The notes beneath the pieces were generated by a model. That model was not told where the DNA came from. It was given only the letters and a program-made list of their open reading frames with translations, and made no database searches. Positions 1-50,158 of a DNA stretch of 50,158 bases are shown here, piece by piece (positions within the stretch are counted from its first letter, which is position 1; each line of letters starts with the position of its first letter). The stretch is from the sequence record OP455115. One strand, 5' to 3'. The DNA is from Escherichia phage LHE71. The translations under genes were made by a program, and so were the position numbers.

Positions 1-18
1 AAATCCATCCTCTCTGTT

Positions 19-33
19 TAACATTTAGTGCTA
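19..33. promoter_or_regulatory. Palindromic intergenic motif instance (TAACATTTAGTGCTA)
   Basis: Matches recurring 15-bp inverted repeat TAGCA(A/C)-N3-(G/T)TGCTA seen about 20 times in intergenic DNA. Confidence 0.35.
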
Positions 34-53
34 TTTTACCATATTGCAGACAT

Positions 54-75
54 AAAAAAACCCGCCGAAGCGGGT
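54..75 (-). terminator. Rho-independent terminator
   Basis: Stem CCCGC/GCGGG with 4-nt loop, followed by a 7-T run on the minus strand, immediately 3' of the 85..312 gene. Confidence 0.55.
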
Positions 76-84
76 TAGTGTTTA

Positions 85-312
85 TCACGACAATCGTCGC
101 TTAATTCCTTTAGGGTGGGTCTGAGCTTTAGAGTAGCAGTGAGCAAGGTCGCCAGTCATTTCCCATTGGTCCTTCTTGGCTGAGTAGGTAAGCCATACGC
201 CAGTTTTATCCTTAGCGTCCATCGCAATTGCTGCCGCAACAAGTGCGAAGCCAGCAAACAAACCAGCACCAAAAATAACGATACCAGCAAGAATCAATAA
301 AAAAATGGTCAT
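85..312 (-). CDS. Small membrane protein, unknown function
   Basis: 75-aa ORF, SD AAGGAG upstream, N-terminal hydrophobic segment. Confidence 0.55.
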   Translation of the reverse strand: MTIFLLILAGIVIFGAGLFAGFALVAAAIAMDAKDKTGVWLTYSAKKDQWEMTGDLAHCYSKAQTHPKGIKRRLS

Positions 313-313
313 G

Positions 314-499
314 TTAAATCTCCTTGATTAATTCAATGTTTATTTTGTGGGTGTCAAGATTAGCTCCAGAAAGTTTCTTTGCTTTCGTGATGGCTTCTGC
401 CTGACTGGTTGCAGATAATTCAGCTTCGAAAGATTGTTTGCACGACTGGCAAAACATACCCATCTTTCGAATGATTAATTTAACTTTGAATCGCTTCAT
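314..499 (-). CDS. Hypothetical protein
   Basis: 61-aa ORF tightly packed in the minus-strand early operon. Confidence 0.45.
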   Translation of the reverse strand: MKRFKVKLIIRKMGMFCQSCKQSFEAELSATSQAEAITKAKKLSGANLDTHKINIELIKEI

Positions 500-641
500 C
501 TTCCTGCGCCTTAATCATAACGCCAGCAATGCGACCAATTACAGCCTCGCCAGGATTTAATCGCTTTTTATAACGAGTGGTTTCACCGTTGCGAGTTACT
601 TTAATTTCAATTTTGATTGATTCGTCTTTAGTGTTTTGCAT
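480..641 (-). CDS. Hypothetical small protein (about 53 aa)
   Basis: ORF absent from the supplied track (below its size cutoff); ATG with AAGGGG-like SD; overlaps the next gene start by about 20 nt. Confidence 0.3.
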   Translation of the reverse strand: MQNTKDESIKIEIKVTRNGETTRYKKRLNPGEAVIGRIAGVMIKAQEDEAIQS

Positions 642-805
642 TATGCAATCCCCTTGAATTGTTGCCGCTTACGGGTCTGCGGCGTTGCTTAACCACTATG
701 CAACCGAGCTTGTTAGCTGGAAGAGTGAGAATCGTCTCACGCGTTGCGCTTCATTGCGCCTCGTCTGTCTACGGGATTAATACTATCACCGCTCAGGGAC
801 GTAGG

Positions 806-1009
806 TCAATCATTAATTTCAAATTGGCCCTTAGTAATATCCTGCGGGTAATCAACCTCATGCAGGTTTCCATCATCGCCGTACGCATATACGAGTCTAT
901 TTGCTTTATTTACTTTTTCAACATCGTACAAGCACCCCGCTGAGAAAGCATCGCTATTGCGTGACGTGATGCATCGAACCTGATCGCCTTTCTTTGGTAA
1001 ATTAGCCAT
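806..1009 (-). CDS. Hypothetical protein, member of small paralogous domain family
   Basis: 67 aa; carries the VRCITS...LYDV...DDGN pattern shared with 4233..4871, 12582..12998 and 16401..16577. Confidence 0.5.
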   Translation of the reverse strand: MANLPKKGDQVRCITSRNSDAFSAGCLYDVEKVNKANRLVYAYGDDGNLHEVDYPQDITKGQFEIND

Positions 1010-1239
1010 TATTCGTAATCCCCTTCTTTGTTACCTACGCGCCCGGCAATATACCCGGCAGTCCAGACAAATTTGTAGCGATCGATGAGTAATTCGACCT
1101 TTTTGTGGTGAGCAGAAATAACGTCAATCATGATCTTGTCGTTTTTCCGATCTTCTTTTTTCATGCCACTGACGAATTTATTTAATTCCTTCGCCGCGCG
1201 CTTTACTACGTTCCATTCCGCTTCACTTAAACCGAACAT
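1009..1239 (-). CDS. Hypothetical protein
   Basis: 76-aa ORF, start overlaps upstream stop. Confidence 0.5.
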   Translation of the reverse strand: MFGLSEAEWNVVKRAAKELNKFVSGMKKEDRKNDKIMIDVISAHHKKVELLIDRYKFVWTAGYIAGRVGNKEGDYE

Positions 1240-1583
1240 TATTTACCTCTCCCAAATGAAAAATTAACACCTAAAACCTGATTGCAAACTGATTCCATGT
1301 ATCGCAACTGGTATTGAGCAACCTTTGAAGGACTTAATTCATCGGCAAATAAATCATCAACATTGATTTCTTTTTTATGCTTGCGCTTCCATGCCTTGAT
1401 AATGTTTGGCAAGATGCGCTCGCTTTTCCATGCTGCAAACTCAGCTTGATTAGTTGATGCAGGCGTAAGTTGCTTTTCAATCTGGTTTAGCAACTCATCG
1501 GTTGCTCCTTTTACGTGCAATTGATCGCTGATAGCATCAAGGATTTCACGAGCTTGCTTCTCTGACAGGTTAATAGTAATCAT
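1239..1583 (-). CDS. Hypothetical protein
   Basis: 114-aa ORF, overlapping start/stop with neighbours. Confidence 0.5.
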   Translation of the reverse strand: MITINLSEKQAREILDAISDQLHVKGATDELLNQIEKQLTPASTNQAEFAAWKSERILPNIIKAWKRKHKKEINVDDLFADELSPSKVAQYQLRYMESVCNQVLGVNFSFGRGK

Positions 1584-1789
1584 GCCTCTTCTCCTTCATC
1601 TTCGATCGGTGTAAAAAACAGAGTGTTCACTGCCGGGTTATAATAAACTCCGTCGTCATAGTCGCTTTCTTTCACTTTAATGAAAACGCCGCAACCGTCA
1701 TGCATGAAATCACCGTTATCAGTATGAACGAGTTCGAATACTTCAGAAGTTTTAGTGCAAGTGAAAAACTTATCAGTTGATACCATCAT
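1580..1789 (-). CDS. Hypothetical protein
   Basis: 69-aa ORF directly downstream of a promoter-like module. Confidence 0.5.
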   Translation of the reverse strand: MMVSTDKFFTCTKTSEVFELVHTDNGDFMHDGCGVFIKVKESDYDDGVYYNPAVNTLFFTPIEDEGEEA

Positions 1790-1849
1790 TTCTATTTTCT
1801 CTCTTCGTTGTCGATGAGGTAACTATATCAAATCACCCCACCGACGTTT

Positions 1850-1864
1850 TAGCAATTAGTGCTA
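1850..1864. promoter_or_regulatory. Palindromic intergenic motif instance (TAGCAATTAGTGCTA)
   Basis: 15-bp inverted repeat; on the minus strand followed after 22 nt by TATAGT and a conserved leader. Confidence 0.45.
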
Positions 1865-2434
1865 TTTATTGATGAACGTAGCGGCTATGTGCTGAGCGGT
1901 AATTTCTGGATGACCTTCTATAGCAAAGAAATCACACTCCTGATAACCATTAACCCCGATCATATCGTCCAGATAAATATAATCACGGCTGTCGTTGTCA
2001 AAGTTGCAGCCTTTGCGATGGATTCGGCATAGCTTGACCTGGATATCACCTTCAATCATCTGCAATACCTCATCCTTGAATCCTCCATCTGTAAATACCG
2101 ACAGAGAATCTGACTCTTTTACCTTGCATTCCGCTCGCATACCGAAAAATCGATTGCCAAATTGCGGCTTGATTACCTCCTCGCTAATCCAGATCATAAA
2201 TTGCCGTGGGCTTTTACCGTTCAGGATAGATGCTGGCTCTTCTTTATATCGACGGTCCTCATACAGGAACATGAAATACTCGAAATTAGCCTCACCCAAT
2301 ATTGCTCGTGCAATCTCAAACATTGGCGCTTTGAAGCTTCGTAGCGCTACGTGATCGTAAGTGTCAGCCAGGATGCATCCGATAGTGTCTTTTCCAGCGC
2401 CTGGTGCACCGTTTAAAATGATAGCTGTTTTCAT
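1862..2434 (-). CDS. P-loop kinase, deoxynucleoside monophosphate kinase-like
   Basis: Walker A GAPGAGKDT near N-terminus and LNGKSP motif; resembles phage dNMP kinases from memory. Confidence 0.55.
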   Translation of the reverse strand: MKTAIILNGAPGAGKDTIGCILADTYDHVALRSFKAPMFEIARAILGEANFEYFMFLYEDRRYKEEPASILNGKSPRQFMIWISEEVIKPQFGNRFFGMRAECKVKESDSLSVFTDGGFKDEVLQMIEGDIQVKLCRIHRKGCNFDNDSRDYIYLDDMIGVNGYQECDFFAIEGHPEITAQHIAATFINK

Positions 2435-2435
2435 G

Positions 2436-2546
2436 TTAGTATCTCCCTAAAAATAATTTTGCCACATTGATGATGGTGTGATTGATGATTAACAGTATAA
2501 TAACCGTTAATACCGGATGCGCTGCAATAAATTCGTACATGTTCAT
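2436..2546 (-). CDS. Small hydrophobic peptide (36 aa)
   Basis: ORF absent from the supplied track (below its size cutoff); ATGA overlap with the HAD gene stop; predicted single TM segment. Confidence 0.35.
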   Translation of the reverse strand: MNMYEFIAAHPVLTVIILLIINHTIINVAKLFLGRY

Positions 2547-3076
2547 TCATCTACTCCGTGAGATTTTAAATGATCGTGGACGTTATCGCCATAGTCAACT
2601 ACAGCATACGTAGTTATTCCAAGCGATCGGAATAATGGAATAATTTGCGGTGAGTCATCCCAAGCTGCCAGAATGTTATCAACGCCGATCGCGCGCACCG
2701 CCTCTTCTTTCATTACCGTGTCTTTGCGGTTGTCGGTATGCGGCCTCATGACTAAGTAATCATATCTTGCGCCGTGATGCTTAAGCCATAACTCAGATGC
2801 GTAACGCACCTCATCGCTTCTCCCGGTTAAAATGATCACATGATAACCAGCTGCAAACATAGAGTTCATCACTTCAATCGTACTCTGGATTGGGTTATCA
2901 AATATTGCCGCGCGGTTAAACTCAGACCAGCTTTCAGTCAAGTGCAAATCCTTTGTCGGTAGCAGGTGAAGTCGCTTTGAGCCATCACTCAGCGTTCCGT
3001 CAAAGTCAAAGATTGCTACGCGGCGCGTGCCGAGAAACAGGTTGATAGTCTGACCCCAAATGGTGACTTTATCCAT
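2543..3076 (-). CDS. HAD-superfamily phosphatase
   Basis: HAD motif I FDFDGTL (DxDxT) near N-terminus; 177 aa. Confidence 0.6.
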   Translation of the reverse strand: MDKVTIWGQTINLFLGTRRVAIFDFDGTLSDGSKRLHLLPTKDLHLTESWSEFNRAAIFDNPIQSTIEVMNSMFAAGYHVIILTGRSDEVRYASELWLKHHGARYDYLVMRPHTDNRKDTVMKEEAVRAIGVDNILAAWDDSPQIIPLFRSLGITTYAVVDYGDNVHDHLKSHGVDE

Positions 3077-3279
3077 TACGCTTTCTCCTGTACGCGAATG
3101 ATTTTGATGGTTAATTCTTCTTCAACAATTTTGTAGCCGGATGATTCAAATTTACTCTCACGAGTCTGATTGCATGAATCAATAACTACCTGGCTATTCT
3201 GAATATCGTCAGCCATGCCGATTAGCATGCTAACGATCTGCGTTCTCGTTTCGTTGCTCATTCCGGTAATAGTTTTCAT
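3076..3279 (-). CDS. Hypothetical protein
   Basis: 67-aa ORF downstream of a promoter-like module. Confidence 0.5.
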   Translation of the reverse strand: MKTITGMSNETRTQIVSMLIGMADDIQNSQVVIDSCNQTRESKFESSGYKIVEEELTIKIIRVQEKA

Positions 3280-3346
3280 ATTGATTCCTCTGATTGGTTG
3301 CTTAACTCAACGAAGGGCATTCTATCAAATGCCCTTGAGCAAGTTT

Positions 3347-3361
3347 TAGCAATTCGTGTTA
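3347..3361. promoter_or_regulatory. Palindromic intergenic motif instance (TAGCAATTCGTGTTA)
   Basis: Inverted repeat; 22 nt to TAGAAT with TGn extension on the minus strand. Confidence 0.45.
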
Positions 3362-3808
3362 TTACCAGTAATCGACCTCGTAGTCGGCCCAAGCGTCAAA
3401 ATCACTTTGGCAGAATGTGCCGCTATAATTTTCCATAATTTCATCGATCAGGAAGTAGCATGATTCGCCGTTACGATAGAAGTATGAATCTGCAACGTTG
3501 CGCGCCCAGCGCCCGGCGTCCTTCTTACTCATCTTCCAGCGCTTCATTGCGATTTTCTTGAATGCACGCACAACACGTTTGCGGATCTTGATATGCTTGT
3601 ACACCGCGTTGCAGCCGTAAGCCATATATTCATTATTACCAATATTCTGCATGATGTACGGATTAACGTCTTTTGACGTAATCATCAGATCGCCATCGCC
3701 GCGACGCGCATCATAAATGCTTGCTGTCATGTAGTGGCCTTTGAACATTCCAATGCCGTGCAGAGTGTATTCATTATTAGGTGTGTCAATGCAAATTAAG
3801 TGTTTCAT
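3362..3808 (-). CDS. Hypothetical protein
   Basis: Start moved to internal Met MKHLICID, which has SD GAGGAA; the longer ORF start lacks an SD. Confidence 0.5.
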   Translation of the reverse strand: MKHLICIDTPNNEYTLHGIGMFKGHYMTASIYDARRGDGDLMITSKDVNPYIMQNIGNNEYMAYGCNAVYKHIKIRKRVVRAFKKIAMKRWKMSKKDAGRWARNVADSYFYRNGESCYFLIDEIMENYSGTFCQSDFDAWADYEVDYW

Positions 3809-3865
3809 GAGTGATTCCTCGTTTGTTGGTGTAGGGGAATCATAGCGCATTCCCCTTGATAGGTT

Positions 3866-4084
3866 TTAGCAATTCGTGCTATTCGTTTTAATAGTGATGC
3901 AAAAATAATTTTTTAAGCACGTCACCACGCGCGCTGAATCGACTTGTGGAAGCCTTAAAATTTCATGGACCAGTTGCACTGGCGACACCTCAGATTTGTA
4001 GTAGTGTGCGATTCTGGAGGTGTTTGGGCGCATTCCTTCCACTGCGTCGCGTGCTGCATCTTCTGCTGTCATGATAGTAGCCAT
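3866..4084 (-). CDS. Hypothetical protein
   Basis: 72-aa ORF with AAGGGTG SD; its 3' end runs into the palindromic motif. Confidence 0.4.
   Translation of the reverse strand: MATIMTAEDAARDAVEGMRPNTSRIAHYYKSEVSPVQLVHEILRLPQVDSARVVTCLKNYFCITIKTNSTNC
3867..3881. promoter_or_regulatory. Palindromic intergenic motif instance (TAGCAATTCGTGCTA)
   Basis: Inverted repeat; 22 nt to TATGAT on the minus strand, with -10 inside a hairpin loop. Confidence 0.45.
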
Positions 4085-4179
4085 AAAACACCCTTAAGAG
4101 ATAATGTCAGGACCAGGAGGCAAAATAGCAACTCCTGAAATGATGGCGGCTCGTTATTCCAGTTAGTGAAGTCTGGCAT
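4072..4179 (-). CDS. Small hydrophobic peptide (35 aa), speculative
   Basis: ORF absent from the supplied track (below its size cutoff); SD GGAG 9 nt upstream of ATG; hydrophobic; overlaps next gene start. Confidence 0.25.
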
Positions 4180-4190
4180 AGTTCTTTCTC

Positions 4191-4225
4191 CAAAAGAAAG
4201 GGGAACCGTTCAGAGCCGATTCCCC
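4191..4225 (-). terminator. Candidate rho-independent terminator
   Basis: Stem GGGGAA/TTCCCC with 14-nt loop followed by a T-rich tract on the minus strand, after the 4233..4871 gene. Confidence 0.4.
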
Positions 4226-4232
4226 ATTAGCA

Positions 4233-4871
4233 TTACATGATGAAAAGCAGCGAAATAGCAGCGACCAGGAGAACAAGCGAGGCGGCAAGATTGAATAAAT
4301 CCACCTTCTCTTTAAACTTCAGCGCTGGCTTGTGGTCAACTTCCGACGGCTTGACGTTATGGATCTTGTTAGCTGCAATCTTGCCGTTAACGCAGAAAGT
4401 GCTCTTACGCTTCTTGCCGAACGTTGCGAACTTAGTGCCGCCGCTGTTCCAACGAAGACCTTCGCCGTTGTGGGTTACGGTAGCAATGCGGTGACGGCCC
4501 GTGTCGTCGGTCAGCGCTACAGTGTGCTTTGCGTGCTCAGTAGGCACGTCGTAGATTTTGCCAACGGTAAATTTTTTGGTGTTATCACTGATACATTCAA
4601 ATTTCATAAATTTTACCTCTTTATTATGCAGTTGGTTGATTGCTTCGATTACGTCGTTAAATTTAACACCATCCACGATTCGATGGAAGATATATTTTGA
4701 ACTACCGCCATAAGGCAGGAAAATTTCCTGATATTCGTGACGCCTGACAACGTTCACATTGCATCCGTTCTCATCAGTAATGATAAAACTATCATCATTT
4801 ACTCGCGCACCTTTGTAAGTTTTGCCCCACTTGAAACCAGATCCGCTACTCGATACACATTCAAATTTCAT
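4233..4871 (-). CDS. Membrane-anchored protein with two tandem copies of the small paralogous domain
   Basis: Internal repeat MKFEC(V/I)S...GK(T/I)Y twice; C-terminal hydrophobic anchor LAASLVLLVAAISLLFIM. Confidence 0.55.
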   Translation of the reverse strand: MKFECVSSSGSGFKWGKTYKGARVNDDSFIITDENGCNVNVVRRHEYQEIFLPYGGSSKYIFHRIVDGVKFNDVIEAINQLHNKEVKFMKFECISDNTKKFTVGKIYDVPTEHAKHTVALTDDTGRHRIATVTHNGEGLRWNSGGTKFATFGKKRKSTFCVNGKIAANKIHNVKPSEVDHKPALKFKEKVDLFNLAASLVLLVAAISLLFIM

Positions 4872-5155
4872 GGTTTAATGATCCTGTAAGGTTTGATTGA
4901 TAACATCACGTATTGCGTGAAGTCGCATTCTTGATCGTCATAGCCGCGATTGATGTATGGCGTCACGTCGGTAACATCGGACACCCTGGCATGTACTTCC
5001 CATCCGGTAAACTCACCGCGATCGAACTCGCATAGCTCAAGGATATCTCCAAGCTGGAATTTTCGGTCATTGATGCGGAACTCCGCTGTTTTGTTCCCGT
5101 TCATTACACCGATGAAATGTACCGGGGCGATTTTTAACTTATGAGTTTTGCTCAT
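4868..5155 (-). CDS. ASCH/DUF3850-like PUA-fold protein
   Basis: 95 aa; HKLKI...F...G.KT.E.R.NDR.FQ.GD.L pattern typical of DUF3850 from memory. Confidence 0.5.
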   Translation of the reverse strand: MSKTHKLKIAPVHFIGVMNGNKTAEFRINDRKFQLGDILELCEFDRGEFTGWEVHARVSDVTDVTPYINRGYDDQECDFTQYVMLSIKPYRIIKP

Positions 5156-5173
5156 CTTTCTTTACCTCGAATG

Positions 5174-5356
5174 TCACGTTCCAGAATTTATTGCCTCATG
5201 AATGATAGATACGTCCTGAGACGTGAGTTCGTGCAATGCGTGCCCGATAATCTCCATTCGGTCATTCGGCGCCATTCCACGAAGTGATTCACGTATGCGC
5301 GATGCCTTGTCGTAAATCTGCCATTGGGTGAGTCGTGTAGCCATAGCTGATTCCAT
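5174..5356 (-). CDS. Hypothetical protein
   Basis: 60-aa ORF with protein-like composition; preferred over the overlapping 5188..5382 frame. Confidence 0.4.
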   Translation of the reverse strand: MESAMATRLTQWQIYDKASRIRESLRGMAPNDRMEIIGHALHELTSQDVSIIHEAINSGT

Positions 5357-5378
5357 GATGAGTTAACTCGAATGTCTC

Positions 5379-5591
5379 TCATTGATTTTCTGCCTCTTCC
5401 GCCGCCAGGATAAGCGCCGCCGCTAATTTGCGAGCCGCGTCAGGTGAGTATTGCATCAGTGTTTGGCCATCTGCGTAACCCTCAGGATCGAAGTCCAGGT
5501 TGACAACATTACCACGAACGGTTCCCATCGTGACGCTGACCTCTGCTTGGTCAAAGTTAACATCGTCAATACGTACAGTTTCCATAATCAT
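5379..5591 (-). CDS. Hypothetical acidic protein
   Basis: 70-aa ORF downstream of a promoter-like module. Confidence 0.5.
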   Translation of the reverse strand: MIMETVRIDDVNFDQAEVSVTMGTVRGNVVNLDFDPEGYADGQTLMQYSPDAARKLAAALILAAEEAENQ

Positions 5592-5643
5592 TTCCTCTTC
5601 GTTGTTGATATGGCAATCATAGCTGACTACCCGATTTATTGTT

Positions 5644-5658
5644 TAGCAATTCGTGCTA
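5644..5658. promoter_or_regulatory. Palindromic intergenic motif instance (TAGCAATTCGTGCTA)
   Basis: Inverted repeat; 22 nt to TATGAT on the minus strand. Confidence 0.45.
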
Positions 5659-5722
5659 TTTAATAACTTCTTGATGCGATTGCGATAAAACTGCATTATG
5701 TGCTCATTGTGCCAATTGCTCA

Positions 5723-6220
5723 TTATTTCACCTCGTAGCGTACAAGCGTTCCGCGCTTAATGCTGATTTCACCTGATACCGTCTTGTTCTTAAATCCGCC
5801 GTAATGCAACAGGAGAATCACCACATCATCGTGTACCTCAATAGTTTTAGGAGTGGCGGTAATATCGATCCATGATTCGCTATCAAGTTGGACACCCTTT
5901 AGCGTCGCGCTCAATGGCATGTTCTCGATCTGAGTGCACTGTAGCGATGGCTTGATTTCTGGCTTTGCGCTATGAAAGATGGCTCGGCCAGCTTTCCAAC
6001 CAGCTTTCCAGCCAGGACCAACATACTCAACATAATATGGAAGAGATGGGATGTTATCAGGGTTGTGATTGTTATGAAGCTCAATGAGATTGCCAACGAT
6101 AGACGGATGGCACTCATTGAATGACGAATCTGTTGCACGGTCTTTGCTATGGCAGGTTATTTTCCCGCAGCTAATAGTGTTAAAAACCACAGGGAATTTA
6201 ATCTCGTTTAATTTCAACAT
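5723..6220 (-). CDS. Hypothetical Cys/His-rich protein
   Basis: 165-aa ORF next to the DpdA-like/YhhQ-like pair; N-terminal C-x4-CH...CH cluster; no family recognised. Confidence 0.5.
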   Translation of the reverse strand: MLKLNEIKFPVVFNTISCGKITCHSKDRATDSSFNECHPSIVGNLIELHNNHNPDNIPSLPYYVEYVGPGWKAGWKAGRAIFHSAKPEIKPSLQCTQIENMPLSATLKGVQLDSESWIDITATPKTIEVHDDVVILLLHYGGFKNKTVSGEISIKRGTLVRYEVK

Positions 6221-6287
6221 AATGATTTCCTCTTATTGGTTGCTCTGCTTCAATAAGGACACTATAACAAATGTCCTTGCGGAAGGT

Positions 6288-7115
6288 TTAGCAATTCGTG
6301 CTATTCCACTCGCTAATTTTCGGAGGCTTTACAGATTCAATGCAGTTCTTCAATATCGCACACCTTTCGGCAAGTATGTCTGATTTGCTGCCACCTTTGG
6401 AAAGGCATTGATCTACAGCTTGCTTAACGTCATCAGTATCAATCCACTTATCCTTGTGGATACTCCTCCTGCAAGCCTCAATTGTCACTACTTTATTTAT
6501 GGCAAGGTACTTAGGAACGTTGCAAGCCAGGTTAGTGCTATCTGCTGAGTTTAGAGGGTAGTTACCTAAAACTCTTCCATCAAGCATCCTTAATCCATGC
6601 AGCTTCACGTCAACCTGTGATTCTTTAACTGCTGAGAAAGCCTCGCTTATTCTTTGCTTCCACTTAGCGGATCTGACTGTTGCAAATTCACCAGAAGAAC
6701 CCATGCATACCCAATCCCATTTTTCACACAGACTTATCAGCCTACTGATTGGCTCATGCATATGCCACACCGGGGCGGCCTTGCTTTTAAGATCTGACGG
6801 CAGTTGAGATATGAGCTTATCATTATCCTCCGCGCTTCCTGTTATATCATCAGGGATAACAAAGAATCTCAATTTAGGATTATCAAACCAGTCAGGAAGA
6901 AAGTTGAAATAAAACTCCCTCCAGTCCTGAACCTTTCCGCTCTTCCACTTTGAGAATGCCCCATTATCTATGCATACCGTCTCAGCCACATCGAAGGCTA
7001 GCTTTATCTGGTCTGGTCGCTCAAAGGATACGAACGCACCACTTCCACGGTGCGCAATTCGTGCAATCCTTCCCTTATCTCCCCATATTGGAGATCCGTG
7101 AAAGTGAATTGTCAT
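6288..7115 (-). CDS. Alpha/beta enzyme, candidate tRNA-guanine-transglycosylase-like DNA-modification enzyme (DpdA-like)
   Basis: 275 aa with alternating strand/helix pattern; IDNGAF resembles the TGT DSGGFQ motif; ATGA-coupled to the upstream YhhQ-like gene. Function is inference. Confidence 0.4.
   Translation of the reverse strand: MTIHFHGSPIWGDKGRIARIAHRGSGAFVSFERPDQIKLAFDVAETVCIDNGAFSKWKSGKVQDWREFYFNFLPDWFDNPKLRFFVIPDDITGSAEDNDKLISQLPSDLKSKAAPVWHMHEPISRLISLCEKWDWVCMGSSGEFATVRSAKWKQRISEAFSAVKESQVDVKLHGLRMLDGRVLGNYPLNSADSTNLACNVPKYLAINKVVTIEACRRSIHKDKWIDTDDVKQAVDQCLSKGGSKSDILAERCAILKNCIESVKPPKISEWNSTNC
6289..6303. promoter_or_regulatory. Palindromic intergenic motif instance (TAGCAATTCGTGCTA)
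   Basis: Inverted repeat; 22 nt to TGtTATAGT (extended -10) inside a hairpin loop on the minus strand. Confidence 0.45.
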
Positions 7116-7591
7116 AGTTTAAATTTCCTCATGATAGCTATGATTATAAATGCGCCAACTGTCTTAGCTGCGAATTGTGCCAATGAAACATCAATCATTA
7201 CCGTTCCGAATGCTATCATCGGGAATGCTATTGAGTCAATCGCAGCCGACACTGTATTTGCGGGAATGGATTTACTGTAGAAATCACCACGCTTGAATTT
7301 GAACGTTATAGCGCTGCCTGTGCCAGCCAGCATTACCGATGACACTGAGGCGATCGCTATCATCCCTGCGTCTGGATCTATCAAAACGGTAGCAATACCT
7401 GCTGAAAGGCAAGCAATCATAGAATGCCAGAAACCAAATTTGTGCTGTATCTTATCCCTGATAACCATATCTGCCGATATGATTACGAGCGCATTAATCG
7501 GAGTGGCCCACACACCGAAATATGCAACCGACAGGTTTGCTGAAACATACAGCAAAACGAACAATGCAACCATTACTGATAACTTACGCAT
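7112..7591 (-). CDS. Multi-pass membrane protein, YhhQ/queuosine-precursor-transporter-like
   Basis: 159 aa, several TM helices; motifs SANL...W, SAD, NTVSAAIDSIAF..IAFG line up with recalled E. coli YhhQ motifs. Confidence 0.45.
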   Translation of the reverse strand: MRKLSVMVALFVLLYVSANLSVAYFGVWATPINALVIISADMVIRDKIQHKFGFWHSMIACLSAGIATVLIDPDAGMIAIASVSSVMLAGTGSAITFKFKRGDFYSKSIPANTVSAAIDSIAFPMIAFGTVMIDVSLAQFAAKTVGAFIIIAIMRKFKL

Positions 7592-7712
7592 ACTGGCTCT
7601 CCTGAGAAAATTGGTATAATTTGGATATTCGGTCTTACCTGCCTGATTCTGTTTACGGTTGATTCGTCACTTAGAGGATAAAAAACACCATTTACTAGCC
7701 ACCCTATCCTAG

Positions 7713-7883
7713 TCATTCGTCAGACTCTCCAATATATTTAGCCTCTTTCCATTGAGAGTATGCATCTTGCTCGCTGAACCCGTAGCCAGTAAAGCCACCA
7801 CCTTGACACATGAATCGCTTAAATTTCATGATTCCTTTGTAGCTGTAGCCACGGTCGGTGATTTTGCATTCTTCGTTAATCAT
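7713..7883 (-). CDS. Small hypothetical protein (56 aa)
   Basis: ORF absent from the supplied track (below its size cutoff); SD GAGGAAA upstream of ATG; directly downstream of a promoter-like module. Confidence 0.4.
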   Translation of the reverse strand: MINEECKITDRGYSYKGIMKFKRFMCQGGGFTGYGFSEQDAYSQWKEAKYIGESDE

Positions 7884-7942
7884 CTTCGTTTCCTCGCTCG
7901 TTGTCGATGGGATAACTATACCAGGTTATCCCGATCCAGTTT

Positions 7943-7957
7943 TAACAAAAAGTGCTA
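7943..7957. promoter_or_regulatory. Palindromic intergenic motif instance (TAACAAAAAGTGCTA)
   Basis: Inverted repeat; 22 nt to TGgTATAGT then leader TTATCCCATCGACAACGAG on the minus strand. Confidence 0.45.
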
Positions 7958-8278
7958 CTCTACGATGAACTCAACATTTACCGGGGTCCACTCTTCCATC
8001 CTGGGGATTGAGAGATTTTCCACCTCGCACATATTCCCCTCAACCTTGACAAGTTTTAATTTTTGGTTATTCACCTTCTGCATTCTCATCACGAGGTATC
8101 TTGCTTTCTCGTTTATGGTGCGTTTATCCACGCCTTTTGTGAAGTACATGGGGCCAACAGTGTCGAGGTTTATTTTGATTGACCGCTTACCAATCAGTGC
8201 ATCAGCTATTACCTGAATGTTTGCGTTCTGCTTTGCGTATGCGTAGCGGCCCTCTTCTGTTGTTACGTGTTCAAACAT
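7955..8278 (-). CDS. Hypothetical protein
   Basis: Start set at ATG 8278, which has SD GGAGGA 6 nt upstream. Confidence 0.5.
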   Translation of the reverse strand: MFEHVTTEEGRYAYAKQNANIQVIADALIGKRSIKINLDTVGPMYFTKGVDKRTINEKARYLVMRMQKVNNQKLKLVKVEGNMCEVENLSIPRMEEWTPVNVEFIVE

Positions 8279-8290
8279 AATCACTCCTCC

Positions 8291-8866
8291 TTACAGTCCA
8301 CATTTTTCTATATGCGCTTTCATCTGGCGAACCAGGTCGCGCACAGTGCTTACAGTCACATCACCTTGCTCAATGTCATCAATATCAGGAGTGAAAGAAT
8401 CAAGGCAGTCAGCCAGGCTAACTTTTTTCCGGCTGCGGCGCTTCTTCACCGGAACCTCTTCGTCACTCACCGAGATAGTAACGACTCGCAACTTCTCATC
8501 GTTCATGGTCACGCTAACCTTGACAGATTTGCCGATCTTGGAGAAGTGGCGCGATACGATCGGGGTGATGAATGAGGATTTAAACTTCTCGTTAATCTCT
8601 TCAGTCTTCCCTAACAGCCAGGACTCAGCATATCCGCTAACGGCATCGTCATCAGCGTCAGGAACTGACTTTCTCACTGCTGCCTCAGCCATCTGAGTAG
8701 CATCGAATGTGAACTCGGTATTCTCGCCATCACCATAAAGCTGGTCGCAAGCCGCCCGGATAACATCAGTCACCTTCGCCTCCTGGCGCTGGTTAACGGT
8801 CACGCCAGCTTTCTCGTAAGCTGCCTGGATTGCTGCCTGAACTGCATCTGATTGGTAAGAACTCAT
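8291..8866 (-). CDS. Hypothetical acidic protein, first gene of leftward early arm
   Basis: Start set at internal Met MSSYQ with SD AAGGAG; the longer ORF N-terminus has no SD. Confidence 0.55.
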   Translation of the reverse strand: MSSYQSDAVQAAIQAAYEKAGVTVNQRQEAKVTDVIRAACDQLYGDGENTEFTFDATQMAEAAVRKSVPDADDDAVSGYAESWLLGKTEEINEKFKSSFITPIVSRHFSKIGKSVKVSVTMNDEKLRVVTISVSDEEVPVKKRRSRKKVSLADCLDSFTPDIDDIEQGDVTVSTVRDLVRQMKAHIEKCGL

Positions 8867-8981
8867 AGCTTTCTCCTTAGTTTCAATATACACAATAATT
8901 AACGCGTAACAGCGTGTCTCTGATTGCAGTGTTACACGTCGACCCGCTTGTGTCAATGCTTACAGGCCGATTTTAAGTGTG

Positions 8982-9008
8982 GTTAATCGTGTTAATCGTG
9001 TTAATCGC
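8982..9008. repeat. Tandem 9-bp repeat (GTTAATCGT x3)
   Basis: Three direct copies in the divergent control region. Confidence 0.6.
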
Positions 9009-9120
9009 TTTTCCCATATAAATATGAGCCGATAAAACTACTGTATATATAAACATGAATATCATAATCAGAGCATCCAACGATTAACATAGTAGACACG
9101 CTATACAACCATGTTACAGA

Positions 9121-9196
9121 TAATATCATCTATATATATAAATAAAAAAAATACTTATATATTATATATATACATATATCTATATGTATATTATAA
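9121..9196. repeat. AT-rich (TA)n tract
   Basis: About 75 bp of near-pure A/T with TATATATA runs in the divergent intergenic region. Confidence 0.6.
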
Positions 9197-9216
9197 GGCG
9201 TAATTTGGCGTAATTT
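9197..9216. repeat. Tandem 10-bp repeat (GGCGTAATTT x2)
   Basis: Two perfect direct copies. Confidence 0.55.
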
Positions 9217-9285
9217 TGTCTACAATTGCGATTCAGGCAAATAGTATACAACTGTTAACACAAAATCAATTGTAATCGTAATCGA

Positions 9286-9300
9286 TAGCACGTTTTGCTA
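9286..9300. promoter_or_regulatory. Palindromic intergenic motif instance (TAGCACGTTTTGCTA)
   Basis: Inverted repeat in the control region; no obvious -10 at the usual 22-nt spacing. Confidence 0.35.
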
Positions 9301-9490
9301 AAAATGGAGGTGACTACCGGGCGAACCGGGTAACACTAATTCCTCCCTCTCACAATCATTGCATTCTAAGCAACAATCACATCAACAGTTGCACACCATG
9401 CAACAATCACATTTCATCATTCGCAATCAATCACAATCAAAATTATTCCAGATATTCCAGTATTGATGGAATAATGAGCAACTATTTGAA

Positions 9491-9505
9491 TAGCATTTTT
9501 TGCAA
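9491..9505. promoter_or_regulatory. Palindromic motif of rightward early promoter module
   Basis: TAGCATTTTTTGCAA, then 22 nt, then TATGAT (9528..9533), conserved leader, SD GAGGAAG, ATG at 9568. Confidence 0.5.
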
Positions 9506-9567
9506 AGCATCAGCCAGGTGAATCGGGTATGATTCATCTCATCAACCAATCAGTAGAGGAAGCAGCA

Positions 9568-9693
9568 ATGAGAGTTAAACAGATTTGTAGTCAGTGTGCT
9601 GGTCGTGGTTTTACTCTAGTCCCGTTATTCACTGGAGTCTGGACAATGCAGCGAATCACGTGTCCGGCCTGCAACGGTCAGGGTAAGCGATAA
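9568..9693 (+). CDS. Small zinc-ribbon protein (41 aa) with two CxxCxGxG motifs
   Basis: ORF absent from the supplied track (below its size cutoff); SD GAGGAAG 6 nt upstream; CSQCAGRG and CPACNGQG match the DnaJ-type zinc-finger repeat. Confidence 0.45.
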   Translation: MRVKQICSQCAGRGFTLVPLFTGVWTMQRITCPACNGQGKR

Positions 9694-9716
9694 GGTCAAT
9701 CAGGAGAATGCAACAA

Positions 9717-10423
9717 ATGAAATTAATCTGGTCACTATTTGACGGTTCAGGTCTTGCTGGTCATGAGCTGGCAAAGCAAGGTCACAAGGTGATGTGCTTC
9801 AACTTTGACGGAGCCGATCACGGTGATTACGCAAAGTACAATGCCAGAGTCGAGCATCCGAACATTGAGTATGTGAACGTCTTCATTGATGAGAAGTTCG
9901 AACGTGATGCTATCGCTGGCGTGTACGGAAAGCCGGATTTTATTATGGCCTTCCCGCCGTGCACTGACCTGGCTGTTAGTGCCGCCGCCGCCTCTTTGCC
10001 AGCAAGCGTGAACGTGATCCGTTATTCCAGGAGAAGGCTGTTGCCACCGCAAGGATTGCTGCGAACATTGGCGAGGCGCTTGGTGTTACTTACATCATTG
10101 AGAATCCGGTGAGCGTCCTGTCGTCTGCGTGGAGAAAACCAAATCACTCCTTCAATCCCTGGGAGTATGGCGGCTATCTTCCCGAGAATGACGTGCATCC
10201 CTGGTTCCCGATGTATATTGCGCCGCGAGATGCTTACCCGAAGAAGACTTGTCTGTGGACCTCTGACGATTTTGTCATGCCAAAAAGGAAACCTGTAAGA
10301 CTGCCTGACGGGTACTCTGCACAGCAAAACAAGCTGGGCGGCAAGTCTGCCAAAACGAAGCTGATACGATCCCTGTCGCCGCGTGGATTTTTCAAAGCGA
10401 TCGCAAATAGCACTTTTTGTTAA
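9717..10423 (+). CDS. DNA (cytosine-5)-methyltransferase-like gene interrupted by a -1 frameshift at a GCC repeat
   Basis: N-terminal frame has motif I-like LFDGSGLAG and motif IV-like FPPCTDLAVS; downstream frame has RDPLF and IIENPV (motif V/VI-like); frames switch within 9980..9992. Confidence 0.4.
10408..10422. promoter_or_regulatory. Palindromic motif of promoter module
   Basis: TAGCACTTTTTGTTA, then 22 nt, then CATAAT (10445..10450) and leader TACCTCATCGAAACGAG. Confidence 0.5.
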
Positions 10424-10482
10424 AACTCGAACGATATGATTTGGCATAATTACCTCATCGAAACGAGATTGAGGAAAACAAA

Positions 10483-10668
10483 ATGGCACGTCGCATCACT
10501 AAAGACCTTAAAGTTCTGAACAAAGAAAACGTAGTTAAAATTCTGGTTATTTGGGGTTACAACGAAGAGTCAGCAAAGCAGAAGGTCGAGGCTGGTTATG
10601 ACCTGGCTATCAAGGCAATGCCTAACGACGACGCTAAAGGTATTGCAAATTACGTATCTTTCTTCTAA
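10483..10668 (+). CDS. Hypothetical protein
   Basis: 61-aa ORF with SD GAGGAAAA. Confidence 0.5.
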   Translation: MARRITKDLKVLNKENVVKILVIWGYNEESAKQKVEAGYDLAIKAMPNDDAKGIANYVSFF

Positions 10669-10683
10669 TTAACAGGCCAGTAA

Positions 10684-10869
10684 ATGAAAACAAAATTAGT
10701 TCATAAATCAGAAATCAAGATCGGCGATACCGTGATTCACAACGGAGAGCTTAAAACTGTTGGCAAGGAGTCAATAACCAACGATGAATTTATGGGTTTG
10801 TTGTTGTTCGGGGACTCCTATCGACTTGGTTACAAAATGGTTGAGCTTGTTGAAGATGTAAAATTCTAA
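10684..10869 (+). CDS. Hypothetical protein
   Basis: 61-aa ORF; KOW-like GDTVIHNGELKTVG pattern. Confidence 0.5.
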   Translation: MKTKLVHKSEIKIGDTVIHNGELKTVGKESITNDEFMGLLLFGDSYRLGYKMVELVEDVKF

Positions 10870-10870
10870 A

Positions 10871-10885
10871 TAGCACTTTTTGCTA
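10871..10885. promoter_or_regulatory. Palindromic motif of promoter module
   Basis: TAGCACTTTTTGCTA, then 22 nt, then CATAGT inside a GGGAG/CTCCC hairpin, then conserved leader. Confidence 0.5.
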
Positions 10886-10944
10886 AACGAAAATGCGGGA
10901 GGGCTGCCATAGTTCTCCCATCAACAGAAAACGAGGCAATCACC

Positions 10945-11316
10945 ATGTTTAAACAATTCGTAGACCTGGACTTCTCAGCCAGCACAGCAATCCAGACTGA
11001 CGAGAAAGAGAACGTAGCGATCGATAACATTGCGCGCAAGATTTACAACAAGCAAGAGAGGGCAGTGAGAGTCGCTCTAAGCGCTTATTACGGTGTAAGT
11101 GATGCAATGGAGTGCGTGAACCGAGTAACCCGCGTGGTGGACCGTTTGGGCGTGTCTCGTTTCGTTGATAACGACACTGGCGAGACAATCATTCAGCTTA
11201 ATAATCCATCTATGCGTACCGAGCTTGGAAATATTGCATTATGGGGCGTGGCTAACTACTCAATCACTGTAAACTCCTGCATTGCGGATCGTGTTAAGGA
11301 GGCATTGTATGAGTGA
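10945..11316 (+). CDS. Hypothetical protein
   Basis: 123-aa ORF with SD. Confidence 0.5.
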   Translation: MFKQFVDLDFSASTAIQTDEKENVAIDNIARKIYNKQERAVRVALSAYYGVSDAMECVNRVTRVVDRLGVSRFVDNDTGETIIQLNNPSMRTELGNIALWGVANYSITVNSCIADRVKEALYE

Positions 11317-11509
11317 TAATATCTACCGCGTGGTTGCGATCTCACGCAAGACGCAGAAGAGCGTGATCGCTTACATGGGTAGTAGCGCCATTGAAGCTAC
11401 GGACGCCTTCGAATCATTGAAGAACAACGAGGGATTTATGAACACGTTCCTCGTTCGACTTGAGCGTCTCGAACCTGTTATCATTGATGAGGCGCGAAAG
11501 CTATCCTGA
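11309..11509 (+). CDS. Hypothetical protein
   Basis: Start at MSDNIYRV with SD AAGGAGG; overlaps upstream stop. Confidence 0.5.
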   Translation: MSDNIYRVVAISRKTQKSVIAYMGSSAIEATDAFESLKNNEGFMNTFLVRLERLEPVIIDEARKLS

Positions 11510-11525
11510 CTGGTTAGGGGGAATA

Positions 11526-11846
11526 ATGAACCATACTTACAAAATCACAACGAAGTCACCGAAGATTAACGGGAGCACGGTTGCAGCACTGAATAACGCG
11601 GCGGCAATTCACGAAAAAAATATCATGGAGCGCGTGAAGGCAGCGGTAGGTAGATTCTACGGGATCAACGCTGATATTGCCGACAGTAAACGACTATTCA
11701 AATACGTGCCAGGTCATCCATATAGCAGGATGATTGATATCAAGCATGAAAAAGAATTGGTTCGAATCGGATCGCTTAGCATTGACGAGTTCGACCATAG
11801 CATCAACCTGGTGACGGCGTATCAAACTTGGGACGGTAAAAAATGA
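11526..11846 (+). CDS. Hypothetical protein
   Basis: Start at MNHTYKIT with SD GGGGGAA. Confidence 0.5.
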   Translation: MNHTYKITTKSPKINGSTVAALNNAAAIHEKNIMERVKAAVGRFYGINADIADSKRLFKYVPGHPYSRMIDIKHEKELVRIGSLSIDEFDHSINLVTAYQTWDGKK

Positions 11847-11986
11847 TTTATATTCACACTTTCTATACTGGCAAATTTAACAGCGTAAAAAATGTTCGCG
11901 TTTACGATAGCCACCAAAAAGCAATGATGCAGAAAGTAGTTCTAGGTGGCACAATAAAAGAGTGCAAAGTAATTTCTGAGTACTAA
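11843..11986 (+). CDS. Small hypothetical protein (47 aa)
   Basis: ORF absent from the supplied track (below its size cutoff); ATGA overlap with upstream stop. Confidence 0.3.
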   Translation: MIYIHTFYTGKFNSVKNVRVYDSHQKAMMQKVVLGGTIKECKVISEY

Positions 11987-12001
11987 TAGCACGAATTGCT
12001 A
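11987..12001. promoter_or_regulatory. Palindromic motif of promoter module
   Basis: TAGCACGAATTGCTA, then 22 nt, then ATATAT-type -10 inside a GGGAGT/ACTCCC hairpin. Confidence 0.45.
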
Positions 12002-12063
12002 AAGACATACGATCGGGAGTGATATATATTACTCCCACACCAAAAGAAATAAAGGAATTAAAA

Positions 12064-12288
12064 ATGAGTATTAAAGTTGAGAATATCATCAAGCACCTGA
12101 ACGCGAGAGGCCGTGTAGTTATCAAAATGGATAAGTCTTCCGGTTTTATTTCAATGACGGTAACTAAGACTCGTAACGGTAATAACGTTATCGGCAGCAC
12201 GCCAGGCTCGCGCTTAGTAAATGCTACAGATGCGGATGTGCGCGCTACGCTTGAGGCTAACTCAATTTACATTAATTCATGGAGTTAA
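12064..12288 (+). CDS. Hypothetical protein
   Basis: Start at MSIKVEN with SD AAAGGAA. Confidence 0.5.
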   Translation: MSIKVENIIKHLNARGRVVIKMDKSSGFISMTVTKTRNGNNVIGSTPGSRLVNATDADVRATLEANSIYINSWS

Positions 12289-12501
12289 TTGATGGAGCGG
12301 GATAATTTCTGGACTCGTTATTTTGCCGCCCTTGATGCCGGGCTTAGTGCGGAATGGTGTATAAAGGTTGCATATAAAGAAATCACGCTTGATGACGCGC
12401 TAGGGAATATGGATATGGACGCAGAAAGCGAATATAATCCAGACTTCGAGTTACCTGGTGATGATATTGATGAGGACGACGACGATTATATTCCCTGGTA
12501 A
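12289..12501 (+). CDS. Hypothetical protein with acidic C-terminus
   Basis: 70 aa; C-terminal DDIDEDDDDYIPW. Confidence 0.5.
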   Translation: MMERDNFWTRYFAALDAGLSAEWCIKVAYKEITLDDALGNMDMDAESEYNPDFELPGDDIDEDDDDYIPW

Positions 12502-12503
12502 AT

Positions 12504-12518
12504 AGCACGATTTGTTAA
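12504..12518. promoter_or_regulatory. Palindromic motif of promoter module
   Basis: TAGCACGATTTGTTA, then 22 nt, then TGaTAAAGT inside an AAGGTCA/TGACCTT hairpin. Confidence 0.45.
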
Positions 12519-12581
12519 TATTGCCGTAAGGTCATTTGATAAAGTGACCTTATTCAAGATAACCAATCAGGAGCGAACGCA

Positions 12582-12998
12582 ATGAAATCCATCAAACTGA
12601 AATGCACTCACGCAGATAAAATTACAGGATTTGAAGTAAACAACCTATACAAAGGTCGTGAGCGCTATGATGGCACTCGCGAAGTAAAATTAAAATGTGG
12701 GAAGTATTTAAAACTTGAAAAGCATGATGAATTACAGATTCACGGATCTGATGAAATCTTATTCGCTAAGTTCACTGAGTTGAAAACAAAGACGCTCAAG
12801 TGCACCGGGCTTGACCATCGCAATCCTATGAAAAAATCATTCAAAGTTGGCAAGCGTTACCAGGTGGAAAGCGGTCGCGCTCTCGGCGGCGTAGCTGGTT
12901 ATATTTTTGATGAGGATGGTTGCCGTTGGACATTGTTTCGCGAGGAGATCGGTTTTAGCATAGCGGACGGTACAACCTTTGAGGCAAAATACTTATAA
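12582..12998 (+). CDS. Protein with two copies of the small paralogous domain
   Basis: 138 aa; repeated LKC...GK.Y..E.G pattern related to 4233..4871. Confidence 0.5.
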   Translation: MKSIKLKCTHADKITGFEVNNLYKGRERYDGTREVKLKCGKYLKLEKHDELQIHGSDEILFAKFTELKTKTLKCTGLDHRNPMKKSFKVGKRYQVESGRALGGVAGYIFDEDGCRWTLFREEIGFSIADGTTFEAKYL

Positions 12999-13003
12999 CC
13001 AAT

Positions 13004-13018
13004 AGCACTTTTTGCAAA
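13004..13018. promoter_or_regulatory. Palindromic motif of promoter module
   Basis: TAGCACTTTTTGCAA, then 22 nt, then TATCAT inside a CGGTGT/ACACCG hairpin. Confidence 0.45.
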
Positions 13019-13074
13019 ACGCGTGTACCATTGGCGGTGTATCATTTACACCGTCAACTAAGGAGTTTATTGTG

Positions 13075-14643
13075 ATGTTTAATATTAAGCCAAAACTGAA
13101 TTACCAACAGATTATTGAGATCGCCAATAGCACTGGAGTTAATCCGGTGGCGATCGCAATTCGTGAAAACAGCTATGGTGACTCAGTTTCATTTTGGCAA
13201 GATCCGATCGATATCAATAGCGGCAACGATAAGTTCCCTCTGATTTCGTTAGGTGGCAATAACTTGGTATTCGAATATGCAAAAGCAAAGGCCGAGTCTG
13301 TACAGTTCCCTGTTTCGTCTGCGTACGCTCATTTCATTGGGTGCATCTCAGCCGCGATGCTCGGGAAGTTTTGGGTGAAATATCACGGAGAAGAGCAACC
13401 GACCGCTCTTTACATGGTGATTAGCCAGCCACCTTCAACAGGTAAATCAGCGATCAACTCAGCGGCTATAACGCCTATGCGTGCAGAGATTCAGCGACTG
13501 AATGAAGAGCGCAAAAAGGAACGCACCCGATTAACCAGTCAGCTACGTCAGGTCGAGAAGGAAATTAAAAACGACCCGAAGGGTAACACGACGGCGGCGC
13601 TGTACGAGGACAAGGAAAAACTGGAAGAGAAGATTAAGAAGATGGCTGATATTGTTTTCGCGGTATCAGATCCAACACCTGAAGGTCTAGCTAAGGTGGC
13701 GGCAGTGCAAGGTCACTTTTCCGTAATATCTGACGAGGCAACGGCAATCAATACATTGCTCGGTCTTACGTATGGAGGTTCTGATAAGAAATCAAACAGC
13801 GAGCTTATCCTTAAGGCGTGGGATAAAAACCATATGGAGGTCGCGCGTTCAAATCAGGACAATAACTTATCTCTTTGCCCGGTCGGTTCGATCTGCGTCA
13901 TTGCGCAGGATGAAACAATCAAGGGTATCATGGACGCAGGCCAGCGCGGTATCGGTGTATCTGAGCGTTTCCTTTTGGTTCGCGAGGAGCCGCTTTTAGG
14001 TACTCGTATTCTTTGTGATGAAAATGGTGATGCACTGTATAAAGAAGTCGATCGCGGACTGGTTAGCAAATATTACAGACTCGTGCACAACATCATGAAG
14101 GAGGACAACGTTGTTCTCTCTGTGAGCCGTAATGCTATGCGTGAATTAAACCTTGCGCGCCAGGCGATGGAGCCTGATTTCGCCGCCGGGGGAAAATACT
14201 CTCACTCAATGCTTCGCGGTCATCTCGGCAAGTTCGATAAGCACGCCTTGCGTATTGCTTCAGTTCTCCACACGATCAAGAATTGGGAGGGTGAATCACC
14301 GAACCGTTCCAACCGTGAGATTGACCTTGAAACAATGCAGGAAGCAATCATGATCTTCAATGAGCTTTCCAGGACTTATCTGTCGTCTGCCAGCGCTGCC
14401 GGGTATGCTGGTGATGAGGCTGAATCTCGTAAGCTGATTGATGTTATCACTGATATCGCAAAGAAGAATAAAGGGCGCGCTCCTATTCATAGCATCGTTG
14501 CAAAGTGCCGGAACGTTACGCCGTTCAACGGTCAACAGAAAGTATCTGAGCGAATCGACAGCCTGCTGATTACGCTCGAAGAGATGAATTACACTTGCCG
14601 CATTGATGATATTGTTTTCATCAATCCTCGACTGATGGGTTAA
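13075..14643 (+). CDS. P-loop NTPase, putative replication/primase-associated protein (DUF3987-like)
   Basis: Start at MFNIKP with SD AAGGAG; Walker A PPSTGKS and Walker B-like VISDEA. Confidence 0.55.
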   Translation: MFNIKPKLNYQQIIEIANSTGVNPVAIAIRENSYGDSVSFWQDPIDINSGNDKFPLISLGGNNLVFEYAKAKAESVQFPVSSAYAHFIGCISAAMLGKFWVKYHGEEQPTALYMVISQPPSTGKSAINSAAITPMRAEIQRLNEERKKERTRLTSQLRQVEKEIKNDPKGNTTAALYEDKEKLEEKIKKMADIVFAVSDPTPEGLAKVAAVQGHFSVISDEATAINTLLGLTYGGSDKKSNSELILKAWDKNHMEVARSNQDNNLSLCPVGSICVIAQDETIKGIMDAGQRGIGVSERFLLVREEPLLGTRILCDENGDALYKEVDRGLVSKYYRLVHNIMKEDNVVLSVSRNAMRELNLARQAMEPDFAAGGKYSHSMLRGHLGKFDKHALRIASVLHTIKNWEGESPNRSNREIDLETMQEAIMIFNELSRTYLSSASAAGYAGDEAESRKLIDVITDIAKKNKGRAPIHSIVAKCRNVTPFNGQQKVSERIDSLLITLEEMNYTCRIDDIVFINPRLMG

Positions 14644-14647
14644 TGAT

Positions 14648-15055
14648 ATGCTTCTTCTTTTAGATCTATTCAGGTTCTGCGAAGGTTACGACAAATACAC
14701 TCGACAGCACATAGCGAAATTTATATACGCCCACAAGGAAAGTGAGCGATTTGCTAAGGCCGCCGGAATGACTCGACGTGAATTTACAAGTGCGTTATCT
14801 AAGGAGTTTTGCGCTCGTTGCGTTACTGAGGGTTACTTGGATCTCAAGGATGGATTTTACTGGTGCAAGGGAAAGATCAAACGCCCGGTAATGATGAAGC
14901 TGATGTGTATTGATGGCTACAACAATCGATATACGTGGGAAATGATGCACATTGGAGAAATGAGTGATGAGGATTTGTTTGGCGAACGTAGAAACATTGA
15001 TAGATCGGAACGTCGAATTGTGCGCAAGACTCCAGCTTACGAAAGAAGAATTTGA
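14648..15055 (+). CDS. Hypothetical protein
   Basis: 135-aa ORF, last gene of the plus block before the terminator. Confidence 0.5.
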   Translation: MLLLLDLFRFCEGYDKYTRQHIAKFIYAHKESERFAKAAGMTRREFTSALSKEFCARCVTEGYLDLKDGFYWCKGKIKRPVMMKLMCIDGYNNRYTWEMMHIGEMSDEDLFGERRNIDRSERRIVRKTPAYERRI

Positions 15056-15170
15056 GCAAGGGTTGTTGAGTCTGTTGCTCACTTCAATGAGGACCAACAA
15101 CGACAGTGAGCACAATCTTTGCGACCAGGAAGGTGAGTTGCTTCTCCATGTCAAAAGATACAAATAACAA

Positions 15171-15193
15171 AGGAGGCTAAGCCTCCTTTTTTT
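15171..15193. terminator. Bidirectional rho-independent terminator
   Basis: Stem AGGAGGC/GCCTCCT followed by TTTTTT; lies between convergent gene blocks. Confidence 0.6.
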
Positions 15194-15581
15194 CGTCCTT
15201 ACGAAGTGAAAAATAAACCAGCAATAGACCAATAAAAACGAGAATCCAGCCAACGATAGCGTCATACCAGTTTCCAGGCTTAGTCACAGTGATGCTTTCA
15301 GCGTTAACCGTGTTGGCCTTAATGGTTGACACCTCAATTGACTTCTTCACGGAAGAGTCAACCTTTCCTACATTGGACTTTTCAACTTTAACATCTCGCT
15401 TATCTTCGGATTTTGCGGTTACTCCTGCTAATTGCTTTGTGTTCTCCTCTCCAATCTGTGCTGTAACTTCAGGTTTAGATCCGATTAAACCGCTCAGGGC
15501 AGATGCCGTCGAGCAACCGGATAGAGAAATAACACCAACAGCCACTACAATAGCAACGCACGTTTTCTTCAGTCTCATCAT
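15177..15581 (-). CDS. Unimolecular spanin (T1 gp11-like)
   Basis: Lipoprotein signal with lipobox LSGC at N-terminus, C-terminal TM helix, directly downstream of endolysin. Confidence 0.6.
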
Positions 15582-16066
15582 AATTCCTTAACGCAATACG
15601 CGTATTCTTCAGCGCGTCTGTTCTTGAGTCCTCTAGACACTTCGCGCTTTTTGGTTTTTGGGTTGTAGTAGTATACCCATCGCCATAACTGATTGCACGC
15701 TTCCCTGTGCTTACCCTGATTTATTAGCTTAAGCATTGTAGAAGATCCGAACGCTCCAGTACCAACGTTGAAAGTGAAGCTATACAATGACGCGCGCATC
15801 GTTACCGGAATATCAACCTTAACCTTCTTGTCAACGTATCGCTGAGCGACGCCGATGTGTTTTATCAACAAAGCATCGCATTCTCGCTTAGTGTATTTCT
15901 TACCAGGTATGACGTCCGGCCCGGTTATTCCGCTGCATACGGTAGGGACTCCGGCGATATCGTAATAAACCTCGTATTCTATACCTTCGATTCGTTCCAG
16001 TAGGGTAGGTGTCAACGTCAAAGCTGCCCCGATTGATGCGCCTATAACGTTATTTTTTAAACTCAT
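15578..16066 (-). CDS. Endolysin, lysozyme (GH24-like)
   Basis: [23 protein letters not shown] matches the E...D...T catalytic region of lambda R / T4-type lysozymes. Confidence 0.75.
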
Positions 16067-16281
16067 TATCTCCCCCTGATCTTAAGCGCCTTATTTAGAT
16101 CGCCATCGTTTAACGCTTCCTGAATTGCCTTGCTATCACGATACTTCCAGTACGCTCCCCAAGCGCCAAAAAGCAGAAAGCAAATGAATGTAGCGCCAGC
16201 AATATAAAGTTGACCTGTCGCCGCCCCTACCAACGAAGCACCGCCCGTGCTTGACGTAGCTGCTGTTAAAAATTCTTTCAT
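16066..16281 (-). CDS. Holin candidate
   Basis: Small protein with hydrophobic TM segment upstream of endolysin; start uncertain (ATG 16281 or TTG 16308). Confidence 0.45.
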
Positions 16282-16400
16282 AATCTCACCATATATTTTT
16301 TTGAACAAGTGAGTCGATTTTAACCTTCAAATTTACTTGATACAACGCAAAAAGGCCAGCATGTAAATCATGCCAGCCTGTAAGGTTATGAATGATATTG

Positions 16401-16577
16401 TTAATCCAGCTCAATAAATTCCAGGTAATGACCGTTCAGAGGAGCTTGGATTACTGAGCCTTGCCCGTCGTAAATCTCAAGCAATCCCCCACCGAAATCA
16501 TAACCAACACTATAGATCTGATTTACGCGGAATGGAAGTGTTTTGGAGTCATTTCGGATGCACTTAACTAGTTTCAT
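16401..16577 (-). CDS. Small protein, single copy of the paralogous domain
   Basis: Start at MKLVKCIR with SD AAGAGG; pattern KC..F.V.QIYSVGYD shared with 806, 4233, 12582. Confidence 0.45.
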   Translation of the reverse strand: MKLVKCIRNDSKTLPFRVNQIYSVGYDFGGGLLEIYDGQGSVIQAPLNGHYLEFIELD

Positions 16578-16636
16578 GATATGTAGCCTCTTTGTTTTCG
16601 ATGTGGTTACTATACCCGAATCCATTCGGGCATTTT

Positions 16637-16651
16637 TAGCAATTAATGCGA
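16637..16651. promoter_or_regulatory. Palindromic motif of promoter module
   Basis: On the minus strand TTGCTA, then 22 nt with CCCGAAT/ATTCGGG hairpin, then TATAGT (plus 16609..16614). Confidence 0.5.
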
Positions 16652-17794
16652 TCCTGTCATTTCTGGACGATAGATGAATCGACCTATCTCACCAAATTGC
16701 TTGTCGTAAACGATTACCGCCGCCTGACGATATGAGCGCCACCCGCCGCGCGCGGCGTATGCATCCTTAGCGCCTAACTGACCGTGCACTTCATCAATAC
16801 CGAGAGAGTGCTCAGTTATTGTCTGGTGATGCCAGTGACCGCTATGAGTATACACATACTTGCTCTCACCAAAATCAGCACGGAAGTCTGCTGCCATAGC
16901 TGCCAGTCGAGTCTCTGCCTTTTTCATCGTGTGACCGTGAGTGTATCCAAGCAAGGTATTGCCCCATCGAGTCTTATGCAGAACCATAGGGCTTACGTCA
17001 ACGAATACTCGCGGCTCATCTTCATAGTATGCAGCCATTGCAGCGCGCAACCAAATCATCCCGGATTGGTCGTGATTACCTTCAACAACCTGAACTTCGA
17101 CCTCTTTGTGTTTCGTCAGCATTTTGTCGATAGCGCGACGCACCGAACGGATCGCAACATGCACCAATTTTGCGTATCGTGAATCCTGATCCAGAACGTG
17201 ACCGCTTGCCGGGGTAACAGCGTCAAGACCGTCCGAGTGAAGGAAGTCACCGCCGATTAACAGAACAGCTTTCTCTGCGTTCGGAGCAATATCGATCGCG
17301 TAGTTAAAGAAGTCATTCAGCACTTTTTCCGCTACGTCTGTAGAGTAGTTCTCTCCGCATTCATGCTTGTGAGCAAGCGCGCCAATGTGCAGATCGAACA
17401 CCGGATAGAGTGCCAGCTTACCCATCGCTGTCGTAAGTCCTTGCGAGGTTAGTAACTCAGTTGGCTTTGCTCGCGGCAGGTCTTCACAGAATGCAATACG
17501 CGCCGCTTCCATCATGGCCGCAATCTTCTCACGGTCCTGATCGGTTTTGACCCATCGCACGACCTCAGTTCCATCACCTCGAATCATCGTAGACGTGCCT
17601 TTTACCATGAATCCCTCGGGCACGTTTTTAGCAACATGCTCATTACCGTGGAAGTGACCTTCTTTTGCCAGTTTGGCGTGACGCGCTTCAACAGTGCGAA
17701 TGTGCATACCGTATTTTTCCGCGATCTCGCGAAGTGTTAGGCCGTTCATACGCTCTTCAATAAGTTGTTCGGTGGTGATTTTAGCTTGTGACAT
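16643..17794 (-). CDS. HTH-containing calcineurin-like metallophosphoesterase
   Basis: N-terminal HTH TLREIAEKYGMHIRTV; phosphoesterase motifs GDFLHSDG and GNHD. Confidence 0.65.
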   Translation of the reverse strand: MSQAKITTEQLIEERMNGLTLREIAEKYGMHIRTVEARHAKLAKEGHFHGNEHVAKNVPEGFMVKGTSTMIRGDGTEVVRWVKTDQDREKIAAMMEAARIAFCEDLPRAKPTELLTSQGLTTAMGKLALYPVFDLHIGALAHKHECGENYSTDVAEKVLNDFFNYAIDIAPNAEKAVLLIGGDFLHSDGLDAVTPASGHVLDQDSRYAKLVHVAIRSVRRAIDKMLTKHKEVEVQVVEGNHDQSGMIWLRAAMAAYYEDEPRVFVDVSPMVLHKTRWGNTLLGYTHGHTMKKAETRLAAMAADFRADFGESKYVYTHSGHWHHQTITEHSLGIDEVHGQLGAKDAYAARGGWRSYRQAAVIVYDKQFGEIGRFIYRPEMTGSH

Positions 17795-17872
17795 ATTTTA
17801 ATCCTTACATGATAATGAAATACATTACTGAAAATGAAATTAGCGGTGTTAATACTACAGCAAAATAAAGTT

Positions 17873-18274
17873 TCATGCCACAGCCTTTAACCAGAATCCT
17901 AGATCTGAAGATTTAAACTCAACGAGTTTTCCGTCAACCTCAAGCATCACACTGTTTCGGCCAGGTGAGTAGTAACCTATATGCAACTCCTGCTCAATCC
18001 CAATAGTGCAAAGCACGTTAACGAAGTCAGGAGGCAACCAGTCAGAGAAAGGAATTTTCTTAACCTGCTTTTTTCCGATCCAGATAGTCTGATAATCTTC
18101 TGCGTTAATGTTTAAGCCTGGAAGACTTACTGTTTTTTGTGGATTTTCTTTCTCGATCAATTCTCTTTCCCTCTTCACGATAAAACTCAAGTGATGGAGT
18201 TGCTGGAACTCTGTGCATTTTTCTCGGCATATCTTCCATAAATGAAATCTTTCCGTTTGAGATAATGCTAACAT
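17873..18274 (-). CDS. Hypothetical protein (start uncertain)
   Basis: 133-aa ORF overlapping 18105..18377 by 170 nt in another frame; weak SD. Confidence 0.35.
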   Translation of the reverse strand: MLALSQTERFHLWKICREKCTEFQQLHHLSFIVKRERELIEKENPQKTVSLPGLNINAEDYQTIWIGKKQVKKIPFSDWLPPDFVNVLCTIGIEQELHIGYYSPGRNSVMLEVDGKLVEFKSSDLGFWLKAVA

Positions 18275-18377
18275 CCTTTATATCGAAATATTTCGCTATT
18301 AGTGCTATATCGCCTGAGATCCCGCATTCCTTCGCGTGCTCCCAAACCTCGCGTTTACCTTGTTTTTTTATCAACAT
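18105..18377 (-). CDS. Hypothetical protein (possibly N-terminal part of a frameshifted gene)
   Basis: 90-aa ORF with ordered N-terminal half and basic low-complexity tail. Confidence 0.3.
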   Translation of the reverse strand: MLIKKQGKREVWEHAKECGISGDIALIAKYFDIKDVSIISNGKISFMEDMPRKMHRVPATPSLEFYREEGKRIDRERKSTKNSKSSRLKH

Positions 18378-18564
18378 TGGTTAATTTCTCCACGCTTTCA
18401 ATAAAATACTCAACATCTTTGACTGAGCAGCGATAGTAAGCCATTTTAAGGAAGTTCATAGCAATATCCCAATCAAAATTGCCGCCTTGCTTGTCAGTGA
18501 TATGAACAGCCATTTTTGCAGACTGCTGAGCGATATTGAAAAAGTTTGCGTTAATGCGTGCCAT
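18355..18564 (-). CDS. Hypothetical protein
   Basis: Start set at second ATG (MARINANFF), which has AGGA 9 nt upstream. Confidence 0.45.
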   Translation of the reverse strand: MARINANFFNIAQQSAKMAVHITDKQGGNFDWDIAMNFLKMAYYRCSVKDVEYFIESVEKLTNVDKKTR

Positions 18565-18624
18565 ATTCTTATTCCTCATTTCGTTTTGATGAAATAACTA
18601 TACCCGACTTTCGCCGGGTAGTTT

Positions 18625-18639
18625 TAGCAATTAGTGCTG
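18625..18639. promoter_or_regulatory. Palindromic motif of promoter module
   Basis: 22 nt from TATAGT on the minus strand. Confidence 0.45.
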
Positions 18640-18882
18640 TAAGATCGTGTCGGATTTAAGTTCTTCTACGTCTTTCTGAATGATTGAAGGCCAACGCTCG
18701 ATATATTCATTTTTTATCTCATCGAAAGACATGTCAAGAGAACTAGTGAACTCCCACAGATCGCAACCAATAACATCCTGAGTCAATCCGTTTTGCTCCA
18801 TAATTTCGCAGCACGTAGCGCGATAAAGAAGCCATAACCCTTGATCAGTTAATTTAACAGGAAACATTTTTTCGCTCATCAT
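18631..18882 (-). CDS. Hypothetical protein
   Basis: 83-aa ORF, ATGA coupled to Dam gene. Confidence 0.5.
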   Translation of the reverse strand: MMSEKMFPVKLTDQGLWLLYRATCCEIMEQNGLTQDVIGCDLWEFTSSLDMSFDEIKNEYIERWPSIIQKDVEELKSDTILQH

Positions 18883-19592
18883 ACTTTCCTCACCTTTGCT
18901 CGTTTGTTTTTAACGGAAGGACAAATGCTTGTGATTGGGATGTAGTGAGTCTGTTGCACCTCACCTTCTTTAAGCTCGCGCATAATAAAAATCACCGAAC
19001 CTTTGTTATTACCATCTACAGCCTTTCCAGTTTCACCGGATATGAAAGCCAGACGACCGGATCGTGCGTATTCATTGCCGTCAATATCCTCAGTCAAATC
19101 AGCTTCAATCCAGATGATTTCAGCCGCGTGCTGTCGAGCCTCAGTAAACCACGCCGTCGAGTTATCGGCAGGTAAAAGAATATCGATCTGGTTGTTGTGC
19201 TCCATTTGCTCAATCGCTTTCTTGACGAATATATCAGGTCGACTGTAAGGAGGATTTAACCATACGTGCTTATTTTTACCCCACCAACGTTTTAAGCAGT
19301 TTGTTTCCTGGGAATAAAACTTCTCGCAAACTTTATTTTCTTCGCTTGCCGCAGCGTCGAGATCATATTTTCCGTAGCGCCCCTCAAGGTATGCGATAAC
19401 CTCGCGTGGAGTTGACCATAAATCACGAACAACATCCGGCGTATTTGTTCCCTTGTATCGACGCCCTGAAATCTCTTTGCAGGTTGGAGTTTTCAATGCT
19501 TGATAATAACCTCCTGATGCTATTGCTTCGCGAGTGAATGAGCAACCAGTTTCTGCAAAGTCGATTGTTTCGATATCATCAAAGTCTTTCAT
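18879..19592 (-). CDS. DNA N6-adenine methyltransferase (phage Dam-like)
   Basis: Catalytic NPPY motif in WLNPPYSRPDIF; SD AAGAGGA. Confidence 0.7.
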   Translation of the reverse strand: MKDFDDIETIDFAETGCSFTREAIASGGYYQALKTPTCKEISGRRYKGTNTPDVVRDLWSTPREVIAYLEGRYGKYDLDAAASEENKVCEKFYSQETNCLKRWWGKNKHVWLNPPYSRPDIFVKKAIEQMEHNNQIDILLPADNSTAWFTEARQHAAEIIWIEADLTEDIDGNEYARSGRLAFISGETGKAVDGNNKGSVIFIMRELKEGEVQQTHYIPITSICPSVKNKRAKVRKV

Positions 19593-19647
19593 TTTTAGTC
19601 CTCTTGTTTTGGTGAGGTAATAATGCCAGATTCCATTCCGGCATGTT

Positions 19648-19662
19648 TAGCAAAAAGTGCTA
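19648..19662. promoter_or_regulatory. Palindromic motif of promoter module
   Basis: TAGCAAAAAGTGCTA; 22 nt from CATTAT on the minus strand, then leader TACCTCACCAAAACAAGAGG. Confidence 0.45.
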
Positions 19663-20079
19663 TTTCGTTAAATCGTATATTGCCAGCTTGAATTGCTCAA
19701 ATCCGTATGCAACGGCAGAGAATCCACCGCGATCTCGAACCTTTTTGAGAAACTCCCTTTGCTTATCGCTGACTGGTGATGCCTTTCCTTTGCCGGACTT
19801 ATTAACCCGCTTGAGTTCGATGGCTGCAAACGGGTAGCGTGAGTTTACACCAATCAGGATAACGAAGTCTGATACGCCTTTAAGTAATCCTGACTGCTGG
19901 TCAATCATCGCTGTAACTTTTGTTTTCTCATTTTCATTGACGCTATGCCAAGCAAGCAATTCAGGATGATTGTGCTTTAGCCACTGGAAGCTATCAATCT
20001 GATGAGCAACCTCCTTTCGAGTATCGCTGGGATCTCGTTCATAATATTCTAAATAATCACCCTTATCTACTACAGCCAT
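19660..20079 (-). CDS. VRR-NUC domain nuclease
   Basis: Start at MAVVDKGDY; PD-(D/E)XK-like D...ELK core (SDFVILIG...AAIELKRVN). Confidence 0.6.
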   Translation of the reverse strand: MAVVDKGDYLEYYERDPSDTRKEVAHQIDSFQWLKHNHPELLAWHSVNENEKTKVTAMIDQQSGLLKGVSDFVILIGVNSRYPFAAIELKRVNKSGKGKASPVSDKQREFLKKVRDRGGFSAVAYGFEQFKLAIYDLTK

Positions 20080-20080
20080 T

Positions 20081-20560
20081 TTACACCCCGTGATTTTTAT
20101 GAAAATCAAGCTCTATCTCTGCTGACTTTCTCGCCTTCACTGCATCATCAAAGCTATCCCCTTCATATAACATCTTTTTCCTCTTGTTGCTTTGTATCTG
20201 AGCTACCCATTTCCTTTTCTTTGAGTGCCAGCTTACTCCAGTAACGCCAGATTTGTTATTTGAATATGATGATTTATTTTTCATGTTAACTTGCTTAGTG
20301 ACAAGAAGAAGGTTTTCTATTATGTTGTCAGTCCTGTCGTGATTTATATGGTCTACTTCCATCCCTTCGGGTATTTTTCCGTAGTGCATCTCCCATATTA
20401 TTCTATGAGCATGATACGCTTTCTTGCGCATCATGACTTTCACGTAACCCTCATCACTTATAGTTCCAGCAAGCGTTCCAGCTTGAACTCTATTATTTCT
20501 AGTGACGAGCCAGTAAAGATTACCGTCGCTGTACTTAAGGTATTTTGACCATTCAATCAT
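20081..20560 (-). CDS. HNH homing endonuclease with AP2-like DNA-binding domain
   Basis: HNH core EVDHINHDRTDNIIENL; C-terminal GVSWHSKKRKWVAQI AP2-like segment. Confidence 0.7.
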   Translation of the reverse strand: MIEWSKYLKYSDGNLYWLVTRNNRVQAGTLAGTISDEGYVKVMMRKKAYHAHRIIWEMHYGKIPEGMEVDHINHDRTDNIIENLLLVTKQVNMKNKSSYSNNKSGVTGVSWHSKKRKWVAQIQSNKRKKMLYEGDSFDDAVKARKSAEIELDFHKNHGV

Positions 20561-22575
20561 TCCGGGATACCCTCCATACCGAAGTCTTTGCGTGAAATAA
20601 TATCTTCTTTCTTCTGGTTGCGCCTATGAGTAACGCGTACCGGATGCGCTATATGATGAGAGTATTGCACGATCTTGATGGCGTTCTTCATCCCGATAAA
20701 GTAGCGACGCATTTTAGGATCTGATACGTGAGGTAATACTCCTTTCGTTTTCCATAGCGTACCGCAAATCTTAGAGTCGGACTCAGGAAAGAATTTTTCA
20801 TACGCCTTGAACTCATCACCGTCATCATTAATAAGTGTGTATTTGTATATCACACCTTTTTGATTTTTGGTTAACGTAACTTCAAAATTCTTGACCTCGT
20901 ACCAGTCATTCTTAGTGTACGCCTTACCGGATAACTTAAGGTTAGGATCGACAAGAGAAACATCGCAACAGCGACAGACTCTGGCCACAACGTCATTCTC
21001 CGCACCACACCCTTTAACAAGGATTTTTCCTGTACGCTCATCAACCTGGTCCTCGCAAATCTGAGAAGTCCAGAAGTGATCGCAGCGCTCGCCGTCGATA
21101 ACGTTAACGCATCTGCGAGCGTAGAAGCTATTTACGCAACCACACTTCGGACACGTTTTCGGGTCTTTTCCGTTTTCAAAACGCTTTTGGAATTGTGCCT
21201 GCTCAAGTATCGGATCGAAATAAAGCTGCCCCAGTTCATCCATCGTACCTGCAAAATCCCATACCAGATGGTCTTGCTTAACCATACCCTCAGCAACCTG
21301 CCATGATTTAAGCAGTCGCATACCCCTACCTAAAAGCTGAATTAGCAAGGTGAGAGATCCTATCTTGCGAAGTATTACGCTGAAATCCCAATTTGGAACG
21401 TTAACGCCAGTAGTTAGCGCCATGACCTGAAAGGTATATTTAATTTTCCCGGCCCTCACATCGTCAAGAATTTTCTTGCGCGTTTTCGTGTCTGTATCGC
21501 CAGTAATAATTGCATAGGTGCTTCCTGGTGGTAGTGCCGCCGCCGCCTCTTTGCAGTGACGCACCCCGGCGCACGTGATTAGAACTGCGTTACGCTCTTC
21601 AGCCTTTTTGGCAACCATTTGCATGATTCGCTGAGTAAGAGATTTATCATGAAGGATCTCATCCTCCATTGCCTTCATATCTTTCTCTGCAAAGTCCTGT
21701 ACCCCATCCTCGCTTGAGGCCTTAAATTTATCAAGATCGTAGTGAACTCCGTCCGTAGAACCGAATATAGTCGGAACGACTGAGCCAAACTCAATAAGGT
21801 AGTTGGTGTCTATATCAGTAACGCGCTCACGCCAGAATCCTAACGCCTTTGGATTCTCAACAAGAATTGGAACTACGCCCCTAAATTCAGATCCAGTCAT
21901 ACCAAATATTCTAAGGTCGTGACCGTGAACCTCTTTACAGCGGCGCATCATCTCCATAATTACGATCGTGTACTGACTGCGTTTAGTTCCAAGCAAAGGT
22001 TTTCCATCATTACCAATCAGGGGAATATCTCCGTCCATGATAATTTTCCCTTTCTCGCCCCTCATCTGTTCCATCGTTTCCTTGCCTTCGATGGCTTGCG
22101 CAAGGTCTTCCCAATCTACCTGATGACATTCATCAATCCCGATTACGTGCGGGACAAAATCAGCCAACTCATTATTGAGTCCATTTGCAACAGTACCCTC
22201 AGAGCCGACCACGATCGGGAAGTAGCAAGACTTGATTCCAAGTGACGCTGAGAATATAGAGTTAGTTACGCCGAAGTTGTCGATCTCCTCACTATCCTGA
22301 TCGACAATCTCACCCTGTCGTGCCAGCACGAGCATTTTCAAGCCCATTTTTTGACACTGCTTTGCAACCATAGCAAAAATGATGGTCTTACCCGCAGACA
22401 CTGACGCTTTAACAAAGAATGGATGCTCGTAATTTGATAGGCGTTTTGCGATCTCAGCATAAGCAACAACCTGGTACGGATACGGAACGATCTCACCAAC
22501 AGTGAATCGTTCTTGAGTTCGTTTTATATAGTCCTCGCCAAGTAATGCGATTTGCTTTTTGATGTTAATTGTCAC
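20557..22575 (-). CDS. Superfamily-2 ATP-dependent helicase
   Basis: Walker A SVSAGKT, motif II DECH, C-terminal Cys cluster; GTG start with AAGGA SD. Confidence 0.75.
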   Translation of the reverse strand: MTINIKKQIALLGEDYIKRTQERFTVGEIVPYPYQVVAYAEIAKRLSNYEHPFFVKASVSAGKTIIFAMVAKQCQKMGLKMLVLARQGEIVDQDSEEIDNFGVTNSIFSASLGIKSCYFPIVVGSEGTVANGLNNELADFVPHVIGIDECHQVDWEDLAQAIEGKETMEQMRGEKGKIIMDGDIPLIGNDGKPLLGTKRSQYTIVIMEMMRRCKEVHGHDLRIFGMTGSEFRGVVPILVENPKALGFWRERVTDIDTNYLIEFGSVVPTIFGSTDGVHYDLDKFKASSEDGVQDFAEKDMKAMEDEILHDKSLTQRIMQMVAKKAEERNAVLITCAGVRHCKEAAAALPPGSTYAIITGDTDTKTRKKILDDVRAGKIKYTFQVMALTTGVNVPNWDFSVILRKIGSLTLLIQLLGRGMRLLKSWQVAEGMVKQDHLVWDFAGTMDELGQLYFDPILEQAQFQKRFENGKDPKTCPKCGCVNSFYARRCVNVIDGERCDHFWTSQICEDQVDERTGKILVKGCGAENDVVARVCRCCDVSLVDPNLKLSGKAYTKNDWYEVKNFEVTLTKNQKGVIYKYTLINDDGDEFKAYEKFFPESDSKICGTLWKTKGVLPHVSDPKMRRYFIGMKNAIKIVQYSHHIAHPVRVTHRRNQKKEDIISRKDFGMEGIPE

Positions 22576-22589
22576 GGCTATTTAATCCT

Positions 22590-22618
22590 TTGAATCGTTG
22601 TAACGTTTACGCTATAAT
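22590..22618 (+). promoter_or_regulatory. Sigma70-like promoter for the Cro-like gene
   Basis: TTGAAT, 17-nt spacer, TATAAT; flanked by inverted repeat AACGTTTAC/GTAAACGTT. Confidence 0.5.
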
Positions 22619-22641
22619 ACACGACATACAGTAAACGTTTT

Positions 22642-22656
22642 TAGCAAAAAGTGCCA
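22642..22656. promoter_or_regulatory. Palindromic motif, shared by divergent helicase and Cro-like promoters
   Basis: TAGCAAAAAGTGCCA; 22 nt from TATTAT on the minus strand; lies downstream of the plus-strand promoter. Confidence 0.45.
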
Positions 22657-22669
22657 CAGGAGAATTAAG

Positions 22670-23122
22670 ATGAATATGAAACGTATCGCAGAGTCAACTG
22701 GTGAAATCGATAAACGTCACATTAATGGTAACAACGGAACGCGACGCGGTAAAGACAAAAAGCCTCGCCAACGCTGCGGATTCTATATTCACAAAGAAGA
22801 AACACGAGCAGGACTGCGAGCGCGACTTGACGCTCTTATTGAATATTACGGCGGCCCAGCGGCTTGCGCAAAGGCTCTGAAAGTTAGCAACCAGACGGTT
22901 CAAGGGTGGAAGGATCGAAATATGATTTCCTGGCAAGGCGCTGAAGCGGCGCATCGTGCTTATCGCCGACAGGGTTGCAAAGGATTTCGGGCTGCATGGC
23001 TGCGATTCGATCTGAAGTTTGATGGGAACGGCAAGTGCCTTGAGAAGCGCTGCAAAAACAAGAAGTTTATGCGGGTCGTGAAGAAGGAAGATATTGGAAC
23101 GACAAATAGCATTTTTAGTTAA
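22670..23122 (+). CDS. Cro/YdaS-like HTH transcriptional regulator
   Basis: HTH segment YYGGPAACAKALKVSNQTVQGW; SD AGGAGA. Confidence 0.55.
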   Translation: MNMKRIAESTGEIDKRHINGNNGTRRGKDKKPRQRCGFYIHKEETRAGLRARLDALIEYYGGPAACAKALKVSNQTVQGWKDRNMISWQGAEAAHRAYRRQGCKGFRAAWLRFDLKFDGNGKCLEKRCKNKKFMRVVKKEDIGTTNSIFS

Positions 23123-23130
23123 AACAAACG

Positions 23131-23165
23131 ACGCGTAGCGGGTTAACATCCTTCTACGCGTTTTT
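23131..23165 (+). terminator. Candidate terminator
   Basis: Stem ACGCGTAG/CTACGCGT with long loop followed by TTTTTATTT. Confidence 0.35.
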
Positions 23166-23181
23166 ATTTGGAGATCTGTAA

Positions 23182-24117
23182 GTGAACGAAGAGTTTATGA
23201 TGTTTCAGAAAGAGGACGTCTTGCCGTACATGAAGGGTTTATGGCGCGAGGCGTTCCAGTCAGTCTGCGGATTGCCGAATGAGGTGTTTAATAAGAAGCA
23301 CCAACCTTGCCCTAACTGCGGAGGTAAAGACCGTTTTCGCTGGACCGACAACCTGAACACTCCAGGAGACGGCGGTGCGATCTGCAACTCATGCGGTAAC
23401 GACTCCGGGATCGGTTGGTTGATGAAATTAACTGGTATGCCGTATAGCGATTGCATAAACATCCTGGGAAGATTTCTCGGAAAAGTTCCGCAGGAATACA
23501 TCGTCAAGGCAAACAAGAAAGCGCGCCGGACTCCGGTGTCTGGTGTCAATGTCATGATGGCAGATCATGAAGCAGTGATGAAAGTCATGGAGCGCACAGT
23601 GAAGCGCGTAAAAACACCTCTAAGCATGTTTGAGTCACTACCTACTGAATCATTCGATGTTGGGGTAAAACGTCGCGAGGATGGCAGAGAGTCGGTATTT
23701 CATGCTATCCCGTGCCAACTTGTCCACGAGGACGGGCTTGATGACGAGTTTTGCAATATTTTGATTATTGATGAAGAGGGAAGAGAATCGTTTTACGCGA
23801 AGAAATATACCAGTTGCTCGGTTGCCGTGACTGGTAAAACTGAAAAAGCGATCTACTTATGCCTTAATTGGGTTGATGCTCAGCATATTGCATTTCACAC
23901 AAAGCAAGAGGTATGGGCCTGTTTCACTCCTGAAAATCTCGAAATGGTTGCGTACAGATACAAAGGGGAGCGTGAGGTAAGAGTGGCGTGCGAACCTTCA
24001 GATAAGGAGACTTTATACATGGCTGATGACCGACAATTAAAAATAATCATCCCGAATCCTGGAGGATACCGTTCAGGAATGCAAGCCAAGCTATTCTCAC
24101 CAAGCGATCTACTCTAA
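23182..24117 (+). CDS. Primase-like protein with N-terminal primase zinc ribbon
   Basis: CPNCGGKDRFRW...ICNSCGN matches the CxxCGGxDRFR primase-helicase zinc-binding pattern; GTG start. Confidence 0.6.
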   Translation: MNEEFMMFQKEDVLPYMKGLWREAFQSVCGLPNEVFNKKHQPCPNCGGKDRFRWTDNLNTPGDGGAICNSCGNDSGIGWLMKLTGMPYSDCINILGRFLGKVPQEYIVKANKKARRTPVSGVNVMMADHEAVMKVMERTVKRVKTPLSMFESLPTESFDVGVKRREDGRESVFHAIPCQLVHEDGLDDEFCNILIIDEEGRESFYAKKYTSCSVAVTGKTEKAIYLCLNWVDAQHIAFHTKQEVWACFTPENLEMVAYRYKGEREVRVACEPSDKETLYMADDRQLKIIIPNPGGYRSGMQAKLFSPSDLL

Positions 24118-24138
24118 CCGCCTTCGGGCGGTTTTTTG
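24117..24138 (+). terminator. Rho-independent terminator
   Basis: Stem ACCGCC/GGCGGT with TTCG loop then TTTTTT. Confidence 0.6.
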
Positions 24139-24145
24139 TTGCCCG

Positions 24146-24174
24146 TTGCAAGACTCATAACACAATGATAAAAT
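24146..24174 (+). promoter_or_regulatory. Sigma70-like promoter for the tail fibre gene
   Basis: TTGCAA, 17-nt spacer, TAAAAT; palindromic motif lies just downstream at 24182..24196. Confidence 0.45.
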
Positions 24175-24181
24175 CTATGTT

Positions 24182-24196
24182 TAGCAATTCGTGCTA
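24182..24196. promoter_or_regulatory. Palindromic motif in operator position of tail fibre promoter
   Basis: TAGCAATTCGTGCTA between the predicted -10 and the SD AAGGAG. Confidence 0.45.
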
Positions 24197-24217
24197 TTTA
24201 CTTAAGGAGTTTATACT

Positions 24218-26002
24218 ATGGCTTTATACAGACGCGGTACAGCATCAATGGATGCAGACGGAACGGTTCACGGAACCGATACAAAATGGAAGGATCAGCT
24301 TGCTCTGATTCGCGTAGGTGCAACTATCGTTTTCCTTGAGCAACCAATTAAGCTGGCTGTGATTAGCGATATCGTTAGCGACACCGAATTAAAGGCTATC
24401 TCTACCGACGGTCAAACGGCTGATAACGGTAAGTATGTGATCCTACTTAACGATTCACTGACTGTAAACGGCTTAGCTCAAAACGTCGCTGAGACGCTTC
24501 GATACTATCAAAGCAAAGAGACTGAGATCGCGGCAGCTATAGACCTGATAAATCAGCTTGATATGAATAAACTTGAGCAAATTGTTGCTGAGGTGAATCA
24601 GGCAAAATCTGATTCTCAATCTGCGAAAAACCAGGCTGAATTAGCGCGTGACGCAGCTAACGCCGCGCGTGATGAGACTAACTCAATCAAGAACCAGGCA
24701 CGGCAAATTGTTGACGGGGCAGTCGGTAGCATCAATGCAGCAAAAGAACAAGCGATCACAGATGTAGGCTCTAAAGAATCAGCGGCGATTACGCACATCG
24801 ACACGGAAGAGAAAGCAGCCATTAAGGCAATCAATGACGCAAAAGGAGATCTGTCAGGTTACGTTAACGACGCTCAGACGGCGGCGCAAACTGCAACCTC
24901 AGCAAAAAACGGTGCCAATTCGGCAAAAGAAGCTGCGGTTAAAGCTAAAGATGAGGCGGCGGTAAGTGCTAAAAAAGCGAAAGACGCAGCTAATAGCATT
25001 AATGCCGATAATCTTTTAACTAAGGATGGTAATCTCTCCGGTCTTGTGAACAAAAAAGAGTCTAGAAGAAATATTGGGTTAGGTGAAAATGATGCTGTTA
25101 ACTTTCTTACTATTAACACCACGGGTGCTATAGGTGCAGGAAGGAACTCATGGGACGGTTCTGGCTGGGGTAGTCAGTCCATATTGTCATCATTGATGAT
25201 TATGTCACCTGATGGAATATCCATACCAGGGATTTACGTCAGAACAGAACATGGCGATAATGGTTATGCTGGAACTTTATTATTTTATGAGAGGGCAAAC
25301 TACTTCGAGACTAACAATAGATTTAGAGCCAATCAGTTTTTATGCCAGAGAACATCTATGGGTTATAACCAGATGTGGTCTGCCTCATGCTTTCAGGGAA
25401 ATGCTTACACCGCTGATAGTGGTGTTGAAAACTATCAATCGCTTATTGCTGGATCGTGTGATACGATGGGTCAAGGGTATGTTGGCGGCGTAGCTTTTGG
25501 CATGATGACTACGGGCAATCCTGAATGGCCCAGGGCACAAATATCAGTAGGTGCTCAAGATAGGGATGGAGCAGGCAATATTGGTCTGCAAATGCATTTC
25601 AGGTTTATAGCTTCAGGGCAAATATCTTACTCTGGACCTCAAGGGGCTGGAAGTTTCCAACAGGTTCCGGCATCTGACAGAAATATAAAGCACAGCATAA
25701 AGGATGATGAATCAAGCATTGCATACAACAACATAAAATCAATGAGATTTAGGAACTTTATATTTAACGATGATGAGCAAGAAAGGGTAAGGAGAGGTGT
25801 TATAGCTCAGGAGATAGAAGAGATCGACAATCTATATGTTAAGAGAAGGGTGTATGAGAGCCACGAGCTAAACGGGCCAAAAGTTGAAAGGCTTGAGCTT
25901 GATACAACTCCTTTATTGCTTGACACTATGAGAGCTTTACAGGATACAATAAAGAAAGTTGAAGAGTTACAAGAAGAGATAAAAATGTTGAAGTCCAAAT
26001 GA
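24218..26002 (+). CDS. Tail fibre protein with C-terminal intramolecular chaperone (peptidase S74-like) domain
   Basis: 594 aa; Ala/Lys-rich coiled-coil repeats centrally; C-terminal SDRNIKH...IAQEIEEI segment resembles the autoproteolytic chaperone domain. Confidence 0.7.
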   Translation: MALYRRGTASMDADGTVHGTDTKWKDQLALIRVGATIVFLEQPIKLAVISDIVSDTELKAISTDGQTADNGKYVILLNDSLTVNGLAQNVAETLRYYQSKETEIAAAIDLINQLDMNKLEQIVAEVNQAKSDSQSAKNQAELARDAANAARDETNSIKNQARQIVDGAVGSINAAKEQAITDVGSKESAAITHIDTEEKAAIKAINDAKGDLSGYVNDAQTAAQTATSAKNGANSAKEAAVKAKDEAAVSAKKAKDAANSINADNLLTKDGNLSGLVNKKESRRNIGLGENDAVNFLTINTTGAIGAGRNSWDGSGWGSQSILSSLMIMSPDGISIPGIYVRTEHGDNGYAGTLLFYERANYFETNNRFRANQFLCQRTSMGYNQMWSASCFQGNAYTADSGVENYQSLIAGSCDTMGQGYVGGVAFGMMTTGNPEWPRAQISVGAQDRDGAGNIGLQMHFRFIASGQISYSGPQGAGSFQQVPASDRNIKHSIKDDESSIAYNNIKSMRFRNFIFNDDEQERVRRGVIAQEIEEIDNLYVKRRVYESHELNGPKVERLELDTTPLLLDTMRALQDTIKKVEELQEEIKMLKSK

Positions 26003-26004
26003 TA

Positions 26005-26030
26005 AAATCCCCGCAATGCGGGGATTTTTG
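26005..26030 (+). terminator. Rho-independent terminator
   Basis: Stem ATCCCCGC/GCGGGGAT followed by TTTTTG; between convergent genes. Confidence 0.6.
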
Positions 26031-26444
26031 TTAGAACGGGATATCATCATCGAAAGTTGATTGAGGATTTGGCTGTGGCTGTGATTGCGCTCGCTGCTGT
26101 TGCTGCGGTGCTCGTTGTTGATTGCTTTGTCCTCGTTGACTGAATACCAGCTTAGGGAAATCAGCAGCCTGCAATGAATTGTAAGTCGTTCCGTTGTGCT
26201 CACGGGATGAGATCTTCAACGTTTCGCAAGATACTGAAATTACCCGACCAACCTGAAACGCTTCACGATACCAATCAGCAAGGCCAGGCTTTCCACCATC
26301 GCTTAAAAAGAATGTGTAGTTTGTGTATTCGCGATCGCCATCACGAGGCTTGTAGCTTTCTGCCAGTTCGATGATATAAGTATTTCCTCCGTTACGTTCC
26401 AGAATCTTTGGTTCTTTGCGGATCTCGCCAGTGATAATATGCAT
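26031..26444 (-). CDS. ssb: Single-stranded DNA-binding protein
   Basis: 137 aa; Gln/Pro-rich linker and acidic C-terminal tail DDDIPF typical of SSB. Confidence 0.7.
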   Translation of the reverse strand: MHIITGEIRKEPKILERNGGNTYIIELAESYKPRDGDREYTNYTFFLSDGGKPGLADWYREAFQVGRVISVSCETLKISSREHNGTTYNSLQAADFPKLVFSQRGQSNQQRAPQQQQRAQSQPQPNPQSTFDDDIPF

Positions 26445-26490
26445 GTTTTTCTCTCCTAAATTTTATGGGCGACCGAAGCCGCCCTGATGA

Positions 26491-27138
26491 TTATTCGAAG
26501 TTGGTGATTGATTGAGATTGTACAGGCTTCGCGCTAGTTGCTTCAACCTGTTTTTTCTGTTCCGGTTGCGCCGGGCGAATGCCGCGAGCTTTACCGATCT
26601 CAAACTTAGCCTTAAGTGCGTTGTAGTGATCCTGAATGATTGACTTGCTTGCCGTGTCCGTCTGGCGGTAAGCGTTAGCCCATACCTCTTTCAGTGATTC
26701 GATATCTTCACACGCATCAAGTTCTTTTTTCCAGTCCTTGACAGATTTTACTGCAAGCTGAGCGTCGTCATCACTTTGGCTAATCCCCAGCGCTGCGGCA
26801 AGAGAGTAACGTCGCGCATACGTCATTGCGGAACCTACACCTTGCGGATCGCGTTTTGCAATCGGCATCATCATGAAGAATTTGGCCCATTGCCCGGATT
26901 TGTGAATCAGCATAGTCTCAAGATGGAATGTTGTTTCCGTGCTGGTATCAAGCATTGATTGCAGGATCATGATATCGTTATCGGTTAACGCCGGACTAAC
27001 TGCCGCCATCATTGCGTCAAGAGTTGCGTATGAATTTTTCAGGTGATTGTTTTTAGCGTCCTTCTTTGCCTTAGCGAATTTATTTCGAGCATTAAACAGT
27101 GCTGGGAGGATTTCGTTTGTTTCTGGTGATAATTGCAT
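26491..27138 (-). CDS. Erf-family single-strand annealing protein
   Basis: Start at MQLSPET with SD AGGAGA; conserved YARRYSLAAALGI segment. Confidence 0.6.
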   Translation of the reverse strand: MQLSPETNEILPALFNARNKFAKAKKDAKNNHLKNSYATLDAMMAAVSPALTDNDIMILQSMLDTSTETTFHLETMLIHKSGQWAKFFMMMPIAKRDPQGVGSAMTYARRYSLAAALGISQSDDDAQLAVKSVKDWKKELDACEDIESLKEVWANAYRQTDTASKSIIQDHYNALKAKFEIGKARGIRPAQPEQKKQVEATSAKPVQSQSITNFE

Positions 27139-27212
27139 CTTAACTTCTCCTGATTGGTGTATTAGGTGCATTATAACACCTCATTAATTATTTGTTTAGC
27201 TATTTGTGCCGT

Positions 27213-28277
27213 TTACTTGTTTTGATATCTTACCCATGACGGCGTTTCAAGTTCGATCTCGCTTGCGTCGCCAGCATATCCGGGCCAAACGTCCATCTCA
27301 GAGCAAGCCTTATAAGTGTGGACCACGCTAATATACTGATTGCGACCTATTCTGATTTGCTCCATAGTCATGCGGTAAGCAAGGGCAATGTAAGGTTCCT
27401 TTTTCTCCTGTGCCAGCAATCGAACTACGATCGGAATATCTTCCGGGAAGTTTCCTTCAAATGCTCCAGCCTGGATTGCACGTCGCAGCAGGTCGTGCTG
27501 CAATGCCATTTTCAGGTAATAGCCGTGATTGTATGCCAGGCGCGGGAACTCTAACGGGTTAGCGCTCATCGTGGTTTTGAAGTCAGTGATAATCAGAGCT
27601 TCAGGAAAAATCACGTCTTCAAATACCGGATCGCCATTCTCATCATAACCAGTCAGCACACGACCCGGAACATTCTCTTTGTAGTCAAGATGGTCGATCC
27701 GAACCTTAACTTTGACTCCGGATATCTCACCGAAGATTGAGATCTCACGCTGCGCCGTTTCGCTGTTGATGCACGCCTCATGATCAGGATTTTGCTCAAG
27801 TATAGCCCTCATCTTCATGCATGCGTCGTATTTGTCAGCATCAACAAGTTGCTTTCCTTCAGCGCGCGCCTCAGCTTCTGCGATCAGTTCAATCAGGTAT
27901 TGAACGTTTAGTTCCTCACCACAATCAACCATCATTTTGATGAGGTCCGGGTACTGCTTACCGGATGTACCTTTCAGGCCGAATGATTTTAATTTTGCTG
28001 CCAGCGCCGCCTGCGAAGTAATCAGATCCTTAAACTCTGCCGGAGCCGGGCAACGGGCATACGATGCAGTAAACAGATCTCGGCTCTCAAAGTTGGTATG
28101 CGACTGAGTACCGAACTCCAGCGCTTTCGTTGTCTCATTCTTCTTGAATCTCCAGTTAGCCGGGCAAGTTTGATAGATTTCTGCAAGGCTCGATCCGCTA
28201 ACATACTCTGCCGACCAACCTTCGTTACTATGATACTCGTCATTAGAAAGCTGACTTGATGTGAATACTTGGAACAT
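27213..28277 (-). CDS. Recombination-associated exonuclease (PD-(D/E)XK-like)
   Basis: 354 aa, SD AAGGAG; IITDFKTT segment; sits in operon with Erf and SSB. Confidence 0.5.
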   Translation of the reverse strand: MFQVFTSSQLSNDEYHSNEGWSAEYVSGSSLAEIYQTCPANWRFKKNETTKALEFGTQSHTNFESRDLFTASYARCPAPAEFKDLITSQAALAAKLKSFGLKGTSGKQYPDLIKMMVDCGEELNVQYLIELIAEAEARAEGKQLVDADKYDACMKMRAILEQNPDHEACINSETAQREISIFGEISGVKVKVRIDHLDYKENVPGRVLTGYDENGDPVFEDVIFPEALIITDFKTTMSANPLEFPRLAYNHGYYLKMALQHDLLRRAIQAGAFEGNFPEDIPIVVRLLAQEKKEPYIALAYRMTMEQIRIGRNQYISVVHTYKACSEMDVWPGYAGDASEIELETPSWVRYQNK

Positions 28278-28586
28278 TGCGTTTATCTCCTTCGTTTACG
28301 ATAAATCCATTATAGCCATTAACAGCGTTTAGTCAATCGAATACATGTAATTGGTGTGTAATTGCGTGTCTATATTGCTCAAGTTACAACCAGCATCAGC
28401 AGAATCAATGTCTTAAGTCGATTTTTATGCACTGTATATTGCGTAACACTTGTAACCGCTTTTTCTTAGAAATACAGAGATACCTACAAATAGAATCCAC
28501 ATTGATTAAATTTTGAACATACATGATAGAAATTTTACGAATCAATCAAATCACCTGTTACACGATAGACAACTGTTACACAACAA

Positions 28587-28650
28587 TAATTATATATATA
28601 AAGCTAAAATTAAATATTATCTATCTATATATATTATATAGAGTTTTTAC
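28587..28650. repeat. AT-rich (TA)n tract in second divergent control region
   Basis: Near-pure A/T with TATATATA runs, flanked by GTTACAC-type short repeats. Confidence 0.55.
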
Positions 28651-28803
28651 CATATCTACCTGCGGTCGAATGAGGTCGATTTTGTAACACCTCTTCCAGT
28701 TACAAAAATATACACCTGTTACGCGAAAAAATTGTAATCGCACTATTGCAATAAAAGTAAATGCGACATACAATGCAATCACACTAACGACGAGGACATA
28801 CAA

Positions 28804-29031
28804 ATGAAAAAGTTAATCACCATTATCGCTGCGGCATTCATCCTGACTGGTTGCTCATCGATGCCTGAGCGCACTTGTACGGCAATTTATGAATCAGGCG
28901 GCGCGGAGTACTCGGTTTACGTTTTTGGATCTAAGATGCGCGGAAATGAGATGGTATTGCGTGCTGGATACCCATTCTCCTTCAACTATGTATCAGAGAA
29001 AAACTTCAAATCTCACGATTGCTCGATATAA
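28804..29031 (+). CDS. Small outer-membrane lipoprotein, Cor/Llp-like superinfection-exclusion candidate
   Basis: 75 aa; signal peptide with lipobox LTGC; lies next to the distal tail genes. Confidence 0.5.
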   Translation: MKKLITIIAAAFILTGCSSMPERTCTAIYESGGAEYSVYVFGSKMRGNEMVLRAGYPFSFNYVSEKNFKSHDCSI

Positions 29032-29053
29032 AAGAAAAGCCCCGAAAGGGGCT
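29030..29053 (-). terminator. Rho-independent terminator
   Basis: Stem AGCCC/GGGCT followed on the minus strand by TTTCTTTT; end of the late operon. Confidence 0.55.
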
Positions 29054-29742
29054 TAGTCGTATGCTGCCGTTTTGATTGCTGTTATAATATTTCCATTATT
29101 CGTTGTGTTCATTATCTGACCTGCCGCAGTGGTTGCTGCTGCATTTATTCTCGTTGTGCTCCCGTTGTACCTGCATGAACTGCCTGCTGTTGAGTTTCCT
29201 ATTATTGGTTGCCCAGTTGGCAACCTGCCAATAACAACTTGATAGTTGCCAAGTATAGTTGGAACAACCGCGTAGCTTCCGCTGAGTGTTGTGTCTATGT
29301 TTAATCCACCGCCAGCGTATCCAGGAGTGCCGATTGTAACCAAATCACTAAGGACCTTTGTCTCATTTGTCAACACTAGCTTTCCTGACGCATCCCATAT
29401 TGCCATACCCCAGCTAGGTAGTGACTGCTCAAATATGGCAAATATGTAGTATGTTAGCGTGTATGATTGGTTTGCTGGATTTGTCCCCCTTATATAAACA
29501 GTTCCAACATTGGGTCCGCTTCTGAAAGTAAAGGCTGAAAGCGCGGTCCCCTGCTGCGTGTTTGTTGTTTTGCAAAAAGCTATAACCGGAACACCTGTAG
29601 GTATCCGAACATATCTCTCTGCAACCTGCGAACCACTAACATTTACTGATTGAATTTCCCCTCTCGCATATAAAGCGAATGGCGTTGATAACGGGGTTAT
29701 GAATGGGTTTCCGTTTACATCTATAAAAGCACCGTATGACAT
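29053..29742 (-). CDS. Distal tail protein, receptor-binding candidate
   Basis: 229 aa Gly/Thr/Asn-rich beta-type sequence downstream of J. Confidence 0.4.
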   Translation of the reverse strand: MSYGAFIDVNGNPFITPLSTPFALYARGEIQSVNVSGSQVAERYVRIPTGVPVIAFCKTTNTQQGTALSAFTFRSGPNVGTVYIRGTNPANQSYTLTYYIFAIFEQSLPSWGMAIWDASGKLVLTNETKVLSDLVTIGTPGYAGGGLNIDTTLSGSYAVVPTILGNYQVVIGRLPTGQPIIGNSTAGSSCRYNGSTTRINAAATTAAGQIMNTTNNGNIITAIKTAAYD

Positions 29743-30047
29743 TAATCATTCTCCAGATATGCTATTAAGTAACAGTTTGATGATGGGTACACGTTTGGCC
29801 CAGGTGAGTTTGTTGGCGTTACTGTTATCGTATTACCGCTAGCAATAATTTTCCTGCCAGGCCCACTAATGGCGCCATCGTCAAGGCTTATAACGTAGTT
29901 CACATGCATACCAGGAGGCACTTGATAGCTGAACGATGCTGAATTCTGGCCTGCTGACAAAAAGTTCCAACCAACAACCGTAACAGGCTTAATCCCATAG
30001 TTATTATAAACGCCATTTGCGTCCCAAGTTGATATACCGTACGCCAT
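29742..30047 (-). CDS. Tail-associated protein
   Basis: Start at MAYGISTW with SD GGAGGA; shares WDA(S/N)G motif with 29053..29742. Confidence 0.4.
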   Translation of the reverse strand: MAYGISTWDANGVYNNYGIKPVTVVGWNFLSAGQNSASFSYQVPPGMHVNYVISLDDGAISGPGRKIIASGNTITVTPTNSPGPNVYPSSNCYLIAYLEND

Positions 30048-30092
30048 AATAAATCCTCCAAAAGAAAAGGGCATCTCTCGATGCCCTTGATA

Positions 30093-33000
30093 TTACCATG
30101 AGCCAGTCAACCTGCCAATCTGAACCCTCAGGCGACCACTCGAATCCCTAACAGATATTGTGGTATTAGTTTGCTTCATCGCACCCTCACCATCACTTCC
30201 GTAGTTTTCAAATGTACCTCCCTTGTCAAGTCTCCAGCCAGCCTTGTTAACGACATAGTTATTCGATTGAATAACATTACCAATCATCGCATTCGTGATG
30301 AATCCGTTCTTAATGATGGCACTATTAAGAATCACCTGATTACCTTCAACAACAAAAGGGTACTGAGTCTGACCATTCATCCCTGTCATGATTGCAAATC
30401 GTGATGCCTCAAACAAAATCTGCGCCTTAACCGCAGCTCCGGAACCAATCAGAGACATAGCCATGCCTGCACTGTATTCTTGGCCGTTATACTTCAGACC
30501 GAGCTTGATGCCGTACATTGCACCAGTCGAATCCGCATTGCTCCACGAGTCAAGTTTTTGAGAAAGTGCTGCCTCATTATTCCCAAGCCTCGCGCTTAAC
30601 GACAAGTCAGCTTGCGTTCTCGCCTCAGTCTCGTTTGCTATAGCCTCTCTGATATCAGTCAAACTTGCCTGGATATCATCACCAATCTCTGCCTTGAGTT
30701 GGTCAATTTCACGCGATAGCGCTCCAGTCTCAGTTGCGATAACTTCACGCAATTCGCTGTTGCTAGCGCTAATCTGATCGCCAAAACTTGCCTTCAATTG
30801 CTCGATCGCCGTCACTCGTGCCTGCGTCTCATCAGTAATAAGTTTCAGTGATTTCGTGTACTCAGCTTTTCGTTTTCCGTTCTCCTTCTTCATGTATATC
30901 GCGTCTTTGTCATTGGCGAGCGCGTTTTCTATTACTGCCTCTGCGTTAGCTGCGTTCTGCGCCGCGTTGTCGGTTGCGTTATCAACAAGCCACTCGTAAC
31001 CAGGCGAGTTTTCGATATCGACAGAAATCTCCCCAATGATATCGTCAACGTTTGTTGATGCCATACCTCTGACAAAATCAGTCCACTGAGACACGTTACC
31101 GATCCTATCAACCGTCCTTACCCGATACCACACAATATTCCCTCCAGGCATCGGTGAGTGATAATACTCATGCTGCGGGTACGGAATCAAAGAAAGCAAA
31201 CTTGCGTTATCCACTGTTCCATCTGGCGACTGTTGCAACTCTGTATAGGCCGTATCTCCAGAACCATCAGAGAATCCCCATTTTGTACGGATACCAAAAA
31301 CAACATCATCCGTAGCTGTAAGGTTAATCGGTCGACCCGGCTCTCCTTGCTTGCCTGTCAACGTCGCTGCGACGATATTTGACCAGCCGGAAGTTGTACC
31401 AGAACCAGCAACGGAGCGAACGCGAACCTGATAGTTTCCAGCGTAAATACCTTCAACGTATACCTCTTTGTTTGCTGTCTGCGGTACATTTTGCCAGTTG
31501 CCATTATCCTTTCGCCACTGTACGTCATAGAAAACTGCGTACGGAACTTTATCCCAGCTAACAATCATCGTTTCTACGCTCATCCCCTGGACGATTCTCG
31601 ACTCTGAGGACACCTGCACGTTTTCCGGTCTAGGGATCTGATCTGGCTCAACGATGCTCGTCGGTCGGTCGTCGATATTAACTCCGTAATCAATCTCATC
31701 GTACTTGTTAGGATCGTACTCCACCGCCGTGATTTTGTAGGTAAATTCCTCATCATCATCGCCCTTATCGATTTTTGTCACTACGTACTGCTGTAACGCA
31801 ATGTCGGTGCGGTCGATAGCGAATACCGTGTTAGGCTTCACAGGAAATCCAAAGCCAATGTTAACCTCTATAGTCTTACCATCCGCACTAACACTTGAGA
31901 TTGTGCGCTTCACGGGCTTGCCATCTGGCTTATTTACGATAATAAAGTCACCCGCGCGTGCATCCACCCGGAACGGCAAGAAAATCTGACTACCGGATAC
32001 TTCGAGCAAGCGCCCTGATAGGTTCATCGTCAAGTTACTTGACCAGAAGTTATCAGCTATTGCCACAACATCTCCGATTGTCGGGATCATGCCCTCAAGC
32101 CCGGTAGCGAAGTTTACCGTGGTGCTGCGGAGGTTAGTTTTCAGAATCCATCTCCCGCGTCGGTTGGCCTCACTGCGTCGGGTACATCCGATTGCTGTAA
32201 TACTGGTTACGTTGTTCCCGAACCGCAGAGTAGCCTCTCGATCGAATACTGGCTCAACGTCCTGTTGATACATGTTTTGCTCATCATCAAACATCACGTT
32301 ACACGTCGTGTACATGCTTTTCTCGCTTGCAAACGTGTAGGAGAAGTCTCCATTAACAACGTTGTCGTTCGTGAAGATGTACGCAGGTTCACGCGGTCTG
32401 TCGATGATTACAGAAATGCTTTCACCATTCCAAAAGCTCATTCCTCGGAATATTGAGCAAATGTCTCGAATCACTTTGTACGCATCAGTTTGTGACTGAA
32501 TTATCACATCGCAAAGGTAGCGAGGCTCAGTTCCACCCTTTCCATCTGGAACCATCTGATCGCAATATTGCGCAGCCTCATAGAGCGCCCATTTATCAAC
32601 GGAGATTCCAAGCTCTTTCTGATCCAGTCCATAACGCTGATTAATCATCAGGTCATAAAGAACCCACGCCGGATTATTAGTCCACGCCTTCTTGAAAGTT
32701 CCATCCCAATTGCCGTTATAGGTTCTCGATTCAGGGTCGTAATTCGATGGAACGTTAATAATCTTCCAGCGCTTACGAATTGAGATCGTAGGTAGTTGAT
32801 TTGGGAACATTTTCGAATCAAACTCGACAAAAAGAAGACCAGTCAGGGGATAACGGAACTTGGCATCTATAACCTCAGCGTAGCTTTTTACCTGAATTGC
32901 ATCGACAACGTTTGAGTTATCAGAGTCTGGAGTCTTTCTAACAATCCTGAATATCACTTGGTTATTGAAGTTTGGTAAGTTTATTCGACGACTTCGATCG

Positions 33001-33512
33001 TAACCAGACATTGTTTTTCCTTCAATTACGTCAGTGAGAACAGTCTCAAACGAACCACCATCAACCGCTTGCTGCACTTCGTACTCAACGCGTACGCCGT
33101 TTTTATCACCGTTGCTTTCAATTCGTACGCCTCGAGGCATAAACATTTTGATACGGATTGCCGAAAGCGTTTTGTTGGTTACTGAGATCGTGTACGGGTT
33201 ATCTGTAGTAACCTCACGGTTTACAGTTACCTCACTAGAGCTATCTTCCATCCCCTTGATATATTCCTGAGTCTGCGTCCCCGGCCTGAACTCAGCCTTT
33301 ACCCCTTCAAAGTTGAACGATCCATCCTCGTTTTGCACCGGGACTGAGTTAAACATCAGTTGCTTTAGGCTGAATGTTTCGTCAATTTCACCATCAGATA
33401 TTGCTAACAGGATCTTAATCTTGTTGATTGAGATCAGGTTATCTTCCATTTCTTGTGGTTTGTGAGGCTTTGGTGAACCACCTTTCGATCCGCTTATCAC
33501 TTTTTGAATCAT
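30093..33512 (-). CDS. Tail tip / host specificity protein J-like
   Basis: 1139 aa; N-terminal region aligns by eye with lambda J; C-terminal coiled-coil and fibre-like region. Confidence 0.85.
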   Translation of the reverse strand: MIQKVISGSKGGSPKPHKPQEMEDNLISINKIKILLAISDGEIDETFSLKQLMFNSVPVQNEDGSFNFEGVKAEFRPGTQTQEYIKGMEDSSSEVTVNREVTTDNPYTISVTNKTLSAIRIKMFMPRGVRIESNGDKNGVRVEYEVQQAVDGGSFETVLTDVIEGKTMSGYDRSRRINLPNFNNQVIFRIVRKTPDSDNSNVVDAIQVKSYAEVIDAKFRYPLTGLLFVEFDSKMFPNQLPTISIRKRWKIINVPSNYDPESRTYNGNWDGTFKKAWTNNPAWVLYDLMINQRYGLDQKELGISVDKWALYEAAQYCDQMVPDGKGGTEPRYLCDVIIQSQTDAYKVIRDICSIFRGMSFWNGESISVIIDRPREPAYIFTNDNVVNGDFSYTFASEKSMYTTCNVMFDDEQNMYQQDVEPVFDREATLRFGNNVTSITAIGCTRRSEANRRGRWILKTNLRSTTVNFATGLEGMIPTIGDVVAIADNFWSSNLTMNLSGRLLEVSGSQIFLPFRVDARAGDFIIVNKPDGKPVKRTISSVSADGKTIEVNIGFGFPVKPNTVFAIDRTDIALQQYVVTKIDKGDDDEEFTYKITAVEYDPNKYDEIDYGVNIDDRPTSIVEPDQIPRPENVQVSSESRIVQGMSVETMIVSWDKVPYAVFYDVQWRKDNGNWQNVPQTANKEVYVEGIYAGNYQVRVRSVAGSGTTSGWSNIVAATLTGKQGEPGRPINLTATDDVVFGIRTKWGFSDGSGDTAYTELQQSPDGTVDNASLLSLIPYPQHEYYHSPMPGGNIVWYRVRTVDRIGNVSQWTDFVRGMASTNVDDIIGEISVDIENSPGYEWLVDNATDNAAQNAANAEAVIENALANDKDAIYMKKENGKRKAEYTKSLKLITDETQARVTAIEQLKASFGDQISASNSELREVIATETGALSREIDQLKAEIGDDIQASLTDIREAIANETEARTQADLSLSARLGNNEAALSQKLDSWSNADSTGAMYGIKLGLKYNGQEYSAGMAMSLIGSGAAVKAQILFEASRFAIMTGMNGQTQYPFVVEGNQVILNSAIIKNGFITNAMIGNVIQSNNYVVNKAGWRLDKGGTFENYGSDGEGAMKQTNTTISVRDSSGRLRVQIGRLTGSW

Positions 33513-33560
33513 GATGTTTACCTTTTTGTGCTATTTATCGGTGAACTCATTATACAGGCG

Positions 33561-33583
33561 AAAAAAAACCCGCGCAAGGCGGG
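33561..33583 (-). terminator. Intra-operon terminator/attenuator hairpin
   Basis: CCCGCGCAAGGCGGG stem-loop with 8-T run on the minus strand between I and J; near-identical copy at 35741..35762. Confidence 0.5.
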
Positions 33584-33589
33584 TTGGTT

Positions 33590-34189
33590 TTAACTCATAT
33601 CCTCAGCGTAAGAACCTGCCGAGAATGTTGCTCCACCTCCGGCGCGATACCCGTACGGAACAGGGAGAGGATATCCCGCCGCCGTCGTATTTACAGCACC
33701 ACCGAACGCGTACGAAGGTTTATTCTTGCTTGACTGAACCTCAAAATTTGCGCCGCCTGGCTGGGGTGAAATCATCTGCATCACACCACCCAGCACCATA
33801 GCACCACCCATCATGAATAGAGATGATGACATTGTACCCATTAACGCCAGAGATGCGCCGCCAGTATAGAATGCGGCAACCATTATTGCCGCGCCCAATA
33901 CAACCTGAAATAGACCTCCTGTCTTAGAGCCAGTGGGGATCGGTACGATTCTTATCTCTTTAGCACACTTGAATTTTTCCTCTTCATGTTGCCCTACGTT
34001 AACGCCATCTACGAATATTGCAAACTTGCTACGAGATCCTACTTCGCTTTGCATGTATTCTTTAAATCCATCTACCTGACTTGATAGCGCCCGTATAGCT
34101 TCCGGGTAAGAGTCAACAGCGTAACGGTGAAAGACGCCGAAGCGTCTCCCAAGTGAACCTGATAATTTGATTACTTTTACATCATTCAT
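33590..34189 (-). CDS. Tail assembly protein I-like
   Basis: 199 aa; Gly-rich hydrophobic C-terminus; position after K. Confidence 0.65.
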   Translation of the reverse strand: MNDVKVIKLSGSLGRRFGVFHRYAVDSYPEAIRALSSQVDGFKEYMQSEVGSRSKFAIFVDGVNVGQHEEEKFKCAKEIRIVPIPTGSKTGGLFQVVLGAAIMVAAFYTGGASLALMGTMSSSLFMMGGAMVLGGVMQMISPQPGGANFEVQSSKNKPSYAFGGAVNTTAAGYPLPVPYGYRAGGGATFSAGSYAEDMS

Positions 34190-34920
34190 AATTTGAGATC
34201 CTTATGGCGAACAATCAAAACGGTGTGATCCTGATACCAGCCTGAATAAATATCACGTCGCGATAGCTTACCGAAGGCATGATGCAAGATCTGATTATCA
34301 CCCAGGTAAATCCCTGCGTGATTCCATACCGGAACATTTTGCCCTATCTGCATGATTACCATATCACCAAATGAAGGATTATTCTGATCTGGTATCTCAA
34401 CGAATCCATCTTGCTTGTAATAGTCCTGATAGAGATTGATTCCGTGCTCCGGCTTCCACCATTCAAAATTCAATCGGCGATCGCGCAACTCTACTCCATG
34501 CTCTTTGTGCCACGCCATCACAAGGCCGTAACAGTCGAATGATCCTAATGACCACGGACGACCAATCAGAGGCAATTTCTCCGGCTTCACAAATCGCATA
34601 TCCCCTTCCGGCACGCTAACAATAATCCAGGTAACCTCCATCTCGTTGCACATGCACGTATCGTGAGCGCTTGGTAGAGTTGTAGCCCCGTCTCCTGTGT
34701 GGCTGTGAACAATTGCTATTGTTGTTGATTCCTCATCGTCCTCAATGCAAGCGTATTGTACAGCATCCATCATGAAATGATTCTCTGGATCACGATGCAC
34801 ATTATCAATGCGATGGTATTTTTGCACGCGGCCCTTTTGGGTGACTACCCCGCAGCATTCGCGGGGGTATTCTTCCTGAGCGTGAGTCATAATTTCAAGT
34901 TTAATTTTTGCACTAATCAT
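34186..34920 (-). CDS. Tail assembly protein K-like (JAB/MPN plus NlpC/P60)
   Basis: HSHTGDGATTLPSAHD JAMM-like motif; SD GAGGAAAAATCA. Confidence 0.75.
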   Translation of the reverse strand: MISAKIKLEIMTHAQEEYPRECCGVVTQKGRVQKYHRIDNVHRDPENHFMMDAVQYACIEDDEESTTIAIVHSHTGDGATTLPSAHDTCMCNEMEVTWIIVSVPEGDMRFVKPEKLPLIGRPWSLGSFDCYGLVMAWHKEHGVELRDRRLNFEWWKPEHGINLYQDYYKQDGFVEIPDQNNPSFGDMVIMQIGQNVPVWNHAGIYLGDNQILHHAFGKLSRRDIYSGWYQDHTVLIVRHKDLKL

Positions 34921-35699
34921 TGATTTTTCCTCTGTAGTGAAGCGACAGCGCAACCGCCAAAATCCAATTCATTGTTTGCGCCGAATCTCAGACGGCAGGC
35001 AGTTACCGTTCCCGGGCAGAAGTCGAGCGCGGGATCATCTACAGGATTATTGTCTTTGTCAAAGTAACCGTTTTGCCCGTTGTATCCGCAACCTTTCCCG
35101 GTTTTATACCAGCCACGCTGCGCCCAATAGCAAACGCTTTGCGTGAGTCGTGACGGTATCATTATTCCATCCATATCATACGGCGACGTGAGATCGAATC
35201 GTGCAACGCTCTTATCGACATAGCTCGGGCGTTCGATATAGTATACCAGCTTCCGATAAGCACCGTCAGCGATAGATCCGTCAGAGTTGATAAGCTCACG
35301 CTGAGTTATCCATATTGTAACCTTCGCTTGCATCAATCCGTTATATGCGCGAATCATCGCAGACACTCTACTATCAATGTTTGCTACCGTTAATTGTGGT
35401 TTTGTAGCCTTGCCTGAACTGTCGAACGAGATCCCTGATATACCGAACGGTCGCGCGCCGTACTGTTCACCACGGAAGGTAATTTCTTTCGGCGGTAGTG
35501 TTCCTGTTTGCTGGGCCTGCATGATTTCTTCTGGAGTGTACTGGATATTCTCCCCGTGGAATCGGTACACCTGAGCACCGAACTTACTACCATCAACTTC
35601 AATAAGGGTGATTATCTCGCCAGGATACAGTGACTGAAGGCAGTTGTGAAACAGGCTCTTTCCGCTTTCTTCATCATAAAGTTTTTTGTTTTCGCTCAT
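34917..35699 (-). CDS. Minor tail protein L-like
   Basis: Start at MSENKKLY with SD GAGGAAAAATCA; C-terminal Cys cluster CYWAQRGWYKTGKGCGY as in lambda L. Confidence 0.75.
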   Translation of the reverse strand: MSENKKLYDEESGKSLFHNCLQSLYPGEIITLIEVDGSKFGAQVYRFHGENIQYTPEEIMQAQQTGTLPPKEITFRGEQYGARPFGISGISFDSSGKATKPQLTVANIDSRVSAMIRAYNGLMQAKVTIWITQRELINSDGSIADGAYRKLVYYIERPSYVDKSVARFDLTSPYDMDGIMIPSRLTQSVCYWAQRGWYKTGKGCGYNGQNGYFDKDNNPVDDPALDFCPGTVTACRLRFGANNELDFGGCAVASLQRKNQ

Positions 35700-35740
35700 T
35701 GATTTTTCCTCTTGTTTAGTTGCAACCATTCTACAGCTAC

Positions 35741-35762
35741 AAAAAAACCCGCGCAAGGCGGG
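35741..35762 (-). terminator. Intra-operon terminator/attenuator hairpin
   Basis: Same AAAAAAACCCGCGCAAGGCGGG element as at 33561..33583, between M and L. Confidence 0.5.
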
Positions 35763-35778
35763 CTTTTGTCACTAAGTG

Positions 35779-36132
35779 CTATTGCATAGATGTAAACTGC
35801 TCCATAAACGTTACGTTAATTTCCATCACGTCTCGTGATACTGGTTTAGCTCCCAGGCTGTTAGGCTTAACAACCCATATCCCGATCTTCCCGTCCGGCG
35901 GCATCCATGCGAACGGCTTAATGCGGTGAGAATCGCAGAAGTCGTAAACAGCCATGAAATCTTCCCCGGCATAGACAACTGAATACTCGCGTCGAGTGGT
36001 GTTAAATCCAGACGATGCAAGCTGCATGTAGCCATTACCAAACTGGATGGAGCGGTCGTTATTGGTAGTGGTAAGGGAGCCACCGCCCCCTTGAACCTGC
36101 GTACACCAACCGAAAGTGTCAAGTGTCGCCAT
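35779..36132 (-). CDS. Minor tail protein M-like
   Basis: 117 aa; position between tape measure and L. Confidence 0.65.
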   Translation of the reverse strand: MATLDTFGWCTQVQGGGGSLTTTNNDRSIQFGNGYMQLASSGFNTTRREYSVVYAGEDFMAVYDFCDSHRIKPFAWMPPDGKIGIWVVKPNSLGAKPVSRDVMEINVTFMEQFTSMQ

Positions 36133-36134
36133 TA

Positions 36135-39008
36135 TTAACCTCCTGTTTTTTCCTGAATGTAATTATAAACCTCGCCGCCCTGCGAACAAGACTCACGAAT
36201 CATTTTTTTGAACATCATTTCTACACCCTGAGAAATTCCTCTCGGATCTGAACCATTGTCAACTTTAACCTCCATGCCCCTAACGTCAACGACCGTTCCA
36301 CCTGCTGATTGGTTTACTGCCTTCGGTGCTGATTTAGATGCGTTAAATCCAGAGGTTGCAACACTACCCGCAGCGGCAGCAAGCGATGTAACGGCGACAC
36401 CTGAAGATAAAGACCTAAAACCATAGGCGACAGGCGTAGGAGTTGCCTGTGATGCCGCAGAAGCACCAGACGAAGCTCCTCCAGCAAAACTCCATGTTTT
36501 ACCACCCATCATGCCCGAGATCGTATTGAAGATTACCATCTGAGCAATCATCTTTATAATCATGCCGATGATATTTTTAGCAAAGTCAGCAAAGTTTGCT
36601 TTCCCGGTAGTTAGGAATTGAACCATCATGTCAGTCATACCGTTTAGAGCACTTGACGCGATCTCGTTAACATTGCCGTACATATCCATTGCCGCATCAC
36701 CGTAATCAGCAAAAGCACTTTCAGCACCAGCTAACCAGTCAGCACGTTTGGCATCTTCCGCAGCGTAGTAATCATTTTGCGCCTTAATCATGTTCTGGAG
36801 TTTTTCGTCTCCTTCACCACCGCCAGCGTTGATATAATCAGTGGTTATTTTAGCCAGTTCCGCTTGTCGTTCCATTTCGCGAGTGCTAAGACCGCGTGAC
36901 GCGTTAAGCTGTTCTGTCGCCGCCGTCATCTCATTGACAAACTTCAGAGATTTATCGGTAAGAGCATTCAACTGTTGCTGCTTAACAATCTGATCGCCAA
37001 TCTCAGCCTTCTGTTTTGCAAGCTCTAAAACTTTCTCCTGGTTTGCAAGTAGTGCTTTTTCTTCCGTAGACAACTGACGCTTAGAACTGGCTTCACGAAG
37101 AACAGCAATCGTAGCCTCGGTAGTAAACAGTGCCTTTCTCTGTGCGGAAAGTTTTTGCCCGATCTCCTTGTGTTCCTGCAATACCTTAAGTTGAGCCTTG
37201 AGTGAGATTAACTCCTTGTCGAATTGCTCTGTCGGTGAGCGTACAATTTTCGACTGCTTATTTCGTTCTCGGTTTCGCTTATCGATCTCTTCTGCTTCTT
37301 TCCTTATTGCTTCCTTAGTTTCCTCGCTGTACTGCTTTTCAAGAGTGCGACGCTGCTTCATCGCTTCAACGTATCCCATCTCGCCTTTTTCTACGCGAGC
37401 GTTAATAGCATCAAGCTCGGATGCCAACTGGTCGTAGTTGTCGCGAGAACTTTTTACGATGTTCTCCTGCTCCTTCAGCACATCAGCACCAAAATCACTC
37501 ATGCCAGGCAGGGATTGCGTAGCCTTGATTGCAGAGGCGATAAAGTTTGAGATGTACTCATCACCTTTCGCAAGAATCATTTTTACCTGAATCACTGTAC
37601 CCTGTACCACATCAATAATCAGGTTAAGCGCCCCGAGAGTATGATCCCCTACCCATCCCCAAGCGTCAGAAGACCACTGCTTAATATCGTTCCACATTTT
37701 TTCAAGAGGTGTGGCATTGTCTGCGATCGACTTCATTCGCTTCTCCATAACTTCGGCGAATAATTTCGTTGCTTCAGACACTGCTTCCGTTTCACCCTTA
37801 GTACGGCTTAGCGTATCGACATATGTCAGTTGTCCTTTTTCTAAAAAGTTGTATTGCTCGTTAAGTTTAGCCAGACCCTTTACAGGATCGCTTGCGATTT
37901 TATCGAACTCAGCGATGATTTTACTTGCCGATTTTCCGGTTGCTGTCGACCACTCAGCGGTAGCTTTTGTGATGTTCTGAATCTGCTCTCGCGTATATTT
38001 CCCCGTACTGGCAAGTTCAGTAACAATCTCACGAATGCTTGAAATTGTTGAGTTGCTCGTCTGAGCTACCTTTTTAGCAACAGAATCAAGGTCTTCAGCC
38101 GTGACTCCTGCATAACCTCCAGTCTCAACAAGAGCCTTCTGCATATCAGTTATTGACTTGTAAGAGTCATAACCAGCTTTCGCCAGAAGACCTAACGAAC
38201 CAACAAGAACGCCAACCCCTGCCGTGACCGGATTAATATAGCTAAGCAGTACTTTAAACGTATTACCGACACCGCCGAACGAGTCCTTGATCTGACCACC
38301 TTGCTGGATGGCAACCAGCCATACAGGCATGCCGGAGGCGAGAGATGTTACGACGTCAGTAATCTGTGCCGGAAGCATTCTCATAGCCTGCTTATATTCC
38401 CCAGCGCTGATACCTGCCGCATTCATTGCTCGCCCCTGCTCTTTCAGTTTTGCGATTAGTGGCGCTGCTTCATTTGATAGTCCAAGCTGAGCCGCTTTCA
38501 GTTCCATTAACTCTGCGTGAGTTTTTCCAATAGCGTTAACCTGACTGTTCAGGGAATCCATGAACGCTTTGCTTTTCGCTGCCGCCTGCTCTTTTGCTTT
38601 CGCCTCCTGTAATGCTGCTTGGCCTTCTTCCGTAAGCATGGCACGGCTGCGAGCAAGTTTTGCGTTTTGCAGATCCAGCATTTCACCTAAACGGAAAAAC
38701 GTGTCATCTGGAACGACGCCTTGCTGCCAGAGTTTATCAAGCTGCTGGGAAGCAACTTTTAACCTCTCCATTTTTGCAACTGTAGGATCGATTGCCTTCT
38801 CTACAGCCTCGTACTCTTTTCGCTGGCGTTTAAGTTGTTCAGCGTGTTCTTTAGCCTTCTGTTTTGCAACCTCGGCCTCATTGATTAAAGACCCCATAGA
38901 GTCAGCGGCTTGGTCGTTAGCTTTTGAAAACTCTTTCAATGACTTGACGGCGCGCTGCACTGTCGACACATCAACGTCAAGCGATAGACCTGCTACCTTA
39001 TCAACCAT
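36135..39008 (-). CDS. Tail tape measure protein
   Basis: About 957 aa, helical and coiled-coil rich; start set at MVDKVAGL with SD AGGGGG. Confidence 0.85.
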
Positions 39009-39024
39009 ATAACCCCCTATATAC

Positions 39025-39045
39025 AAAAAAACCGCCAAACGGCGG
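39025..39045 (-). terminator. Intra-operon terminator/attenuator hairpin
   Basis: Stem CCGCC/GGCGG with 7-T run on the minus strand immediately upstream of the tape measure SD. Confidence 0.45.
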
Positions 39046-39046
39046 C

Positions 39047-39681
39047 TTAGTTATTCTGCTTAGCAATCATTTCAAGCGCTTTAGCTTCCATGATCCTAAC
39101 GTCCTGCAATGCCAGTTCTTCATCTTCTATTTTATAGATTTTAAACAACATAGGCAAAACATTATAATCAAGACCGTAAGCGCCAGCGCCTGAACTTCTC
39201 CACTGAGTGAGCATTGATGTAAAAACATTCCAAGCCTTCACCATTTCAGCGTCGCCAATTATCGTTTCCGGTTCCTCGTCTTCATAGTCAGAAAGACTTA
39301 AACCAACCGATCGCAATTGTTCCTCTGTTGGCGGCTTCTGATATAACAGATAGACCGCCCTTTTTAGTTTTTTGCGCGGTGTCCTGCGAGAGCCTTGATG
39401 TAAGTCGCTGTCAGGTTGTACGCTGCTGAAGGATAATACTGAACCAGTTTTCGCGCATTTTCTTCGTTAAATTCTTCTTCTAGGTTCCACCCTGAAGCGA
39501 TCTTGGTAATGAACTCGCTGTCGTTCATTTCTCCCTGGTTAGCATACATATCCTGAACTTCTTTACTGGAAAGGTGGCGTACAGTGAAAATGATCGTTGC
39601 ATCTTCACCGTTAGGCATGGTGAAGGTAACTGGAAGTTTGAAGTCTGGAAGTTGACCAAGAACGAAATTAAATTTAGCCAT
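39047..39681 (-). CDS. Tail assembly chaperone GT-like fusion made by programmed -1 frameshift
   Basis: Slippery heptamer A AAA AAC at the last codons of the 39364..39681 ORF; -1 frame continues into the 39047..39316 ORF. Confidence 0.5.
39364..39681 (-). CDS. Tail assembly chaperone G-like
   Basis: 105 aa between major tail and tape measure genes; ends at the slippery site. Confidence 0.6.
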   Translation of the reverse strand: MAKFNFVLGQLPDFKLPVTFTMPNGEDATIIFTVRHLSSKEVQDMYANQGEMNDSEFITKIASGWNLEEEFNEENARKLVQYYPSAAYNLTATYIKALAGHRAKN

Positions 39682-39703
39682 GATATTTCTCCTGATTGGT
39701 TAA

Positions 39704-39718
39704 TGGCACTTTTTGTTA
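39704..39718. promoter_or_regulatory. Palindromic motif instance upstream of the chaperone gene
   Basis: TGGCACTTTTTGTTA about 20 nt upstream of the SD. Confidence 0.4.
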
Positions 39719-39754
39719 AAAGATAATAGTGCAAAGTTGATACGATGATTTTAC

Positions 39755-39783
39755 AGAAATGAAGAAGGGGGCGCAAGCCCCCC
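39755..39783 (-). terminator. Candidate terminator/attenuator after major tail gene
   Basis: GC stem GGGGG/CCCCC followed by a T-rich tract on the minus strand. Confidence 0.4.
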
Positions 39784-39795
39784 TGTGGATATGAT

Positions 39796-40464
39796 TTAGG
39801 CACCAGGTGATGCCAGAGAGGATGAGATGAAAGTGAAATCACCCTTCAGGGATACGGCGAGTTGTACCGTTTCCATTTCGTTTACTTGCGTAGATGGAAT
39901 GTCGTTAAAAGACAAGATACCAGCCCACATGCGCATCTCGTTCGCTTTTGGAACATACATCCGAACCGCAGTTACCTGACCAGAAGAATCCAGCTTACGC
40001 AGAATAGGATAGATAGGGTTATCAAATTCGTGCGCAAAGGTGTACGTTAGCGAGATCGCAGATTTAAACGTCGGGATCTGCTGCTCTTTATCGTCGGACA
40101 AACACTGATAAGTGTAATACTGCTGCTCTCCACCGTCCTGACCAATCTCCTGCACGCAAGGGATCTCAGTCCAGCCAGTAACTTTTGCAAAGCTCATTGT
40201 ACCGCCAGCCGGGAAAACAAGAGTATCAGTAGTGTCAATTCCAGCAAGAGTAATACTTGTTTCCCGAGCGTCAGTAACAATTAGTACTCGACTAACCATC
40301 TTATTCCAAGTTGACTGAGTTACAATAACGTAATCACCTTTTGCTAAGTCGCCCTTAGATGCAACTGTAGCAACAGGATTTTTTGCGTTAGTGACAGCGG
40401 TTGCCTCGATCTCTACTCCTCGAGAGGTTTCCACGAAAATTTGCGCGCCATTTGGTAAGTGCAT
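39796..40464 (-). CDS. Major tail protein
   Basis: Start at MHLPNGAQIF with SD AAGGAG; position just upstream of the chaperone pair. Confidence 0.6.
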   Translation of the reverse strand: MHLPNGAQIFVETSRGVEIEATAVTNAKNPVATVASKGDLAKGDYVIVTQSTWNKMVSRVLIVTDARETSITLAGIDTTDTLVFPAGGTMSFAKVTGWTEIPCVQEIGQDGGEQQYYTYQCLSDDKEQQIPTFKSAISLTYTFAHEFDNPIYPILRKLDSSGQVTAVRMYVPKANEMRMWAGILSFNDIPSTQVNEMETVQLAVSLKGDFTFISSSLASPGA

Positions 40465-40466
40465 AA

Positions 40467-40865
40467 TTAAGTCTCCTTTGTGTCTACTCGTACCGTAAAG
40501 CGAACTGGAATCATCCATCCGCTTTCGTGTTTAACAATTTGATGCACGATTGCACCTTCGAAAATATAACCAACGTTAAGCATTTTACCATCTTTGAAAA
40601 AATCGGCAATCTCTTTTGCTTTCAATCTTGCCTCATCAACGCCGGAGCCTGGAGGGAACACTACGCCGATCTGAACGATTGCGATGTAAGATTTACACTT
40701 TCGGTCAATTGATAGATAAAGCGTATCCCCTTCAATGTAGTTGAACCTTAGCCACATGCCGCCATCTCTCGGCGGTGTAAAGTTCCTGTTTTCCATGTAG
40801 TGAGGAAAGTCTCTATACTTCGACAGAAAGGCGGCGCGCGCCGCCGCTGATAACTCATAGTGCAT
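40467..40865 (-). CDS. Tail terminator/completion protein candidate
   Basis: 132 aa, position before major tail gene. Confidence 0.45.
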   Translation of the reverse strand: MHYELSAAARAAFLSKYRDFPHYMENRNFTPPRDGGMWLRFNYIEGDTLYLSIDRKCKSYIAIVQIGVVFPPGSGVDEARLKAKEIADFFKDGKMLNVGYIFEGAIVHQIVKHESGWMIPVRFTVRVDTKET

Positions 40866-41298
40866 TTTGTTGTCTCCTTGCTTGCTTTATTGCATCAGCC
40901 ATATACGATCGCAGCCTCAACGCCACCAAACCTACTACTCCGCTTGGAGCTTGCTGTGAGTGACCGTATTCAAGGGCGTTTGCATAAATCAACATGTTTG
41001 AAAAGTGAACTGAGGTTATCGCGCCTCCACGGCTGAACATGCCATAAGTTTTTGCTTGCTCTTCGCTACGGACGACGCCGCCAGTTTTATCATATCGATT
41101 TAATGCGTGGTTAGGGATTTCGTTAAAAGTTATCTGCCAGTTACCCTTAAAGCGTCCTGTATCTACCGGAGAGCGGCTAACGAGGGCGCTATGTACATCT
41201 CTGACGAATATCTCTATAGCGTGCTCCAGCGTGCTCTCAGCTGCCTTAATCCACGCATCAATCTCACCTTGAAATCTACGAATCTGATAGTTAGCCAC
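40855..41298 (-). CDS. Head-tail joining protein (HK97 gp10-like)
   Basis: 147 aa; GRFKGNWQ motif. Confidence 0.5.
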   Translation of the reverse strand: MANYQIRRFQGEIDAWIKAAESTLEHAIEIFVRDVHSALVSRSPVDTGRFKGNWQITFNEIPNHALNRYDKTGGVVRSEEQAKTYGMFSRGGAITSVHFSNMLIYANALEYGHSQQAPSGVVGLVALRLRSYMADAIKQARRQQNAL

Positions 41299-41671
41299 AG
41301 ACTGATACCCTCCGCAATACTGGACGATAGGCGACTGGTTTCAGTGACGCCTGAACCGGGCGAGCATCAACGACAACATGACGAATGCCATCAATCTCTA
41401 TATAGTCACCCTCGTTTATTTCATGATCATTATTGAAGATCCCCAAAATATCTGAGGCACGGATAGTTTCCCCGTCAATCTCACGAGCGTTCGGTCTTCG
41501 CGTCGCGCCGGATATTGGAATAACCTGTTCCATCGGTGGGATCTCGAATCCGTTTTCATCATATCCGTATTCACCTTGCTTTATCAGGTTCATAGGTCTT
41601 GAAGGATCGGTGAAGAAAGCCACGCCTTTACGAGCCATCCTTTCAATCTGTGAGTAGTTCATTAGTGGCAT
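41291..41671 (-). CDS. Head-tail adaptor/head closure protein candidate
   Basis: 126-aa ORF by position in the neck module. Confidence 0.4.
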   Translation of the reverse strand: MPLMNYSQIERMARKGVAFFTDPSRPMNLIKQGEYGYDENGFEIPPMEQVIPISGATRRPNAREIDGETIRASDILGIFNNDHEINEGDYIEIDGIRHVVVDARPVQASLKPVAYRPVLRRVSVCG

Positions 41672-42072
41672 CCTCCACGGAGTCCTGTCATTAATGCGAA
41701 TCGACCACGGCGTCGTGCTTTAAGCTGTTCGAACATCTTACCCCACGGCGTCGAAAGCATTGTGTTATCTGACTGGTTCTTAGTCACCTCTCCAAAAGTC
41801 TGGCTAAATTCACCGCTCAGGGAGAAAGACGTAACGCGTCGTGAGTATGATTCAAGATCCTCATCTTCACCTTTTAGCGCCCCATCAAGGAAAGCAAGGT
41901 GCAATGCATAAAGAGCAAGCGCCTTGACGTATGCATCTTTAAAGGTCTTCTTGCAGACGAATAGATCAGCCATTTCTACCCATGCATAAAGTGTTTCATC
42001 TGGAACTTTTCGAAGTGCCGGAACCAGCTTTCGCATTTGCTCAACAACTGCAATTAAAGTTTCTTGATTCAT
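41662..42072 (-). CDS. Head-tail connector protein candidate
   Basis: 136 aa; SD GGAGGTAAATT; by position. Confidence 0.45.
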   Translation of the reverse strand: MNQETLIAVVEQMRKLVPALRKVPDETLYAWVEMADLFVCKKTFKDAYVKALALYALHLAFLDGALKGEDEDLESYSRRVTSFSLSGEFSQTFGEVTKNQSDNTMLSTPWGKMFEQLKARRRGRFALMTGLRGGCH

Positions 42073-42085
42073 AATTTACCTCCAT

Positions 42086-42112
42086 AAAAAAAAGGCGCTA
42101 CATGAGCGCCTT
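42086..42112 (-). terminator. Intra-operon terminator/attenuator hairpin
   Basis: Stem AAGGCGCT/AGCGCCTT followed by 8-T run on the minus strand, just upstream of the next SD. Confidence 0.45.
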
Positions 42113-42117
42113 GATGA

Positions 42118-42405
42118 TTAATATTCGCCGCCGTCTTCAAGCTCTTTAACGCTTTTGCTATCCCACGGATCGGGCTTCGTGATTTTTGCCATTTCAGCGC
42201 GGATTTTTCGGTTGGTGGCACTGTCGTCTTTTACTTCGATTTCTTCGCGAGCAATCAAGCAACGCAGCCCAGGCAATTCAAGTACGGATGCCGGGAGTGT
42301 CACCTCTTCATCTGGAAGAACCTTTGCGAATGAGCCATCTTCAAGACGGAACATCTGAAGAGCTACACCAACGTTTACGATAACAACAGTTTTCTCTTTA
42401 GCCAT
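42118..42405 (-). CDS. Hypothetical structural protein
   Basis: 95-aa ORF downstream of the capsid gene. Confidence 0.45.
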   Translation of the reverse strand: MAKEKTVVIVNVGVALQMFRLEDGSFAKVLPDEEVTLPASVLELPGLRCLIAREEIEVKDDSATNRKIRAEMAKITKPDPWDSKSVKELEDGGEY

Positions 42406-42420
42406 TTTGATTTCTCCAAT

Positions 42421-42447
42421 AAAAAAGGGACTAACTAAGTTAGCCCC
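42421..42447 (-). terminator. Terminator/attenuator after major capsid gene
   Basis: Imperfect stem GGGACTAAC/GTTAGCCC followed by 6-T run on the minus strand. Confidence 0.45.
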
Positions 42448-42454
42448 TATAATA

Positions 42455-43414
42455 TTACACGCCAGTGATTAAGACAATAGTCATCGGGCGATAAATTGTA
42501 AGACCAGTACACTTAGAGGTGCAAGGCACTTTAAAGTGAAGGTCTTTCGGCTGCGCTGGCAGCATGTTAAACGCTTCCGGGATCTCGATGGACATATTCA
42601 TCGGATTCTTTTCGTACACCAGCACGCCTTTAGTTCCAGCGCCGTCGATATCTTCAAGCTCTGCGATAGAGTCGATTTCGATACCCGCGTTCTGAGACTT
42701 AAAATAGTCCAGATAAGACATGGTAGTTTCAGGCATACGGATCGCAAGAACCTTACGCATGGACGGCGGAATCAGGATGTTGGTTGCACGATGCTGACCG
42801 CGCGTAATCGTCTCGATGGTTTCGATCGCCTGAGTCAGTTCAGCCTCTGCCGTTTCCGGTTTCTGAGTTGCGCCATCCATCCACTTACCGGAGGTAATTT
42901 TGGTGATGTTCGGATGGTTGAACACGGACACGATCTTGTGCGGCGCAGAACCTTTAAACACCAGGCGGTTAACCAGTTGATCATGAGCTAACTGACACGC
43001 GCTCGCCTTGCGAGTTGACAGCGGACGACCAGTTGCCTGACCTGCTTTGATTTCGTCGATTGAGATCAGAAACGCATTACCCAAACGGAACACTTTGCCG
43101 AACTCAGAAGTACCCAGGGCATCAACAAGCGGCAGGTCGTCGGTGTAGTCAGCGATAATCTGCGCAGTGCCAACCTTATCAAAGGTCATGTATTCGAACG
43201 TCTTGTCAGTAGGAGAAAGATCGGTAGTAACCGGGAATACGCGTAGAGCGGAGCCTACCGGGTAGTCTTCTTCATAGGACTGGCTTTTGATGCGGTGTAG
43301 TTCCTGAGCGGTCCAGATACCCATCGTTGCGGCTGCATCCTGTTTTACGCCAGCCTGGATCAGATACATTTCAACATTGCTTTTATCTGCTTCATCAAAT
43401 TTTTTAGTGGTCAT
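42455..43414 (-). CDS. Major capsid protein
   Basis: 319 aa; SD AAGGAGAAG; position between decoration-like genes and neck genes. Confidence 0.7.
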   Translation of the reverse strand: MTTKKFDEADKSNVEMYLIQAGVKQDAAATMGIWTAQELHRIKSQSYEEDYPVGSALRVFPVTTDLSPTDKTFEYMTFDKVGTAQIIADYTDDLPLVDALGTSEFGKVFRLGNAFLISIDEIKAGQATGRPLSTRKASACQLAHDQLVNRLVFKGSAPHKIVSVFNHPNITKITSGKWMDGATQKPETAEAELTQAIETIETITRGQHRATNILIPPSMRKVLAIRMPETTMSYLDYFKSQNAGIEIDSIAELEDIDGAGTKGVLVYEKNPMNMSIEIPEAFNMLPAQPKDLHFKVPCTSKCTGLTIYRPMTIVLITGV

Positions 43415-43434
43415 GATTACTTCTCCTTAGTTAA

Positions 43435-43462
43435 TAAAAAAGCCGTGATTATGTTCACGGCT
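43435..43462 (-). terminator. Hairpin plus T-run upstream of the capsid gene
   Basis: Stem AGCCGTGA/TCACGGCT, with CATAAT in the loop, followed by TTTTTT on the minus strand. Confidence 0.4.
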
Positions 43463-43469
43463 TCAATAA

Positions 43470-43484
43470 TAGCACTTTTTGTTA
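43470..43484. promoter_or_regulatory. Palindromic motif instance upstream of the capsid gene
   Basis: TAGCACTTTTTGTTA adjacent to the hairpin containing CATAAT. Confidence 0.45.
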
Positions 43485-43505
43485 AAGCGTCAAAGTGTTT
43501 TTATG

Positions 43506-44273
43506 TTATGCATCAACCTCTGGCGTTGGCACCGCTTCCACGCGATAAGCAATTGTTGCCGTCGTCTTACTAGCATCATTAGCCGTCCAGGTGATATTGA
43601 AATCACCGACTGCCTCTTCACCAACAGGGGTTACAAGACCCGAGTCCGGATCGACGGTGGCGATATTGGTAGCGTCGATTGACCACTTGCCAGTCTTATC
43701 AGTTGCATTGGCTGGAAGAACATTAGCCACACACTGGATCGTAACATTGTTTGGCTGAGGACTTTTCTTGTCAGTGGTGATTGTAGCGGATTCAACAAGA
43801 ACGACAGGGGGCGGCGGCGGTGGAACGATGAAAGCATTTTGTTTCACCTGAACCTCAATAAAGTTCCCGTCTTCGTGCTTAACAAAGCCACCCGCAAAGG
43901 TCCAACCAACATAATCATCAACTCCAGTTACTGAGCCTCCAGCGCCAAATTTAAGTTTTGAGAATAGTTCTGGAGCGTCACCAATAGAAGTAAGCGCCCA
44001 CACGCGACCGTGAGAAACGACGTTGCACACTTCACCGTCTAGGATTTTACCGCTCAGGTGTTCATATTGGGAACGGAAAGCGATTCCGTAAGGTGTTGCA
44101 CCATCAGTAAGCGTGGAAACAACCTTAACGCCGTCAACAATACCGACAACTTTAACAGCAGCGCCGAACTCAATATCACCCTGAGCAACACAAGATCCAT
44201 CAATATTGTAGGTTGAAGTATCGGAAATACTGCCAGGACACGCAGGGCGTAACATTAAATTTTCATAAGCCAT
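43506..44273 (-). CDS. Capsid-associated protein with polyproline linker and C-terminal Ig-like (Big_2-like) domain
   Basis: N-terminal 150 aa paralogous to 44334..44810; PPPPPP linker; C-terminal segment matches bacterial Ig-like pattern. Confidence 0.6.
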   Translation of the reverse strand: MAYENLMLRPACPGSISDTSTYNIDGSCVAQGDIEFGAAVKVVGIVDGVKVVSTLTDGATPYGIAFRSQYEHLSGKILDGEVCNVVSHGRVWALTSIGDAPELFSKLKFGAGGSVTGVDDYVGWTFAGGFVKHEDGNFIEVQVKQNAFIVPPPPPPVVLVESATITTDKKSPQPNNVTIQCVANVLPANATDKTGKWSIDATNIATVDPDSGLVTPVGEEAVGDFNITWTANDASKTTATIAYRVEAVPTPEVDA

Positions 44274-44287
44274 AATAATTTCTCCAT

Positions 44288-44317
44288 AAAAAAAGGACCA
44301 TCCAAAAAGGATAGTCC
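44288..44317 (-). terminator. Candidate hairpin plus T-run
   Basis: Imperfect stem GGACCATCC/GGATAGTCC followed by 7-T run on the minus strand. Confidence 0.35.
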
Positions 44318-44333
44318 CAATATTAAACGCTAA

Positions 44334-44810
44334 TTACAGTTGATGCAACTGAACCTCAACAAGCCGAACATCTTTGTATTTAGTCCAACCGCCAGCGTAG
44401 GTCCAGGTTGTTTCGATCGTGCCATCAGATTTCTCTTGACCATCAACATCAAGTTTAACGGCAGAGCCGAAAGTTGGTGCTTCGGTGGATTTGGAAAGCA
44501 TCCATACTCGGCCTGAAGTCATCACGTTAATTGCGCCACCTTCTTCATAAACCATCTGGTTTTGAGCATTAACAGTCTGCCAGTGAGATCGGATTGCCAC
44601 GCCGTAAGGAGTGGTTCCGGTAGAAAGAGCCTTAACCAACTTATGACCATCAACCGCCTGAGCTTGAACAATCTGTACGGCAGCGCCAACAAAAACATCA
44701 CCTTCATTAACGACGCAAGCGCCGTCAATATTGTACTTTGAAGTATCCGCAACCATACCCGGGAGCGCAATCGCCATATCTCGCTGATAAGATGCATTAA
44801 TTTGTGCCAT
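44334..44810 (-). CDS. Capsid-associated protein, paralog of 43506..44273 N-domain
   Basis: Shared motifs DTSKYNIDGACV, TPYGVAIRS, SGRVWML, TWTYAGGW. Confidence 0.55.
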   Translation of the reverse strand: MAQINASYQRDMAIALPGMVADTSKYNIDGACVVNEGDVFVGAAVQIVQAQAVDGHKLVKALSTGTTPYGVAIRSHWQTVNAQNQMVYEEGGAINVMTSGRVWMLSKSTEAPTFGSAVKLDVDGQEKSDGTIETTWTYAGGWTKYKDVRLVEVQLHQL

Positions 44811-44821
44811 GATATTTCCCC

Positions 44822-45934
44822 TTACATTACTTTGCTTAAACGTGAATTTGGCGTAACAGGCGCGGCGTCGTTTTTCTCTTCCGGCTTACCGCCTTCGATA
44901 GAGTCGCCTTTTACTGCTTTACGCTGAATAGCCATGATATCAGAATCTTTAGCAACATCAAACATAGCGTCGATATATGCGTCTGATTTTTTACTAACAT
45001 CTTTATCAAGCATGGCTTTAACTACGGCAATCTTGACGTCTTTGATATCAAGACCATCATGTTTGACGCCTGCTGTTTCTGCTACTGCGGTAACTTCTGC
45101 GCGTGCGGCGGCATCGGCTTTTTGCTTCTCTACCTCGGCCTTAACCAGTTCCGGCAGGGAGTCAACCTTAACCTTCAGCGCATCGCGCTCAGCTTCGAAG
45201 CCATCAGCTTTACCCTGAATGGTGGCAATCTGCGCGGTTAATTTTTCGATATGGTTTGCAACTTCTTCGGTTACTTCCACATCAACTGAGTCGATCTTAA
45301 TTTTTTTCATTTGCTTGTCCTCGTTAGTTAATTGAACGTTATTATCATACGGGAACTCCTGCTCGGCATCAAGATTTAATTTAGCGATTCCCGCACGACC
45401 TTTGAAAACAAGTGCAATATGGTTGACCTTGATATTAGTCTGTACCGCGTCAAATTTCACCCAGCCTTCAGGCGGCGCTTCGTCCTGTTTCATATCCTCT
45501 TCGAAGATATATTCTCCAGTCTCATTTGAACCCCAACCAGGCTTATCAATATCAACCGAAGTATAACCAACAGATAATTCACCTGCTTCTTTTGCTTTAG
45601 CCTTGCTGATCGCGTAGTCGCTGTAAATACTCAAAGGAACTTCAACGCCAACCCCTGAAGCAATACCAGCTCCAGCACACGATCCGACAACAACGTCCTT
45701 AGCATTTTGGGGAGTCACCGTTACGTGACCGACTGTGATCGGCTTTCCTGCAAAACTTTGCAAGGAATCTTGCTTGAAAACTTCGGACGCCGGACGGAAC
45801 TCAACCCGATCGCCGTGAGGAGTTTTGTAAACCTGAGCGCCGATTCGCGCCACGATTGGGCGGTCAACTAAAAAACCGTTATCATCAAAGTGCGCCTTGA
45901 TTTTTACTGAATCGAATCTTTGCTTTGCCTTCAT
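44822..45934 (-). CDS. Prohead protease/scaffolding protein candidate
   Basis: Start at MKAKQRF with SD AGGAGA; globular N-terminal domain and coiled-coil C-terminal half. Confidence 0.5.
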   Translation of the reverse strand: MKAKQRFDSVKIKAHFDDNGFLVDRPIVARIGAQVYKTPHGDRVEFRPASEVFKQDSLQSFAGKPITVGHVTVTPQNAKDVVVGSCAGAGIASGVGVEVPLSIYSDYAISKAKAKEAGELSVGYTSVDIDKPGWGSNETGEYIFEEDMKQDEAPPEGWVKFDAVQTNIKVNHIALVFKGRAGIAKLNLDAEQEFPYDNNVQLTNEDKQMKKIKIDSVDVEVTEEVANHIEKLTAQIATIQGKADGFEAERDALKVKVDSLPELVKAEVEKQKADAAARAEVTAVAETAGVKHDGLDIKDVKIAVVKAMLDKDVSKKSDAYIDAMFDVAKDSDIMAIQRKAVKGDSIEGGKPEEKNDAAPVTPNSRLSKVM

Positions 45935-45936
45935 TT

Positions 45937-46698
45937 TTAATCTCCTGTAGAAAAGTCTGGAACAGCCCAACAGCGGCAATTGTATTCCTCACCCGGGAAT
46001 ACATGATCGGAATCTACCGCTATGCGCTTACCTTCCCATCTTACATGTTTTTCACGTTCGCGTAAATCCATCACCCCGCGCCAGAAATAGTAAGATACAC
46101 CAGCGTCTTTTATGCGCTGCCGCATCAGTCTACTGTTCCATGTTCCGACAATTCCCGACGCTCTATTTTTGGCCCAGCTACGGTAAATACCAAATCGCTC
46201 CTTAGCAAGTTCAACAACAAAATCCTTGCTTTTACCCTGACCGGATGCCGCACGAAGTTTATCAGTGAAATCAGTAACCATGTTGGCGGCAAATTTCCTG
46301 ATAGAAGTAGTCACCTGCGATCGCCACAGATTATATTGTCCTGAGTACCAGTTTTCGGCAGCGGTAGGACCAATCAGGGCTAGTAGCATCACGGCTTGAT
46401 TCTTCTTACCTCCAGCATTGCGAGCGATGCGCAGCCACTGCTTAGAGTTGAATTTATAGATCGCGAGCGCAACGGATGATAGAGAACCAATAATCGGAGC
46501 GATGAGTGATTCGACGTAATCAAGCAATGACCTTTCTGTCTGATCTATCTCTTCGTCAGTAGCGTCAAATTTCATCGGCTTTAATTCGTCACGCATTTTT
46601 TCAGTTAGTTTGGCTGCAACATCCTGTAGGGAGCGCGACATTGCGCGCTCGCTCATTTCAGGATAGCGCCACTGTGTTGCAACGCCATTAATTTTCAT
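45937..46698 (-). CDS. Head morphogenesis protein (Mu F-like)
   Basis: 253 aa; C-terminal W..GKRI...VFPGEEYNCRCW segment typical of Mu F / SPP1 gp7. Confidence 0.6.
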   Translation of the reverse strand: MKINGVATQWRYPEMSERAMSRSLQDVAAKLTEKMRDELKPMKFDATDEEIDQTERSLLDYVESLIAPIIGSLSSVALAIYKFNSKQWLRIARNAGGKKNQAVMLLALIGPTAAENWYSGQYNLWRSQVTTSIRKFAANMVTDFTDKLRAASGQGKSKDFVVELAKERFGIYRSWAKNRASGIVGTWNSRLMRQRIKDAGVSYYFWRGVMDLREREKHVRWEGKRIAVDSDHVFPGEEYNCRCWAVPDFSTGD

Positions 46699-47971
46699 CT
46701 TCTAACTTCTCCCCTAACCCCGGTTCCGGCTCAGTTGTTTCTTCCGGTTCGCGAATGTTGATGTTATTGCCATCCTTGAGTTTGAACTCAGGGGCAATAG
46801 ATCGCAAAGTGTCGCGAGCTTCTTCCAGATCGATGATTTGCTCAGTGATAGCCTTCGTGACTGACTCAACGTTATTCTTCGTGATCTCTGATTCCTCTTT
46901 CTTGCTCGGAACAGACAAAGGCTCAAACTCGATCGACCACTCTTCCTCATCAACAATGAACGGCAACAAGAACTCAAGAAGCGGCCTGTAATCTTCCTCG
47001 CGCTTGCGATCGACTAGCTTATAGAAAGTCTCAAGCGCTGTGTTTTGGCTCGCTGATACGCCGCCTACGTTCTTATTCTTGATGATAATCTCATGAATCC
47101 CGGATAGGGAGACGATGCGGTCCATCTTGCTTGACAAGAACTCAGGAACTCCGCTGATATCAGAGTTTAGAACGTCGTATTCTTCCGTCTCAGCATCGAT
47201 ACCGATCGCACGGCCTACGCCGGAGTTATCATCAACCTGAGCAAGTCGCAGGCGCGCGGCATACTGAGCATTATCATCATCACACATTTCAACAAGACCT
47301 TTGACCTTCCATACAGCCTGTTGCTTACGTCGCAAGATCTGAGTAGCCAGAGATTCACAGTAATCATAGTCACAGATTGCATCAATCAGTGACTTGTTCA
47401 ATACCGAAGCTCCCCATCCTTGATTCTGCTTTCTTGCCTGTTGCGTTACTCTTTCACCATCAGCAATAAAGACTCTTGAGTGATGAATCAGATACGGCTG
47501 CATATTGTCGCCAGGGGATACCTTGTAAATTTCAGGCTCACCATAGCGAGGGGATCTTGCATTGGTGACTCGCTTTTCAACAGAGATAGCAAATCGATCG
47601 TAAACTCGGACGCCTTCAAGTTTAGCTCCAGGTTTTGCCTGACTGGTTAACATCCTGTTGTCTTTGATGATTGCCACCATCGCCGCGCCGCCGTAAAGTC
47701 GTGCCCAACAAAGAAGATCCACCAGACTTGAATCAAGTTTGTAGCTATCCCATAAAGACTTGAACTCTTTTTCATCCTTAACGCCTGACATTTTAAAACC
47801 AGCCGTCACCATCTCTTCCGGGATAACATCCACAATTCGCTTCGCGGTTGCGTTGTCGTTGTAGAAAGAACCGACGTGATATGATGCATCAGACATAAAG
47901 AATGGCTTAGGCGAACCGTCCGCGCCGCCGTTAAAGATATCGTTATAGCCATCATGCTTAACAATTTTCAT
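46688..47971 (-). CDS. Portal protein
   Basis: Start at MKIVKHDG with SD GGAGGAAAC; size and position after terminase. Confidence 0.7.
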   Translation of the reverse strand: MKIVKHDGYNDIFNGGADGSPKPFFMSDASYHVGSFYNDNATAKRIVDVIPEEMVTAGFKMSGVKDEKEFKSLWDSYKLDSSLVDLLCWARLYGGAAMVAIIKDNRMLTSQAKPGAKLEGVRVYDRFAISVEKRVTNARSPRYGEPEIYKVSPGDNMQPYLIHHSRVFIADGERVTQQARKQNQGWGASVLNKSLIDAICDYDYCESLATQILRRKQQAVWKVKGLVEMCDDDNAQYAARLRLAQVDDNSGVGRAIGIDAETEEYDVLNSDISGVPEFLSSKMDRIVSLSGIHEIIIKNKNVGGVSASQNTALETFYKLVDRKREEDYRPLLEFLLPFIVDEEEWSIEFEPLSVPSKKEESEITKNNVESVTKAITEQIIDLEEARDTLRSIAPEFKLKDGNNINIREPEETTEPEPGLGEKLEDEN

Positions 47972-47983
47972 GTTTCCTCCAAT

Positions 47984-48009
47984 AAAAAGGGCCGTCAATT
48001 GACAGCCCT
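47984..48009 (-). terminator. Hairpin plus T-run between terminase and portal genes
   Basis: Stem GGGCCGTCAA/TTGACAGCCC followed by 5-T run on the minus strand. Confidence 0.4.
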
Positions 48010-48025
48010 AATTATATCTCATTTA

Positions 48026-49594
48026 TTACCGCTTAACCATCCCGGCGAGTCGCTTCATTCTCTCGATAGGATCATCAATGGTCAGCAATTCGATGTTCGC
48101 TGCATCCATGAAGTTATCGACGATATCATCATGCGGATGGGTGTCATCGTAAGTGAAGGCGCTGTGTTCAGCGATAATTTCAGCAAGCATAGGGTGCTCT
48201 TCTGGCAGAACCACACGCCCGGCTTTAATAACTGGCTGAGCATCCATAGCTCGGGTAACTTTATCTTTGTTACGCTGCAATGGTGTGATTGAGATCGGAG
48301 TCTTTTTCCTTAAGTTCTGAATCAAGCCCGTTCCGCTCGCTTTATCTTCCACGTAGATTTTGCGAAGCACGCCCATTGATTTATTGTGCCTCCATGCCTG
48401 ATTCACAAATGCGGTAAATTGTTTCTCCATATCAGGCGCTTCCCACTTGCCGCGAATACCGTCGATAAAGTAAACCTTATCGTTTTTCTTACCCCATAAA
48501 CAAAAGACTGTGTAGTCGTTTAGCTCACCTGTCTTCTGAGCGGTATCAGCGGTGATAAAACGGTAATCATATTTACCAGGATCTGGCTCGTCAGCGTCAA
48601 GGCTGCTTCCGTAATAAGTCCACCACTCCGAGTTAAACACGGAGCCACCAAGCGCGATCGGCTTCTGTTGATACTGGGAATCAAAGGTGTACTGGTCCGC
48701 TTCGCGCAAAGCTAATAGGTCGTGAACACTTTCCTTGCTGGGCCAGAATGAATAATGCTTAACACCATCCAATTCTACATACTCAGACGACAAAACGTCG
48801 CGCTCGAAATAAGGCTGCAACCAGTCAGGAAGCGTCTTTCCGTATTCTTCAGTCACCAGCGCCGGGATCGAAATCTGGTCAAACTCAATACCCATACCGC
48901 CATTCATCATAAACCAGGTTGAATCCTGCGCGTGCAGTCGCTGCTGGATTGCGATAATCGGCGTCTCGTTGTGCATACGACGGGAGCGGATAGTGTTCTT
49001 CAATAGCATGTGCGTACGCTCACGCTTAACCTTTGAGAACATATCATCAGGCTTGTCGATGTCGTCGAGCATTACCATCCCCGAGAATCCAGGCGTCATG
49101 TACCCACCACGCGAACCTGTAATACGACCGCCAGCCGCAGCGGATATCAACTCAAACCAAACCTTTCCATCTTCGTTAAGAACCTGCATCTCCTCATCTT
49201 TCGATGTACCGAACTTGCAAGGCCATAGCTCTTGGAACTCTTTGCTGCTGATAATCTCACGAACTCGCTTACTGTTACGCTTAACCAGGCTGTCAGCAAA
49301 CGACACGTTAAGGTTTCGCACCTTCTTACACTTTAGCATTGCGTACACCGGAAGGTGAATTGAGAACACTTCAGTTTTACCGGAACCAGGCGTGACGTTA
49401 AAGATTGTATTCCCTCGCCGCCCTGCAATAATTTCCTCCACTTCGTGACATAGGTAAAGGTGATGCCAGTTAGGCTGAAACTGCTGCGCCTGCATAATCT
49501 GGAACCAGATCCTAATCATCTTCTCGAAATTCGCCTCACTCATTTTCTTGATCGCTAACTTCTGAGTTGCGTCGAGGTCTTCCCATTGAATCAT
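48026..49594 (-). CDS. terL: Terminase large subunit
   Basis: 522 aa; Walker A TPGSGKT in N-terminal ATPase, acidic nuclease-type C-terminal domain. Confidence 0.85.
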   Translation of the reverse strand: MIQWEDLDATQKLAIKKMSEANFEKMIRIWFQIMQAQQFQPNWHHLYLCHEVEEIIAGRRGNTIFNVTPGSGKTEVFSIHLPVYAMLKCKKVRNLNVSFADSLVKRNSKRVREIISSKEFQELWPCKFGTSKDEEMQVLNEDGKVWFELISAAAGGRITGSRGGYMTPGFSGMVMLDDIDKPDDMFSKVKRERTHMLLKNTIRSRRMHNETPIIAIQQRLHAQDSTWFMMNGGMGIEFDQISIPALVTEEYGKTLPDWLQPYFERDVLSSEYVELDGVKHYSFWPSKESVHDLLALREADQYTFDSQYQQKPIALGGSVFNSEWWTYYGSSLDADEPDPGKYDYRFITADTAQKTGELNDYTVFCLWGKKNDKVYFIDGIRGKWEAPDMEKQFTAFVNQAWRHNKSMGVLRKIYVEDKASGTGLIQNLRKKTPISITPLQRNKDKVTRAMDAQPVIKAGRVVLPEEHPMLAEIIAEHSAFTYDDTHPHDDIVDNFMDAANIELLTIDDPIERMKRLAGMVKR

Positions 49595-49633
49595 AATTGA
49601 ATCTCCTTCATGGGCGCTTTCGCGCCCGTAACG

Positions 49634-50158
49634 TTAAAGCATATCAAGAATGCTGTTCACTGCCTCTTTCATTGCATCCTCAGTGGTGGCAACAGAGGTC
49701 GATGCGGAAGCTGCCGAGTTTTCGATATTGATTGAGGCTGGTTTATCGATCCCGAGATCCTTACCGATAAATGAGGCGTTAATAACACCGTTGGCGGCAA
49801 GCTGAAATTTTTGCTCGTTGATTACAGATTCCACGAACTCCATAACCTCGCTATATTCCTCTTCTCGCTTCCACTTAATGATCGCGGCCTCACTTGCACC
49901 GATGAATAGTCTGTATCCGGTCCACGTAAACACTCGCGGCTTATGAACAAGCGATTCATACACGCCACCCTGGAAGCTGGCTGATTCTGACGCCTTTATC
50001 GCGTTGTCCTCAGCCCATTCGAAATACTTCACCGACAGATCGAATAGTTGTTCTGGCGTCATCGCACGGTTTTTCGCGAGTACAGTGCCGAATTTTTTCT
50101 TGTATAGCTCTTTGAAATTACCACCCTGGACTACGGGAGCGTTCTTAGGTTCACTCAT
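49634..50158 (-). CDS. terS: Terminase small subunit candidate
   Basis: 174-aa ORF immediately upstream of terL; ATG falls on the last three bases of the window. Confidence 0.5.
   Translation of the reverse strand: MSEPKNAPVVQGGNFKELYKKKFGTVLAKNRAMTPEQLFDLSVKYFEWAEDNAIKASESASFQGGVYESLVHKPRVFTWTGYRLFIGASEAAIIKWKREEEYSEVMEFVESVINEQKFQLAANGVINASFIGKDLGIDKPASINIENSAASASTSVATTEDAMKEAVNSILDML

What the first reader, a model, noticed from the sequence alone, without database searches (positions are those of the whole stretch)
39364..39375. Programmed -1 frameshift joining the tail assembly chaperone ORFs
The 39364..39681 ORF ends with GCA AAA AAC TAA. The heptamer A AAA AAC is a canonical slippery site. 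After a -1 slip the frame continues without a stop for 90 codons ([32 protein letters not shown]...) through the annotated 39047..39316 ORF. Position between major tail protein and tape measure matches the lambda G/GT arrangement.
Basis: partly seen in the sequence, partly recalled or inferred. Interest (0 to 1): 0.45.

Follow-up and report, generated by a model that had tools for sequence, protein, structure and literature searches.

The report
Tail chaperone G/GT ribosomal frameshift site
This T1-like phage makes a long form of its tail assembly chaperone when a few ribosomes slip back one base at AAAAAAC, the last two codons of the short form; this is the ordinary, already described lambda G/GT arrangement.

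Summary
The window is a Tunavirus (T1-like, Drexlerviridae). On the minus strand, a 105-codon chaperone ORF (39681..39364, Pfam Phage_TAC_4) lies between the major tail protein and tape measure genes. It ends GCA AAA AAC TAA, and the -1 frame then runs 106 codons (not 90) through a DUF1799 domain to 39047.

Comparative evidence is decisive:
- 77 of 82 distinct relatives (44-100% G identity, one at 29%) keep NNA_AAA_AAC plus a stop as the last G codons.
- The three synonymous positions of the heptamer never vary, while neighbouring ones are near saturation.
- Codon-phase variation switches from frame 0 to frame -1 exactly at the heptamer.
- The peptide LKRAVYL..., upstream of any start codon, is conserved.
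- The TTG start at 39316 is missing in T1 and most genera.
- Relatives retrieved independently of the site keep A_AAA_AAC or G_GGA_AAC plus a stop. These include Dhillonvirus, a Serratia phage, and phages or prophages of GC-rich hosts.

A hairpin 7 nt downstream is probably a clade-specific stimulator.

The frameshift is already noted for the T1-like phages Stevie, Skenny and U136B, although close relatives' records annotate two separate ORFs. I found no experimental proof for T1-like phages. Already known; low interest.

The parts
39796..40518 (-). Major tail (tube) protein gene. It lies upstream of the chaperone cassette. Homologues are annotated from the ATG at 40464.
   Evidence: PF08813 Phage_tail_3, E 1.2e-69; phrog_584 major tail protein. 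Annotated as major tail protein in Sfin-1, T1 and SA12KD.
39765..39784 (-). Terminator-like hairpin between the major tail protein gene and G.
   Evidence: Consensus scan. The equivalent site is annotated as a rho-independent terminator in T1 and SA12KD.
39364..39681 (-). G-like tail assembly chaperone ORF: 105 aa, 11.9 kDa, ATG preceded by AGGAG. This is the product of standard decoding.
   Evidence: PF08748 Phage_TAC_4, E 5.5e-37, full length; phrog_569 and phrog_17368 positions 1-107.
39367..39373 (-). Slippery heptamer A_AAA_AAC, formed by the last base of GCA plus the last two sense codons of G.
   Evidence: Present in 77 of 82 distinct relatives, with zero entropy at all three synonymous positions. 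Also kept in Dhillonvirus, a Serratia phage, and Massilia and Janthinobacterium prophages; replaced by G_GGA_AAC in Pseudomonas and Ralstonia phages.
39364..39366 (-). G stop codon UAA, directly abutting the heptamer. It may be part of the signal.
   Evidence: A stop (TAA or TGA) immediately follows the heptamer in every sequence that has the heptamer.
39330..39359 (-). Hairpin GGCGGU-CUAU-CUG-UUAUAU-CAG-AA-GCCGCC, 7 nt 3' of the heptamer. It is a probable clade-specific frameshift stimulator.
   Evidence: MFE -15.4 kcal/mol, z -3.2. It is the most stable 42-nt window in the whole G-T region of this phage, and in the top 5% in 35 of 53 distinct relatives. 78% of cells are paired, against 35-52% with slid partners, and there are few compensatory changes. 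The four-fold sites inside the stem are less variable than those outside. No consensus structure over all clades and no Rfam family.
39047..39367 (-). T-like segment in the -1 frame: 106 codons plus stop. It is read only after the slip. The predicted GT fusion is 211 aa, 24.1 kDa, encoded by complement(join(39047..39367,39367..39681)).
   Evidence: PF08809 DUF1799, E 1.7e-12. phrog_17368 positions 107-212 are colinear with G's 1-107. The peptide is conserved from codon 1. tblastn matches start at residue 1 in 1138 of 1154 phage records.
39314..39316 (-). TTG with AGAGGA upstream: the start of the 89-aa ORF annotated in close relatives. It is probably not the functional start.
   Evidence: Present only in a subset of relatives. 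T1 has TTA here, and most genera have no start codon before conserved Met42, which has no Shine-Dalgarno sequence. T1 gp39 is annotated only from codon 52.
39029..39048 (-). Terminator-like hairpin directly after the T stop codon, before the tape measure gene.
   Evidence: Annotated as a terminator in T1 and SA12KD.
36135..39008 (-). Tape measure protein gene, downstream of the cassette.
   Evidence: PF06791 TMP_2, E 1.2e-72; PF09718 Tape_meas_lam_C, E 6.6e-26; phrog_24.

Best explanation
This is a programmed -1 ribosomal frameshift of the lambda G/GT type.

Most ribosomes translate the 105-aa chaperone G and terminate at UAA (39366..39364). A small fraction slip back one base on A_AAA_AAC: tRNA-Lys moves from AAA to AAA, and tRNA-Asn from AAC to AAA. 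These ribosomes then read CUA and 105 further codons in the -1 frame, which yields a 211-aa GT fusion (...[23 protein letters not shown]...).

By analogy with lambda, the G part of both proteins coats the tape measure protein, and the T part of the rare fusion recruits the major tail protein. The weak shiftiness of this heptamer in E. coli would then set a low GT:G ratio. A hairpin 7 nt downstream (39359..39330), and possibly the abutting stop codon, probably tune the efficiency.

Shown here: the anatomy, family membership, nucleotide-level selection on the heptamer, protein-level selection on the -1 frame from its first codon, and the lack of a conserved own start. Inferred: the slip itself, its efficiency, the roles of the hairpin and the stop codon, and the functions of G and T.
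For: - Anatomy.
- G is PF08748, T is PF08809, and the flanking genes are the major tail protein and tape measure protein.
- phrog_17368 spans G and T colinearly.
- 77 of 82 distinct relatives have NNA_AAA_AAC plus a stop as the last codons of G, followed by a 104-121-codon -1 frame (104-110 in all but L089).
- Entropy is 0 at heptamer positions -7, -4 and -1. The mean for frame-0 third positions upstream is 1.67 bits. Downstream, the variable phase is that of the -1 frame: 0.54/0.42/1.23 bits for codon positions 1/2/3.
- LKRAV...PTD.EL is conserved upstream of any start codon. The TTG is absent in T1 and most genera.
- Retrieval through T-domain motifs only, independent of the site, gave: A_AAA_AAC plus stop in Dhillonvirus, Serratia phage Smarc2 (annotated join), and Massilia and Janthinobacterium prophages with 59-64% GC; and G_GGA_AAC plus stop in Pseudomonas and Ralstonia phages. 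The X_XX part thus co-varies as tandem slippage predicts.
- Hairpin data.
- The frameshift is stated for T1-like Stevie (PMC4319613), Skenny (PMC6763657; join in GenBank) and U136B (PMC8104045).
Against: - I found no experimental detection of a GT fusion in any T1-like phage.
- A TTG with an AGAGGA Shine-Dalgarno-like motif at 39316 could allow independent initiation in this particular phage.
- The hairpin is not conserved in Rtp-like, Webervirus and some other clades. Compensatory changes are few and RNAalifold finds no family-wide structure.
- A Webervirus subgroup (Skenny, VAC4) has GCA AAA GTT TAA, without a canonical heptamer.
- One of the two search patterns contained the residues K-N. 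This fixes the amino acids but not the codons.
- The sequences are phylogenetically related, so counts are not independent events.
Confidence: 0.9

Rival explanations
1. Two independent genes. The T-like ORF is translated on its own from TTG 39316 (AGAGGA five bases upstream) as an 89-aa protein, as annotated in GenBank records of close relatives. The heptamer would then be incidental.
For: A start codon and a Shine-Dalgarno-like motif are present in the window. Sfin-1, SA12KD and others annotate two separate CDS.
Against: - The TTG is TTA in T1 and is absent in most genera. There is no conserved start before Met42, and that has no Shine-Dalgarno sequence.
- In several genomes no T ORF could be called at all (haarsle, herni, mar001J1, RCIP0096).
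- The 17 codons upstream of the TTG are the best conserved part of the -1 frame and vary at -1-frame third positions.
- The heptamer is invariant at synonymous sites.
Confidence: 0.05
2. Termination-coupled single-tRNA slippage ('shifty stop'). Peptidyl-tRNA-Asn on AAC slips -1 while the A site holds the slowly decoded UAA. This gives the same GT protein, but the ratio is set by competition with release factor rather than by tandem slippage during translocation.
For: The stop codon abuts the heptamer in every sequence that has the heptamer, across phage families and host GC contents. Stimulation of slippage by adjacent stop codons in E. coli is established knowledge (Weiss et al. 1987, recalled from memory and not checked here).
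Against: - The X_XX part is also invariant. It changes only in a coordinated way (A_AAA to G_GGA), which is needed for P-site re-pairing in tandem slippage but not for a tRNA-Asn-only slip.
- tRNA-Asn re-pairs poorly on AAA.
- The Webervirus variant keeps A_AAA but not AAC.
Confidence: 0.15
3. Transcriptional slippage. RNA polymerase adds one A in the A6 run, so a subset of mRNAs encodes an in-frame G-T fusion (...AKK-LKRA...).
For: A homopolymeric A6 run is present. Inserting one A gives the same downstream frame.
Against: - Six A is shorter than the runs of about 8-9 or more known to give useful slippage in bacteria (established knowledge; PMC5009743 treats these cases).
- The run is never longer than 6 in 77 sequences, and the following C is invariant.
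- Pseudomonas and Ralstonia relatives use GGGAAAC, which has no long homopolymer but is a valid ribosomal heptamer.
Confidence: 0.03

Closest known systems
Phage lambda G/GT tail assembly chaperone frameshift (Levin, Hendrix & Casjens 1993; Xu, Hendrix & Duda 2004, 2013, 2014, as summarised in PMC5009743)
   Same: Gene order is major tail protein, then G, then T in the -1 frame, then tape measure. The slippery heptamer is near the end of G. The expected level is low. Neither product is expected in virions. The tape measure protein shares the lambda-type Pfam domains TMP_2 and Tape_meas_lam_C.
   Different: - No detectable sequence similarity of G or T to lambda gpG or gpT (BLASTP and hhalign), and the Pfam families differ (PF08748 and PF08809).
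- The heptamer is A_AAA_AAC, not G_GGA_AAG.
- The heptamer is the very end of G, directly followed by the stop, whereas in lambda G continues for a few codons. The annotated T ORF starts at 10115 and the last base of G is 10133.
- The cassette is bracketed by terminator-like hairpins.
Annotated tape measure chaperone frameshifts of T1-like phages Stevie, Skenny and U136B (PMC4319613, PMC6763657, PMC8104045), and Serratia phage Smarc2 (GenBank join)
   Same: Same protein families and gene order. Stevie is probably locus L052 (matched only by the 49,816-bp contig length, not verified), and Smarc2 is L101. Both carry the identical A_AAA_AAC plus stop site.
   Different: Those are statements in annotations and genome announcements, without experiments. 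Skenny itself has a non-canonical site, GCA AAA GTT TAA. Records of the window's closest relatives (Sfin-1, phi2457T, SA12KD, T1) do not annotate the join.
IS1 insA-insB' frameshift at A_AAA_AAC in E. coli (Sekine & Ohtsubo; recalled from memory, not checked here); haloarchaeal virus HCTV-2 g-t site A_AAA_AAC (PMC5009743)
   Same: The same heptamer is used for low-level -1 frameshifting. HCTV-2 uses it in the same G-T context.
   Different: IS1 fuses a regulator to a transposase. HCTV-2 infects archaea. The protein families are unrelated.
E. coli dnaX frameshift (A_AAA_AAG, upstream Shine-Dalgarno-like element, downstream hairpin)
   Same: An A-rich heptamer decoded by the slippery tRNA-Lys, and a downstream hairpin at a similar spacing.
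   Different: - AAC instead of AAG in the A site, which is far less shifty in E. coli.
- An upstream AGGA lies 8 nt before the heptamer in the window, but it sits in Ala-Gly codons whose third positions vary freely (about 2 bits), so no conserved upstream Shine-Dalgarno element.
- dnaX efficiency is about 50% (from memory), whereas only a few percent is expected here.

Membership tests
Lambda-type G/GT programmed -1 frameshift in tail assembly chaperone genes | Two reading frames located between the major tail protein gene and the tape measure gene | tested here: met
   PF08813 upstream, PF06791 and PF09718 downstream; ORF map.
Lambda-type G/GT programmed -1 frameshift in tail assembly chaperone genes | The downstream frame is -1 relative to the upstream ORF and overlaps its end | tested here: met
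   The -1 frame is open 33 codons upstream and 106 codons downstream of the site; the +1 frame closes after 25 codons.
Lambda-type G/GT programmed -1 frameshift in tail assembly chaperone genes | X_XXY_YYZ slippery heptamer in the 0-frame register inside the overlap | tested here: met
   A_AAA_AAC at 39373..39367. It is the only in-frame heptamer in the overlap.
Lambda-type G/GT programmed -1 frameshift in tail assembly chaperone genes | The site and arrangement are conserved among relatives beyond what the proteins require | tested here: met
   77 of 82 distinct sequences. Zero entropy at the three synonymous sites against 1.4-2.0 bits at neighbouring ones. The phase of variation switches at the site. 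The site is kept against codon bias in prophages with 59-64% GC.
Lambda-type G/GT programmed -1 frameshift in tail assembly chaperone genes | The downstream segment has no translation start of its own | tested here: inconclusive
   The window has a TTG with AGAGGA at 39316. It is not conserved: absent in T1 and most genera, with no Shine-Dalgarno sequence at the conserved Met42.
Lambda-type G/GT programmed -1 frameshift in tail assembly chaperone genes | A GT fusion protein is made at a low percentage of G and is required for tail assembly | not testable with these tools
   I found no experimental report for T1-like phages.
Lambda-type G/GT programmed -1 frameshift in tail assembly chaperone genes | G binds the tape measure protein; the T domain binds the major tail protein | not testable with these tools
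   Inferred from lambda (PMC5009743).
Pfam Phage_TAC_4 (PF08748) and DUF1799 (PF08809) | Score above the curated gathering threshold over the full domain | tested here: met
   127.2 bits against a cut-off of 21.1, covering positions 1-105 of the 105-aa protein (model positions 1-124 of 124). 47.8 bits against a cut-off of 26.
Lambda gpG / gpT sequence families | Detectable sequence or profile similarity to lambda gpG and gpT | tested here: not met
   BLASTP E 2.6 and 0.30; hhalign probability 0.2% and 0.9%; no Pfam hit to the lambda families. It works like lambda G/GT but is not a sequence-family member.
dnaX-type stimulated -1 frameshift | Conserved Shine-Dalgarno-like element 10-14 nt upstream of the heptamer | tested here: not met
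   The upstream AGGA in the window lies in Ala-Gly codons whose third positions are free (entropy about 2 bits at -19 and -16).
dnaX-type stimulated -1 frameshift | Conserved 3' stem-loop 5-9 nt after the heptamer | tested here: inconclusive
   Strong in the window and in 35 of 53 distinct relatives. Different hairpins occupy the same place in Dhillonvirus, Serratia and Janthinobacterium relatives. Absent in Rtp-like and Webervirus clades, with little covariation.

The most novel reading that the evidence does not exclude
The signal may be the 10-nt unit X_XXA_AAC_UAA/UGA rather than the heptamer alone. The stop codon abuts the heptamer in every sequence that has the heptamer, from T1-like phages to prophages and phages of beta- and gamma-proteobacteria. 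The shift could therefore be coupled to termination. The G:GT ratio, and hence tail assembly, would then depend on release-factor activity in the host, which differs from the lambda paradigm.
Probability: 0.2. Interest if true: 0.4.

Novelty: already known. Interest (0 to 1): 0.13.

Why it matters
Practically, it corrects annotation. Records of the closest relatives (T1, Sfin-1, phi2457T, SA12KD and many others) list two small 'hypothetical' or mislabelled 'tape measure' ORFs, or drop or truncate the second one. The real products are most likely a 105-aa G and a 211-aa GT encoded by complement(join(39047..39367,39367..39681)).

Biologically it adds nothing unexpected. It is one more instance of the near-universal chaperone frameshift of long-tailed phages. 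Two details are mildly interesting: how deeply the exact motif A_AAA_AAC plus stop is conserved in the PF08748/PF08809 family, even in GC-rich hosts, and the coordinated replacement by G_GGA_AAC.

Tried and rejected
- Own-start hypothesis for T: rejected as the general mechanism, because the TTG is not conserved.
- Transcriptional slippage: rejected on run length, the invariant C and the GGGAAAC variants.
- Family-wide RNA structure: RNAalifold on 49 sequences gave no consensus. The hairpin is therefore treated as clade-specific.
- Rfam scan of 39000..39800: only a chance-level sRNA hit.
- NCBIfam: no family for G or T.
- PDB sequence search: no solved relative of G or T.
- Similarity to lambda G or T: none.
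- The search for homologous proteins with the conceptual 211-aa fusion returned only two T-frame ORF products and no natural in-frame fusion, so it was uninformative.
- I did not run structure prediction. Without an admissible deep alignment it would have been poor, and the Pfam assignment already settles the family.
- Xu et al. 2004 and 2013 are not held in the library, so I could not check whether T1 is in their table.
- Upstream Shine-Dalgarno-like stimulator: not supported.

Full report
**What is there**

The window is a T1-like phage. The 1-kb region 38900..39900 is 98% identical to Shigella phages phi2457T and Sfin-1 and to many Escherichia Tunavirus genomes.

The minus strand reads, in order:
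- the major tail protein gene (40518/40464..39796; PF08813, E 1.2e-69);
- a terminator-like hairpin (39784..39765);
- a 105-codon ORF (39681..39364), preceded by AGGAG, that matches Pfam Phage_TAC_4 over its full length (E 5.5e-37);
- a -1-frame segment with a DUF1799 domain that ends at 39047;
- a second terminator-like hairpin (39048..39029);
- the tape measure gene (39008..36135; TMP_2 and Tape_meas_lam_C).

The chaperone ORF ends GCA AAA AAC TAA. The heptamer A_AAA_AAC (39373..39367) is in the X_XXY_YYZ register, and the stop follows directly. After a -1 slip, 106 codons follow ([24 protein letters not shown]...KQNN). The predicted products are G (105 aa, 11.9 kDa) and GT (211 aa, 24.1 kDa).

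**Is it more than chance?**

In one sequence, only weakly. In-frame slippery heptamers occur about once per 330 codons of mechanical ORFs in this window, and the -1 overlap is 33 codons. This site is nevertheless the only one in the overlap, and it ranks first in the window for -1 extension beyond a stop.

The comparative evidence is what decides. I collected 89 related loci, comprising 82 distinct G-to-T sequences with G identity from 100% down to 44% (one outlier at 29%), from annotated phage records and IMG/VR.
- 77 of the 82 end G with NNA AAA AAC plus TAA or TGA, and continue in the -1 frame for 104-110 codons (121 in L089).
- The third positions of the three codons that make the heptamer (GCN/GTN, AAR, AAY) never vary (0 bits).
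- The third positions of the preceding six codons carry 1.4-2.0 bits, with all four bases present.
- Upstream of the site, variation has the phase of frame 0: 0.81/0.52/1.67 bits at codon positions 1/2/3.
- Downstream of the site, it has the phase of frame -1: 0.54/0.42/1.23 bits. The switch occurs at the heptamer.

One of the two peptide patterns used contained K-N. That fixes the residues but not the codons.

To remove even that bias, I retrieved relatives through T-domain motifs only. Results:
- Dhillonvirus mckay and SO-1 have GAA_AAA_AAC_TAA.
- Serratia phage Smarc2 has GTA_AAA_AAC_TGA and is annotated with a join.
- Massilia and Janthinobacterium prophages (59-64% GC) have GCA_AAA_AAC_TAA.
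- A Pseudomonas phage and a Ralstonia phage have G_GGA_AAC_TGA.

In each case these are the last two codons of G. The coordinated replacement of A_AAA by G_GGA is what tandem slippage predicts.

**Does T have its own start?**

The window has a TTG at 39316 with AGAGGA upstream, which is why close relatives annotate an 89-aa ORF. That codon is TTA in T1 and is absent in most genera. No start codon is conserved before Met42, and Met42 has no Shine-Dalgarno sequence.

T1's own annotation begins gp39 only at codon 52. Several genomes have no T ORF called at all. Yet the first 17 codans after the slip site (LKRAV.L....PTD.EL) are among the best conserved parts of the domain. In addition, tblastn matches in 1138 of 1154 phage records cover the query essentially from residue 1. 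phrog_17368 aligns G to its positions 1-107 and the -1 translation to 107-212, so fused proteins are already in the databases.

**Stimulators**

Seven nucleotides after the heptamer lies the hairpin GGCGGU...GCCGCC with an inner CUG/CAG helix (39359..39330).
- Its energy is -15.4 kcal/mol, z -3.2.
- It is the most stable 42-nt window of the whole G-T region in this phage, and falls in the top 5% in 35 of 53 distinct relatives.
- Across 49 sequences, 78% of cells are paired, against 35-52% with slid partners. Only a few changes are compensatory.
- The four-fold sites inside the stem vary less (0.7-0.8 bits) than those outside (1.4-1.8 bits).
- Rtp-like, Webervirus and some other clades lack it, and RNAalifold finds no family-wide structure.
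- Dhillonvirus, Serratia and Janthinobacterium relatives have different GC-rich hairpins at the same place.

I therefore treat the hairpin as a probable, lineage-specific stimulator. There is no conserved upstream Shine-Dalgarno-like element and no Rfam family.

The stop codon always abuts the heptamer. Whether it contributes to the shift is open.

**Mechanism and function**

The best explanation is a programmed -1 frameshift by tandem slippage of tRNA-Lys and tRNA-Asn, giving a minor GT fusion. In E. coli, A_AAA_AAC is much less shift-prone than A_AAA_AAG (PMC5009743). That suits a chaperone pair whose ratio in lambda is about 30:1.

The functions are inferred from lambda: G coats the tape measure protein, and T recruits the tail tube protein. 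The proteins show no sequence similarity to lambda gpG or gpT. This locus therefore works like lambda G/GT but belongs to different protein families (PF08748 and PF08809).

**Known or new?**

Already known. The class was defined for lambda and shown to be near-universal in long-tailed phages (reviewed in PMC5009743). For T1-like phages specifically, three genome announcements state it:
- Skenny: it states the frameshift, with a join in GenBank.
- U136B: it also states it.

I found no experimental demonstration for this phage group. Xu et al. 2004 is not held in the library, so I could not check whether T1 is in their table.

What this analysis adds is the strength and breadth of the comparative support, the correct product coordinates, and three details: the stop-abutting motif, the G_GGA_AAC variant and the clade-specific hairpin.

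**Exceptions seen**

- Four genome records have A5 instead of A6 at the site, which puts T in +1/-2 relative to G. These are probably homopolymer sequencing errors.
- A Webervirus subgroup (Skenny, VAC4) has GCA AAA GTT TAA, with only A_AAA_G.
- An Rtp-like contig has GCA AAG CCC TAA.
- A Nitrotoga prophage has GGG AAA ATC TAG.

None of these was followed further.

Noticed in passing
L045 (Shigella phage 2019SD1) ~1209; L087 ~1205; L084 ~1205; L011 (Salmonella virus STSR3) ~852: These four T1-like records have GTAAAAACTAA, with five A instead of six at the slip site. G then runs on into the wrong frame and T would need a +1/-2 shift. This is most likely a homopolymer sequencing error, but a real variant is not excluded.
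   Followed up: partly
L018 (Klebsiella phage Skenny) 1432-1446; L102 (Klebsiella phage VAC4) ~493-504: This Webervirus subgroup ends G with GCA AAA GTT TAA. It has no canonical X_XXY_YYZ heptamer, only A_AAA_G, yet the -1 peptide SLRRAVYL is conserved and Skenny is annotated with a join. Other Webervirus-like loci (L069, L077) keep AAAAAAC. This may be a non-canonical single-tRNA-Lys slip.
   Followed up: partly
L099 (Pseudomonas phage OQ658365) and L100 (Ralstonia phage YO021_1), position 495-504 of each locus: Distant relatives in GC-rich hosts use G_GGA_AAC followed directly by TGA, in place of A_AAA_AAC plus TAA. The slippery pattern and the abutting stop are both kept.
   Followed up: partly
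L092 (contig in a 'Fibrobacter' MAG) ~1195-1204; L093 (Nitrotoga sp. M5 prophage) ~1186-1195: These two relatives were found through the T domain and lack a canonical heptamer: GCA AAG CCC TAA (A_AAG only) and GGG AAA ATC TAG. L091 and L092 look like T1-like or Rtp-like phage contigs binned into unrelated MAGs.
   Followed up: no
window 39765..39784 and 39029..39048 (minus strand): The chaperone cassette is bracketed by two terminator-like hairpins, one after the major tail protein gene and one after T. Both are annotated as rho-independent terminators in T1 and SA12KD. This suggests stepwise attenuation from tube protein to chaperones to tape measure.
   Followed up: partly
one search hit list (e.g. 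MG065679 Campylobacter phage A13a, MG065643 E6): About 20 records labelled 'Campylobacter phage' carry T1-like G/T DNA (65-68% identity to the window). The host label looks doubtful for Drexlerviridae-like sequence.
   Followed up: no
window 15192 (minus strand), ORF 15581..15177: An in-frame A_AAA_AAG, the most shift-prone E. coli heptamer, lies two codons before the ORF's stop. The -1 frame extends only 11 codons, so it is probably incidental.
   Followed up: no
L098 (Sodalis phage SO-1) 819-1202; L097 (phage mckay) same span: Dhillonvirus relatives have a ~385-bp non-coding gap between T and the tape measure gene. In SO-1 it is annotated as a region of direct, inverted and palindromic repeats. 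The T1-like phages have only ~40 bp there.
   Followed up: no

Follow-up and report, generated by a model that had tools for sequence, protein, structure and literature searches.

Two adjacent genes in the genome of Escherichia phage LHE71 encode proteins that resemble each other, the second being extended by a run of prolines and an immunoglobulin (Ig)-like domain. An initial annotation, made from the letters alone, took them for tandem capsid-associated paralogs that build a mixed decoration lattice on the phage head. The locus raises the question of what these two proteins are, where each of them would sit on the head, and what the domain carried by only one of them would do there. We consider it very probable that they are the paired capsid cement proteins of a T1-like siphophage, an overall best explanation that includes their placement on the head, attenuation of the second gene and an adhesive role of the Ig-like domain. 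LHE71 is known from its genes alone, and all structural statements made here about its capsid are transferred from phages T1 and FCWL1. The window analyzed is the whole stretch of 50,158 nucleotides (nt) of sequence record OP455115.

Gene pair and domain architecture

Two minus-strand ORFs fill positions 43506-44810 exactly. The first to be transcribed (44334..44810, minus strand) has an ATG start and encodes a short cement (decoration) protein of 158 amino acids (aa), the ortholog of T1 gp49 (CPTT1_029). It is followed after 60 nt by a second gene with an ATG start (43506..44273, minus strand), which encodes a long cement paralog of 255 aa, the ortholog of T1 gp48 (CPTT1_030). Both genes are intact and each has an RBS. 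The initial annotation, which gave no strand, had called the extended gene the downstream copy, and this is correct along minus-strand transcription.

Pairwise BLASTP between the two proteins gave 60 identities over 147 aligned positions (41%, E 3e-32), a similarity far above chance that agrees with the motifs over about 150 aa which the adjacent genes had been said to share. Both proteins matched the Pfam family PF22758 (Phage_cement), the short one with 104.8 bits and the long one with 63.3 bits (cut-off 27), and both also matched PF23982 (XM1 gp53) well over its cut-off; the short protein was in addition a match to phrog_1989. In the long paralog, the cement (beta-tulip) domain occupies residues 1-146 (43836..44273, minus strand), with the PF22758 match at residues 8-143. 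A hexaproline linker, PPPPPP, was read from the sequence at residues 151-156 (43806..43823, minus strand), and a Big_2 bacterial Ig-like domain follows at residues 163-240 (43554..43787, minus strand; PF02368, 36 bits, E 6.8e-9, cut-off 22.8). The proline run and the C-terminal Big_2 domain that the initial annotation had described as additions to this copy were thus both recovered. Both genes belong to the Phage_cement family and, more narrowly, are the orthologs of T1 gp49 and gp48.

Joining of the two ORFs by a frameshift or by readthrough was considered and rejected, as the 60-nt gap holds a stop codon, a hairpin and an RBS. A phmmer search with residues 151-255 of the long protein, run against every ORF of 60 aa or more in the six frames of the genome, found no source or further copy of the Ig domain better than E ~1, the major tail protein included. 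The LHE71 genome contains no third cement paralog and no other Ig-like or cement-like ORF, and tRNA and Rfam scans of the whole window gave no matches.

Position within the head gene module

The pair lies within a head gene module that runs on the minus strand in the order portal, Mu-F-like protein, protease/scaffold, short cement, long cement and major capsid protein (MCP), followed by the head-tail connector genes. Upstream of the pair are the portal gene (46688-47998; PF06381), the gene for the Mu-F-like head morphogenesis protein (45937-46698) and the prohead protease/scaffold gene (44822-45979; DUF2213, phrog_530), all on the minus strand. The MCP gene (42455..43414, minus strand; HK97 fold; PF09950, 211 bits; phrog_264) lies downstream of it, and its product is 98% identical to T1 gp47. 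The location of the pair between the protease/scaffold and MCP genes bears out the association with the capsid that had been claimed for both.

In the program-made ORF list, upstream TTG codons serve as starts of the protease/scaffold gene (385 aa) and the portal gene (436 aa). In T1 the two genes are annotated from internal ATG codons and measure 1113 nt and 1284 nt, respectively, which would correspond to starts at about 45934 and about 47971 here. Between the capsid and head-tail connector genes is a gene of unknown function that encodes 95 aa (42118-42405, minus strand; phrog_2716) and is equivalent to T1 Orf46; it is flanked by terminator-like hairpins at 42426-42448 and 42092-42112.

Orthologs in phage T1 and solved capsids

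When positions 42400-46000 were used as a megablast query, T1 matched at 93.5% nucleotide identity with unchanged gene order, and 56 phage records covered at least 80% of the query. Both halves of the LHE71 genome match Tunavirus genomes at about 91-92.5%, and on these comparisons LHE71 is a T1-like siphophage (Tunavirus). The short protein has 96% aa identity to gp49 and the long protein 89% to gp48. LHE71 and T1 share the order protease, short cement, terminator, long cement, promoter/terminator and MCP, the protein lengths of 158 and 255 aa, and the PPPPPP linker with its Big_2 domain in the long protein. The only difference is sequence divergence, and in the long copy this is greater for the cement domain (~86% identity) than for the Ig part. 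The T1 record AY216660 names CPTT1_029 a 'capsid decoration protein' and CPTT1_030 an 'IgG-domain-containing decoration protein', and several database records label both genes 'hypothetical protein'.

Searches of the PDB matched the 158-aa protein to chain 9kmg_a (E 1e-100), whose sequence is present in entries 9KMG, 9KMH and 9KZJ. The 255-aa protein matched 9kzj_H ('BIG2 domain-containing protein', T1 capsid; E 1e-152) and 9kmh_ak ('Decoration protein gp29', FCWL1 portal vertex; E 2e-149). In FCWL1, a T1-like phage, the sequence of the 158-aa protein is the same as that of T1, and the 255-aa gp29 matches the LHE71 long protein. A full-text search on 9KMG, 9KMH and 9KZJ had the T1 paper as its sole relevant result, and the papers that cite the FCWL1 structure study (Cai et al. 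2025) are silent on decoration proteins.

In the T1 paper, cryo-EM of the T=7 head revealed 80 homotrimers of gp49 and 60 heterotrimers composed of one gp48 and two gp49 (PMC11945409). Both proteins have a beta-tulip fold, and the N-terminus of gp49 extends to the inner surface of the shell while gp48 is external only (PMC11945409). In the icosahedral map at 3.5 Å, residues 2-153 of gp48 could be built as a chain of their own, different from gp49; residues 154-255, a weak and flexible protrusion, were modeled with AlphaFold3 (PMC11945409). According to the legend of Figure 2A, each hexon is ringed by six trimers, four of them homotrimers and two heterotrimers (PMC11945409). Regarding the protrusion, the T1 authors state that it 'may assist T1 adsorption', which is speculation only (PMC11945409).

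The mixed decoration lattice proposed in the initial annotation is supported, with one refinement. A duplicated base with and without the display domain is what cryo-EM found for the T1 orthologs, and both products, rather than one or neither, are located on the T1 capsid. The two forms do not make up separate decoration populations and instead co-assemble within one trimer. The mixed cement lattice has already been published for T1, and the arrangement is known and solved in two T1-like phages.

Predicted structure of the long protein

Structure prediction, which the initial annotation had named as a check, gave a cement beta-domain, a linker and an Ig sandwich. The AlphaFold2 (AF2) model of the 255-aa protein was built from an alignment of 41 sequences and has a mean pLDDT of 86.8, with about 95 in the Ig domain and a drop to about 71-74 in the linker. 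Residues 1-8 are disordered in the model and are followed by an all-beta domain that extends to residue ~143, the low-confidence linker, and a beta-sandwich in which an Ig-like fold of seven strands spans residues 162-246.

Foldseek comparison of the model with the PDB returned T1 gp48 (9kzj_H, TM 0.87 on target) and FCWL1 gp29 (9kmh_ak, TM 0.90), and it also returned short cement proteins. More remote matches were the Pam3 cement protein (8hdt_G, E 3.7e-4), the base of phi29 gp8.5 and the decoration proteins of Borrelia phage BB1. The predicted beta-tulip cement fold of the long paralog superposes on these solved cement proteins. For the C-terminal domain, the Foldseek matches were 7quz, the Big_2-CBM56 structure from a Paenibacillus glucanase, with an rmsd of 2.2-2.4 Å, and Ig-like domains in the tail tube proteins of T5 and DT57C. 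The fold of the short paralog was assigned through its 96% identity to the solved T1 gp49.

Evolutionary history of the pair

A tblastn search with the long protein identified 833 phage records with a cement homolog, 178 of which cover at least 80% of the query, that is, have the extended form. Pairs of a short and a long copy were found in Tunavirus (T1 and LHE71), in Sertoctavirus BrunoManser, in Warwickvirus JLBYU16 (Tempevirinae) and in Klebsiella phage K50_evo11. The second cement gene bears an Ig-like C-terminal extension in T1, BrunoManser and JLBYU16, as it does in LHE71. The long copy of K50_evo11 (268 aa) has a C-terminal extension similar in length, in which Pfam called no Big_2 domain. 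Webervirus KP36 has one cement gene of 173 aa, located directly ahead of the capsid gene. Metagenome orthologs of ~255 aa have a single Ig domain as their C-terminal module, and those of 336-346 aa have two. A polyproline linker is confined to Tunavirus-type proteins, where it is conserved, and other genera use other short linkers.

Between genera of the Drexlerviridae, short copies are 51-67% identical and group together, and long copies are only 30-42% identical, both among themselves and to the short copies. The table of identities is firmer evidence here than our cement tree, which is a simple neighbor-joining sketch. The pattern suggests that a single ancient duplication took place and that the long copy has since diverged much faster than the short one. 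Recent or repeated duplication and gene conversion were also considered and were rejected, since the short copies group across genera (51-67%) and are no closer to the long copy of their own genome (31-42%). Measured against T1, dN/dS is 0.17 for the short protein, 0.15 for the long protein and 0.11 for the linker-plus-Ig part of the latter, indicative of purifying selection.

Two further observations concern individual genomes. Synonymous divergence from T1 is about 0.12 in the genes for the protease and the short cement protein and about 0.42 in those for the long cement and capsid proteins. The jump falls at ~44274-44333 and suggests recombination, with a breakpoint in or close to the terminator between the two cement genes. 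In Shigella phage vB_SsoS_008, the ortholog of the long protein loses similarity in the middle of the Ig domain and continues in unrelated sequence to its end. The reading frame looks shifted, whether by an error in sequencing or by a genuine truncation, and the ortholog may be a naturally occurring form without the Ig domain.

Transcription signals and a dispersed repeat

The gap between the paralogs contains an intrinsic-terminator-like hairpin with a T-run (44284..44318, minus strand; 10-bp stem at 44318-44294, T7 tail), and the RBS of the long gene, GGAGA (44285-44281), directly follows it. The hairpin has a predicted RNA folding energy of -17 kcal/mol (z -3.7). It is conserved in T1 and BrunoManser and is annotated in T1 record AY216660 as a rho-independent terminator between the cement genes; JLBYU16 and K50_evo11 have hairpins of unrelated sequence in the same intergenic gap. 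A terminator-like hairpin separates the paralogs in each of the four lineages covered. As a leaky terminator, the conserved hairpin would cut transcription into the long gene and help to set a ratio of about 6:1 between the short and long proteins. Such attenuation is probably at work, and it is consistent with the 6:1 stoichiometry. Terminator-like hairpins are frequent between late genes in T1-like phages, and the intergenic hairpin may not be specific to stoichiometry control. Alternatively, the short:long ratio could be set by translation efficiency or by assembly specificity.

Ahead of the MCP gene is a sigma-70-like promoter-like site with an extended -10 element (TTGACG-16-TGcTATTAT; 43493-43466, minus strand), and this is followed by a second hairpin with a T-run (43464-43439, minus strand). 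AY216660 likewise annotates a promoter and a terminator between the long gene and the MCP gene, at the position equivalent to 43439-43493. A transcript from the site at 43466-43493 is predicted to start within the 5' arm of the following hairpin. It is a matter of speculation that the hairpin at 43439-43464 could halt transcripts arriving from upstream yet spare those newly initiated.

A dispersed repeat of 19-21 nt, TTTAGCAAnnnGTGCTATT, has 27 matches genome-wide with at most three mismatches, compared with 0.7 expected by chance. Examples of its copies are found at 1848-1866, 3865-3883, 5642-5660, 10869-10887, 24180-24198, 39702-39720 and 43468-43486. TTTAGCAAnnnGTGCTATT is the reverse complement of 'aaATAGCACnnnTTGnTAAAA', an unexplained intergenic repeat of phage TLS (PMC11447400). 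Most copies are oriented with local transcription, as in TLS, when orientation is read off the ORF strands. Two copies, those ahead of the genes for the major capsid protein and the major tail protein, are inverted; the first of these coincides with the promoter-like site at 43466-43493.

Proposed assembly on the head

On the basis of the T1 homology, the short protein of LHE71 would form beta-tulip trimers wherever the T=7 HK97-fold shell has a threefold or quasi-threefold position. These trimers would clamp adjacent capsomers, and the N-terminal arm of the protein would be inserted toward the inner surface of the shell. The long paralog would take the place of one subunit per trimer at one class of 60 quasi-threefold sites, so that a head would carry about 360 short and about 60 long subunits. 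Its cement domain would lie on the outer surface, and the proline-rich linker would project the Big_2 domain off the shell.

Counting from the published figure legend, the sites of the long paralog would adjoin the fivefold vertices. A hexon of a T=7 shell contacts two penton-adjacent trimer sites, one at an icosahedral threefold axis and three other quasi-threefold sites, and because the two heterotrimers per hexon equal the number of penton-adjacent sites, we infer that the heterotrimers are penton-adjacent. Such vertex-proximal placement of the long copy agrees with the five long-protein chains in the FCWL1 portal-vertex model 9KMH. Each vertex would be ringed by up to five flexible Ig domains.

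Role of the Ig-like domain

The initial annotation had linked Ig-like domains displayed on phage particles with weak adhesion to carbohydrates or mucus. Clues to the exposure of the Ig domain are the weak protruding density in T1 (PMC11945409) and the linker that AF2 predicts in the LHE71 protein. We infer an adhesive role, in which the domain would most likely bind a glycan of the cell surface or of the environment in a weak, multivalent and reversible manner. Binding of this kind would help the phage to find its host and would be dispensable for capsid integrity. Data on binding to mucin, glycans or host surfaces were found neither in PMC11945409 nor in the literature searched.

It has to be weighed whether the long paralog is instead a structural specialization for vertex-adjacent sites, with a non-adhesive Ig domain that is a passenger, a stabilizer or an aid to assembly through vertex marking or steric shaping. 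In comparison with T1, the cement domain of the long copy has diverged more than the Ig domain (dN 0.089 vs 0.025), as such a specialization would have it, although the Ig domain is itself under purifying selection (dN/dS 0.11). Webervirus KP36, with its one cement gene, is without an Ig-bearing copy, but the domain has been kept in several genera and is doubled to two domains in some orthologs. The T1 authors offer adsorption as a possibility only (PMC11945409); a flexible linker leading off the shell is nevertheless the layout expected of a binding module and not of a lattice contact. Taken together, we regard a non-adhesive domain as rather unlikely and prefer an adhesive display domain.

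Occupancy of the vertices

T1 and FCWL1 differ in how the long protein was deposited. In T1 entry 9KZJ, it is part of the icosahedral asymmetric unit, whereas FCWL1 gp29 was deposited only in the portal-vertex model 9KMH, as five chains, and the icosahedral FCWL1 entry 9KMG has the 158-aa sequence and no 255-aa chain. The distribution in FCWL1 may differ from that in T1, and the contrast may reflect either a real difference in occupancy or a modeling choice only. Occupancy of the long protein at the eleven penton vertices could vary between phages or between studies.

The FCWL1 entries would also fit a long paralog that is restricted to the portal vertex, at about five copies per virion, as part of the head-tail junction and with no capsid-wide mixed lattice. 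This is improbable in view of the T1 data, as residues 2-153 of gp48 were built from the 3.5 Å icosahedral map and 60 heterotrimers reported, and an occupancy of one-twelfth would not give such density. Moreover, five copies at the portal vertex are equally a prediction of the vertex-adjacent model, which we retain. That one product alone enters the virion, the other being a non-structural paralog or a decaying duplicate, is scarcely credible: nothing was found in its support, some records calling both genes 'hypothetical protein', both orthologs are modeled in capsid maps, which already refutes it for T1, and both genes are intact, RBS-bearing, under purifying selection and kept across genera.

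Comparison with other decoration systems

The LHE71 proteins pass the family cut-offs of PF22758, which includes gp24 of Pseudomonas phage E217 and gp6 of cyanophage Pam3 (PDB 8HDT), and of the XM1 gp53 family (PF23982), and they share with PF22758 members the location of their genes in the head module near the MCP gene. An Ig extension is absent from the solved cement chain of Pam3 (166 aa) and from the single cement protein of KP36 (173 aa). In the T1 lineage the cement protein has been duplicated, and the two copies assemble together. Lambda gpD and TW1 gp56 are likewise trimeric cement proteins, bound at the threefold and quasi-threefold sites of T=7 capsids with the HK97 fold. The T1 authors call the T1 cement fold analogous to those of gpD and gp56 (PMC11945409), and annotation AY216660 cites an HHpred match to the TW1 structure 5WK1. 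The N-terminus of T1 gp49 lies at the inner surface of the shell, unlike that of lambda gpD (PMC11945409). Lambda gpD also differs in forming homotrimers only and in being without an Ig module, and no sequence-level match to the LHE71 proteins was found here for gpD or for TW1 gp56.

The head fiber protein gp8.5 of phi29 (PDB 6QYY and 6QVK) is a further partial likeness, as its base matches the cement domain (Foldseek E 8e-4, TM ~0.66 on target), so that here too a cement-like base has an outward extension. The extension of gp8.5 is a trimeric coiled fiber and not an Ig domain, and identity is about 12%.

T4 Hoc and T5 pb10 bear an Ig-like domain on a flexible tether at the capsid exterior and are presumed to mediate weak adhesion, as in the 'adherence to mucus' idea. 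Both sit at hexamer centers through unrelated anchor domains and are not cement-protein paralogs. The anchor of the T1 type is, in contrast, a duplicate of the cement protein that occupies one seat in the trimer. For Ig-like capsid decoration, the T1 paper cites T5 and crAss001 (PMC11945409). The pair appears to resemble, in functional terms, a trimeric cement of the gpD and gp56 kind combined with Hoc/pb10-like Ig display, by way of cement-protein duplication.

Implications

As a discovery the pair carries little weight, since the arrangement is present in the T1 genome annotation and in cryo-EM of two T1-like phages. The LHE71 genes can be annotated with confidence, the first as a short cement protein and the second as its Ig-bearing paralog. 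It is a tentative and somewhat doubtful extension of this to view the long paralog as a stoichiometry-tuned, fast-evolving adhesin, in which an old duplication in the Drexlerviridae would have yielded a conserved structural copy and a fast-diverging, vertex-specific copy. The display module of the latter, with its one or two Ig domains and its various linkers, would be matched to the surface of the host or habitat, and its dose would be held to about one in seven cement subunits by a leaky terminator that is conserved in position. The long paralog would represent a display position that occurs in nature and is tolerated, at about 60 copies, each with its flexible proline linker, and this position may be usable for phage display or for adhesion engineering in T1-like phages.
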